Source: Bacteroidales bacterium (GTDB taxonomy: Bacteria > Bacteroidota > Bacteroidia > Bacteroidales > WCHB1-69). From it: a DNA stretch of 49,783 nucleotides. How positions within the stretch are numbered: position 1 is the first letter of the stretch; each line of letters begins with the position of its first letter. The translations under genes and the position numbers were made by a program. The stretch covers positions 1,642 through 51,424 of the forward strand of contig DAONEU010000002.1 of the NCBI GenBank assembly GCA_035403245.1, read 5' to 3'. The notes under the pieces were generated by a model. It had not been told where the DNA came from, searched no databases, and worked only from the letters and a program-made list of their open reading frames with translations. Positions 1-49,783 of this stretch are shown here, piece by piece.

Positions 1-788
1 TGATACACATACCATGCACCAGCCTGAGCAGCTAGATCTAAAATCTTAGGGTCATCATCTATAGTATGGCTAATCCATTTTTTCTTTAGTGGAATCATGG
101 CTTTAAACAAATCAATTTCCCAATTTTTATCTTGAGCCAAAGAGTTATCCACGATAAATAATCTGTTGTTGTCGATGGTTTCCAGTTCTTCAATGGCTTT
201 ATCGATAGGTCTGGGTCTGAATTTTCTACCTCCCAGATAGGAAACAGCACAAGGATAGCAACTGAATCGACACCCTCTGGAAGCGTGAAAAAGATCCACC
301 ATTTGTACTCCTTTGTGATTGTAAAGGGGTCTGTTTAAAATAGATCTTCTGGCTGGTCCGATGGTTGCAATATCAGGATGTTCATTTAAATAATTGTAAA
401 CAGGTTTCAAAGTACCCTTTTCCCAATCGCGGAAAACTTCTTCCATTCTTCCTTCAGATTCTCCAAGAAAAATAGAATCTCCATGCTGTAAAGTTTCTTC
501 AGCATGGAGCATAGTTGAAATACCACCAAAGATCACTTTGATCCCTTTTTCTCTATATATTTTTGCAATTTCCCAACCCCTTTTGATCTGAACAGTCAAC
601 ATCATAGAAATACCTACAAAATCAACAGCTTCATCAAAATTGATCTCCTCCACATTTTCATCAGTAAAAGAGACATCAATATATTCAGGAATACTGGCTG
701 CCATAACAACCGGACCATGAGGAGGCAGATTAAAGGTGGTTTGCCCTTCCAGCTTTCTCCATTTTGGATAAATAAGTTTAAATTTCAT
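1..788 (-). CDS. B12-binding domain / radical SAM protein (N-terminal part; C-terminus runs off the left edge)
   Basis: My own translation from ATG (rc of 786-788) gives MKFKLIYPKWRKLEGQ...VDFVGISMM...KVIFGGI (B12-binding-like N-domain), then SRGCRFSCYPC (CX3CX2C radical SAM cluster motif). The frame is open to position 1. This ORF is not in the supplied track because it is truncated. Confidence 0.8.
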   Translation of the reverse strand, partial: MKFKLIYPKWRKLEGQTTFNLPPHGPVVMAASIPEYIDVSFTDENVEEINFDEAVDFVGISMMLTVQIKRGWEIAKIYREKGIKVIFGGISTMLHAEETLQHGDSIFLGESEGRMEEVFRDWEKGTLKPVYNYLNEHPDIATIGPARRSILNRPLYNHKGVQMVDLFHASRGCRFSCYPCAVSYLGGRKFRPRPIDKAIEELETIDNNRLFIVDNSLAQDKNWEIDLFKAMIPLKKKWISHTIDDDPKILDLAAQAGAWYVY

Positions 789-809
789 ATTCTTTTTGTT
801 TTATTATGA

Positions 810-2315
810 TCAATTTTTTTTGTCACTTTTAAGGTGAATATCGTTAATTACAGCATTGACACCTAAGAATTCTGCGCATGTAATGATCGCGCCTATACTC
901 ACCCCTAAAAATCCGTGAGCATTGATGTTCTGACCCGTCAAAAACAGATTTGGGATCTTCGTCCGCTGTGATACTAATGTTTGAGCCGGGAAATGACAAT
1001 CTCTTAAAATGCCAAACAGAGAGCCTCTTTTTGTACCGGTATAGTTTTGGTAGGTTAGGGGAGTAGAAGACTCTTTAAATGCAATTTTTTCAGTAATACC
1101 GGGATAGTGCTCGTTAAGTATTTGTAGCAATTTTTCAGTCTTCTCTTCTTTAAATTCCAAATAATCTGCACCTCTTTTTCCCACTTTAGTATGTTCCCAT
1201 TTCTTAACTTCATCGAAATTCATAAAGGCCGAAAATTGAGCACTATTTACATATTTTTCATTCTTACTTCTGGATTGATGCATGTATAGAAAACTTTTTG
1301 GCCAGTTATTTTGATCATAATCCTGCGCATGCCATACAGTATTCGTATTAAAATGGTAATGATTGTGATTTAAGTAAGGAACACTATCAGGTTTAAATCC
1401 CAAATATAAAGTGAAATTTGAGGCTGTATTTTCCATGTTATGAATCCGATCTCTGTAAGCATTTCTAATAAGATTTGACTCAATTAAATCTACCGTATTC
1501 GATGGATGAATATTGGAAATAAAACGATCCGCTTCAAAAATTTCTCCGGTTTTGGTTTCAATTGAAACCGCTTTTTCAGAGTTACAATGAATTTTCAAAA
1601 CTTCCTGATTGTTGTAAAACGCTCCTCCGTTTTCTTGAATTGATTTGATTAAACTTTCTACAATAACATGACTTCCGCCAATAATTCTCCATGAACTTTT
1701 AATATAGGAGTGTAAGGTCAATGCATGAACATAAACCGGTGTTTTTTCGGGATATCCTGCGTATAAAGCATTTGTCGCAGCCAGAACGTTTTGTAAAGTT
1801 TTATCACTTGTAAATGAAGCAATATACTCACCAACACACTTCTTAATATAATCAGATTCAATAAATGTATTTTGGTTAATCTCTTGTAAATTATACAAGG
1901 GAGATGCATGTGCAATCCTTTGAATATCAGTAATGTAGTTTCTGATATTTTCCCGCTCTTTGGGAAAATAGGTTGATAAAGTGTCAATATAATTTTCGTA
2001 TCCCATTGCAAAAGGATATTCCTTGTCTTGAATGGTTATCCGATCAAAACAACGTTCATCTAATTTTGATAATTGAACATCTTTAAACAGCCCATAATAT
2101 TGAAACAATTTGTGTAGAATTTCTCCTTCACCTAACCCACCAATGTAGTGCATGCCGGTATCAAAAAGAAACTCTTTTCTTTTAAACACCTGAAGACATC
2201 CCCCAAATTGATTATGCTTCTCAAAAATGGCAACTTTAAAACCATGTTTGCTTAATACATAACCACATTGTAACCCTCCTAAACCACTCCCAATAATGAT
2301 CACATCGTATTTCAT
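810..2315 (-). CDS. FAD/NAD(P)-dependent oxidoreductase, phytoene-desaturase (CrtI)-like family
   Basis: N-terminal Rossmann motif YDVIIIGSGLGGL...FEKHNQFGGC. The track start at 2321 is GTG; the ATG at 2315 gives the canonical MKYDVIIIGSG start. It lies 2-8 nt downstream of the preceding gene, consistent with an operon. Confidence 0.8.
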   Translation of the reverse strand: MKYDVIIIGSGLGGLQCGYVLSKHGFKVAIFEKHNQFGGCLQVFKRKEFLFDTGMHYIGGLGEGEILHKLFQYYGLFKDVQLSKLDERCFDRITIQDKEYPFAMGYENYIDTLSTYFPKERENIRNYITDIQRIAHASPLYNLQEINQNTFIESDYIKKCVGEYIASFTSDKTLQNVLAATNALYAGYPEKTPVYVHALTLHSYIKSSWRIIGGSHVIVESLIKSIQENGGAFYNNQEVLKIHCNSEKAVSIETKTGEIFEADRFISNIHPSNTVDLIESNLIRNAYRDRIHNMENTASNFTLYLGFKPDSVPYLNHNHYHFNTNTVWHAQDYDQNNWPKSFLYMHQSRSKNEKYVNSAQFSAFMNFDEVKKWEHTKVGKRGADYLEFKEEKTEKLLQILNEHYPGITEKIAFKESSTPLTYQNYTGTKRGSLFGILRDCHFPAQTLVSQRTKIPNLFLTGQNINAHGFLGVSIGAIITCAEFLGVNAVINDIHLKSDKKN

Positions 2316-2323
2316 CTTCACAC

Positions 2324-5300
2324 CTATATTTTATTTACATCAATAATAATATCAAATTCCATTCCCGGGTTTTCTTCGTAATTCAAATTTTCCGGAATAT
2401 TGATACAGTTTTTGGCAATACTATATTGTTCAACATCTGATTCAAATGCAAAAATAGTACTTTTCGGTAATACTAAAGCAGCTAAAAATGGTAATTCTCC
2501 ATATCCACAATTGATAAATTTAATGGTTTTGTAATTCTTAATAGAATCTATCAATTCAGAATAATTGTGATTTGATTTAAAATGGGATCTAACTGTCTTT
2601 TCTATCGAGTATCCTTTGTATAAATAGTGTTTAATCACCTTGTCAGACCAATAATCCGGTGTCTCTTTAAATGCTTGTATCGTTTTGAAATTTTGAATAA
2701 ATTGTTTACGAATAAATTTGCTTACATTTTGATACCCATCAAGTTTAGAATAATCAGCATAAGAGATCAGTTCTCCCACATGTAAACTGATAAACCCTTT
2801 TCTTAAGCACATCTCTTTTTTGGGTAAAATATGACCAAATCCATGAAGTGTGATAGGTAAAATATCGAGTTGTAATTTTTCAGCCAAATAGAAAGCTCCC
2901 TTATGGAATCTTTGAATAGAGCAGGTTTCAGAGCGGGTACCTTCAGGAAATATAAGAATTGAATACCCTTGATTTACAATTTTACTCAATTGATCTACAC
3001 TGCTTTCAATATTGTCTGAGATGGGATAAAAATCTGCAAATCTCAACGGAAGTGCATAAAATGGAAGATTCCATGCCCATTTATTGGTTAAAGCAATAAT
3101 GTTAGGATGTAAACCTAAAATTCCAGTTAAATCGATATGTGATTGATGATTAGCAATTATGACACAAGGTTTCTCAAACTTCTTTGGATCAAAACCAAAC
3201 ACTTTATATTTAACAAACGGAACTTTCTTGGTACAAAATCCGGAAATTTTGGAGAATAATTGATGATACCAATATTTTCTTTTTGCTAGAGGTGCAAAAG
3301 GGATCAAGTAAAAAGGAATGATTATGTTGAGAAAAATACATCCTAAAATGAACCAGAAAAATGAATAAACAGTGATTAAATATTCAATCAGGGTTATGGG
3401 TTGTGTTCTTGGTTTGTTCTTTTTGTAAATTAATCCTTTAAAAAAATAGGGTGAAACGGTATAACTCATCAAAACAACACTGATCATCCCAATAGTACTC
3501 ACTTCCGCTAAAGATCTCATTGCCGGATGTTTACTGAAGATTAATGTCCCTAACCCAATAAACATGGTTACTGCTGATAAAATCACTGCTGTTTTATATG
3601 AAATGACCAATTTTTTCTTGAGACTATATTCCTGAATCAACCCTTCCATCATAAAAATGGAGTAGTCATCCCCTAACCCAAAGATGAATGTTGCTAAAAT
3701 GATGTTCACAATATTGAATTGAATATTTAAGATACCCATGATTCCTAATATCCAAATCCAGCCTAATATCATTGGTAATAAAGCAATTAATGCTAATTCA
3801 ATTCTGCCGAAAGAAAGAATCAGAAAGAAGGTTACCAATAAAGCACACATAAGTAAAACTTTATTGAAATCATCATACAATAAAGTGACCATCGATTTAT
3901 TGCTCATGGTTCTGTTAAACATGGTTGTACCCGGAATCTTAGATAAAGGGGATTCAATAATTGTTTCAACACTGTTTTTTGGATATAAGAGTGTAACAAT
4001 CACACATCTATCAGGAGTTTCAATGATATAATCGTTTAAAAGAATTTTCTTAATAGATTCTTGTTTTACCAAATTAATCTGAAATGATGTGTCAATTAAA
4101 CTAAAAAAAGGAGAGAAACCTTCACGGTATATTCCCAGTTGATCACAATTTACAGAAATTTGATTTATTGTTTTTTTACCATGTTTAGACCAAAACATAT
4201 TCCATTGATCTGTTTTTTTGTTTTGATAAGATTTTGAATGGTAAAAATTTCCGATTCCCTGTATATGTTTGAAACATCCTGATTCACTCATGGAATCTAA
4301 GATGGGATAAGCTTGTTCGTAGTGAATGAGGGCTTCCTCCAAATTTTTACCATAAGAGATATGATACAAATAGGGGGCGTTAATATGAGCTACTTCACTG
4401 ATTTGTGCCAATGCTTTCTTTTGATCTTTAGTCATATAACTTAAATGACTAAAATCGGTGTCAAATTTCACACTTCCGGAAAAGTATCCAAAAACAACAG
4501 TTAACACAATCAGAATGAGTCCAATATAAGGGATATTTTCCATTCTGGCAGATGCGATTTTAGTCCAGAAGTTGGATTCTTCTTCGATCTGTTGAGGATC
4601 ACTAAGATTTGTTTTTTTTCTAAAAAACTGAGGTAAAATGGCTAAAACAAAAATGAGAGTACCAACTAAAGTGAATGCTGAAAACAAACCAAAATCTTTT
4701 AGAGCTGCAGATTTTACAAATAATAAACTAAGAAAAGCCCCTACAGTAGTGATACTTCCAACTATCATCGGGAAGGAAATGTCTTTAATTGTTTTGGATA
4801 ATGATTGGGTTTCTTTGTAGTGTATCAAAAAGTGGAGTGAATAGTTCAACGCAATCCCGAAAATGGCGGAACTGGCTCCAATTGCAATGGTAGATATTCC
4901 ACCTTTAAAAAATACTATAAAAGCTATTGATAATAATGCTCCAAATAAAACAGGAATGATGATTAAAACTAAATGGGTGATTTTCTTGAAGTAAATCGAT
5001 AAGATAATAATGATGAGTAAAAGTGCCATTATCATAGAAATGATGCTGTCGCTTTTGATCTGTTTGGCATTAGAAACACTTACAGGAATGGCCCCAAAAT
5101 AGGTTATTTTATATGTATTGCCGGTTATTTTATTGAATTTTTTAAAAGTTTCTTCAATTTTCTTTACAAACAAAGCATTGTTTTTGGTTTCAGAGATTGC
5201 ATTTTTGGCAACTATAAACAAGAATGCTTGTTTTGAATCCTTTGAAAACAGATACCCATCTTTGGATTGAAAGTTTTGAAATTCTCCCATTTTCTGAAGG

Positions 5301-5857
5301 GATTTGAAAACATTTCCGGATAGATGCAATGGATCAGATGTAATATTTTGCCTCATAAAACCACCCGATGGCATCAAAAGAAACTCTTTATTTCTGCTCA
5401 TGATGGTTTGAATGACAGAATCGGCAATAATAGTGTCTAACCTTAGATAATCCTGATCCGTTAAATATAAAGGTAAATTAGCAAGTATCGATTCCTGAAC
5501 ATTTGATATGGACTGATCATCAATTTGATATATTAATTCCTTATAGTACTCTTTTGTAGAGGCACTCAGTAAATCAGCTAACTGATCGATCCCATCCATC
5601 AATTTTGTATCGTCAACTTGAGAATCAGGTAGGGATAAAGAGATAATAATCTTGTCCGAAATTTTATTGTTTTCGTAAACAAAATTGATTAATTCTGTCT
5701 CTTTTGAATTGGGTAGAAAACCGGAGATATCTTCATTGAATTTGATTTTAGAAGAAAAATATATCAAAAATCCTACAAGAATCAACAATCCAAAAAAGAA
5801 AACAGGTTTCCTTTTTTGAAAATAATTATTCCAGTTAGTGAGGCTATTTTGGATCAT
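2324..5857 (-). CDS. Tri-domain fusion: MMPL/RND-like exporter + PlsC-type (HX4D) acyltransferase + C-terminal SAM-methyltransferase-like domain
   Basis: Uninterrupted 1177-codon ORF. It has two multi-TM bundles separated by large soluble loops (MMPL-like), then ANHQSHID (HX4D, nt 3131-3154) and FPEGTRS acyltransferase motifs. The tail contains IKFINCGYGELP, which resembles MTase motif I. Confidence 0.7.
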   Translation of the reverse strand: MIQNSLTNWNNYFQKRKPVFFFGLLILVGFLIYFSSKIKFNEDISGFLPNSKETELINFVYENNKISDKIIISLSLPDSQVDDTKLMDGIDQLADLLSASTKEYYKELIYQIDDQSISNVQESILANLPLYLTDQDYLRLDTIIADSVIQTIMSRNKEFLLMPSGGFMRQNITSDPLHLSGNVFKSLQKMGEFQNFQSKDGYLFSKDSKQAFLFIVAKNAISETKNNALFVKKIEETFKKFNKITGNTYKITYFGAIPVSVSNAKQIKSDSIISMIMALLLIIIILSIYFKKITHLVLIIIPVLFGALLSIAFIVFFKGGISTIAIGASSAIFGIALNYSLHFLIHYKETQSLSKTIKDISFPMIVGSITTVGAFLSLLFVKSAALKDFGLFSAFTLVGTLIFVLAILPQFFRKKTNLSDPQQIEEESNFWTKIASARMENIPYIGLILIVLTVVFGYFSGSVKFDTDFSHLSYMTKDQKKALAQISEVAHINAPYLYHISYGKNLEEALIHYEQAYPILDSMSESGCFKHIQGIGNFYHSKSYQNKKTDQWNMFWSKHGKKTINQISVNCDQLGIYREGFSPFFSLIDTSFQINLVKQESIKKILLNDYIIETPDRCVIVTLLYPKNSVETIIESPLSKIPGTTMFNRTMSNKSMVTLLYDDFNKVLLMCALLVTFFLILSFGRIELALIALLPMILGWIWILGIMGILNIQFNIVNIILATFIFGLGDDYSIFMMEGLIQEYSLKKKLVISYKTAVILSAVTMFIGLGTLIFSKHPAMRSLAEVSTIGMISVVLMSYTVSPYFFKGLIYKKNKPRTQPITLIEYLITVYSFFWFILGCIFLNIIIPFYLIPFAPLAKRKYWYHQLFSKISGFCTKKVPFVKYKVFGFDPKKFEKPCVIIANHQSHIDLTGILGLHPNIIALTNKWAWNLPFYALPLRFADFYPISDNIESSVDQLSKIVNQGYSILIFPEGTRSETCSIQRFHKGAFYLAEKLQLDILPITLHGFGHILPKKEMCLRKGFISLHVGELISYADYSKLDGYQNVSKFIRKQFIQNFKTIQAFKETPDYWSDKVIKHYLYKGYSIEKTVRSHFKSNHNYSELIDSIKNYKTIKFINCGYGELPFLAALVLPKSTIFAFESDVEQYSIAKNCINIPENLNYEENPGMEFDIIIDVNKI

Positions 5858-5866
5858 TTAGTATAA

Positions 5867-6658
5867 TTAATGTTTATGTTTCTGAGTTTTAAAAATAGAT
5901 AAGATGGCATATTTAGGGTAGAAATAGATGACGGCAATAATACTTAAAAAAGTGTTGAGTAATGTAATCCTCAAGAAATCCACAGTGGGTCTAAAGTGTG
6001 TAATTCTCACACCTTCAGGAGGATAATACACATGAATCGGAATCGGAATCACTTGATAACCTCTCCAGATATTACGAACCATAATTTCCAATTCAAAATT
6101 ATAACGATCTGTAAACCAAATATTTCTTTGGAAACAGGAAAGCGGATAATATCGATAACCGGATTGAGTATCCGGTAAATCTATTGCAGTTTGAAAATGG
6201 AACCAGAAGTTAGAAATTTTATTAGCTGTTGTATTCTTTCTAGGCATGTTCTCATGCTCAATTCCTCTGGACCCAATAATGATTGCGTGAGGTGTTTGGA
6301 TTGCTTGTTGAATAAAAGAATTCAAATCTGAGGGAAAATGTTGCCCATCACTATCCATAGTAATGATGGCTTTATATCCTAATTTGATAGCCCTTTTTGC
6401 ACCTGCTTTTATGGCAGCACCTTTTCCTCTGTTTTTTGGAAAACTGATCAATTCGATTGTTTGAGGAGTTGTATTGTTACTGATTATTTTGTCAACGATA
6501 TTTTGTGTCTGATCAGTAGATCCATCATTAATAATCAGTATATCAATAGGATATTGAATGCAATCCAACAATACATTTTCGATAAATGTAGCATGGTTGT
6601 ATGTTGGCAGAACCAAACAAACTTTTAAAATTTCAATTTGTTGTTGCAGTTGATCCAT
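5867..6658 (-). CDS. Family 2 glycosyltransferase (polyprenyl-phosphate sugar transferase-like, ArnC/DPM1-like)
   Basis: VLPTYNHA...IINDGSTDQT...DSDGQH motifs and a C-terminal TM segment. Its start overlaps the upstream gene's stop codon by 1 nt. Confidence 0.85.
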   Translation of the reverse strand: MDQLQQQIEILKVCLVLPTYNHATFIENVLLDCIQYPIDILIINDGSTDQTQNIVDKIISNNTTPQTIELISFPKNRGKGAAIKAGAKRAIKLGYKAIITMDSDGQHFPSDLNSFIQQAIQTPHAIIIGSRGIEHENMPRKNTTANKISNFWFHFQTAIDLPDTQSGYRYYPLSCFQRNIWFTDRYNFELEIMVRNIWRGYQVIPIPIHVYYPPEGVRITHFRPTVDFLRITLLNTFLSIIAVIYFYPKYAILSIFKTQKHKH

Positions 6659-7026
6659 TATTCATCAAATATAAAGTCAAATTTCGCATAGGTTGCTGAT
6701 CCATTTTGAAATTTTATCAGGGCCATGTTTTGGTTTTCGTCTCTTTTGATTTGGATATTTAAGTCCACTTCAGGGATCTCGTTAGGATTTATTGTATTTA
6801 AAAATTTTAATTGATTAAATTCCAAAATACGAATTGATTTATGATGAATATTTTCTATCATCTCTTTAGAAATTTGTACTAAACAAGCACCTGGAACTAT
6901 GGGTTGATTAGGAAAATGAGCTTTAAATATTTGATCCTCTGCATGAAAGCAAACATTAAATGTAAAGCTTTGATTGATATCAACTTGCGAGTTAGTAATG
7001 GAATAAAATGTATCTCCTAGTATCAT
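6658..7026 (-). CDS. FabZ-like hotdog-fold 3-hydroxyacyl-ACP dehydratase
   Basis: HFPNQPIVPGACLVQ matches the FabZ active-site motif HFPxxPvmPG. ATGA overlap with the upstream gene. Confidence 0.7.
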   Translation of the reverse strand: MILGDTFYSITNSQVDINQSFTFNVCFHAEDQIFKAHFPNQPIVPGACLVQISKEMIENIHHKSIRILEFNQLKFLNTINPNEIPEVDLNIQIKRDENQNMALIKFQNGSATYAKFDFIFDE

Positions 7027-7688
7027 AGTTCTATTTTTAAAATAAACATAGAATCATCAATGTTTTTATTCAATTTAACATTTTCAAATTTGATAATGGT
7101 ATTGTCCCCGTTGGGTTCATTTAATATGAATTGAGAGGCTAAATAACTTTTCTTGTCGATCATCAATTGTATGGAAGAAATATATTTCTTAATATTACTT
7201 TGTTTGGGCTCCAGTATTATTTTGATAAATGATCCATTTTCTTCAAATTTTGCAATAAAATCTTTGTTGTTTTCCAGAATTTCACCACTGATGGATTGCA
7301 TTACTAATTTTGATATTTGTTGGTACAAGATAACGCTATTATCCTTAATAATTTGAACTTTATCTCCCGATTTTGTATAGATCGTTTTTCCGTTTTGCGC
7401 AAAAATGAAAGTTGGATTATTAAAATATTCCCATCTGAATTTTTGATTTTTTTTGAAATACATAATTCCTTTACTAATACTAGGATTTTTAAGGATTGAC
7501 ATATTTTTTGTTTGCGTAAAAGGGCAACTTATACTGGTTATTTGAGCATTTTTTGCTTTAATTTGAGCCTTATACTGATTTAAATTATCCCCAATAATCG
7601 GCTTAAAATCAGACTGACCCATAAGTTGAAAACTTATAAAGATCAGAAAAACAGATATTGTAAATTTGTAGAGTTTCATAATTTTCAT
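7023..7688 (-). CDS. LolA-like outer-membrane lipoprotein carrier family protein
   Basis: Signal peptide, about 220 aa, and the position typical of aryl-polyene/flexirubin clusters. The F.Q...........G..Y..K..KFRWEY pattern is typical of LolA-like proteins. Confidence 0.6.
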   Translation of the reverse strand: MKIMKLYKFTISVFLIFISFQLMGQSDFKPIIGDNLNQYKAQIKAKNAQITSISCPFTQTKNMSILKNPSISKGIMYFKKNQKFRWEYFNNPTFIFAQNGKTIYTKSGDKVQIIKDNSVILYQQISKLVMQSISGEILENNKDFIAKFEENGSFIKIILEPKQSNIKKYISSIQLMIDKKSYLASQFILNEPNGDNTIIKFENVKLNKNIDDSMFILKIEL

Positions 7689-7704
7689 ATTTTTCTAAGA
7701 ATTT

Positions 7705-8061
7705 CTATTTTTGAACAACAAGGATAACACCAATCATAATGATTCCAACACCAAGCCAACGAGTCCATGAAATGGTTTCGTGAAAAATAAAGTAAGCTGC
7801 TAATAGTCCAAAAACGTAGCTGATACTGATTAATGGATAAGCAGAGCTAAATTCATATTTTTTAAGAACATACATCCAGATGATTGTAGCTAATGCAATT
7901 GAAATTCCACTCATCGCGAAGCTTAAGTTGGTAAAAACATTTTTAAAAAAGTCAAGGGTAAATTGAAATTTACCAAAAGCTACAAGGGCTTTTTTTAAAA
8001 AAACCTGAGAAGCTGTGAGTAAAAAACATTGGACGGTTACTAAACTAATTAATTTTAACAT
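7705..8061 (-). CDS. Small 4-TM membrane protein, EamA/DMT half-transporter (ArnE/F-like)
   Basis: 118 aa with four hydrophobic segments. Overlaps the upstream gene by 7 nt. The family call rests on size and topology only. Confidence 0.45.
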   Translation of the reverse strand: MLKLISLVTVQCFLLTASQVFLKKALVAFGKFQFTLDFFKNVFTNLSFAMSGISIALATIIWMYVLKKYEFSSAYPLISISYVFGLLAAYFIFHETISWTRWLGVGIIMIGVILVVQK

Positions 8062-9104
8062 TTTCCTAATAAAATTAAACTATGGGTTTTGTTATGATAG
8101 TGATTGTGAAACAATACTTTTCGTAATGGGTTGGTTGGGTGGTATTTACGGTAAAAATGGTTTGAAAAACGGTTATTTTTAATGAATTGAGCCATCATTA
8201 CCAATCCGAAAGCAGATGCTGTGAAATACTCACCACATAAATGTTTGTATATGAAAGGAGTAGGTTTTAAAAGGTCTCCTGAGTAAACATTGTCATAAAT
8301 TAAGTCATTGTTAATATCTCCATTTAGACCTAACATAACGGCATCAATTTCAGACACATCAACATTATTTTTGTCAAGAAATAAAAGGATTTGATCAATA
8401 GTTTTAGAGTAATTTTCGGGAGTATGAAAGATTTTTACATCAATAATTGACGCATAACTATGATCGGTTTTATCAGCAGAAATATAAACGCAATTAGATC
8501 CTTCTCCAATAACACTTCCGGAAGAAAATGCATTTCTCATCTCTTCAAATAAAAAAGGTTCATTTTTTAAATAGCCGATTTTGGCTAACATATTTTTATA
8601 ATCGGGAGTCATTTCATCGAATCCACCAACCAAAGCATTATTAATTTGTTTTAATTCAATTTGTAAAAAGGCATCGAGTAGGGCGCTTTCAAAAGAGGAG
8701 CCGAGATGGGAATAGGTGGAGTTATACCCATTACATTTAAGGTACATTGCAATTTGTGAACTAATGGTGTTATGGGTTGATTGAATAAAATGGGTTGGTT
8801 GAAGGAGTGTTTCATGTTGTTCAATCATAGAAAGTAGAAATTTCTCAGTTTCTTCAATACACCCTAAACCTGTACCTGAAATAATGGCGTCAGGCATTTT
8901 AACGTTTGCGTCTTCCAAACATAATTTAGAAGCAACAATAGATCTTTTGATAATCTTACTCATTCTTCTGGAAAGGATAGGAGAGATGTATTTGGAAAAA
9001 TCGGGCTCAGAACATCTTAAATAATTGTCTTTGCCCCAATCTGGGAGTTCAGGCTTTTCTAGTCCTTGAATGGAAATAGATCCTATTCCGTTAATATATA
9101 CCAT
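8055..9104 (-). CDS. Ketosynthase-like protein lacking the active-site Cys (chain-length-factor-like)
   Basis: KS fold signatures are present, but the ACSS position reads HLGSS (Cys to Gly) and the HGTGT position reads LNGD. Confidence 0.7.
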   Translation of the reverse strand: MVYINGIGSISIQGLEKPELPDWGKDNYLRCSEPDFSKYISPILSRRMSKIIKRSIVASKLCLEDANVKMPDAIISGTGLGCIEETEKFLLSMIEQHETLLQPTHFIQSTHNTISSQIAMYLKCNGYNSTYSHLGSSFESALLDAFLQIELKQINNALVGGFDEMTPDYKNMLAKIGYLKNEPFLFEEMRNAFSSGSVIGEGSNCVYISADKTDHSYASIIDVKIFHTPENYSKTIDQILLFLDKNNVDVSEIDAVMLGLNGDINNDLIYDNVYSGDLLKPTPFIYKHLCGEYFTASAFGLVMMAQFIKNNRFSNHFYRKYHPTNPLRKVLFHNHYHNKTHSLILLGKC

Positions 9105-9116
9105 TTGATTTATATT

Positions 9117-10322
9117 TTAATTGTTATTTTTATATTTAGAAAAAATTAAACTTGTATTGTTTCCACCAAAGCCAAAAGAATTCTTCATGAAATGATCAAA
9201 AGAATAATTTTTAATGGTAGTTTTTATAGGTTCAAAGTTTAATTCTTCCATTTTCTCTGAAAAATTAAGGTTTGCAGGAAGGAAGTTGTGAGTCATAGCA
9301 ATTATTGATATAACTGTTTCAACGGCACCTGCAGCACTGGTTGTGTGGCCAGTGAAAGACTTAGTAGAGCTGATAGGGGGCACTTTTTCAAAAAGGGTAG
9401 AAATGGCTACACCTTCAGATAAATCATTGTTTTGAGTTCCAGTACCGTGAGCATTGATATACCCAATATCAGAAGGCTCTAATCCGCTCATTTCTAATGC
9501 TTTTTGCATTGATAGGATTGCTCCTTTTCCATCAGGAGAAGAAGCCGTTTGATGAAAAGCATCACATGCATTTCCGTAACCACTTAAGGTGCATAACGGT
9601 TTGATTTGACGTAAATCACAATTTTGTTCTGTTTCCATTACCAAATAGGCAGCACCTTCGCCTAAAGTAATTCCACCCCGATTGGCATCAAAAGGTTTAC
9701 ATGGTCCTTTGTCTAGTATCATTAAGGTATTAAAACCATTTAAATGGAATTTAGTAATACACTCAGAACCACCAACAATAACAGCATCCAGTAAACCTAA
9801 TTTTAACATATTGGCACCCAATATAATGGCATTGGCAGCTGATGAACATGCGGTTGAAATGGTTGTACAGAACTCAAAGTTTCCCAAGTGTTTTGCAATA
9901 TCTTCGGTACAAGCGCCACAATCATGCAAGCTGATATACTCGTTGTGTTTGTCATTGTGAAGAAAATCGAGATAATATTGTTCACTTTTTTCCATTCCAC
10001 CAACCGTTGTTCCTGAAATAAAGCCAATTTTTTTATAACCGGCTCCAAGGAGTTTTGCTTGAATAATGGCTTCTCTGGCCGCAAGTATTCCTAATAGAGT
10101 AGTTCTCGCGATAATTGTATTTTGATCAACCCCTACTTTTGACTTGAGTTTTTGGTCAGGAATCTTAACCATACCAACCGGGATCTCTTTATGAATGGAG
10201 TTTAAATAAACTAATTTACCGATACCACTTTTTTCTTTTAATAGTTTATCCTCAGTTTCATACTTGTTTTCACCCAAAGCAGAAACAATTCCCATACCCG
10301 TAATACAAATTCTGTCAGCCAT
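9117..10322 (-). CDS. Beta-ketoacyl-ACP synthase (FabF-like)
   Basis: STACSSAANAI (Cys), NAHGTGT and FTGHTTSAAG (His, His), and the C-terminal GFGGNN motif. Confidence 0.9.
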   Translation of the reverse strand: MADRICITGMGIVSALGENKYETEDKLLKEKSGIGKLVYLNSIHKEIPVGMVKIPDQKLKSKVGVDQNTIIARTTLLGILAAREAIIQAKLLGAGYKKIGFISGTTVGGMEKSEQYYLDFLHNDKHNEYISLHDCGACTEDIAKHLGNFEFCTTISTACSSAANAIILGANMLKLGLLDAVIVGGSECITKFHLNGFNTLMILDKGPCKPFDANRGGITLGEGAAYLVMETEQNCDLRQIKPLCTLSGYGNACDAFHQTASSPDGKGAILSMQKALEMSGLEPSDIGYINAHGTGTQNNDLSEGVAISTLFEKVPPISSTKSFTGHTTSAAGAVETVISIIAMTHNFLPANLNFSEKMEELNFEPIKTTIKNYSFDHFMKNSFGFGGNNTSLIFSKYKNNN

Positions 10323-10339
10323 TTTCGATGTCCGTTTTT

Positions 10340-10594
10340 CTATTTTCTATTTTCTTGAATATATTCAGCCATTGTTTTGATAGAAGTGAAAATAACCTTA
10401 CCTTTATTAGGGTCATCCAATTTTATTCCATAATTTTTTTCCATTAAAACAATTAATTCTAATGCATCAATAGAATCTAATCCTAATCCGTCTCCGAATA
10501 AAGGTGCATTTTCATCGATATCTTCCGGAGTCATCCCTTCCAGATTCAATACTTCAATAATTTGTTCTTTTAGTTCTAAAATTAAATTTTCCAT
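10340..10594 (-). CDS. Acyl carrier protein
   Basis: 84 aa and acidic, with the phosphopantetheine site GLDSIDALEL. Confidence 0.9.
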   Translation of the reverse strand: MENLILELKEQIIEVLNLEGMTPEDIDENAPLFGDGLGLDSIDALELIVLMEKNYGIKLDDPNKGKVIFTSIKTMAEYIQENRK

Positions 10595-10613
10595 TGTTCA
10601 ATTTTTTAATATT

Positions 10614-11156
10614 TTAATATTTAAGTATAAATTCAGCTTTATAATGATCACCTAAATAATCCAGATACCCCGATAATTGTGGATTTATGGTTGTATCTTG
10701 AAAAAAGTGATTAGGCGTTTTTAAAAATTCATCTTTTTGATAAGGAGGAATAATAAACATACTATTGTTTCCATGAATTCCAAACCGAATGGCAATCTCT
10801 CCAATCACGATGTTGGGTAAAGTGTAAACAAACACTGATGGACTAGGGAAATAGCTCTCTTTATCCCTGATTGTTTTTTGATATTCTATATCGCTATCCA
10901 AAGAGGAACTGCTACATGCCAGGTAGATATTCATGAATTCCAAATTCTCTTTTGGCATCTCTTTTAATAAAAATTCTGCTGCCAAAAAGCCCAATTTAGA
11001 TAGATGATCCATTTTGAAAAATTTCAAATAGTTCAATTCCAAAAACTTATAAATCTCTTTCAGAAAAAGATTTGCATCTGTTTTATTGGTGCTCTCAAAA
11101 AGAACTACACCATCTTTCATTACTTTATAATCTGAAATCAAAACTCGCGAAATCAT
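10614..11156 (-). CDS. Short KS N-terminal-like protein of unknown role
   Basis: 180 aa. PSPSVFVYTLPNIVIGEIAIRFGIHG resembles the region preceding the KS active site, but there is no Cys-His-His triad. ATGA overlap with the upstream KS. Confidence 0.4.
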   Translation of the reverse strand: MISRVLISDYKVMKDGVVLFESTNKTDANLFLKEIYKFLELNYLKFFKMDHLSKLGFLAAEFLLKEMPKENLEFMNIYLACSSSSLDSDIEYQKTIRDKESYFPSPSVFVYTLPNIVIGEIAIRFGIHGNNSMFIIPPYQKDEFLKTPNHFFQDTTINPQLSGYLDYLGDHYKAEFILKY

Positions 11157-12325
11157 ACTATCTCTCCTTTCTTTAGGACAAGAGCAGCATTACAACCACC
11201 AAAACCGGAAGCTGTCTTGATACAATAGGGTTTTGAATCTTTAATCAACGTTTTGGGAATAGTAAGCGGGATGCTGACCCCTAGGTCGTCAAATCCCATT
11301 GAGGGAAGAATAATTTCATTTTCTAAAGATCTTGCGGATAGAATGGTTTCAATTATTCCTGCGGCCCCTAGTGTATGTCCAAAATTTGCCTTAAAACTGT
11401 TTACAGGAACTTCAGCTAAATTGAATCGATCAAAAGCGATTGCTTCCATTTCATCATTGTAAGGAGTAGCAGTTCCATGCGCATTGATAAATGAGATCTT
11501 ATCTTTGGGGATATCTTCACAAGATTGCATAAGCGCTCTGTATAATCCTTCCCCTGTTCGGGATGGTCCCGAAATATGATTGGCATCATTGGTAACACTT
11601 CCTGAAAAAATTGAAATGTGATCTTCTTGATTTTTAGCCAAAACTACAGCACCTGCACCTTCCCCAATATTTAATCCGGTTCTGTTAAGATCAAATGGTT
11701 TACATATATCAGGTGATAAAGCTTTAAATGATTGAAATCCGGATACTACAAAAGGAGAAATACAATCAGCCCCGCAAATAATGACATGTTTAAAAGGTGT
11801 GCTTTTTAATATTTCTGCACCTTTAATTATCGCCTGAGTTCCTGAAATACAAGCATTTGAAATTGTAATGGCCTGGTTTGGATTTTTGAAGTATTGTGTA
11901 ATCAATTCAACCGATTTCCAGATGTAGAGTCTTTCAAATTGATCAGGAGACAGATTTTGTTTTTCTAATAGATCAATATTTCCTTTGGTTGAAGAAAAAA
12001 CAAAGAGGGTTTCAGGATCAGCAGGATCCAGACCAATTTTCTGGGAAGCATTTTGTATGACATAAATCATTAATTGTTCAAAAAAAGTAAATGATTTAAG
12101 ATCATTTAGTTGATGGTTGTTCTCAATTAAATGATTAAATTTTTCTTTATCAATACATGAAAGCATCGCTGTAGGCTCACTCAACGTGAAATTTTCTAAA
12201 GATTTACTCCCGGAACGCATGTTCATGATAGCAGACAATACTTCATCGGTATCAAATCCAAGGCTATTAACGATGGCATCTGATATGATGTTGATTGTAT
12301 TGTTTTTTACCGAAAGTCTATTCAT
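11153..12325 (-). CDS. Beta-ketoacyl-ACP synthase
   Basis: SNACISGTQAI, NAHGTATPYND, FGHTLGAAG, GFGGCNA. Confidence 0.85.
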   Translation of the reverse strand: MNRLSVKNNTINIISDAIVNSLGFDTDEVLSAIMNMRSGSKSLENFTLSEPTAMLSCIDKEKFNHLIENNHQLNDLKSFTFFEQLMIYVIQNASQKIGLDPADPETLFVFSSTKGNIDLLEKQNLSPDQFERLYIWKSVELITQYFKNPNQAITISNACISGTQAIIKGAEILKSTPFKHVIICGADCISPFVVSGFQSFKALSPDICKPFDLNRTGLNIGEGAGAVVLAKNQEDHISIFSGSVTNDANHISGPSRTGEGLYRALMQSCEDIPKDKISFINAHGTATPYNDEMEAIAFDRFNLAEVPVNSFKANFGHTLGAAGIIETILSARSLENEIILPSMGFDDLGVSIPLTIPKTLIKDSKPYCIKTASGFGGCNAALVLKKGEIV

Positions 12326-12742
12326 CTATTGTATCATTTTTTTCTTCCATTCTAAATAAAATGGGGGAGGGTATAACACGAGTTGATAATTTTGATCTAA
12401 AAATGCCTGAACACTTTTACCGGTTGTAGCTAATTTTTGAGTAGTAAGATTGAAAATTTCATATTCAAAAATGATTTTGGCTGCAGGAGTGTCAACAAAT
12501 TTTCCCATAATTTTAACGGCATCTCCATATCTGATAACAGATTTATACTGAAAATCTAAAGAAACTAAAGGGGTAAAGAAACCGTTATCGAACATAAACA
12601 GATAGCTAAGACCATACTGATCACCAAAAGCTTCCCGGGCATCCTCAAAATATTTAGAATAAGCACCATGCCACACAACACCCATGGAATCAACTTCACT
12701 GAACCGGATCTTAATCTCTTTTTCTATTTTTAAATCTATCAT
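12326..12742 (-). CDS. 4HBT/YbgC-type acyl-CoA (acyl-ACP) thioesterase
   Basis: 138 aa. The IRFSEVDSMGVVWHGAY start is typical of hotdog thioesterases. Confidence 0.75.
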   Translation of the reverse strand: MIDLKIEKEIKIRFSEVDSMGVVWHGAYSKYFEDAREAFGDQYGLSYLFMFDNGFFTPLVSLDFQYKSVIRYGDAVKIMGKFVDTPAAKIIFEYEIFNLTTQKLATTGKSVQAFLDQNYQLVLYPPPFYLEWKKKMIQ

Positions 12743-12745
12743 TTT

Positions 12746-13192
12746 CTATTCTTGTAAAGCAATTTTTAACTCTCCCTCAGCAACTCTTTTTCCACAAACT
12801 TCTACAGTTGCATCCGCAATTTTCATACTACCAAACTCAGTTTTTATCGCAATTGTAGTGATCAATTGATCCCCAATTTGCACTTTGTCAAAAATACGCA
12901 AATTTTTGACAGCTCCGATAAATCCTACCTGAATCTTTTTATTTAAAATATATTTATTGTAAAACCCGATGTGAACAGCACAGGTTTGCGCAATATTTTC
13001 AATGATTCCGCTTTCTGATAAGCATCCATCTTTGACCAATAATGTGGTCTCTTTTATCTGAAATTGGGTGATACAGCTTAACTCCGGAATTTTAAAACTT
13101 ACTATTTGATCCACAAAAACAAATGGTTGCTGTTGGGGTAACAGCTCCAGTACATTGATTTCTGCAAAGTTCCATTGATGAGTGTCCGGCAT
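12746..13192 (-). CDS. Hotdog-fold dehydratase-like protein
   Basis: 148 aa with the size and position typical of aryl-polyene cluster dehydratases. No clear HFP motif, so the call is weaker. Confidence 0.5.
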   Translation of the reverse strand: MPDTHQWNFAEINVLELLPQQQPFVFVDQIVSFKIPELSCITQFQIKETTLLVKDGCLSESGIIENIAQTCAVHIGFYNKYILNKKIQVGFIGAVKNLRIFDKVQIGDQLITTIAIKTEFGSMKIADATVEVCGKRVAEGELKIALQE

Positions 13193-13195
13193 ATC

Positions 13196-14560
13196 TTATG
13201 AGTTTAAAGTTTCATATTTTAAATATTCCCAAAGCGGACCTCTACGATGTTTCTCCCTTAAGCGATCCACAATCGGATTTTTCTCTGCATCCGGGTATAT
13301 CCATCTGTTTTTGCAATGTTTTGTTTTCTCTTTTAAAGAGTTTATATCTATCTTGTCTGAAATATAATAAGTTGGCTGCAAGATAGATCCTTCAGAAATC
13401 TTGTTTTCCTGAAGCGCTACTTCATAGAGTTTTGTGTTTGGATATATTCTCATCCCAATAAAAGGAAAAATGATCGTATTTTCCAATTGTTCCGAATTGC
13501 GAATCGTCTCTTCAAAAGTTTCATTCGTCTCACCAACCCCACCAATAATCAAGAAATGACTGTGAAAAACACCCACCTCATTGCAAATTTGCGTGGCATG
13601 TTTTACCTCTTCAAAAGTGAATGATTTTTGATAATTTTTTAATTGTTGATTGCTAAACGAATCAGTGCCAAATTCAATATGGGTTAACCCCGCTTTTTTA
13701 TATAATTCAATTCTTTCTTTCTTGAAATTTCTAGGAGCAAAATAGGCACCCCATTTGATTCGAACATTGTTTTCAATAATTCTATGTGCCAATTCATCAT
13801 TGTATTCTTCACAAATATTAAAAACTGAATCGGTGAAAAACAGGTAGTTGTTTTTGTCAAACTGTACCAATTCTTTCAAGTTTTCTACGATCAGTTGCGT
13901 ATCCAAAGTGCGAACCTCACGACCATCTACAATGGGATACGTGCAATAAATACAATGAAATGGACAACCTCTTTTTGTTTGGATGTTGAGCATTCCCCCT
14001 TCATTCAAGTAAAATTTGGCTAAATCAGCATCAAATCTTACATTCAAATTGCTCGCAAAATGAGTCCTTTTTGTAAAATGACATGCTCCATGAACATCTT
14101 TATACATCAACCCTTCAATATTATCAATAGAAGTTTTGTTTTTAATAGATAATATCAATTCGCAAATTGTTTTTTCACCCTCACCGGGGATCACATAATC
14201 AACTTGTAACTCATCAAGAAGAACTTCAGGAAAAATGGAGATACAAGGTCCTCCGGCAACGAGTGGTGCCTTACTTTCCTGACGAATAACAGCACAAATA
14301 TTTTTATAGTGTTGAATGAAACTCTCTTTGGCGTAGTAATTGACATCATCGCTGTTTCTTAGAGAAAGTCCAATAAGATCAAAACTATTTGATTTTAAAT
14401 ATTGTTCCAGATCTGTATAGGATCCGAAATTGAAATCATACAATGAAACTTCCCAATCTGCGTAATGGTCGTTGATAAACGTTTTTAAATAGCTAACCCC
14501 TAAAGGATACACTTTATAGGGAACGGCGTAAGTATTTGCAGATATTAAGAGTATTTTCAT
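13196..14560 (-). CDS. B12-binding domain / radical SAM protein
   Basis: MKILLISANTY...LIGLSLR...LVAGGP (B12-binding-like domain), then KRGCPFHCIYC (CX3CX2C). The track start at 14566 is TTG; ATG at 14560 is preferred. Confidence 0.85.
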   Translation of the reverse strand: MKILLISANTYAVPYKVYPLGVSYLKTFINDHYADWEVSLYDFNFGSYTDLEQYLKSNSFDLIGLSLRNSDDVNYYAKESFIQHYKNICAVIRQESKAPLVAGGPCISIFPEVLLDELQVDYVIPGEGEKTICELILSIKNKTSIDNIEGLMYKDVHGACHFTKRTHFASNLNVRFDADLAKFYLNEGGMLNIQTKRGCPFHCIYCTYPIVDGREVRTLDTQLIVENLKELVQFDKNNYLFFTDSVFNICEEYNDELAHRIIENNVRIKWGAYFAPRNFKKERIELYKKAGLTHIEFGTDSFSNQQLKNYQKSFTFEEVKHATQICNEVGVFHSHFLIIGGVGETNETFEETIRNSEQLENTIIFPFIGMRIYPNTKLYEVALQENKISEGSILQPTYYISDKIDINSLKEKTKHCKNRWIYPDAEKNPIVDRLREKHRRGPLWEYLKYETLNS

Positions 14561-14569
14561 ATTCAAATT

Positions 14570-15463
14570 TTAACCTTGTTCATTCCAAAACGGATAGAAA
14601 TTGTACCATTGATTAGGGTGTTTTTGCACTAATGTTTCCAGATGTTTTACGTATTGTTGTCCTAATAATTTTGCTTTTATTGGATTAGATTGATTTTCCT
14701 CGATGAAGTTAATTGGATTAACGATCACTTTAAAGTTTTTATAGGATTCTTTAACTACAAAAATGGCCACAATTGGAACATTTAAGGTAGCAGCAATTTG
14801 GAAAACACCAAGTGGAAAGTTAGCCTTATGTCCTAAAAAATCTACAGTGAAATGTTTCATATTCCCTAAGATCCGATCGGCGGGCATACTAACAATATCT
14901 CCATTCATAAGGGCACTATTGATATCAAAGATATAGGATCCGGTTTCATCTAAAATAATGGGATCAATATTTTTATCTTTAAAGATGGTGTTTCTCAACT
15001 CTTTAAAAACTTCAGCTTCCCCACCGAAGAGGATGGGTCGCAAAGTTTTGTCAATTTTACCCATAGAGTAGCTCAACAATTCAAAATTACCTACATGGGC
15101 GCTCACGATAAGGAATCCTTTTTCCTGATTCAATAATTGTTGAAATGCCGTTTCATTCTCGATGGAAAAGTTGAATTTATTTTTTGGGTTTCCCAGAAGG
15201 GCAAAACGATCCAGAAACACTTGTCCAAAATTATAATAGACTTGAAACAGAAACTTTCTGAGATGTTTAGGTTTGATTCCGATACAGTTTAAGGCATACC
15301 ATTTGGTAACGCGAACTCCTTTTTTATCAAAGATTAGATAAAAAGGGATCACCAAATAGAGAATAAGATAAATCAATCTTAAACTGCCATATTTAAAATA
15401 AAAGAGTACTGATTTTTGACCAAAAGTACCCCCTTGAGTTTTACCGGACCATTTCCTTTCCAT
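14570..15463 (-). CDS. LpxL/HtrB-family lysophospholipid (lauroyl-type) acyltransferase
   Basis: N-terminal TM segment. SAHVGNFELL matches the Hx4E motif of the lipid A late acyltransferase family. Confidence 0.75.
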   Translation of the reverse strand: MERKWSGKTQGGTFGQKSVLFYFKYGSLRLIYLILYLVIPFYLIFDKKGVRVTKWYALNCIGIKPKHLRKFLFQVYYNFGQVFLDRFALLGNPKNKFNFSIENETAFQQLLNQEKGFLIVSAHVGNFELLSYSMGKIDKTLRPILFGGEAEVFKELRNTIFKDKNIDPIILDETGSYIFDINSALMNGDIVSMPADRILGNMKHFTVDFLGHKANFPLGVFQIAATLNVPIVAIFVVKESYKNFKVIVNPINFIEENQSNPIKAKLLGQQYVKHLETLVQKHPNQWYNFYPFWNEQG

Positions 15464-15478
15464 AATGGAAGGTTTTAA

Positions 15479-15721
15479 CTAGTTAACTTTAGTCATGATA
15501 TAATTATAAAAATCACCTAAAGTTTTCACTTCAGCCATCTCTTCCGGTTTGATTTTAAAACCGAATTCTCTTTCCACAATAACAACAACATCTACGAAAT
15601 CAAGGCTATCAATACCCAGATCCTCTTTCAGTTTTGCTTCTTCAGTCAGGACATTCTCTTCAACTTCAATTTCTTCGATTAAAAAATTATTGGTAATTTT
15701 AATCACTTCACTTCTTTCCAT
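15479..15721 (-). CDS. Acyl carrier protein
   Basis: 80 aa, with GIDSLDFVDVV. Confidence 0.9.
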   Translation of the reverse strand: MERSEVIKITNNFLIEEIEVEENVLTEEAKLKEDLGIDSLDFVDVVVIVEREFGFKIKPEEMAEVKTLGDFYNYIMTKVN

Positions 15722-15748
15722 AATCTTTTTCCTATTTTTTATTTATTA

Positions 15749-16969
15749 TTAAATTTTACTAATTACTAATGCACTGTTGGTTCCACCAAACCCGAAGGAG
15801 TTGGATAACACATTGTTAATCGGTTTGTCAATCCTTTTGTTGGTGACAAAAATCCCTTCGCTAAACTCATCCGGTTCTTCGAAGTTGATATTGGGAGCAA
15901 TAAAATTATGGTGCATCATGAGGATAGAATAAACGATTTCACTGGCACCTGCCATCCAACATTCGTGACCGGTCATTGATTTTGTAGAGCTGACAGGCAC
16001 ACTTTTACCGAAAATTTTAGCAATAGCCATCGCTTCAAATCCATCACCCATTGGGGTAGAAGTAGCATGAGCATTGACATAATCGATATCTTCAATTTTT
16101 AATTGACTATCATTCAAAGCCATCATCATAGCGCGATAGGAACCTTCATTGGTGGGTTGCGAGATGTGGGCTCCATTAGAAGAAAAACCATATCCTTTCA
16201 CTTCAGCCAGGATGGTAGCACCTCTTGCTATAGCATGTTCGTACTCTTCCAAAACCAATGATGCTGCACCTCCACTTGGCACCAAACCATCTCTGTTTTT
16301 ATCAAACGGTCTGGAAGCTTTTGTAGGGTCATCGACTCTCACAGAAAAAGCGCTAAGTGCGTCAAAGCTGCCCATGGAGTAAGCATTTACTTCTTGAGCG
16401 CCACCACAAAGTACCATAGTTTGTAATCCACTCTTAATGAAGTGATATCCAAGCCCAATAGCATGTGATCCACTCGCACAAGCTGCACTGATGGTAATAT
16501 TGATCCCTTTTAGTTTAAAAATCGTGGATAAATTCATTGTAACAGTAGAATTCATTGACTGAAAGATAGCCCCTGATCCTAGAAGCATCGTATCTTTTTT
16601 AAGTTTCATCAACTCATGTGCTTCAATGACTGCTTTTGCAGAACTATCGTTGCCATATAAAATACCGATCTCATTATTTTCTAAATATTCTGCATCAATT
16701 CCGGCTTGTTGGAATGCTTCTTCAGTAGCAACATAAGCAAATATGCCCTCTTCTGCTAAACCGGCTCTTAATCTTCTGTCAATTTGACCTTTAAGATTGG
16801 GAACCTCTAAAATTCCTGTTAAAGGGGAGCGATACCCCATTTCGGTTCTTAATGGGTCAATACCAATTCCTGATTTTCCGTTGTATAATGATTCTTTTAC
16901 TTCCTCTTTATTTTTCCCGATACAAGAATAGATCCCCATTCCTGTAATGACCACTCTTTTTGTTTCCAT
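15749..16969 (-). CDS. Beta-ketoacyl-ACP synthase (FabB/FabF-like)
   Basis: SAACASGSHAIG, NAHATSTPMGD, TGHECWMAGA, GFGGTNS. The track start at 16981 is TTG; the ATG at 16969 gives METKRVVITGMG. Confidence 0.9.
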   Translation of the reverse strand: METKRVVITGMGIYSCIGKNKEEVKESLYNGKSGIGIDPLRTEMGYRSPLTGILEVPNLKGQIDRRLRAGLAEEGIFAYVATEEAFQQAGIDAEYLENNEIGILYGNDSSAKAVIEAHELMKLKKDTMLLGSGAIFQSMNSTVTMNLSTIFKLKGINITISAACASGSHAIGLGYHFIKSGLQTMVLCGGAQEVNAYSMGSFDALSAFSVRVDDPTKASRPFDKNRDGLVPSGGAASLVLEEYEHAIARGATILAEVKGYGFSSNGAHISQPTNEGSYRAMMMALNDSQLKIEDIDYVNAHATSTPMGDGFEAMAIAKIFGKSVPVSSTKSMTGHECWMAGASEIVYSILMMHHNFIAPNINFEEPDEFSEGIFVTNKRIDKPINNVLSNSFGFGGTNSALVISKI

Positions 16970-16984
16970 TCGTTTTATCAAATT

Positions 16985-17713
16985 TTAAGTGTATAAACCT
17001 CCATTAATTGAAATCACTTCTCCGGTGATGTAAGATGCTTTATCAGACGCCAGAAAAGCAATCGTTTCAGCGACCTCTTCCGCTTTTCCGAAACGACCCA
17101 TAGGGATCATCCCTTTGAGTTGATTTTCGTCCAATTCTGCAGTCATATCAGTTTGGATAAAACCGGGAGCCACCGCATTAACGGTAATTTTGCGAGCTGC
17201 AACCTCTTGAGCTAATGCTTTGGTCGCTCCAATTACCCCTGCTTTTGCCGCACTGTAGTTGGTTTGTCCGGGTAATCCTTTTAAACCGGAAAGCGATACT
17301 ACGTTGATGATTCTGCCGTATCTCTTTGTTAACATAGATTTTAATAATCTTCTGGTAACATAGAAAAAACCGTTCAAATGGGTATTTATGATTTGATTCC
17401 AATCCTCATTTTTCATGAAAATCATCAGGCTATCGCGACGAAAACCGGCGTTATTTACTAGAATTTCAATATAGGAACCTTGGTGTTGTTCTTCCCATTG
17501 CATTAAAGCTTCATCCACTTCATTTTCATTAGAAACATCGAAAGGGAGAAGTTCTCCTGTCCCTCCAAGTTCTTCTACTTGTCTTAATGTTTCTAAAGCA
17601 GCTTCCTGATTGGTCTGGTAATTAATCAACACACAATAACCCATTTTGGCAATGGATATAGCGGTTGCTCGTCCAATTCCGCGAGAAGCTCCTGTTATTA
17701 AAGCATATTTCAT
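16985..17713 (-). CDS. fabG: 3-oxoacyl-ACP reductase (SDR)
   Basis: TGASRGIGRA, NNAG, YSAAKAG motifs; 242 aa. Confidence 0.9.
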   Translation of the reverse strand: MKYALITGASRGIGRATAISIAKMGYCVLINYQTNQEAALETLRQVEELGGTGELLPFDVSNENEVDEALMQWEEQHQGSYIEILVNNAGFRRDSLMIFMKNEDWNQIINTHLNGFFYVTRRLLKSMLTKRYGRIINVVSLSGLKGLPGQTNYSAAKAGVIGATKALAQEVAARKITVNAVAPGFIQTDMTAELDENQLKGMIPMGRFGKAEEVAETIAFLASDKASYITGEVISINGGLYT

Positions 17714-17725
17714 AGTATTCGTATC

Positions 17726-19249
17726 TTAATCAATAGTCATTAAATAGTTTTTCATGCTCAAGATCTCTTCATGTTTGGTTGTATCTTCTACAAAAACGGG
17801 AACGATAGATCTTAATTCTTCATACGTTTTTTTTGTTTTTGAAGACATTTTTGATTTATCTTCTACAAATTCATAAGCTTGTATGATTGCAATAAAGTGT
17901 ATAGCTAATACTTCAAAACTGTTTTCAATAACACGTCTGGTGAAAAGCGCGGTATTGGTTCCCATGCTCACAATATCTTGATTATCATTATTGTTTGGAA
18001 TGCTATGAACATAATTTGGGAAACCTAACGTTTGATTTTCAGCAGTAGTAGAAGTAGCCGTAAATTGCATTGCCTGCATCCCCAGATTCAACCCTAATAC
18101 CCCCAGATTTAAAAATGGAGGGAACTTATCATTAAGTCTGGAATTCAGAAGATAATTCAATTGTCTTTCCATTAACATCGACAATCTAATGATGGCAATT
18201 TTTACTTTATCCATTTCCAATGAGATATAATCTCCATGGAAGTTTCCACCATGATAGACACTTTGGGTTGTATAATCAACAACTGGATTATCATTAGAGG
18301 AGTTTGTTTCATTTAAAATCGTGCTTTCCGCTTGATTTAAGGTGTCAAGAATTGGACCTAATATTTGAGGAACACATCTTAATGAGTAGTATTCTTGTAC
18401 TTTTTCAACCAGAAAATCATCATTAGGAGCATTTTCATAATAGTTTTGGGATCTATAACGAATCATCTGACTATCATGAAGGATCTCCTCCATTTTTTGA
18501 GCAACAATTTGTTGTCCCTGATGTCTTTTTTTATTATTTAAAACCGAAGAATAGTGATCATCACAAGAATTTACAACTTCGTTAGTCATGACAGAAGCTA
18601 ACAATGCCAAATCAAATAGCTTTTTGGCATAAATAAGGTTAACGATGCTAATACCTGTCATAACGGAAGTACCGTTAATTAACGCGAGTCCTTCCCGGAT
18701 ATAAATATCAAGTTTATTGATATTTAATTGATTTAAAACATCTTGAGTAGGTTTAATTTCATTTAGGTATCTTACTTTGCCTTCCCCAATCAAGGCAAGG
18801 GCTAAATGGGCTAATTGTACTAAGTCGCCACTTGCACCTACGCTTCCATGTTGAAAGATTAACGGATAGATATGTTGATTTAGAAAAGTAACGATTTGTT
18901 CTAGCGTAGAAGGATGGACACCGGAGCAGTTTTGAAGGAAACTGTTCAATCTGCAAACCATCGTGGCTCTAACATAAATATCATCTAAGAGTTCTCCTGT
19001 TCCTGTACAATGGCTTCTAATCAAATTATATTGAAGATCTTTAAGTTCATGATCTTTAATTTTATATTGAGCCATAGGGCCAAAACCAGTATTAATTCCA
19101 TAAATCAATCTACTTTTAGAGAATGATTCAAGGAACCTAAAGTTCTGATCTATTTCGTTTAATCGTTCTTTGTCTACTGATATCTCCTCGTTGTCAAATA
19201 TTATTTTTTGGAGATCTGTTAAGTTTAGATAGTTGCCTTTTAATATCAT
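17726..19249 (-). CDS. Aromatic amino acid ammonia-lyase (HAL/PAL/TAL family; tyrosine ammonia-lyase expected from the cluster context)
   Basis: MIO-forming GSVGASGDL (Ala-Ser-Gly encoded at nt 18827-18835), NTGFG, NLIRSH. It is the first gene of the operon. Confidence 0.85.
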   Translation of the reverse strand: MILKGNYLNLTDLQKIIFDNEEISVDKERLNEIDQNFRFLESFSKSRLIYGINTGFGPMAQYKIKDHELKDLQYNLIRSHCTGTGELLDDIYVRATMVCRLNSFLQNCSGVHPSTLEQIVTFLNQHIYPLIFQHGSVGASGDLVQLAHLALALIGEGKVRYLNEIKPTQDVLNQLNINKLDIYIREGLALINGTSVMTGISIVNLIYAKKLFDLALLASVMTNEVVNSCDDHYSSVLNNKKRHQGQQIVAQKMEEILHDSQMIRYRSQNYYENAPNDDFLVEKVQEYYSLRCVPQILGPILDTLNQAESTILNETNSSNDNPVVDYTTQSVYHGGNFHGDYISLEMDKVKIAIIRLSMLMERQLNYLLNSRLNDKFPPFLNLGVLGLNLGMQAMQFTATSTTAENQTLGFPNYVHSIPNNNDNQDIVSMGTNTALFTRRVIENSFEVLAIHFIAIIQAYEFVEDKSKMSSKTKKTYEELRSIVPVFVEDTTKHEEILSMKNYLMTID

Positions 19250-19308
19250 AGTGCGGATGTCGAGATCGAATATTAATTGTACTTATTTCTTTTTATTACA
19301 TTAATTCG

Positions 19309-19316
19309 CAAAAATA
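19309..19316 (-). promoter_or_regulatory. Candidate Bacteroidota -7 box (TATTTTTG) for the pigment operon
   Basis: The reverse complement of caaaaata matches TAnnTTTG, about 60 nt upstream of the ATG at 19249. Confidence 0.4.
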
Positions 19317-19360
19317 TAAATTTTTTTTAAATTTTACGTAATATATGATGTATATATTAT

Positions 19361-19390
19361 AAAAAAAGGGTTTCATTTGAAACCCCCTTT
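19361..19390 (-). terminator. Intrinsic terminator of the OMP gene
   Basis: gggtttc/gaaaccc hairpin (19368-19385) followed by a T-run on the minus strand. Confidence 0.6.
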
Positions 19391-19409
19391 TAAAAATATG
19401 AAAATCTAT

Positions 19410-19919
19410 TTAGAATTTAAACGTAGCACCAACCATAAAATAACCTATTGAGTAACCTGTTTCAGCATAAACGCCAAAATTGTCAGTAAAGTAATATTTT
19501 GCTCCAGCAGCAATACTGCCATATAATCCAAAATAATTATCACTATCATAATTACTGGTTGTTCTATCAATAACAAACCCTGCAGCAGGTCCGGCAAATA
19601 CTTCAAGTTTGTCAAAAAAAGTATAATGAGCTAGAACCCGAACAGCTGGAAGAACCCGAACACCGGAATATGAAACCCAGTAATAAGAAGTGTGAAACAT
19701 ACTAACACCTAAATATCCACCCACACTAAGGGTAAGGCCATCTACATTGAACAAATCGTCAACGATTCCATAAGTACCGCTGACTTCAATAGGAAATCCT
19801 CTGTATCCTAAACCGATTCCTACATTTAATCCAAAATCACCTTTTTCTAAACCTTGAGATTGAACTGATAGATTGAGCATTAAGAATGCTGCTAACAATA
19901 ATAAGTACACTTTTTTCAT
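19410..19919 (-). CDS. Small outer-membrane beta-barrel protein
   Basis: Signal peptide, alternating Gly/aromatic beta-strand pattern, and a C-terminal Phe (GATFKF). Confidence 0.7.
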   Translation of the reverse strand: MKKVYLLLLAAFLMLNLSVQSQGLEKGDFGLNVGIGLGYRGFPIEVSGTYGIVDDLFNVDGLTLSVGGYLGVSMFHTSYYWVSYSGVRVLPAVRVLAHYTFFDKLEVFAGPAAGFVIDRTTSNYDSDNYFGLYGSIAAGAKYYFTDNFGVYAETGYSIGYFMVGATFKF

Positions 19920-20092
19920 AATCTATTTGTTTTTAATTAAAGGAACTCTTTAGTTGAAGGTTAGGCACAAGTTCCAATAATGCCATTGAGGTTGCAAATT
20001 TATAACTTTTTTATACAAAAACAAAATAAAAGTATAAAATTTCTGATATTTTTTTAAAATCAAAGAACTTTTTATAATTCATTCCTTTTATG

Positions 20093-20100
20093 TAAATTTG
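20093..20100 (+). promoter_or_regulatory. -7 box TAAATTTG
   Basis: Matches TAnnTTTG, 24 nt upstream of the ATG at 20124. Confidence 0.5.
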
Positions 20101-20123
20101 CTTGTTTTTAAAAATATTAAAAT

Positions 20124-22442
20124 ATGTTGAGAAAAATAGTCTTGTTTATTTTGTTAAGTATTTCTTTTAGTGCATTTTGCCAATCGAGGACCGATTCAAT
20201 TCATATTGCTCATTATGATATTCATTTGAACATTTCAAATCTATCTCAACATCAAATTAATGGTTATACTATTTTATCTCTTGTTCCTAAAATTTCAGGA
20301 ATAACAACTTTTAATCTGGATTTACAAGGACTTTCAGTGGACTCTGTTCACAAAAACAATATTTCAGTGCCATTTGTTTACAGTTCACCTCAAATTATGA
20401 TTTCAACTCCAACACTAACACCTTTTGATACACAATATGTTAAAGTGTATTATCATGGGAATCCGATCGCTGATCCTTATTGGGGTGGTTTTTATTTTTC
20501 AGGATCTTATGCGTACAATATGGGCGTAGGAATGCAAAGTATTCCTCCTTCCTTTGGTAGATGCTGGTTTCCTTGTATAGATGACTTTAACGACAAAGCA
20601 ACTTATGATCTATTCATAGAAACTGATTCAGATAAAATGGCTGTTTGCGGTGGTTTACTTACCAACACAGAAACACTAACTTCCGGAAATAAAATTTGGT
20701 CTTGGAGTTTAACGGATCCAATTCCTACTTATTTGGCATCAGTTGCAGTTGGACCTTATCAAGTTTATGCAGATACCGTTCATTCTGGAACTCAAATTAT
20801 TCCCGTTGAAATCTACGGAAATGCTACCCAAATGAATTTAATTCCCGGTTCATTTCAAAATCTAAAAAAGGTAGTTCATGGTTTTATGGATCAATTTGGC
20901 CCTTATAGATGGCAAAAAGTGGGATACGTTTTAGTCCCATTTAATGGAGGCGCTATGGAACATGCGACAAATATCGGATATCCAAGTGGATCCGTAAATG
21001 GAACAACAACTGATCAATCCCTTTTTATTCACGAATTAGCCCATTCCTGGTTTGGAAATCTACTGACATGTACGGAGCCATCTACCATGTGGATCAATGA
21101 AGGATTTGCAAGATATGCTGAAATTGTTGCAGATGAATTTCTGGATACAACAGGGGTTACAGCTAAGGTTAATTTTAGAAATCTTCATCGCAGTGTTTTG
21201 AAAAATGCCCATGTTGACGATGGGGGCTACTATGCTTTAGATAATGTTCCTCAATCTGTTACTTATGGGACAACAACTTACGATAAAGGGGGAATTGTAG
21301 TTCATTCTTTAAGAAGTTATTTAGGTGATTCATTGTTTTTTAATGGTTTTAAAACGCTTTTTAATCAAAACCTTTATGGAAATATCAATTCAGAACAACT
21401 GATGAGCAAGCTTTCTCAAATTACCCATATCGATTTGACCGGTTTTTATAATGGATGGATTCATCAACCCGGATTTTTACATTTTTCTGTTGATTCAATA
21501 ATTCCAATGAATCAACAAGATGGCTACATATTATCAATGAAACAAAAACTATTTCATGCTATCAATTTTGCTGATGATAATAAAGTAGATGTGGCATTTT
21601 ATTCCAATTCAGGAGATTATAAACTAATTGAAAATGTGACATTTTCTGGAGAATCTGCTTATGTTCAGGTTTCTATTCCATTTCAACCCGATTTCTGGAT
21701 TGTTGATCCTAACGAAAAATTGGCAGATGCGGTGATTGATTACGCTGTATCTGTTCCGCCGGTTAGTTTAATGAATTGTAATGATGCGTATTTTAAAATA
21801 AAATCGATCGTTTCTTCAGATACTTCAAGAGTCAGGGTTGAATATAATTTAGCATCTCCAGATCCGCTCAGAACTCAAAATCCGAATGTTTATAGAATTT
21901 CAAATCATCATTATTGGAAAATTGAGTTTTTAGAAAATCATATTACATCCGGAGAGTTTCATTTCAGGTATTCATCCAATGGGACCAATTCTCCTGATGC
22001 GGAATTGTTACAAGGGTATACTAAAGAAGATTTAATTATTTTATATCGAAGAAATGCCAATCAGGATTGGCAAATTGTTCCCTCAACAGTGACAGGGAAT
22101 TCATACAACGGAACTTTAATAGTAAATCAAATTTTACCTGGGGAATATTTAGTAGCAGTTGGAAACGATCAATTAGGAATGGAAGATTCCAATTTTGAAA
22201 AGAAAATTGAGATTTATCCTAACCCAGCTACGAACACATTGTTTTATACTATTTACTATCAAATTTCTGAAGATACTTTTCTGGAAATTTATGATCAAAA
22301 TTCAAAGTTGATTTATGAAACATCTATTCTAACAAATGTAGGACAGAGGGATATTTCATCGTTAAGTCCCGGAGTTTATGTTGTTGTATTTAAACAAAAA
22401 AATCAAAAAATAGAAACTTCAAAATTGACGATAATGAACTAA
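20124..22442 (+). CDS. Secreted M1-family zinc aminopeptidase with a type A T9SS C-terminal domain
   Basis: HELAH-X18-E (nt 21030-21044 encode HELAH), GAMEH (a GAMEN variant), signal peptide, and a C-terminal IYPNPATN...GVYVV sorting domain. Confidence 0.9.
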   Translation: MLRKIVLFILLSISFSAFCQSRTDSIHIAHYDIHLNISNLSQHQINGYTILSLVPKISGITTFNLDLQGLSVDSVHKNNISVPFVYSSPQIMISTPTLTPFDTQYVKVYYHGNPIADPYWGGFYFSGSYAYNMGVGMQSIPPSFGRCWFPCIDDFNDKATYDLFIETDSDKMAVCGGLLTNTETLTSGNKIWSWSLTDPIPTYLASVAVGPYQVYADTVHSGTQIIPVEIYGNATQMNLIPGSFQNLKKVVHGFMDQFGPYRWQKVGYVLVPFNGGAMEHATNIGYPSGSVNGTTTDQSLFIHELAHSWFGNLLTCTEPSTMWINEGFARYAEIVADEFLDTTGVTAKVNFRNLHRSVLKNAHVDDGGYYALDNVPQSVTYGTTTYDKGGIVVHSLRSYLGDSLFFNGFKTLFNQNLYGNINSEQLMSKLSQITHIDLTGFYNGWIHQPGFLHFSVDSIIPMNQQDGYILSMKQKLFHAINFADDNKVDVAFYSNSGDYKLIENVTFSGESAYVQVSIPFQPDFWIVDPNEKLADAVIDYAVSVPPVSLMNCNDAYFKIKSIVSSDTSRVRVEYNLASPDPLRTQNPNVYRISNHHYWKIEFLENHITSGEFHFRYSSNGTNSPDAELLQGYTKEDLIILYRRNANQDWQIVPSTVTGNSYNGTLIVNQILPGEYLVAVGNDQLGMEDSNFEKKIEIYPNPATNTLFYTIYYQISEDTFLEIYDQNSKLIYETSILTNVGQRDISSLSPGVYVVVFKQKNQKIETSKLTIMN

Positions 22443-22444
22443 TA

Positions 22445-22490
22445 GGTTCAGGGTTCAGGGTTCAAGGTTCAAGGTTCAAGGTTCAGGTTA
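22445..22490. repeat. Tandem heptamer array (GGTTCAR) x 6.5
   Basis: Read directly: ggttcag ggttcag ggttcaa ggttcaa ggttcaa ggttcag gtta. It starts 3 nt after the peptidase stop codon. Confidence 0.95.
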
Positions 22491-22511
22491 TCAATAATTT
22501 GTGCTGTAACT

Positions 22512-22581
22512 CTTTTACTTTTTACTTTTTACTTTTTACTTTTTACTTTTTACTTTTTACTTGTTACCTCTTACTTGTTAC
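22512..22581. repeat. Tandem heptamer array (TTTTTAC-derived) x 10
   Basis: The AC dinucleotide recurs every 7 nt from 22517 to 22581. The last three units degenerate to ttgttac/ctcttac. Confidence 0.95.
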
Positions 22582-22590
22582 CTCAAATAT

Positions 22591-22636
22591 CTCTTATCTC
22601 TTCACTCTTCACTCTTCACTCTTCACTCTTCACTCC
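22591..22636. repeat. Tandem heptamer array (CTCTTCA) x 6.5
   Basis: ctcttat followed by 5 x ctcttca and then ctcc. It ends exactly at the stop codon (22637-22639) of the convergent gene. Confidence 0.95.
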
Positions 22637-23335
22637 TTAGTTCCAGTCCCAGCACAATCCTAGAATATCCTTCCATGGTACAGAGGCCATTTCAGCTATG
22701 GTTGGATTGCAGATTTCCCCTAGATAGCAGTAGATACTTTCCATGAATTCAGGATTCAATTGAATGGTTTGACGAATATTTCGATCATAAGTAAATGACA
22801 TCACAATGGATGAGGTGATTACCCCAATTGCGATAGTTTTTGCCGAATTGGAGAATGTGTTTTCTAAAATTCCTTGCAAAAGAAATGACCCACATTTATC
22901 CTGAATGTAGTTTAAAGCTAAAGCAGTGGTTTTTTTGTTATACATTAAAACGGCAATTTCATTGGTAATTGATTGATCCGTTATATTTGATAGTAATATT
23001 TGATTATTTTTTAAATGGTTGAGTTCATTAAAAGTGAAAGGTTCATATTTTAATATCATATTGGATAGTTGAAAAATAGTTTCAATATCATCAATAAGTT
23101 CGGCACCCCTTTCAGAATATTCAATATCTGTGATGCCATAAGAATTGCCAAATCCTCTTTGAATATAAATATGAACATTATTTTCAGACAAATAGTGAAT
23201 TTGTTCCAAAGATATGATTAGAGGAAGATTCTGATCTTCATTTTTGATAAAACCAACAGAGAAAGATTTCAATTGATCTTCAAAGTCAATCGATTGCAGT
23301 TTAGTTTGGTACATTTCATCAAAAGTAGTTGTCAT
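22637..23335 (-). CDS. Hypothetical protein
   Basis: Long ORF in an operon-like position downstream of tsaE. No motif recognised. The track start at 23347 is TTG; ATG at 23335 is preferred. Confidence 0.5.
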   Translation of the reverse strand: MTTTFDEMYQTKLQSIDFEDQLKSFSVGFIKNEDQNLPLIISLEQIHYLSENNVHIYIQRGFGNSYGITDIEYSERGAELIDDIETIFQLSNMILKYEPFTFNELNHLKNNQILLSNITDQSITNEIAVLMYNKKTTALALNYIQDKCGSFLLQGILENTFSNSAKTIAIGVITSSIVMSFTYDRNIRQTIQLNPEFMESIYCYLGEICNPTIAEMASVPWKDILGLCWDWN

Positions 23336-23352
23336 ACTTTGGCTCAAATATT

Positions 23353-23775
23353 TTAATCTATAATATTACAAATCACTTCTCTTTCGGTTTCCGAAACTTT
23401 AAGAATCTCAACTTTTACAAATGATTGGTGCATTAAATGCTCAATTTTCTCAGTCCATTCCATAAAGCAATACTGGTCACTATCCAGATAATCACGGAAT
23501 CCAATTCCATAAACTTCTTCATCAGAATTAATTCTGTAAAAATCAAAATGATAAACAGGATCTCCGTTTTTCCTCCAATATTCGTTGATTATTGCAAAAG
23601 TAGGACTTGAAGTGACATTTTCAATTTCCAAGATTTTGCATAGTTCTTTTATTAATGTAGTTTTACCGGCTCCCATTTCTCCATAAAATCCAAAAATGCG
23701 ATTGTACGAAAACTCTTTCAAGATCTTTTGTGCAGTTTCCTGTAAATTGTCTAAAGTTGTTATATATACGCTCAT
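23353..23775 (-). CDS. tsaE: tRNA t6A37 threonylcarbamoyltransferase complex ATPase TsaE
   Basis: GEMGAGKTT P-loop, SPTF, YHFDFYR motifs. The track start is TTG; the ATG at 23775 removes the overlap with the upstream gene. Confidence 0.85.
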   Translation of the reverse strand: MSVYITTLDNLQETAQKILKEFSYNRIFGFYGEMGAGKTTLIKELCKILEIENVTSSPTFAIINEYWRKNGDPVYHFDFYRINSDEEVYGIGFRDYLDSDQYCFMEWTEKIEHLMHQSFVKVEILKVSETEREVICNIID

Positions 23776-23776
23776 G

Positions 23777-24613
23777 TTAGAACTTGTCAATTAATTCATT
23801 TAATGGGGATTTTATTATTTTGTTGATGGTCATATGGTTATTTTTAGCAGATTGATTTAAAATATCTGCAAAATAGTAACCTACAGAACCTGAAATATTC
23901 CAGGAAATCTCTTCCTTTTTGTAGTAGTTCTTTTGATGAACAAAGAACTGATTAAAAGATTCAAATACCAAAGAATAAATTTCATTATGTTCAATATTTT
24001 TTATTAAAAAAGGAGGAATGGAAGATAGAAATTTTTGAGGTTGATTTTCTTTATACAATTTTGGGATAACCATTTCACGCGAGAGGTTGAAAAAAGTTTC
24101 AAATTCAGTAGCAACGGGTTTTGAAATTTCCTCTTTTAAGTAAGCTGTTAAAAAGATTTTTCCTAAATGGGAGCCACTCCCTTCATCACCCAAAATATAC
24201 CCAAGGGATGGCGCTTTATCAATAATCTCTATTCCATCATAATAACAACTAGCAGCTCCTGTTCCTAAAATACCTACATATCCCGGTTGATCATCTATAA
24301 GTGCATGACAAACAGCTAATAAATCTGAATATACTGCAATTTGTGTGTCTGGAAATAATCTTATTAATATTTGGTGAATTCGATCTGCGTTGATTTTATT
24401 CAAACAGCCTGCGCCATAATATCGAATTTCATTAATATCTATATAATCAATATGTTGTAGTTGATTTACGAATTTTATAAATTGATTTTTAATAAAATCA
24501 TCATCGACATAATTGACATTAATTCCATCACTCTGGAACTTATGAATATCATTATTCTGAGTTTTAAGAAAAAAATCAGTTTTAGTAGCTCCGCTGTCAA
24601 TTAAAAGTTTCAT
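23777..24613 (-). CDS. BadF/BadG/BcrA/BcrD-type ATPase (N-acetylglucosamine kinase-like)
   Basis: LIDSGATKTD, GILGTGA and GDEGSG, the ASKHA-fold phosphate motifs. Confidence 0.7.
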   Translation of the reverse strand: MKLLIDSGATKTDFFLKTQNNDIHKFQSDGINVNYVDDDFIKNQFIKFVNQLQHIDYIDINEIRYYGAGCLNKINADRIHQILIRLFPDTQIAVYSDLLAVCHALIDDQPGYVGILGTGAASCYYDGIEIIDKAPSLGYILGDEGSGSHLGKIFLTAYLKEEISKPVATEFETFFNLSREMVIPKLYKENQPQKFLSSIPPFLIKNIEHNEIYSLVFESFNQFFVHQKNYYKKEEISWNISGSVGYYFADILNQSAKNNHMTINKIIKSPLNELIDKF

Positions 24614-24619
24614 GATAGA

Positions 24620-25450
24620 TTATGAGATGATGGATTGTCTTAAAATTCCGGTTGGATTTTCCCTTTTATATTGAGAATTTTTAAATTTTTGAATAATAGG
24701 ATGGGTTTCAAAACCGGTATCTCCTTTAAAATAAGATGCGAAAATTTGATCCCCTTCGTAGTAATTTGAAACGCCCAACTGATCACAGTCACTATTACTG
24801 ATTCCTAATCCATCAACTGGAGTTGCATGAATACAAGATTCAAGTGCTTTGTATTGGAATTCGTTACAAGAAGAAAGTAAAAATTTTGACATATTGAATA
24901 CTTCTGTTTTCCAAAGATTTTGGATAGGACCATAATCACCAACATCGCCATGTAGAGTCCAAAATCCGGTTAGATATTCAGTATAATTATCTGTGGAAAC
25001 CACCAACCCTTTATTTAATTGGGCTAAATCATACAGAACGATCATTCTCATACGTGCTTTCATATTTCCTTGACGTAGTTTTGAAAGCATGGAATCATCA
25101 AACTGGATGAGCAATTTTTTATTCACATAAAAAATATCAGTTAAATCAAGATGCTCAAAATCGTGACAAAAGTGTTTTCCTACTTCTATTGATCTCTCAA
25201 TTTCATCATGTTTATTAGTTTCAATAGTGATAGATCTGCCAATTAAAGGAATTTGAAGTTGATCACAAATGGGGCGAAGTAAAGCAGCACACAAAGCGCT
25301 ATCGATACCTCCGGAAATTCCCAAAACCAATGATTTTAAATGATGATCAATGATGTATTTACGTGTGTTTTCTTGAATAGAAACTACTGCTTTCTCTATA
25401 TCAGAGGTTGAGTTTAAAAATGGAAAGTATGAATTATCAGGCGTTTTCAT
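24620..25450 (-). CDS. nadE: NH3-dependent NAD+ synthetase
   Basis: The PP-loop GISGGIDSA and a length of about 275 aa. Confidence 0.85.
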   Translation of the reverse strand: MKTPDNSYFPFLNSTSDIEKAVVSIQENTRKYIIDHHLKSLVLGISGGIDSALCAALLRPICDQLQIPLIGRSITIETNKHDEIERSIEVGKHFCHDFEHLDLTDIFYVNKKLLIQFDDSMLSKLRQGNMKARMRMIVLYDLAQLNKGLVVSTDNYTEYLTGFWTLHGDVGDYGPIQNLWKTEVFNMSKFLLSSCNEFQYKALESCIHATPVDGLGISNSDCDQLGVSNYYEGDQIFASYFKGDTGFETHPIIQKFKNSQYKRENPTGILRQSIIS

Positions 25451-25527
25451 ATTGTTTTAAAGTAAACGAATAACCTGCAAAGGTACAAAAAAATGGTAAA
25501 TGTAAAACCTTAATTAGTTTTTTTTTG

Positions 25528-25535
25528 TATCTTTG
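25528..25535 (+). promoter_or_regulatory. -7 box TATCTTTG
   Basis: Matches TAnnTTTG, preceded by a T-run, 18 nt upstream of the dapD ATG. Confidence 0.5.
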
Positions 25536-25552
25536 CGAGTTAAACTAAATGA

Positions 25553-26359
25553 ATGAAAGCGATTATTGATCAAACTTGGGAAGATAGAACTTTACTTCAA
25601 AAAGAAGAAGTAAAAGAGGCCATTAAAAAAGCGATTGATTTATTAGATAAAGGTGAAATTCGAGTTGCTGAAAAAATTGATAATCAGTGGATTGTCAATG
25701 AATGGGTCAAAAAAGCTGTGTTGTTATTTTTTTCAATTTCAGACAATAAAACAATAAAATCTGGTCCTTTTGAATTTTACGATAAAATACCTCTAAAAAG
25801 TAATTTTGAGGAACTTAAAGTTAGAGTTGTCCCTCAAGCGATTGCAAGGTATGGTTCCTATATTGCCCCAAATGTAGTTTTAATGCCCTCTTATGTCAAT
25901 ATTGGAGCTTATGTGGATTCAGGTACAATGGTTGACACATGGGCAACGGTTGGATCGTGTGCACAAATTGGAAAGAATGTCCATTTAAGCGGTGGTGTTG
26001 GTATTGGTGGCGTTTTAGAACCGCTTCAGGCATCTCCTGTTATTATCGAAGATAACTGTTTTATTGGTTCAAGAGCAATAATTGTTGAAGGGGTGCATGT
26101 AAAAGCTGGAGCAGTAATCGGTGCCAATGTAGTTTTAACAAAATCATCCAAAATAATTGATGTAACCGGGACAGAAGCGGTAGAGTGGGAGGGAGTCATC
26201 CCTGAAAATTCTATCGTAATTCCAGGAACAAGACCAAAAAAGTTTCCAGCCGGGGAGTTTCAGGTGGCTTGTGCGTTAATTATTGGAAAAAGAAATAGTA
26301 AAACAGATTTGAAAACATCCCTAAATGAAGTTCTTAGATATTTTAGTATACAAGTTTGA
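25553..26359 (+). CDS. dapD: 2,3,4,5-tetrahydropyridine-2,6-dicarboxylate N-succinyltransferase
   Basis: Left-handed beta-helix hexapeptide repeats ([11 protein letters not shown]..., [11 protein letters not shown]...) and the typical N-terminal domain. Confidence 0.85.
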
Positions 26360-26439
26360 TTTTTTGAGGAACAAAAATTGGAGTTTTTGCGTCTATATAA
26401 AAGTTAATGAAATTATTTTTAAATTAATTTATAAATCTT

Positions 26440-26883
26440 ATGAAAAAACTGTTCATCGTAATTACAAGTTTGTTTTTGATGAGTATTTCATATGCTCAGA
26501 CCAACACAAACGTCCCTGACCAAAGATTGATTGATGCTTATGGTCAAGAAACCGTTGATTTTTACATCAACAATGCCCCTGACCGGATTAGTTATTTTAA
26601 CTTTTTATTAAATCATTCCTATCAAATTGTGGAAATGCCTGAGGTTAAAATGGATGAATTGAGTGAAATGCCCGTAATGAAATTGAAAGAAAAATTTTTA
26701 ACTGAACCTGAAGATTATTCAGAAAAAGGGCTTGAAAATTTGAATATTTTAAAATATAATTTTAAAATTGATGAACTAAATGGTGCAATTTATAGACTTG
26801 GAAATACAACTAAACTAATAGTCTTTTATTCTGGAAAAGAGCTTATAAAGATGTATAATGAAACTATTCAAAAAACAAAATAA
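26440..26883 (+). CDS. Small secreted hypothetical protein
   Basis: Signal peptide MKKLFIVITSLFLMSISYAQ. Its stop codon lies 7 nt before the next gene's ATG. Confidence 0.6.
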   Translation: MKKLFIVITSLFLMSISYAQTNTNVPDQRLIDAYGQETVDFYINNAPDRISYFNFLLNHSYQIVEMPEVKMDELSEMPVMKLKEKFLTEPEDYSEKGLENLNILKYNFKIDELNGAIYRLGNTTKLIVFYSGKELIKMYNETIQKTK

Positions 26884-26890
26884 ACGCAAA

Positions 26891-29719
26891 ATGAAAAAAG
26901 TAATTTTTATCATATTTTTTTTAGTAAGTTGTTCTTTATATGGACAACAAATCATTACTATGCCAAATGGGGCTGGTACCAGTTCACGGATAACATGTAA
27001 TGCTACTTTTTATGATGCAGGTGGAAATTCTGGCAATCATGGGGCAAATCAAAATTCAACTATCAAATTTACACCATCAGCAACAGGCACTGCAATTAAA
27101 ATAGTTTTCACCTCTTTTGTAGTTGCCCCTGGAGCCACATTAACTTTGTATGATGGTCCAGATGACACGTATACGTTAATAAATGAATACAACGAATTTT
27201 TGTCACCTTCTGGCCTTCCGATAGTCGCAAGTCCATCTCCATCAAATCCCGATGGATCAATTTTTATAAAATTTGTTTCAGGAACACAAAATGAAATGGG
27301 TTGGAGTGCCGATATTACATGCAGCTCTCCGTGTCAAACTTTTAATATACAATTAGATCCAATGGTAACAACAAAACCTATCGTTGAAGATATCTATATG
27401 AATGTTTGTAAGGATAGTTGTATCACTTTTGGAGCCGAAGCTATCTTTCTTCAAAACAATATTAACTACAATCAAACCCAAGCAAATACTAAGTTTATTT
27501 GGAGAATGGGGTTTACTGAACCTGATACAATGCCTGTTATTACTCAATGCTTTGAACAAGTTCGTGGTTGGGAATATTTATTATATGCCGTTGATACAAT
27601 GGGATGTTATTCTAATTCTACTTTTAAAGGAAGAATTAGAGTTTCAGGAAATCCAATTAAGGGAGGATATCCATACTTAACAGCATGTTCCAATTTGAAT
27701 TTTTTTGTAAATGCAGGTTATGATCCTATGTCTACTATAACTCTTGGATCAGTTGGTTCTGCCATCTCTGGAACACTTTCGCATGCGGATACTGTCTTCT
27801 TGCCTGATGGAAACAATAATAGCTATTATTCTGATATTGTTTTTGATATTTTTGATCCAGGTCAAACATTATCCAATATTAACCAATTGTTAGGTGTAAA
27901 ATTGAATATGGAACACACATTTCTTGGAGATATGTCCATTAGATTAACATGTCCTTCAGGAGTTACTGTTTTACTTAAAAGGAAAAATGATACTACACCA
28001 CCAGCGGTTCCAGGTGCAACTCCGGGTTTAGCATGTTCTGATTTAGGTAGTGGTACAAATCTAGGTTGTTCAGATGATTCTCCATCAGGTAATGCATGTT
28101 ATACAGCTCCGGGAATTGGATGGGATTATGAATTTAGGCCAGGTGCTACTAACTGTTTTGGATCTGGTGGACCGACTGTTGGATTTTCTTGGACAAGTCC
28201 ATGTAGTGGACCTTGGTCTGGTACTTCATTAACACCTAGTGTTCCAAATACTTATACAACATCTCCTACAACTCCCGTCTTTTTTGGTTCATTTCAGAAT
28301 TTAAGTGATTTGGTAGGGTGTCCATTAAATGGAGTATGGACTATTAACGTTACAGACCATTGGCAACTAGATAATGGTTACATTTTTAGCTGGTCATTAT
28401 CTCTTGACCAATCGATTATCCCAGGAGGATGGCAATACTCTGTAGGTGCTGATACTGTTATTTGGACCGGACCGGGAACAGTAACTCCAACCTCTGCATT
28501 GTCTGCATATATTTCATCTAATCAAATTGGCGTAAATACTTTTACCTCTACTGTAATTGATGAATATGGCTGTTCCTATGATACTACTTTTGATATTGAG
28601 ATTGTACAGTCCCCAATTCCTAATATCAATAATGGTACTGATACTGCCAAAATATGTGCAGGTGAAATCGTGATTCTAAATGCCAATTATGAAGATCCTA
28701 ATGCTGAATATTGGTGGAATACCGGAGCCAGCACCGATGAAATCATGGCGGTTATGGAAGGTATGTATTCAATTGAAATTACTGCAGAAGCTATTGGCTC
28801 TGAATTGATTTGTAAAGGGAAAGATTCCATTTATGTATCTATTAATCCTACTCCTAAACCAGAATTTGAAGTTGATAATTTACAAGGATGTGCCCCACTG
28901 AGTGTATCGTTTACCAACACAACAATACCGAATAATGTTCCACTATTCTATCAATGGAGAATCTATAATGTTTTGGGACAAGAAGTTTTTACATCTAGTT
29001 TGACAAATCCTGAGTTTTTCATTGAAGAACCCGGTAAATATCATGTTCAATTAATCGCAGTTACTGAAAACGGGTGTGCCGATTCCATTATGAAATGGAA
29101 TTTTATTGAAGTATTTCCACAACCGATAGCAGAGTTTTCGTTTACGCCTGAGATCTCATTGATGTCAGAAACGGGTGGGATAGTAACCTTTACCAATTAT
29201 TGCGATTCAGCTTATTTTGCTAATAATCCTGATGCAACCTGGTATTGGGATTTTGCAGATGGTACACAAGACTCTACACAATGGAATGCCATTCATACAT
29301 TTTCTACCTGGGGTGATTATGATGTAATGTTTTATATCACAACTGATTATGGCTGTAAAAGCAGTATTAAACATAGAGTCGTTATTGAACAAGATCTAGA
29401 ATTTCCTAATATCATAACACCAAATAAAGATGGATTAAATGATGTATTTGCAATTAAAAATTTGAATACAGATATCAACCCTGAAGACCCTGATGAATAT
29501 CGGACCAATTCACTACAAATCTATGATAGATGGGGTAAAAAAGTATATGAAGCAGAAAACTATGATACCTATATGAAAGAGGATCAACTATATGTTGGAG
29601 ATAAGGTGTTTACAGCTGATAAATTACAAGATGGACAATATTATTTCTCCTTCTATTATAAAGGAAAAGCGAAAACAGTCAAGTATAGCGGATCACTTCT
29701 CATTATTCGAGAAAATTAA
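26891..29719 (+). CDS. Large T9SS (type B CTD) surface protein: CUB-like domain + proprotein-convertase P-domain + PKD repeats
   Basis: Start taken at MKKVIFIIFF (signal peptide). The track start at 26858 overlaps the upstream gene. CUB-like CNATFYDAGG...LTLYDGP...GWSADITC. P-domain EHTFLGDMSIRLTCPSGVTVLLK ... CPLNGVWTINVTDHWQLDNGYIFSWSLSL. PKD CAPLSVSFTN. C-terminal FPNIITPNKDGLNDVF...YDRWGKKVY. Confidence 0.85.
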   Translation: MKKVIFIIFFLVSCSLYGQQIITMPNGAGTSSRITCNATFYDAGGNSGNHGANQNSTIKFTPSATGTAIKIVFTSFVVAPGATLTLYDGPDDTYTLINEYNEFLSPSGLPIVASPSPSNPDGSIFIKFVSGTQNEMGWSADITCSSPCQTFNIQLDPMVTTKPIVEDIYMNVCKDSCITFGAEAIFLQNNINYNQTQANTKFIWRMGFTEPDTMPVITQCFEQVRGWEYLLYAVDTMGCYSNSTFKGRIRVSGNPIKGGYPYLTACSNLNFFVNAGYDPMSTITLGSVGSAISGTLSHADTVFLPDGNNNSYYSDIVFDIFDPGQTLSNINQLLGVKLNMEHTFLGDMSIRLTCPSGVTVLLKRKNDTTPPAVPGATPGLACSDLGSGTNLGCSDDSPSGNACYTAPGIGWDYEFRPGATNCFGSGGPTVGFSWTSPCSGPWSGTSLTPSVPNTYTTSPTTPVFFGSFQNLSDLVGCPLNGVWTINVTDHWQLDNGYIFSWSLSLDQSIIPGGWQYSVGADTVIWTGPGTVTPTSALSAYISSNQIGVNTFTSTVIDEYGCSYDTTFDIEIVQSPIPNINNGTDTAKICAGEIVILNANYEDPNAEYWWNTGASTDEIMAVMEGMYSIEITAEAIGSELICKGKDSIYVSINPTPKPEFEVDNLQGCAPLSVSFTNTTIPNNVPLFYQWRIYNVLGQEVFTSSLTNPEFFIEEPGKYHVQLIAVTENGCADSIMKWNFIEVFPQPIAEFSFTPEISLMSETGGIVTFTNYCDSAYFANNPDATWYWDFADGTQDSTQWNAIHTFSTWGDYDVMFYITTDYGCKSSIKHRVVIEQDLEFPNIITPNKDGLNDVFAIKNLNTDINPEDPDEYRTNSLQIYDRWGKKVYEAENYDTYMKEDQLYVGDKVFTADKLQDGQYYFSFYYKGKAKTVKYSGSLLIIREN

Positions 29720-29733
29720 AAAATAAATTAAAA

Positions 29734-29767
29734 AAGGCAGTTTAATAAAATATTCTGCCTTTTTTTA
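29734..29767 (+). terminator. Candidate intrinsic terminator
   Basis: aaggcag ... ctgcctt hairpin followed by a T-run. The 14-nt loop is rather large. Confidence 0.5.
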
Positions 29768-29845
29768 ATAATAAATGTAAGAAAATGAGTATATTAATTA
29801 TTTTTTTCAATATGAATTTTTTGTAATTTATATTAAATAAATTTG

Positions 29846-29853
29846 TATTTTTG
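29846..29853 (+). promoter_or_regulatory. -7 box TATTTTTG
   Basis: Matches TAnnTTTG, 21 nt upstream of the ATG at 29874. Confidence 0.5.
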
Positions 29854-29873
29854 AGCGTCCTAAAAAGTTATTC

Positions 29874-32699
29874 ATGAAGATTAGATTAGTAATAATTCTA
29901 TGTATTGGATTTATATATATATATTCTAATGCTCAGACAACTATTAATATGCCAAATGGTACCGGAACTGCCAACATAACATCATGCAATGCCAATTTTT
30001 ACGATGCAGGTGGAATTGCCGGAAATCATGGATTGTATCAAAATTCAACTATTAAACTAACTCCTTCTACTTCCGGACAATCCATAAAAATAAATTTTAA
30101 TAGTTTTGATCTTGGAGAAGGTGCATCAATGAGTATATATGATGGGCCAAACGATACCTACTCTTTAATTGCGATTTATACACAATATCTAAGTCCAATT
30201 GGACTGTCAATAGTTGCCGGTCCACAACCCAATAATCCTGATGGATCAATATTTATAAAATTTGTTTCAGTAGAGAATAATAATTCAGGATGGAGTGCAA
30301 CTGTTGTTTGTCGAGCTCCTTGTCAAAATTATACCGTTCAGTTAGATCCGAATATTACTTCAAAACCAATAGTTGAGGATGTTTATATGAACGTTTGTAA
30401 AGATAGTTGTGTGGTTTTTGCTGCTACAACATCATTTTTTCAAAATAACCTAAGTTATACGCAAACTGATAATAATACCCAATTTATTTGGAAGTTTGGA
30501 TATACACTAAGTGATACTGGTCAAGTTATTACCCATTGTTTTGACCAAGCAAAAGGGTGGGATTACCTGATGTATGCTGTAGATACTATGGGCTGTTATC
30601 CAAATACATTTTACAGGGGAAGAATTAGAGTGGCAGATAATCCAATACTAGGAGCCCCCAACCTACCACCTGCTTGTTCAGGAGGAACTTATGATATCGT
30701 TGTAGGAAAAGATCCCCTTTCCACCATTCAAATTAATACAGTTGGTGCAAATATTACAGGAACATTATCTCAAGCAGATACTTTAGCTCTCCCTGATGGT
30801 GGAACGTGTTATGAATCTGAAGTTTTATATGATGTGTTTAATCCAAATCAAACTCTTACCAATATCAATGATATTATTGGGATTTCAATTGTTATGGAAC
30901 ATTCCTATTTAGGTGAGATTTCAATAAGGTTAACTTGCCCATCCGGAGCATCCGTTCTTTTAAAATCATATACTATTGGAACCCCACCACCACCGGGATC
31001 AATAGACAATGCTTGTTCTTTCGGTGGTGGTAATATTGATTTGGGTTGTGCCCCAAATCCCGGATTAGCCAGTACCTGTTATGATGATTGGGGCGTTGGT
31101 TGGAATTACGAATTCCGTCCAGGAGCTATGAGTTGTTTTGGAGCAGGTGGTTCAACAGTTGCATATAACTATACTGATGCTTGTGGTCAAACTTGGGGCG
31201 GTCCTGCATTAACGCCTAGTGTTCCTAATGCTCAAACGGTGATACCTACAACTCCAGTATACTATGGAACCTTCTCTACTTTAGCTACTCTGTTAGGTTG
31301 TCCTTTAAACGGAATTTGGAAAATAACGGTTTGTGACCATTGTTTTATTGATAACGGTTATGTTTTTAATTGGAGTATGTCTTTTAATGACGCTATTGTA
31401 CCCGGTGGATGGAATTATAATGTGAATCTTGATACAGTATTTTGGCATGGGAGTAATATCACTCCAACAAGCTATAATTCAGCTAGAATAAATTTAGGGG
31501 AAGCTGGTTTTTTTAATTATAATGTGACATTAGTTGATGAATATGGGTGCGAATGGGACACCACTTTTTCTTTAGAAGTAGTTCAATCACCAACACCCAA
31601 TATTAATAATGGTCTAGATACAGCTCGGTTATGTGCAGGAAATATTCTAATTTTAAATGCTAATTATACGGATACAAATGCCGTCTATTGGTGGAATACT
31701 GGAGCTAATGTGGATGAAATCATGGCTCTTGTTGAAGGTTTATATACCATTGAAGTTACAGCAACTGCTGCAAATGGTTCTTTGATTTGTACAGGAAGAG
31801 ATTCCATTTACGTTTCAATTAATCCATACCCTGTCCCGGATTTTGACGTAAATAATAAAAATGGATGTGCCCCACTTCGTATTCAGTTGACAAATTTGAC
31901 AAAACCGGATACGATTCAATATGATTACAAATGGAAAATTTATGACTTGGATGGACAGGAACTATTTTTCTCCACTCAGAAAAATCCGATTTTTTTTATC
32001 GAAAATCCCGGGATTTATCACGTGCAATTAGTGGTTTTGTCTGAAAATGGATGTTCAGATTCCATAATGAAGTGGAATTATATTCAAATTTTTCCTCAAC
32101 CAACTGCGGATTTTTCATTTAATCCTGAAATATCTTTATTCTCAGAAACGAATGGAATTGTTAATTTTTCAAATTATTGTGACTCAATTTTATTTTTTGA
32201 TCATAATAATAATTCCTGGTATTGGGATTTTAATGACGGAACTATTGATTCTTCACAATGGAATCCAACTCATACTTATTCTAACTGGGGAGATTATGAT
32301 GTTACTTTTTATATTATTTCTAATGAAGGCTGTAAGAGTTCTATAAAACATACTGTAATTATTGAAGAAGATCTTGAATTTCCCAATATTATTACTCCTA
32401 ATAAAGATGGATTAAACGATGTTTTTGCTGTTAAAAATTTAAATACTAATATAAATACTGAAGATCCGGACCAGTTCAGATCCAATTATCTTGAAATTTT
32501 TGATCGTTGGGGTAAAAAGGTTTATGATGTAGAAAATTATGATACTTATATGAAAAATGATCAAATCTTTGTTGGCGAAAAATATTTTTCAGGTGAAACC
32601 TTACAGGATGGGCAGTATTATTATGCTTTTTATTTTAAAGGTAAAGCAAAAACAGTCAAATATAGCGGTTCTTTATTGATAATTAGAAATAATGAATAA
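29874..32699 (+). CDS. Paralog of the preceding gene (CUB-like + P-domain + PKD + type B T9SS CTD)
   Basis: Colinear with 26891-29719 over its full length. By eye roughly two-thirds of residues are identical; this was not computed. The motif order is the same: EHSYLGEISIRLTCPSGASVLLK, CPLNGIWKITVCDH, CAPLRIQLTN, FPNIITPNKDGLNDVF. Confidence 0.85.
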   Translation: MKIRLVIILCIGFIYIYSNAQTTINMPNGTGTANITSCNANFYDAGGIAGNHGLYQNSTIKLTPSTSGQSIKINFNSFDLGEGASMSIYDGPNDTYSLIAIYTQYLSPIGLSIVAGPQPNNPDGSIFIKFVSVENNNSGWSATVVCRAPCQNYTVQLDPNITSKPIVEDVYMNVCKDSCVVFAATTSFFQNNLSYTQTDNNTQFIWKFGYTLSDTGQVITHCFDQAKGWDYLMYAVDTMGCYPNTFYRGRIRVADNPILGAPNLPPACSGGTYDIVVGKDPLSTIQINTVGANITGTLSQADTLALPDGGTCYESEVLYDVFNPNQTLTNINDIIGISIVMEHSYLGEISIRLTCPSGASVLLKSYTIGTPPPPGSIDNACSFGGGNIDLGCAPNPGLASTCYDDWGVGWNYEFRPGAMSCFGAGGSTVAYNYTDACGQTWGGPALTPSVPNAQTVIPTTPVYYGTFSTLATLLGCPLNGIWKITVCDHCFIDNGYVFNWSMSFNDAIVPGGWNYNVNLDTVFWHGSNITPTSYNSARINLGEAGFFNYNVTLVDEYGCEWDTTFSLEVVQSPTPNINNGLDTARLCAGNILILNANYTDTNAVYWWNTGANVDEIMALVEGLYTIEVTATAANGSLICTGRDSIYVSINPYPVPDFDVNNKNGCAPLRIQLTNLTKPDTIQYDYKWKIYDLDGQELFFSTQKNPIFFIENPGIYHVQLVVLSENGCSDSIMKWNYIQIFPQPTADFSFNPEISLFSETNGIVNFSNYCDSILFFDHNNNSWYWDFNDGTIDSSQWNPTHTYSNWGDYDVTFYIISNEGCKSSIKHTVIIEEDLEFPNIITPNKDGLNDVFAVKNLNTNINTEDPDQFRSNYLEIFDRWGKKVYDVENYDTYMKNDQIFVGEKYFSGETLQDGQYYYAFYFKGKAKTVKYSGSLLIIRNNE

Positions 32700-32756
32700 A
32701 AATAAATAAATATTCATTATCCTCATTTTTAGAACCTTTATTGAAAAAAAATATAG

Positions 32757-32764
32757 TATATTTG
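32757..32764 (+). promoter_or_regulatory. -7 box TATATTTG
   Basis: Matches TAnnTTTG, upstream of rpoD. Confidence 0.45.
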
Positions 32765-32841
32765 CATCCCATTTTTTAAACTTTTGGTTTATTAAATGAT
32801 TTTTTAAATTTTTCAAGTGTAATAACTCAAAATTTTTATTG

Positions 32842-33705
32842 ATGAGACAGCTAAATATTACAAAACAGGTTACCAATCGTGAAACAGCTTCATTAGATAA
32901 ATATTTGCATGATATTGGCAAAGTTGAATTAATAACTGCCGAAGAAGAGGTTGAATTAGCTCGAAAAATTAAAGATGGAGACCAGGATGCGCTTGATAGA
33001 CTCACTAAAGCCAATTTAAGATTTGTCGTTTCTGTTGCTAAACAATATCAAAATCAGGGTTTAAATCTTCCGGACTTGATCAATGAAGGTAATTTAGGTC
33101 TCATGAAAGCAGCACAACGTTTTGATGAAACAAGAGGATTCAAATTTATTTCTTATGCAGTTTGGTGGATTAGACAATCTATTCTTCAAGCTTTAGCTGA
33201 ACAATCTCGTATTGTCAGATTACCTTTGAATAAAATTGGCACCATAAATAAAATCGCAAAAGCTTATTCTCAATTGGAACAAGAGTTGCAAAGAGAACCA
33301 AAAGCTGAAGAAGTGGCTCGTTTTTTAGATATTACAGAAGCAGAAGTTAAAGACTCCCTGAGAAACGCATCAAGACATATTTCGATGGATGCTTCCTTGA
33401 ATCAAGATGAAGATAATAATATGTACGATGTCTTGAAATCGGAAGATACACCCACTCCGGATAAGGGATTGTTATATGAATCTCTTAAACTCGAAATTAA
33501 TAGACTTATATCAACTTTACCTCAAAGAGAAGCGGATGTTGTTAAATTGTATTTCGGTTTGGATAGCAAACATCCTTTGACCCTTGAAGAAATTGGTGAA
33601 AAATTTGACCTAACTCGTGAAAGAGTTCGCCAAATAAAAGAAAAAGCAATTAGAAGATTAAAACATACTTCTAAATGTAAAAATTTGAAAGCTTACTTAG
33701 GATAA
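32842..33705 (+). CDS. rpoD: Primary RNA polymerase sigma factor (Bacteroidota SigA/RpoD type)
   Basis: [14 protein letters not shown] start, and regions 2-4 ([45 protein letters not shown]). The track start at 32839 is TTG; the ATG is at 32842. Confidence 0.9.
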
Positions 33706-33749
33706 TGCTTTGTTTTACAGTTGTTCATTACTAAACAATTATATATTTT

Positions 33750-35147
33750 ATGTCACGTACTATTATTAAAGATCTATTGAAAAACCCCGAATCTGTGGGA
33801 TTTGGAAACTTAGTTACTGTTAAAGGCTGGGTGAGAACTAAAAGAGGAAATAACTTTGTGGCTTTTATAGCCCTTAATGATGGCTCTAATGTTAATAATA
33901 TTCAAATCGTTCTTGATCTTAATAACTTTAATGAAGATTTCTTAAAACAAATTACAACGGGTTCCAGTCTTGAAGTTACCGGTACCTTGGTTCAATCGCA
34001 AGGAAAAGGTCAAACAGTCGAAATTCAAGCCTCAACAATTCATATTTTTGGAACTGCTGACCCGGAAACCTTTCCACTTCAAAAGAAAGGCCATAGTATG
34101 GAATTTTTGAGAGAAATTGCCCATTTAAGACCAAGAACTAATTATTTTGGATGTGTTCTTAGACTTAGACATGCCATGTCTTATGCTATTCATACCTATT
34201 TTAATCAAAATGGTTATTTTTATATGCATACTCCAATCATCACAGGTTCTGATGCCGAAGGTGCAGGTGCGATGTTTAGTGTAACAACCATGGATTTAAA
34301 TAATATTCCAAAAAATCCAGAAGGTCAGGTAGATTATACTCAAGATTTCTTCGGAAAACCGACCTGTTTAACTGTATCAGGACAATTAGAAGGAGAGTTA
34401 GGCGCTTTAGCTTTAGGAAAAATCTACACTTTTGGACCCACTTTTAGAGCTGAAAACAGCAATACTCCAAGACATTTAGCTGAATTCTGGATGATTGAGC
34501 CGGAAGTTGCTTTTGCTGATATTTTGGATAATATGAATATGGCAGAAGATTTTATTAAATTTTTAGTTCGCTATGCTTTGGAACATAATTTAGATGATTT
34601 GCAATTCCTCAATGATATGTTTGATAAAGAATTGATTGAAAGATTGCATTTCGTAGTGGATAATGACTTTGTAAGATTAAAATATACAGATGCCATCGAT
34701 ATCCTAATTCAATCCGGTAAAAAATTTGAATTTAAAGTGGAATGGGGCGTTGATTTGCAATCTGAACACGAAAGATATTTAGTTGAAAACCATTTCAAAA
34801 AACCTGTTATTTTAACTGATTATCCTAAAGATATTAAAGCGTTTTACATGAAACAAAATGAGGATGGTAAAACGGTTCGCGCTATGGATGTACTATTCCC
34901 AAAAATAGGGGAAATTATTGGAGGTTCTGAAAGAGAAGAGAATTACGAGAAACTTCTAAAACGAATTCAAGAACTTCATATTCCGGAAAAAGATGTATGG
35001 TGGTATTTGGAAACCAGAAAATATGGTACTGTCCCTCATGCAGGGTTTGGCTTAGGTTTCGAAAGATTGATGCTATTTGTTACGGGAATGACCAATATCC
35101 GTGATGTGATTCCATTTCCAAGAACACCACAAAATGCCGATTTTTAA
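33750..35147 (+). CDS. asnS: Asparagine--tRNA ligase
   Basis: Class IIb aaRS with an OB-fold N-domain; [37 protein letters not shown]. Confidence 0.9.
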
Positions 35148-36646
35148 ACCGTGATTCTTAATCTGGCTACAGGAATATTAAGCTGTTTTCTGTATTTAGA
35201 AACCGTTCTGCGGGCAATCGTATACCCCTTTAAAGATAGGATTTCTCTAATTTCCTCATCTTGAAGGGGTTTGTTTTCATCTTCCCTCTCAATAATCTCT
35301 TTGATAATCTGTTTTACCTCTTTAGAGGATGTGTTTTCATCCCCAACCGATTCAGAAAAAAGATGTTTTAATGAAATTGTCCCAAATGGAGTTTGCACAT
35401 ATTTACTATTTGATACTCTTGAAATCGTTGAAATATCTAAATTAACTTTTTCAGCAATGTCTTTTAAAACCATCGGCTTGATCTCTTTTTCATCCCCACT
35501 TAAAAAATATTTTTTCTGCATCTCCATGATACTGTACATCGTATTGTAAAGTACCATCTCCCTCAAATTTAAAGAGTTGATGAATTGATTCGCATGTTCA
35601 ATATTCTCTTTTATGAATTTCTCAGCTTCTTCTTTTTGTTGAATACTCAACTTTTTATTGTATCTCGAAAAAGTGTTTTGAAACTCTTTAGAGATTTGAA
35701 TCTTTGGTAAAAATGGGTTGTTTAACTGTAAACTCAATTTTCCATTCTCATTTGTGATGATAAAATCAGGCGTAATATCTTGTAAATTGCTATCCTGACT
35801 CACGAGTTGAAAAATGGGTTTTGGATTCAAATGAGTGATAATATTTAGAATTTCTGTTAATTCTTGTTTGTTGATTTTTAATTTTTTACTAATTTTTTCG
35901 TATTGTTTTTTAGTAAATTCATCAAAATAATGATTAATGATTTCTGTAGCTTTTTTAATCTCAACAGAATACTCTTTTTTATCTAATTGAATTAGAAGAG
36001 ATTCCTGTAAACTTCTAGCACCAACTCCATCAGGTTCCAATTGATGTATGACAGAAGTTAAAATTGTTTCAAGATCTTTTTCAGTTTTAAAAATATTATA
36101 ACTTAAAAGAAAATCAGTTGCTATCGTTGATAGATCAATCGTTAGATATCCGGTATCATCAATATATCCAATTAAATACTGAGCCAGCAATTGATCCTCT
36201 TCACTTAATGAAAAATCCTGCAATTGTTGAATTAAATATTCATGGAAAGAGGGAGCTGAAACAATATATGGATCAAAAGACTTTTTTTCACTATCCTTTG
36301 GATTGTCCAATAAATAATCAGATTCATCGGAACTGTAACTGTCGTAATTGTCAGATGAATAATATTCTTCAATATTTTGTTCATCGAACATAGTATCAAC
36401 ATTCAATTCTTCATCTTCTAAGTTTTTTTCTTCTTTTATGATGTCGAGATCTCCGGGTTGTTTTTCTGTATCATTATAAATCTCCTCTTCCCGATCGATC
36501 TCAAGAGCAGGATTTTCTTCAACTTCCTTTAAAATCTCTTGCTCTAAACTATTGTTTGACAACTCAATCAATTTCATCAACTGAATTGTTTGTTGAGAAA
36601 TGACTTGCTTAAGCTTTAGTCTTTGATGGAGTTGTTGTTTATGCAT
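35144..36646 (-). CDS. rpoN: RNA polymerase sigma-54 factor
   Basis: Gln/Leu-rich N-terminus, acidic linker, and the C-terminal RpoN box ARRTVSKYR. Confidence 0.9.
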
Positions 36647-36676
36647 TGTTCAGATTTCTTATTTGCAAAAATAAAG

Positions 36677-36684
36677 TATTTTTG
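36677..36684 (+). promoter_or_regulatory. -7 box TATTTTTG
   Basis: Matches TAnnTTTG, 40 nt upstream of the ATG at 36724. It lies inside the TTG-extended track ORF, which argues for the shorter gene. Confidence 0.5.
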
Positions 36685-36723
36685 CCATTTAAACAAATAA
36701 ATTTTCTTAAAAATAATTCATTT

Positions 36724-37581
36724 ATGACACTAAAAGAGCTTAAACATTTGTTCCTGAATTCTTTAAAAACAATATATCCAATCTCAGAGATCAATCAATT
36801 ATTTTATATTTCCATTTATAATAGATTGAAAATGAGTAAAGTAGAAGTTTTACTCCATATTAATGATGAATTTGAAAATGTTGAAATTTTACATGATTTA
36901 GAAAGGTTAAAAACTTCTGAACCCATCCAATATATATACCAACATGCGATTTTCTACGATTTAGATTTTAAAGTTTCTCCAGATGTATTGATTCCTAGAC
37001 AAGAGACGGAGGAGTTGGTACAAATGATTTTGGATAAAAACAAACAAACTCATCATTTAAAAATTCTGGATATTGGCACAGGGAGTGGTGCAATAGCAAT
37101 CGCACTTTCAAAAAATTTACAATATGCCGATGTATATGCATCAGATTTCTCAGAAAAAGCATTACAAATTGCTCATGAAAATGGTAAACAAAATGAGGTA
37201 CAAATCATGTTTTTGAAGCATGATATTTTAAAAGATGATATTTCCATTTTTCCTGATCATCTTGATGTGATAGTGAGTAACCCACCATATATTCCTACTT
37301 CTATTTCAAAGGAATTGCATTCAAATGTAGTCCTGTTTGAGCCTCATTCAGCTCTATTTGTTCCTGATCAGGATCCAATCCTTTTTTATAAAAAAATTGC
37401 TGAGATTGCATATCAAAAATTAAAAAATGAAGGGCAATTATTTTTTGAAACATTTGAATTATTTCATAAAGATATAATTAAACATCTAGAAATTGTAGGT
37501 TTTTCAAATATTCAGTCTATAAAGGATATAAATGGTAAAAATCGTTTTATTTCAGCAGAAAAAATTGTATATTTGCGTTAA
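36724..37581 (+). CDS. prmC: Release factor glutamine N5-methyltransferase
   Basis: ILDIGTGSGAIA (motif I) and VSNPPYI (the NPPY motif). Confidence 0.85.
   Translation: MTLKELKHLFLNSLKTIYPISEINQLFYISIYNRLKMSKVEVLLHINDEFENVEILHDLERLKTSEPIQYIYQHAIFYDLDFKVSPDVLIPRQETEELVQMILDKNKQTHHLKILDIGTGSGAIAIALSKNLQYADVYASDFSEKALQIAHENGKQNEVQIMFLKHDILKDDISIFPDHLDVIVSNPPYIPTSISKELHSNVVLFEPHSALFVPDQDPILFYKKIAEIAYQKLKNEGQLFFETFELFHKDIIKHLEIVGFSNIQSIKDINGKNRFISAEKIVYLR
37568..37575 (+). promoter_or_regulatory. -7 box TATATTTG
   Basis: Matches TAnnTTTG within the last codons of prmC, 28 nt upstream of the ATG at 37603. Confidence 0.45.
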
Positions 37582-37602
37582 CAAATATTAATAAATTTTT
37601 TT

Positions 37603-40209
37603 ATGAAAAAAATTATTTCTTTACTTCTATTCTCAATAGTTACTTTAAATGTTTTTGCGACAACAGCTTTCCCCGAAAAAGTTGAATTTACTCAACCCAA
37701 TGGAGAAAAAGTGACTATATTTATGAAAGGAGATGAGTTTATAAAATATGCAACCACTATTGATGGATTCACTTTATTATACGATTCAGAAGGCTTTTTT
37801 AATTATGCTATGGTAAATCAGGAAGGAAATTTAGTTCCATCCATTTTTCATGCACAGGATATTACCAAGAGAACATCCGCTGAAATTCATTTTCTTCAAT
37901 CCATTTCGACTGGTTTATATTTTAGTATTGAACAAATTAACTCTTTTCAATATATTAGATCGATTACTGAAAATCAATTGTCATCAATCAATTATAATTC
38001 TAGGGGATCATTAAAATTACTTTGTATTCTTATGGGGTTCCCGGACAAACCATTTGTTAAAACAAATGCTGATTTTCAGAATTTATTCAATCAAATCGGA
38101 TATAATTTTGGCAGTGCTGCAGGAAGTGTCCGTGATTTTTATACAGAAGCATCTTATAATCAGCTAAATGTGATTTTTGATGTTGTTGGACCTTTTACAT
38201 CAGCAAACGATATGAACTATTATGGAAGTAATTCTTATGGAGATGCATCCCAATTGGCTTATGAAGCGATTCAATATGCTGATCCTCTAGTAAATTTTGC
38301 CGATTATGATAACAATAATGATGGACAAGTAGATGGCTTATACATCATTTTTGCCGGCAACGGTGAGGAAGCAGGAGCAGGGGCAGATGCCATATGGTCA
38401 CATGCTGGTGGTGTTTATACCAATTTAGATAATGTTCAGATTTCAGGTTATGCATGTTCTCCTGAACATAGAGGAGCATCGGGTAATGCAATTACCTATA
38501 TTGGAGTTATTTGTCATGAACTTGGACATGTATTAGGTGCTCCGGATTACTATGACACGAATTATGAAACAGGTGGATCTTATGATGGAACCGGTACCTG
38601 GGACCTTATGGCTTCTGGTTCTTGGAATGGAAGTGGTAGAACTCCGGCACATCCAAATCCCAGGATTAAAGTTTATACCTATCAATGGGCTCAAGTTGAA
38701 ACGTTGACAACTGCTCAAGTGGTTGCTATTCCTCCTTCAAAAGATTATTCAAATGCTTTTTATAGAATCAATACTTCCACGAATAATGAATATTTTATTT
38801 TGGAAAATAGAACATTAAATGGCTTTGATATTGGAAATCCGGGGAATGGAATGATGATTTACCGATGTGCTTCAAATATTAATTCCGGAAGCATTAATAC
38901 AACTCATAAGCAAAAGTTTTATCCTGTGGCTGCTAATAGTACTCAGGCATTACCTACAACATTATCTTATGGGTCTATTGAATCCCCATCTTGTCCTTGG
39001 CCCGGAACTTTAAACAAAACATCTTTTACAGATGCGACCCTTCCTTCAATGAAGTCATGGGCAAACGTAAATACCAATAAACCTATTACAAATATTTCCT
39101 TAAATAATTCTAATAGTATCATTACTTTTGATTTTATGGGTGGTGGTCCTTCTGCTACCTATCCGGTTTTTTCCCCTAATACAAATGGAGCAACCATTAC
39201 CCCATCAAATGGATCTGTTTCACCCGTGATTGCCGGTGGTTCTTATTCTTTCACTTTACAAATTGCAGCTAGTTATTCAAATTCAAATGTCATTGTAAGA
39301 GTAGGTGCTGATACTTTAATTCCAGTGAATTCAATTTATACCATTCCAAATATCAATTCCCCAAAGGTAATTGAATTGTTAAATTTAAATATCAATCAGT
39401 ATCCAATTATTGCTTATCCAAGTACTAATGGAGCAATTAGCCCCAGTGATACAACTTTAGTGAATTATAATTCAAATATTTCCTATGCAATCACTCCAAA
39501 TGTTGGTTATTCAGTTCTAGAAGTTTTTGTTGATAGTGTAAGTGTTGGAGTAGTTTCATCCTATACATATACTAATGTTATGGAACCTCACTCCATTTAT
39601 GCACATTTTCAAGTCGGCTCACCTGATATTATTCAGTCCTCCTCGAATAATTTGTACTTTACAACAACTCAAAATGTTCCATCTGACTATCAAGTTACAA
39701 CGGTAACTGCAGATATTTCACAGCTTACGATTAATATTTTAGTTAAAGCACCCCAACATTTTCAAGTTTCTCTAAATGGAACGACATGGTATTCGCAGTT
39801 AGTAGTTCAGAAATCGAATTTACCTGAAGAATTGTACGTGAGATTTTCTCCAACTATTATAGGACAAATTTCAGATACAATTAAAATTTCAAGTTACGGG
39901 GCAATGTCATACCTTTTTGTTTCCGGATTATCTAATGTTGGGGTTGAAGATATTCGTCTTGACGAAAATGATGTAATGGTTTATCCAAATCCTACTCAAA
40001 ATGAAATATTTATAGAATTGTCTGAACAATTTCAAAATTTTCCAGATTGGGAAATCGAGATATACGATATATTAACTCATAAACTTCAAGAGGATAAAAT
40101 TCAAAATTCTAAAATGAATATTGATGTTAGCAAACTTCCCTCAGGTGTATATTTTATTATTTTGTCCAATAAAAACAATCGAATCGTTAAGAAATTTGTA
40201 ATTCAATAG
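37603..40209 (+). CDS. Secreted M6-family (immune inhibitor A-like) metalloprotease with a type A T9SS CTD
   Basis: Signal peptide, HELGHVLGAPDYY (HELGH at nt 38515-38529), and a C-terminal VYPNPTQNEIFIE...GVYFIIL sorting domain. Confidence 0.85.
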   Translation: MKKIISLLLFSIVTLNVFATTAFPEKVEFTQPNGEKVTIFMKGDEFIKYATTIDGFTLLYDSEGFFNYAMVNQEGNLVPSIFHAQDITKRTSAEIHFLQSISTGLYFSIEQINSFQYIRSITENQLSSINYNSRGSLKLLCILMGFPDKPFVKTNADFQNLFNQIGYNFGSAAGSVRDFYTEASYNQLNVIFDVVGPFTSANDMNYYGSNSYGDASQLAYEAIQYADPLVNFADYDNNNDGQVDGLYIIFAGNGEEAGAGADAIWSHAGGVYTNLDNVQISGYACSPEHRGASGNAITYIGVICHELGHVLGAPDYYDTNYETGGSYDGTGTWDLMASGSWNGSGRTPAHPNPRIKVYTYQWAQVETLTTAQVVAIPPSKDYSNAFYRINTSTNNEYFILENRTLNGFDIGNPGNGMMIYRCASNINSGSINTTHKQKFYPVAANSTQALPTTLSYGSIESPSCPWPGTLNKTSFTDATLPSMKSWANVNTNKPITNISLNNSNSIITFDFMGGGPSATYPVFSPNTNGATITPSNGSVSPVIAGGSYSFTLQIAASYSNSNVIVRVGADTLIPVNSIYTIPNINSPKVIELLNLNINQYPIIAYPSTNGAISPSDTTLVNYNSNISYAITPNVGYSVLEVFVDSVSVGVVSSYTYTNVMEPHSIYAHFQVGSPDIIQSSSNNLYFTTTQNVPSDYQVTTVTADISQLTINILVKAPQHFQVSLNGTTWYSQLVVQKSNLPEELYVRFSPTIIGQISDTIKISSYGAMSYLFVSGLSNVGVEDIRLDENDVMVYPNPTQNEIFIELSEQFQNFPDWEIEIYDILTHKLQEDKIQNSKMNIDVSKLPSGVYFIILSNKNNRIVKKFVIQ

Positions 40210-40214
40210 GTTCG

Positions 40215-40246
40215 ATTGCTCGTGTGCTCATGTGCTCGTGTGCTCG
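40215..40246. repeat. Tandem octamer array (TGTGCTCR) x 4
   Basis: attgctcg tgtgctca tgtgctcg tgtgctcg, starting 6 nt after the protease stop codon. Confidence 0.9.
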
Positions 40247-40255
40247 ATTTTTTAA

Positions 40256-40309
40256 CTCTTCACTCTTCACTTTTCACTCTTCACTTTTCACTCTTCACTC
40301 TTCACTCTA
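40256..40309. repeat. Tandem heptamer array (CTCTTCA / CTTTTCA) x 7.7
   Basis: ctcttca ctcttca cttttca ctcttca cttttca ctcttca ctcttca ctcta. The last unit contains the stop codon (40307-40309) of the convergent gene. Confidence 0.95.
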
Positions 40310-41143
40310 TTGGATGATTTCTCCTTCGTTAATTGCTTTTTGTAAAAGGGATTCTTTGAGTTTATTGATGTATTTTACCTTCTTTTGTTGAATCAACATA
40401 CTTCTGATGCTGTTTTGTTCATCCGTCGTTTCTGAAGGGGTATATTGTGTCTTAAAATCAAGAAAAACAACCAGATATCGGTATTGATTATCAGATACAT
40501 CGATATTTTTATGATCACTTAATAATGCTTCTTTGTCATCAATATTAAACGGAAAATCTTGTTCTAAATAATCTAGTAACATCCATTGGTTGTCCTCTAA
40601 GAAATATTCAATGGAATCACCGCAGAGTTGGATTAGTTTCTTTTTTTCTGATACTCTTTTTTGGTCATTAAACAAAATATCCTTGATTTGATTTCCAACA
40701 ATTGATTTTTTGAAAAGCTTTACATAGTTAACACGAACAACATTTTGTTGAACAGGTTCAGACTCTTTATATTCACCAATAAAATGTTTCAATTCTTTTT
40801 CTGAAACCAAAAATTTCAAAGAATCCTCTGTTATTTTGTTAAAATAGGCTTCAATTAAAAGGTGTTCTTTATATTTTCTGATTTGTTCATCAAAGTTTTT
40901 TTCGCGTAGAGATAATTTTTTATCAGCTTCGTGAAGTAAAACTTGATCTCTTAGCCAGTCATTAACATACAAGTCAAACATCGCAATACTATCCTCCTTT
41001 AAGAGACCTGATGGGATGTTTTCCACTACCTCAGACTCAAACAATTTCTTATTATATACTTCTGCAACGATTCTGTTTTTTTTGTGTTGGCAAGAAGTTG
41101 AGATTATAATAACTAAGCTTAGAAAATAGATGATTTTTTTCAC
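40307..41143 (-). CDS. SurA N-domain-like periplasmic chaperone lipoprotein (no recognisable PPIase core)
   Basis: GTG start immediately after the upstream stop codon. Signal/lipobox-like LVIIISTSC. The Lys/Glu-rich helical sequence resembles the flanking domains of the upstream PPIase. Confidence 0.45.
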   Translation of the reverse strand: MKKIIYFLSLVIIISTSCQHKKNRIVAEVYNKKLFESEVVENIPSGLLKEDSIAMFDLYVNDWLRDQVLLHEADKKLSLREKNFDEQIRKYKEHLLIEAYFNKITEDSLKFLVSEKELKHFIGEYKESEPVQQNVVRVNYVKLFKKSIVGNQIKDILFNDQKRVSEKKKLIQLCGDSIEYFLEDNQWMLLDYLEQDFPFNIDDKEALLSDHKNIDVSDNQYRYLVVFLDFKTQYTPSETTDEQNSIRSMLIQQKKVKYINKLKESLLQKAINEGEIIQ

Positions 41144-42868
41144 TTATTTTTTTAAAATTGATTTAAAAACTTCTTCGTTAATCATAATAGGATAACGTTG
41201 TTTTAATTCAGATAACCAACGATTTTCAAGTTCATTTTGATATTCAGTCACAATAATAGCTCTAATTTCGTTAAAAGGTTTATTATATTGATCTTTAACA
41301 GATTCGTAGAATTTTGCAATTCCTATAGTATCTCTAAGAGCTTCATTCCAAACCTTTTGAGTATTGATTTCGAACAAGATCATACCTTCTCTATATTCAG
41401 TAACTAAATCGTTAAATTCAGGATATTTATTTTCAAGCATAGCGTTTTCATAGGTGAGAATTTTATCTTGAACATAGTAAGGAAAACGTTCTCTCAAAAA
41501 ATCTATTAAATCACCTTTGTAATCCATACCTTGAAAACGGGCAATAAATTTTGCAAATTCTGCAACACTTTCTTTTTGATCAGCATAGGTAAACAAAGGT
41601 TTTAGGTCTTCAATACCTTTTAATTTGGAGAGATCAGTAGTGTCCGGATTTTTGAAATAGTTTTCAGGGATATTTTTGGCTAAAAATTTGAAAGCTTTTT
41701 CTTTGTTTTTATCATTGTATTTATATTCTTTTTTAAGTTTTTCAACCAATGATTCTTTGCTTTTGTGGGATCTTTGATCTCTGGATATTTTATTTTTCAT
41801 TATATGAGAAAAAGTTTCATTTTCTGTGTCAACATATTCAATATTAACAACTTTAATGAAATGCCATCCTAAATTTGAAGCAACCGGAGTTAAAGAATAG
41901 GAGCCAGGTTGAATATTGATACAAGCTTGCACGAAACTACCTGCTCTGCGGTTAGGTGCGAAAGGTTCTATTTCGCCACCTTTTTCTTTAGTAGCTTTAT
42001 CATCGGAATATTCTTTAGCAATATTTTCAAATGAAACGCCTGAATTTAATTGTTCTTTAATAATATTAATTTTAGAAATAGTTTGATCACTCATTTGATT
42101 TGTCCTGGCAAGAGTATCTTCAATAAAAATTTGTTTTATGGAGATTTTATTCATTGCTTTAGCTTTGTCTTGAACCATTACCAAATGGTAGCCATATCCG
42201 GTGCGAATAGGCATTGAAATTGAACCAACAGGAGTGGAATAAGCACCAGTTTCAAAAGGATATATTAAATCAAAAACGGTAAAATAGCCTAACTCACCTT
42301 TATTTCCGTATTGCCAACGTTTAGATTGAGGATTGAATTGATCTTGAGCCGATTTATCATCAGAGTATTGAACTGCTGCTTCAAAAAAAGTTAGTTCTCC
42401 TTTTAGAATTTTATCTCTGATTTGTAATGCTTTTTTGTATGCTGTTAAAGTGTCTGAAGCGGAAGCAGTTGCAGAACAAGAAATTAAGATATGAGAGGCG
42501 CGGATATGAAATTTCGCACGTTCGATAGCTTCTTTAACTAATTGGTCAGTAACCTCTTTATCAATAAGATACTGTTGAGCAGATTGGGTTCTGTATGATG
42601 CAAGTTCTTTAATAAAAGCATTTGCCGTATCAATACCTTCAGAATAACCTTGTTTTACTTTTAATTTGAAATTAATATACAAATTCAAATATTCTCTAAT
42701 CTCTTGTTCCGTGGCCGTTTTGATATTATTGTTCTTTTTAAACGCATTAAGGAACTCTGTTTTAGTAACTTTATCATTACCGTAGGTAAACAAAATTTCA
42801 TCGTTTTTTTGAGAATAAGCAGTTGATAGAACGATGATTAAATAAAGAAATAAAATTGATTTTTTCAT
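41144..42868 (-). CDS. Periplasmic parvulin-type peptidyl-prolyl isomerase (SurA/PpiD-like, two parvulin domains)
   Basis: RASHILI...GELGYF...GYGYHLV and a second ...GGEIEPF...LGWHFIKV. The track start at 42895 is TTG; the ATG at 42868 gives the MKKSILFLYL signal peptide. Confidence 0.8.
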   Translation of the reverse strand: MKKSILFLYLIIVLSTAYSQKNDEILFTYGNDKVTKTEFLNAFKKNNNIKTATEQEIREYLNLYINFKLKVKQGYSEGIDTANAFIKELASYRTQSAQQYLIDKEVTDQLVKEAIERAKFHIRASHILISCSATASASDTLTAYKKALQIRDKILKGELTFFEAAVQYSDDKSAQDQFNPQSKRWQYGNKGELGYFTVFDLIYPFETGAYSTPVGSISMPIRTGYGYHLVMVQDKAKAMNKISIKQIFIEDTLARTNQMSDQTISKINIIKEQLNSGVSFENIAKEYSDDKATKEKGGEIEPFAPNRRAGSFVQACINIQPGSYSLTPVASNLGWHFIKVVNIEYVDTENETFSHIMKNKISRDQRSHKSKESLVEKLKKEYKYNDKNKEKAFKFLAKNIPENYFKNPDTTDLSKLKGIEDLKPLFTYADQKESVAEFAKFIARFQGMDYKGDLIDFLRERFPYYVQDKILTYENAMLENKYPEFNDLVTEYREGMILFEINTQKVWNEALRDTIGIAKFYESVKDQYNKPFNEIRAIIVTEYQNELENRWLSELKQRYPIMINEEVFKSILKK

Positions 42869-43023
42869 AGATATTTTATATTTTACAGTTTTCAAAAATT
42901 AAAGTGCAAATATATAAAAAAAGAGCTTTTAAACGAACAAACATTAATAAATACTTGAAATAATAATCTTATTTAAAATATTTTTTTTTAGTATAAATTA
43001 TACTATTGAATCAGTTTTTTTTG

Positions 43024-43031
43024 TATTTTTG
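43024..43031 (+). promoter_or_regulatory. -7 box TATTTTTG within the 16-mer TTTTTTGTATTTTTGC
   Basis: Matches TAnnTTTG, about 100 nt upstream of the rpsA ATG. Confidence 0.5.
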
Positions 43032-43132
43032 CAGACTCAAATTAAAAGAGGCTCTTTAATTTGATAATCAACCAGTTAACCTCTAAGTAAAACCTTTTAA
43101 AAAAATGATTTGCTTGCAAATCGAACAAAAAA

Positions 43133-45088
43133 ATGTCAGAAGAATTAATAAACAATCCGGAAATGGAAGTTAACAACGAAGAACAAGTTGTAGAAACTCC
43201 TGAAATTGAGAATGTTGAAGTTGAACAACCTGTTGCTGAAGTGGAAACAAAGGTAGTAAAAGAAGAATTACCAGAAGTTGAAGTAACTGCACCAAAGAAA
43301 ACCAAAGTTATTGAGAGTGCTTATCCATCTCTTGATGAATTCAATTGGGATTCTATTGAGAAAAAAGGGTCAAAATATTCTGCAACTGAACAAGATAGAT
43401 ATGAAGATCTTTACACTAAATCTTTCAAATCAATTGATGAAAATGAGGTGATTCTAGGTAGTATCGTTTCTATCAATAGTAGAGAAATTGTTGTTAATAT
43501 TGGGTTCAAATCAGATGGTGTTATTTCAGCTAATGAATTACGTTACAATTCTGATTTAAAAATTGGAGACACTATTGAAGTTTATGTTGAAAATCAAGAA
43601 GATGCAACAGGCCAATTACAATTGTCTCACAAAAAAGCTCGTTTATTACAATCTTGGAATCGTGTTAATTTAGCATACGATAATCAAGAAATCATAACCG
43701 GTTATGTAAAATGTAGAACTAAAGGTGGTTTAATCGTTGATGTATTTGGTATTGAAGCATTCTTACCAGGTTCTCAAATCGATGTTAAACCTATTCGTGA
43801 TTATGATATTTATGTTAACAAAACTATGGAATTCAAGGTGGTTAAAATTAACCATGAATACAAAAACGTAGTAGTTTCACATAAAGCATTAATTGAAGAT
43901 GAATTAGAAGCTCAAAAAGCTGAAATTATTGCACGTCTTGAAAAAGGACAAATTTTGGAAGGAACTGTTAAAAATATCACAAGCTACGGTGTATTTATCG
44001 ATTTAGGTGGTGTTGACGGTTTAATTCACATTACAGACCTTTCATGGGGAAGAATTATCCACCCAGAAGAGATTGTTCAATTAGATCAAAAAATCAATGT
44101 TGTTATCCTTGATTTCGACGAAAACAAGAAACGTATTGCATTAGGATTAAAACAATTAACTCCACATCCATGGGATGCATTAGATACAAATCTAGCCATT
44201 GGTGATAAAGTAAAAGGTAAAGTTGTCGTTATCGCTGATTACGGTGCATTTATTGAAGTACTTCCAGGAGTTGAAGGTCTTGTTCACGTATCTGAAATGT
44301 CTTGGTCACAACATTTACGTACTGCTCATGATTTCTTAAAAGTAGGTGATGAAATTGAAGCAGTTATTCTTACTTTAGATCGTGACGAAAGAAAAATGTC
44401 ATTGGGTATTAAACAATTAATTCCAGATCCATGGGAAAATATTGTTAGCAGATATCCAGTAAATTCTAAACATACAGCTACAGTTCGTAATTTCACTAAC
44501 TTTGGTATTTTTGTTGAATTAGAAGAGGGTGTAGATGGATTAATCCATATTTCAGATCTTTCCTGGTCTAAAAAAATCAAACATCCAGCTGAATTTACAA
44601 AAATTGGTGATTCTATAGAAGTTGTTGTTTTAGAAGTAGATGTTGATAATCGTCGTTTGAGCTTAGGTCACAAACAACTAGAAGAAAATCCATGGGATGT
44701 ATTTGAATCTATCTTTACAATTGGTTCTGATCATGAAGGTACTATCATCAGCCAAAATGATAAAGGGTATGTAATCGCTTTATCTTACGGAATTGAAGGA
44801 TTTGCATTCAACAGAGCAATGGCAAAAGAAGACAAATCAAATCCAAAGGTTGAAGAGATTTTAATGTTTAAAGTAATTGAATTCTCAAAAGAGGCAAAGA
44901 AAATTACATTATCTCACACCAAAACATGGCAAGAATCTAAAGAAGAAGAAGAAAAACGCAATGTTTCTGAAGATAAAAAGAAACAAAAAGAGATCACTAA
45001 GATCAATGATAATAATGAAAAATCAACCTTAGGAGATTTAAGTGTACTTCAAAACTTACAAGCTGACTTAAAGAGAAAAGAAAAATAG
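43133..45088 (+). CDS. rpsA: 30S ribosomal protein S1
   Basis: Six S1/OB repeats (for example GTVKNITSYGVFIDLGGVDGLIHITDLSW). Has an acidic N-terminal extension and a Lys/Glu-rich tail. Confidence 0.9.
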   Translation: MSEELINNPEMEVNNEEQVVETPEIENVEVEQPVAEVETKVVKEELPEVEVTAPKKTKVIESAYPSLDEFNWDSIEKKGSKYSATEQDRYEDLYTKSFKSIDENEVILGSIVSINSREIVVNIGFKSDGVISANELRYNSDLKIGDTIEVYVENQEDATGQLQLSHKKARLLQSWNRVNLAYDNQEIITGYVKCRTKGGLIVDVFGIEAFLPGSQIDVKPIRDYDIYVNKTMEFKVVKINHEYKNVVVSHKALIEDELEAQKAEIIARLEKGQILEGTVKNITSYGVFIDLGGVDGLIHITDLSWGRIIHPEEIVQLDQKINVVILDFDENKKRIALGLKQLTPHPWDALDTNLAIGDKVKGKVVVIADYGAFIEVLPGVEGLVHVSEMSWSQHLRTAHDFLKVGDEIEAVILTLDRDERKMSLGIKQLIPDPWENIVSRYPVNSKHTATVRNFTNFGIFVELEEGVDGLIHISDLSWSKKIKHPAEFTKIGDSIEVVVLEVDVDNRRLSLGHKQLEENPWDVFESIFTIGSDHEGTIISQNDKGYVIALSYGIEGFAFNRAMAKEDKSNPKVEEILMFKVIEFSKEAKKITLSHTKTWQESKEEEEKRNVSEDKKKQKEITKINDNNEKSTLGDLSVLQNLQADLKRKEK

Positions 45089-45109
45089 TCTAAAGTCTAT
45101 ATAATAATG

Positions 45110-45138
45110 AAAGGCCGCATTTGCGGCCTTTTTTTTTG
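45110..45138 (+). terminator. Intrinsic terminator of rpsA
   Basis: aaaggccgc attt gcggccttt hairpin followed by a T-run. Confidence 0.85.
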
Positions 45139-45317
45139 ATATTTTGACAACGGGAACCTTTACCGACGAAGCACTGCAATTATATTCTAATAAATAACGG
45201 ATGAAATGCATGCTAAATACTTCATTTAGAAGTGCTTTTGAAGTTATAATAATTTGCATCCAAACAGCACCCTACTTTTATAAGAATAACTTTTTCCCTG
45301 ATTACCATTCCCCAAAA

Positions 45318-45352
45318 CTCTTAACTCTTCACTCTTATCTCTTAACTCTTTT
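45318..45352. repeat. Degenerate heptamer array (CTCTTNN) x 5
   Basis: ctcttaa ctcttca ctcttat ctcttaa ctctttt, directly abutting the G+C-rich element. Confidence 0.8.
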
Positions 45353-45353
45353 A

Positions 45354-45598
45354 GGCATTCCCCTTTGGCGTTGCTCAACTCAATTCCCAACTCATCGAAT
45401 ATGAAAACCGTCGCTAGCCAAAGGGTCGGTCTCCGGCCTGTACTCCTCGTTTCGCTGCAAGGGTCTGAGCGGCCGGGCAGTAGCTCCCAGGGTCGCTCTG
45501 CCCGATCCGTCATCCCCTAAGCAGCTCAACTTGCGGGGTACTTGGCCTTCGCCCTAATGCGGGAGGGAAACCCCGCATTAGGGCGAAGCCGGAATGCC
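45354..45598. ncRNA. Candidate structured RNA or palindromic element of unassigned family (G+C-rich island)
   Basis: Closing helix ggcattcc (45354-45361) / ggaatgcc (45591-45598). Helix ccctttggc (45361-45369) / gccaaaggg (45417-45425). Hairpin cgggcag...ctgcccg (45474-45504). A 17-bp perfect helix 45547-45563 / 45572-45588 with loop agggaaac. Only Arg/Pro-rich shadow ORFs are present. Strand undetermined. Confidence 0.45.
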
Positions 45599-45610
45599 CA
45601 ATTAAAATGT

Positions 45611-45657
45611 AAAAAAAAAAATTTGTAGTCAACTGATCGCTGACTACAAACTTTTTT
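45611..45657. terminator. Bidirectional intrinsic terminator (pckA; possibly also a plus-strand transcript)
   Basis: A-run, 10-bp stem tttgtagtca/tgactacaaa with a 9-nt loop, then a T-run. It lies 25 nt downstream of the pckA stop codon. Confidence 0.8.
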
Positions 45658-45681
45658 GATGAGTTATACTGTTTAAAGGGA

Positions 45682-47307
45682 TTAAACCATAGGTCCGAAT
45701 TGAACCAAGGATTCACCGTCTTTAGTATCAGTGAAAGTTTTGAAGTTTTTAACAAATGAAGCTGCTAAATTATTTGCAGATTTTTGGAATGCTTCTTTAT
45801 CGTTCCAGCTGTTGGCAGGATTTAAAATGTGGTCAGCAATTCCTTCAATGTGTTTAGGTATTGTTAGATTAAAAGGATATACGATTTCAGTTTCACAATC
45901 GATCAATTCATCATTTAAAATGGCAGAAATGATACGTCTTGTGTCTTTGATTGAGATTCTTTTACCACCTGAGTTGAAACCACCGCCAATCCATCCAGTG
46001 TTCACTAAATAGGCAGTTGCATTGTGTTCTTCCATTTTTTTACCAAACACATCAGCATATTTTGTTGGATGCAACATTAAGAAAGCAGCTCCAAAGCAGG
46101 ATGAGAATGTTGGTGTTGGTTCAACGATTCCTCTTTCAGTTCCGGCTAATTTTGCAGTATATCCACTTAAGAAATAGTACATCATTTGTTCTTTAGACAA
46201 TAAAGAAACGGGAGGTAAAATGCCAAATGCATCAGCTGATAAGAAAATAACTTTTTTTGGATGTGTTCCTTTTGATTCCGGTTTAACAATATTTTCAATG
46301 TGGTGGATAGGGTAGGATACACGAGTGTTTTCTGTTTTATCTGCCGAAGAAAAATCAATGTTTCCTTCGTTATCAATAACTAGATTCTCTAGTAATGCAT
46401 CTCTTCTGATTGCATTATAGATTTCAGGTTCATTTTCTTTACTTAAATTGATACATTTTGCATAACATCCTCCTTCGAAATTGAAAACGCCTTCATTATC
46501 CCAACCATGTTCGTCGTCACCAATTAATGCTCTTTCAGGGTCTGTAGATAGAGTAGTCTTTCCGGTACCTGAAAGGCCAAAGAAAATTGCAGTTTCTCCG
46601 TTTTTCCCTTGATTAGCGGAACAGTGCATTGAAGCAATTCCATTAAGAGGCAAGAAATAGTTCATTACTGAAAAAATTCCTTTTTTCATTTCTCCACCGT
46701 ACCAAGATCCACCAATTAGTGCCATCTTTTCGGTTAAATTAAAGGCAATAAATACATCACTGTTCAAACCTTGCTCTTTCCAATTTGGATTAGATGCTTT
46801 ACAGCAATTCATAACTACAAAGTCTGGCTCAAAGTTTTCTAAAGCTTCTTGAGGAGGACGGATAAACATATTTTTTACAAAATGAGCTTGCCATGCCACC
46901 TCAGTGATAAAGCGAATTTTTAGTCTTGAATCCAAATTGGCACCTGCCCATAAATCCATTACATAAACATCTTTATTCTCTAATTGGTTTTGACAGATGT
47001 TTTTTAAATGGTTCCAAATTTCAGGAGTTATTGCTTTATTATCTGAGCTTTTTTTAGTAGGATCATGCCACCAAATGTTGTTTTCAGTGTTTTGATCTTT
47101 TACAACATATTTATCTTTTGGAGATCTTCCGGTAAATATGCCGGTGTCAACAGATAATGCTCCCGATTTAGTCATGTAAGCTTTTTCATAGCCTTCAAGA
47201 TTGGGTCGAGTTTCATGATTAAACAATTCATCATAACTTAGATTATGATAGATTTTTCCGGAATTTTGAATGCCTAAGGCGCGCAGTTGCTCTTTGATAT
47301 TGTTCAT
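45682..47307 (-). CDS. pckA: Phosphoenolpyruvate carboxykinase (ATP)
   Basis: [11 protein letters not shown] kinase-1a motif, DDEHGW, and about 540 aa, typical of ATP-dependent PEPCK. Confidence 0.9.
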
Positions 47308-47381
47308 ATATATTTTATTTGGTTATATTTCAGATATATAATTCAGCTACTATGTAATAATTTTGTAACATTATCATTTTG

Positions 47382-47389
47382 CAAACTTA
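47382..47389 (-). promoter_or_regulatory. -7 box TAAGTTTG (minus strand)
   Basis: The reverse complement of caaactta matches TAnnTTTG, 75 nt upstream of the pckA ATG. Confidence 0.4.
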
Positions 47390-47483
47390 AATAACATAAT
47401 TTGATTAAAATACTGATTTATATTTTTTTAAGAATTTTTAGGAATTTTTGGAGATAAATAAAATTTTGAACTTAATTATTATG

Positions 47484-47491
47484 TATTTTTG
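47484..47491 (+). promoter_or_regulatory. -7 box TATTTTTG
   Basis: Matches TAnnTTTG, 41 nt upstream of the ferritin ATG. Confidence 0.5.
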
Positions 47492-47531
47492 CTTAAAGAA
47501 ATTTAAAATTAACAATTAAATACCTAAAATT

Positions 47532-48038
47532 ATGATAAACAAAAGAATCGAAGAAGCCATCAACAATCAAATCAACGCTGAACTATGGTCAGCCTATTTA
47601 TACTTGTCCATGTCTTTAGATTGTGCATCTAAAGGTTTACAAGGAGCCGCAAACTGGTTTGATATTCAATTTCAGGAAGAGCAAGCACATGCTTTAAAAT
47701 TTAAAAATTATTTAGTGGCAAGGGGCGCAAAAGTAACTTTGATGCCAATAGCTGAAGTAAAAACAGAATGGCCTAGTTTGTTAGAGATCTTTAAAGATAC
47801 TTTACATCATGAACAAAAAGTAACTGCTCTGTTGAATAATATTTACAAAATCGCTTTGGAGGAATCTGATGTGGCGACTCAATCCATGTTAAAATGGTTT
47901 ATTGATGAGCAAGTGGAAGAGGAAGAAAACGCAAATAGTATGATTGATGCCTTAAAAATGATTGGGGATAATGGGTATGGACTTTATATGCTAGATAAAG
48001 AGTTGGCTACCAGAGTTTTTGTTCCAATTCCTGCTTAG
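47532..48038 (+). CDS. Non-heme ferritin
   Basis: 168 aa four-helix-bundle pattern with ferroxidase ligands ([10 protein letters not shown]..., QEEQAHA, HEQ). Confidence 0.8.
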
Positions 48039-48107
48039 TCCCTAGAGAAATAATGAAAAAAAATACAAAAAAAATCAAAAATATGACGAGTCGTATATAA
48101 TTTTTTG

Positions 48108-48115
48108 TATTTTTG
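48108..48115 (+). promoter_or_regulatory. -7 box TATTTTTG within the 16-mer TTTTTTGTATTTTTGC
   Basis: Ends 4 nt before the first tRNA nucleotide. Confidence 0.55.
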
Positions 48116-48119
48116 CGGC

Positions 48120-48207
<88 letters not shown>

Positions 48208-48210
48208 GAA

Positions 48211-48249
48211 CGCCTAAAGTGCTGAAATTTCACACTTTAGGCGTTTTTT
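48211..48249 (+). terminator. Intrinsic terminator after tRNA-Ser
   Basis: 11-bp stem cgcctaaagtg/cactttaggcg followed by TTTTTT. Confidence 0.85.
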
Positions 48250-48450
48250 CTTTCCCTTTTTTCACATTTTTCACTTTTTTATTCTTCATAATATTAGAAT
48301 TTTTCGCTAAAATTATAATTACAGTCATACATCATCTTTGCGGATTTTTTCTCAAAAATCTTCCATTAATTTTTTCCACTATTGAAAAAAATGAATTAAT
48401 AAATTTTAATATATTTTAAGAAAAATTAACAAAATATTCGAAATTTTTTG

Positions 48451-48458
48451 TATTTTTG
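48451..48458 (+). promoter_or_regulatory. -7 box TATTTTTG within the 16-mer TTTTTTGTATTTTTGC
   Basis: Lies 43 nt upstream of the ATG at 48501. Confidence 0.5.
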
Positions 48459-48500
48459 CGCGTCACAATAATATATAATGTTGTCTCTAAATATGGTATA

Positions 48501-49783
48501 ATGAAGTTTTTTTCTTTTCTCTTTTTTCTATCTCTATCATTTTCAATGCTTGCTCAAAATTGGACTATAGGGAGTAAAATAAGTATTTGTAAAGGTGAAC
48601 AAATAACAATTACTTCACCTATCAATAACGCATCAAATTACTCATGGTCTACAGGTGATATTACACAGTCTATTACTGTATCGCCTGAATCAAGCACATT
48701 GTATATTGTAACAGTTCTTTTTAACGGTATTCAAAGTATTGACTCATCAACAGTTTTTGTGTTTTCTGTTGACGCTGGTTATAATGATACAATCTGTAAA
48801 GGAGATTCAGCTCATTTTATTGCCTCTGGTGGACAAATGTACGTTTGGTATCCAACGGAAGGATTACAAAATCCAAATGGACAATACAATTCAGTAAAAA
48901 CTGATACCAATGTAACTTACTATTGTGATATCACTTCAATTGGTCCCAATAATATTTTTAATGGAGATTTTGAATTAGGGAATGTTGGTTTTCTTAGTAA
49001 TTATTTATATAGCAATAATTTATGGAATGCAGCTACTTATGCAGTTGGTTTTTTCCCGAGTGACCATCACGCTAACTTTTCTTCTTGTGCTGATCATACC
49101 TCTGGAGCAGGTAAGCAAATGGTTGTAAATGGAGCTCCAAATCCCAATACTATGGTTTGGAAACAAACAATTGAGGTCGTTCCAAATACAAATTATATCT
49201 TTTCAAGTTGGGTTCAAAATGTGGGACCAGATGCCAATTTAGCTCAATTACAATTTAAAATAAATTCTAACTTAATTGGACCTGTCTTCGAATCCTCTAG
49301 TGTGATTTGCCAGTGGAGTAATTTCTATACTTTATGGAACTCAGGTTCAAATACTGTTGCTGAAATATCAATTGTAAATCAAAATGTAGGCGGAAGCGGA
49401 AATGACTTTTCTTTAGATGATATCTATTTTGCTGAAGTTAAAGTATGTACAGATTCTGTTCAGGTTATTGTAGATACTACTCAAATGACAATTGGAAATG
49501 ATACTACCATTTGTGAAGGACAATATTTTTTCCTTCAAACGGATGGCGTTTTTGATTCCTATTATTGGTCAACAGGATCAACCGCACCCTCAATTATGGT
49601 TTTAGTTCAAGATCAATATACCGTTACATGTTCTACTCCCTACCATTGTGAATTAACTGATACGGTTAACGTTTTCTTTAAACCTCAACCAAGATTGGAA
49701 TTAACTACAACTAAAAATCCTATTTGTGAAGGGGAAAATGTTCAAATCTTTGTTGAAAGTTCTACAACACCCCTCTTCTTATC
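48501..49783 (+). CDS. Large secreted adhesin-like protein (N-terminal part; runs off the right edge)
   Basis: My own translation: MKFFSFLFFLSLSFSMLAQ signal peptide; repeated C.G....L.A....Y.WSTG modules like those in the 26891 and 29874 proteins; a galactose-binding/CBM-like segment NGDFELGNVGF...GNDFSLDDIYF. The frame is open to position 49783. Confidence 0.75.
   Translation, partial: MKFFSFLFFLSLSFSMLAQNWTIGSKISICKGEQITITSPINNASNYSWSTGDITQSITVSPESSTLYIVTVLFNGIQSIDSSTVFVFSVDAGYNDTICKGDSAHFIASGGQMYVWYPTEGLQNPNGQYNSVKTDTNVTYYCDITSIGPNNIFNGDFELGNVGFLSNYLYSNNLWNAATYAVGFFPSDHHANFSSCADHTSGAGKQMVVNGAPNPNTMVWKQTIEVVPNTNYIFSSWVQNVGPDANLAQLQFKINSNLIGPVFESSSVICQWSNFYTLWNSGSNTVAEISIVNQNVGGSGNDFSLDDIYFAEVKVCTDSVQVIVDTTQMTIGNDTTICEGQYFFLQTDGVFDSYYWSTGSTAPSIMVLVQDQYTVTCSTPYHCELTDTVNVFFKPQPRLELTTTKNPICEGENVQIFVESSTTPLFL

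Follow-up and report, generated by a model that had tools for sequence, protein, structure and literature searches.

The question raised by this locus is what kind of element occupies the gap between rpsA and pckA in a Bacteroidales genome, and how it came to lie there. The stretch of DNA that was analysed (the window) is 49.8 kb long, and the gap between the two genes measures 593 nt. The G+C content of 45341-45620 reaches a maximum of 0.66 in 100-nt windows compared to 0.33 across the window. This block is the sole long G+C-rich stretch outside coding sequence and tRNA, the other stretches of at least 50% G+C in the window being two short coding ones and one tRNA. The initial annotation had singled out the block for its composition and for the lack of a credible coding frame, and both observations held, as the ORFs of the insert described below are short shadows only. 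It had also drawn the block as a closed, multi-branched fold with four helices, placed between terminators and adjoined by a CTCTTNN heptad array. The helices, the array and the flanking terminator-like sites are all present, and are listed here together with the modules that were recognised by comparison with other loci.

43133-45088, plus strand: rpsA, left neighbour of the block
45109-45137: terminator hairpin (stem 45109-45132) and T-run after rpsA; ancestral, serving both genes in relatives
45132-45140: left copy of the 9-bp direct repeat TTTTTTGAT
45152-45288, plus strand: module B, A+T-rich, with the 'tail' GGGAACCTTTACCGACGAAGCAC; positions 1-136 of the nhmmer B profile
45182-45200 and 45268-45289: imperfect inverted-repeat pair I8 of module B, ATATTCTAATAAATAACGG and CACCCTACTTTTATAAGAATAA
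45290-45317, plus strand: linker CTTTTTCCCTGATTACCATTCCCCAAAA, which also joins B to a heptad array in L107, L117 and L151
45316-45352, plus strand: heptamer array of CTCTTAA, CTCTTCA and CTCTTAT (TRF: 45316-45350, period 7, 5 copies)
45351-45361 with 45591-45601: helix I9, 11 nt, 91% complementary
45353-45560, plus strand: module A, 208 bp, GGGCATTCCCCTTTGGC ... CGCCCTAATGC; full length and near consensus
45361-45369 with 45417-45425: helix I15, 9 of 9 positions paired
45474-45504: CGGGCAG / CTGCCCG hairpin
45536-45563 and 45572-45599: arms of helix I1, which includes a perfect 17-mer
45561-45574, minus strand: 14-nt spacer GGGAGGGAAACCCC, reverse-complementary to the initial 14 nt (GGGGTTTCCCTCCC) of the B tail
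45575-45599, minus strand: inverted mini-A, in which the A 3' end GGCTTCGCCCTAATGC is joined to the A 5' end GGGCATTCC
between the mini-A and the pckA-side hairpin: short remnant of an octamer array
45615-45657: bidirectional terminator-like hairpin, now that of pckA; inside the insert and absent in L093 and L094
45652-45660: right copy of the 9-bp direct repeat TTTTTTGAT
45666-45671: ancestral pckA stop region TTATAC
45682-47307, minus strand: pckA, right neighbour of the block

The minimum-energy fold of the plus strand uses all four helices. The block folds at -122.9 kcal/mol on the plus strand (z -7.5) and at -137.3 kcal/mol on the minus strand (z -8.7), and none of 200 dinucleotide shuffles equalled the fold on either strand. 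A search of the whole window with Rfam 15 at the gathering score returned a tRNA as the sole match. When the threshold was relaxed to E<=10 for 45050-45720, nothing credible was found on the block; the matches obtained there were to microRNA and sRNA models, involved the 17-bp hairpin region only and scored far under the gathering scores. The Rfam check agrees with the initial annotation in that no Rfam family matches the block. Fragments of tmRNA, RNase P RNA, SRP RNA and rRNA were rejected as candidates because neither Rfam nor ARAGORN gave a match to them.

The rpsA–pckA site in related genomes

In the complete genome OW818690.1 (L093, PckA 84% identical), pckA and rpsA are convergent and 49 nt apart, and in L094 (PckA 81% identical) the gap between them is 63 nt. 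The gap in both holds a single bidirectional terminator hairpin, which is homologous to 45109-45137 of the window. Since the gap of these relatives consists of one shared terminator, compared to 593 nt here, the window has gained ~510 bp. The sequence comparison indicates that this DNA (roughly 45141-45651) was inserted into the T-tract of a formerly single bidirectional terminator shared by rpsA and pckA. The insert comprises, in order, module B, the linker, the heptamer array, a complete module A, an inverted stub of a second copy, made up of the mini-A and 14 nt of B tail, and the hairpin that terminates pckA. The initial annotation was right that the block is not the 3' UTR hairpin of rpsA or pckA. 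The TTTTTTGAT 9-bp direct repeat bounds the extra DNA and is a candidate target-site duplication, for which a chance match is possible because of its location in the terminator T-tract. No clean target duplication was seen at the ends of the L156 unit, one of the full-length units described below.

A relative with 95% identity (L083-L092) also carries module A between rpsA and pckA, but inverted relative to pckA. Its module A lies 294 nt from the pckA stop and is adjoined by other modules and a fragment of an IS1595-like gene, and in L083 pckA is followed by a different hairpin from that at 45615-45657 of the window. Ten independent assemblies end inside module A, and L090 switches there to a diverged variant; such breaks are behaviour typical of repeats. 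The element was found in none of 80 GTDB genomes compared by PckA-anchored synteny, in which the closest PckA is only 75% identical, and these showed no similarity downstream of pckA. The genomes nearest to the window are uncultured Bacteroidales MAGs, not Flavobacteriia, which had been suggested as the comparison group.

These comparisons bear on the first proposal of the initial annotation, a free-standing structured ncRNA of a new class. A unique ncRNA gene of the host would account for the strong fold, the lack of a coding frame and the lack of an Rfam match. However, the block is absent at the orthologous site in relatives, is inverted in the 95% relative, occurs in dozens of copies elsewhere and has no fixed promoter box, as described below. 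We consider it almost certain that the block is not such a gene.

A modular repeat family and its linked gene

Metagenome contigs were scanned with a 20-mer from the core of module A (GCCAAAGGGTCGGTCTCCGG, 45417-45436). The scan returned 58 loci, 56 of them real and two being chance matches in coding sequence. Their contexts are unrelated throughout, save for the window's own locus (L111, 99.6% identity), and for the loci matching the window other than L111 the similarity is confined to 45163-45566. Several single contigs carry 2-4 copies of module A. Profile searches gave 81 matches for module A and 71 for module B, and 40 distinct complete copies of module A were obtained. The module A of the window is the top-scoring match to covariance model R1 (245.9 bits, E 2e-68, positions 1-208). 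The initial annotation had reasoned that many near-identical copies with flanking duplications would make the block a repeat, and many copies are what the scan and the ~80 profile matches revealed. BLAST of the element against PLSDB plasmids, INPHARED phages and IMG/VR gave no match. The repeat family is found in uncultured Bacteroidales of one lineage, from metagenomes of the wastewater and digester type; it is without an Rfam entry, and no description of it was found in the literature searched. Repeats of this type fragment the metagenome assemblies of these Bacteroidales.

Module A is 208 bp long and has sharp ends (5' GGGCATTCCCCTTTGGC, 3' CGCCCTAATGC). The copies are intergenic, often lie a few to ~350 nt from gene ends and adjoin terminators. 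Their orientation is the same as that of the upstream neighbouring gene in 24 cases and opposite in 15, which is no clear bias. Module A was rejected as a coding sequence on account of the 1-nt indels and compensatory changes among its copies. Upstream of nearly every A (50+ copies) are short tandem arrays in a recurring order and orientation relative to A, the CTCTT array being the final module of these mosaics. The arrays consist mostly of heptamers of many types (CTCTTMA, TTTTTAC, TATCAGY, GGGTTTT, CATTATT, GTCYKYY, CGTAATT and TGCTCGW), and an octamer type, ATTAGCAC, also occurs. Module B, of ~138 bp, begins with the tail GGGGTTYCCCTCCCGACGGAGCAC, followed by an A+T-rich stretch with imperfect inverted repeats ATATTCTAATAAATGCAGGGT ... 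ACCCTGCTTTTATAAGAATAT. In more than 20 copies, position 208 of A meets position 1 of B at an unvarying junction.

In full-length units, the order is arrays, A, B, a 341-aa IS1595-like gene, B', A' and arrays, with the right half inverted. Units of the form A-B-gene-B'-A' were found in L119 (6065-8051), in L156 (2065-4075, in the complete genome OW818690.1) and in L104. Module B lies on both sides of the IS1595-like gene in L119, L156, L117, L099 and L136, and other units have A on a single side. A search of the full unit of L119 (5800-8300) against Rfam at E<=0.1 returned nothing. The modules also occur apart: there are copies of A without B, of B without A, and heptamer mosaics without either, two of which are free-standing in the window itself (22444-22636 and 40210-40308). 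Among the altered forms of A are a 25-nt mini-A that keeps both termini, a form beginning at position 73, and a hybrid in which the long hairpin is swapped for A+T-rich heptamer sequence.

These altered forms account for part of the fold drawn for the window. The 17-bp helix and the 8-bp closing helix are peculiar to the window copy and are not in the family consensus, to which only the 9-bp helix (P2) and the apical hairpin belong among the four. Both peculiar helices are formed by the full A pairing with the inverted mini-A and the B-tail stub. The spacer GGGAGGGAAACCCC is the loop region of the 17-bp helix, and an identical 25-nt mini-A is found before a B module in L117. The 5' end of the window's A pairs with the inverted mini-A over 11 nt, and neither of these is an end of the 510-bp insert. 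The block does fold beyond chance, and the closed, multi-branched form drawn for it is in part an accident of this copy.

The 341-aa ORF is the only protein that recurs as a neighbour of module A copies. Other neighbouring proteins are ordinary ones (OmpA-like, lipoproteins, ABC ATPase) from homologous loci, and no RAYT-type gene is among the recurrent neighbours. The 341-aa protein matches the NF050000 IS1/IS1595 zinc domain (E 7e-12, 45.7 bits, cut-off 28). Against the IS1595 transposase model NF033547 it reaches E 4e-11 and 43 bits, under the cut-off of 75, and it has no match to Pfam PF12762. Homologues at 30-35% identity have PF12762 and are annotated as IS1595 family. A tblastn search of the window with the IS1595-like protein gave no match. 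Aligning 44 members of the clade to 69 canonical IS1595 relatives showed that the clade has not kept the acidic or polar residues shared by all of the latter, D150, D151, E158, D238 and N276 (P0121 numbering). D150 is replaced by I or M, D151 is mixed, E158 is replaced by R, D238 is mixed and N276 is replaced by E, Q or R. The zinc ribbon (CxxC...CxxC) and a basic region are invariant, full-length units with an intact 341-aa ORF exist, and the linked genes look constrained, with amino acid identity at or above nucleotide identity at ~88-90%. Given the loss of the canonical acidic residues, an active transposase for the family is only putative.

Between elements, module A is ~88-90% identical overall, and its core is ~95-97% identical, with ~95% over the 122 nt downstream of the variable loop. 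For the same comparison the linked genes are 68% identical at the nucleotide and 56% at the amino acid level, and module B is 57-63% identical. In addition, the two A copies that flank one gene can be of different subtypes (66-79% identical). A higher conservation of A than of the gene, together with mixed flanking subtypes, is odd for simple terminal repeats, and suggests an independent function or independent dynamics for module A.

This pattern could also be explained if A were a domesticated or host-tolerated intergenic repeat of the REP/BIME/BOX type, acting at the level of DNA or of the mRNA 3' end. Module A would then be a target rather than a part of the transposon, and the B-gene-B insertion sequence would prefer the 3' end of A or the centre of A+/A- doublets. 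The far higher conservation of A than of the gene or of B and the differing subtypes of flanking A copies fit this explanation, as do the lack of an adjoining B at about half of the A copies, the many B modules without A, and the intergenic position near gene ends and terminators. A lost insertion could likewise have left behind the 14 nt of B tail that separate A from the mini-A. Against it, the order and orientation of the mosaics relative to A are fixed on both sides of full elements, which points to a larger composite unit, and the orientation of A to its neighbours is not clearly biased (24 same, 15 opposite). Gene homologues at 46-48% identity from another lineage of 30% G+C are also relevant here. 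At one outer end they have a ~200-bp G+C-rich block, which lies beyond B-like repeats in two different genomic contexts, starts with GGGCGTGCC and has after it an AAAACC...GGTTTT hairpin of the type found after some A copies. A block in two contexts better fits one that travels with the element. This distant block gave nothing against A with nhmmer, reached at best 1.1 bits with the covariance model with filters off, and is no more stable than its shuffles (z -0.1 and -0.3). On balance, we regard a resident repeat serving as a target as rather unlikely.

Consensus structure and strand of module A

An alignment of 38 distinct copies of module A was folded with RNAalifold. The consensus consists of P1 (GGGC / GCCC), which joins the two ends of A, P2 (CCCTTTG / CAAAGGG) around a variable loop of ~50 nt, a 2-bp mini hairpin and a long irregular stem of 39 pairs (helix 4). 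It has 52 predicted pairs, and 97.9% of the cells at these pairs are paired. Covariation was positive for one long helix: in helix 4, changes on both sides were observed in 20 of the 39 pairs, none of 500 shuffles matched any of five measures, and partners that were slid out of register were 37-51% paired. At least four versions of this stem occur, in which the sequences differ and the pairing is the same. The long central hairpin of A is maintained by compensatory substitutions. P1 and P2 are invariant in the aligned set and, as they never vary, are neutral as evidence of covariation. Several motifs are unpaired and invariant across subtypes, namely AGCTCC and GTCGCTCT in the apical loop, GCTCAAC, which occurs twice, and CCTAATGC.

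Neither fold energies nor the counts of G.U and A.C pairs decide the strand of module A. The consensus energies are -60.7 for the plus strand and -59.3 for the minus strand, compared to single-sequence folds in which the G-rich minus strand is favoured in 37 of 38 copies. Sporadic G.U pairs (14 cells) and A.C pairs (12 cells) are balanced. Hints of the plus strand are an invariant U.G pair at columns 95/191 and seven G.U pairs at 126/161, the latter subtype-wide. An AAAACC-NNNN-GGTTTT hairpin follows A on the plus strand in 7 of 47 copies by script, and in one more by eye.

We also examined signs of an RNA gene or a guide RNA. The Bacteroidetes-type promoter box has the consensus TAnnTTTG. No such box was found at a fixed distance from module A on either strand, as it occurred upstream of 5 of 55 copies and on the antisense side of 3 of 46, at scattered positions. 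The variable loop was compared to its own flanks (+/-700 nt) for both identity and complementarity, and the longest match of each loop was 8.32 nt compared to 8.25 nt for swapped loops. The lack of a promoter box, of an excess of loop-to-flank matches and of a clear orientation bias argues against an independent sRNA gene and a guide-like role. These results are compatible with a structural RNA made by read-through transcription.

A related possibility is that A encodes a structured partner RNA for the IS1595-derived zinc-ribbon protein, which would be catalytically degenerate. The covariation of the long helix, the invariant loop motifs (AGCTCC, GTCGCTCT and the two GCTCAAC) and the conservation of the A sequence above that of the protein gene are in keeping with such a role; so are the lack of conservation of the canonical acidic residues in 44 clade members, whose genes yet look constrained, and the terminator-like hairpin after some copies. 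However, apart from the missing box and the lack of excess flank matches, variants of A swap the whole covarying hairpin for heptamers or shrink to the 25-nt mini-A, the block of the distant lineage has no detectable homology or structure, and many A copies are far from any IS1595-like gene. A partner-RNA role for module A has no positive support from the promoter and loop tests, and we consider it unlikely.

Interpretation and comparison with known systems

We consider it probable, judging from sequence comparison, that the block is a non-autonomous, rearranged and transposase-less copy of a modular mobile repeat, one folded module of which acts in cis. Copies like that of the window would have spread or been rearranged through action in trans or through recombination with one another. 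Module A would be a cis-acting part of the element, which must fold as a single strand. The folding strand would most likely be a plus-sense transcript, made when transcription from outside enters the element, and the role of the folded A may be that of a structure for insulation, processing or termination. At the rpsA–pckA locus the element would have no dedicated host function, apart from having separated the terminators of the two genes.

A mobile repeat of this kind accords with the second proposal of the initial annotation, a G+C-rich palindromic mobile or REP-like element, as far as mobility and multiple copies are concerned; the likeness to REP/REPIN does not extend to the unit, which is 208 nt rather than ~20-40 nt, or to the recurrent neighbours, among which no RAYT gene was seen. 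REP/REPIN sequences are palindromic units of ~20-40 nt, the doublets of which are mobilised by a RAYT gene. The BIMEs and REP sequences of enterobacteria and the BOX elements of Streptococcus pneumoniae are intergenic mosaics of separable modules with strong predicted structure, and are often found near gene 3' ends. The module A family is similarly intergenic and often near gene 3' ends, with a strong predicted fold and with separable modules in variable combinations and copy numbers. It differs in having no sequence relationship to these elements, in that A is far longer than a REP unit, and in its link to an IS1595-like gene.

Like MITEs and solo remnants of IS ends, module A is short, multi-copy, intergenic and without a transposase, its full-length kin carry it as an inverted pair around a transposase-like gene, the deleted 'mini' forms retain both termini, and assemblies break at the repeat. 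Unlike them, the repeated end is very long and modular (heptamer mosaic, 208-bp A and 138-bp B), A is G+C-rich in a genome of 33% G+C and more conserved than the gene, and the paired A subtypes can differ. The protein is also without the canonical acidic residues, and the target duplication is only a candidate. Within the Bacteroidales, BrickBuilt of Porphyromonas gingivalis is a MITE with a minisatellite of 23-nt tandem units (PMC4596501). BrickBuilt and the present family share, by description only, an intergenic multi-copy distribution and a make-up in which short tandem repeats are accompanied by leader modules, tail modules and small inverted ends. The tandem units here are mostly heptamers of many types, and they accompany a G+C-rich covarying module, which BrickBuilt does not have.

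Heptamer arrays of TAACTGA have been reported in Beggiatoaceae, cyanobacteria and a few Bacteroidetes, where they are intergenic and unexplained; most of them are located immediately before start codons, and neither a structured module nor a transposase was described as linked to them (PMC4679880). The TATCAGY / TCAGTTA arrays beside module A at several loci correspond to the reverse complement of TAACTGA. In contrast to the reported arrays, heptamers of many types are found here, in a fixed order beside A or between convergent genes.

The omega RNA of IS200/605 elements is a transposon-encoded guide RNA, and module A resembles it in that a conserved non-coding sequence with structure lies at one end of an element. 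The same can be said of the bridge RNA of IS110, which is part of an element with a recombinase-like protein (PMC11208160). Module A differs from both in its position on both sides, external to the inner inverted repeats, in the family of the protein, and in having neither a promoter nor loop-to-flank complementarity, nor an Rfam match on the full unit. More speculatively, A could be the RNA or folded single-strand component of an undescribed mobile or domesticated system, together with the IS1595-derived zinc-ribbon/HTH protein that lacks canonical catalytic residues; we think this quite improbable. It is just as doubtful that, in such a system, the protein would depend on the 208-nt module at the outer ends and that the heptamer mosaics would be a part or a by-product of its activity.

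For the annotation of the window, a candidate novel ncRNA gene is replaced by the insertion of a mobile repeat, by which the terminator common to both genes was divided and pckA acquired a new terminator. Compared to other interspersed repeats of bacteria, the family is unusual in its long G+C-rich module with a covarying hairpin, the core of which is ~95% identical compared to 56% for the linked proteins, in its ordered heptamer mosaics, and in its tie to an IS1595-derived clade without canonical catalytic residues. Should module A turn out to be a recognition structure or a functional RNA, transposon biology would gain a new example of a structured nucleic acid, and the family could also give a clue to the heptamer arrays of a few bacterial phyla, which are unexplained.

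Sequence next to the module A insertion

An insertion of ~510 bp (roughly 45141-45651) carries a copy of module A, the 208-bp G+C-rich folded repeat, downstream of pckA (45682-47307, minus strand). The pckA product is 541 aa in the window compared to 547 aa in relatives. Just downstream of the present stop (45682-45684) lies TTATAC (45666-45671), the ancestral stop region; this stretch (45666-45684) is next to the insertion. The spacer at 47300-47530, which separates pckA from the divergently oriented ferritin gene, is very A+T-rich, at ~17-21% G+C. The sole Rfam match within the window was to a tRNA downstream of the ferritin gene:

48120-48207, tRNA-Ser (anticodon UGA)

Tandem arrays and hybrid variants of module A

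Two convergent intergenic spacers in the window were found to consist nearly entirely of heptamer/octamer tandem arrays:

22444-22636, [AGGTTCA]n-[TTTTTAC]n-[CTCTTCA]n
40210-40308, [TGCTCGTG]n-[CTCTTCA]n

The array modules in both spacers follow the order found upstream of module A elsewhere. Module A itself was absent from the two spacers, and no obvious terminator hairpin was observed in them. Upstream of module A in loci L114, L119, L125, L112 and others, TATCAGY / TCAGTTA heptamer arrays were detected, which belong to ordered mosaics with other heptamer types. In reverse complement, these arrays correspond to the TAACTGA direct repeats reported from Beggiatoaceae, cyanobacteria and a few Bacteroidetes (PMC4679880).

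Hybrid variants of module A lack the entire covarying hairpin (positions 95-183) and carry in its place ~125 nt of A+T-rich DNA, which itself includes heptamer arrays:

L101, 12119-12361
L121, 10342-10584
L135, 43-284
L144, 12629-12879

IS1595-like genes and a distant G+C-rich block

Homologues of the IS1595-like gene with 46-48% identity were observed in a separate lineage of 30% G+C, where a ~200-bp G+C-rich block lies downstream, past repeats resembling the A+T-rich inverted-repeat module B:

L157, 4369-4560, with equivalents in L158 and L164

The block begins with GGGCGTGCC, and a AAAACCGC..GCGGTTTT hairpin separates its inner side from the B-like repeats. Homology between this block and module A was not detectable, nor was structure within it.

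The 341-aa IS1595-like clade is represented by proteins P0121-P0168, encoded for example at:

L119, 6505-7530
L156, 2501-3526

The zinc ribbon and a basic region are retained in this clade, and the acidic residues invariant in 69 canonical IS1595 relatives are missing. The clade looks to be under purifying selection, and its members possibly represent transposase derivatives that lack catalytic activity or have been domesticated.
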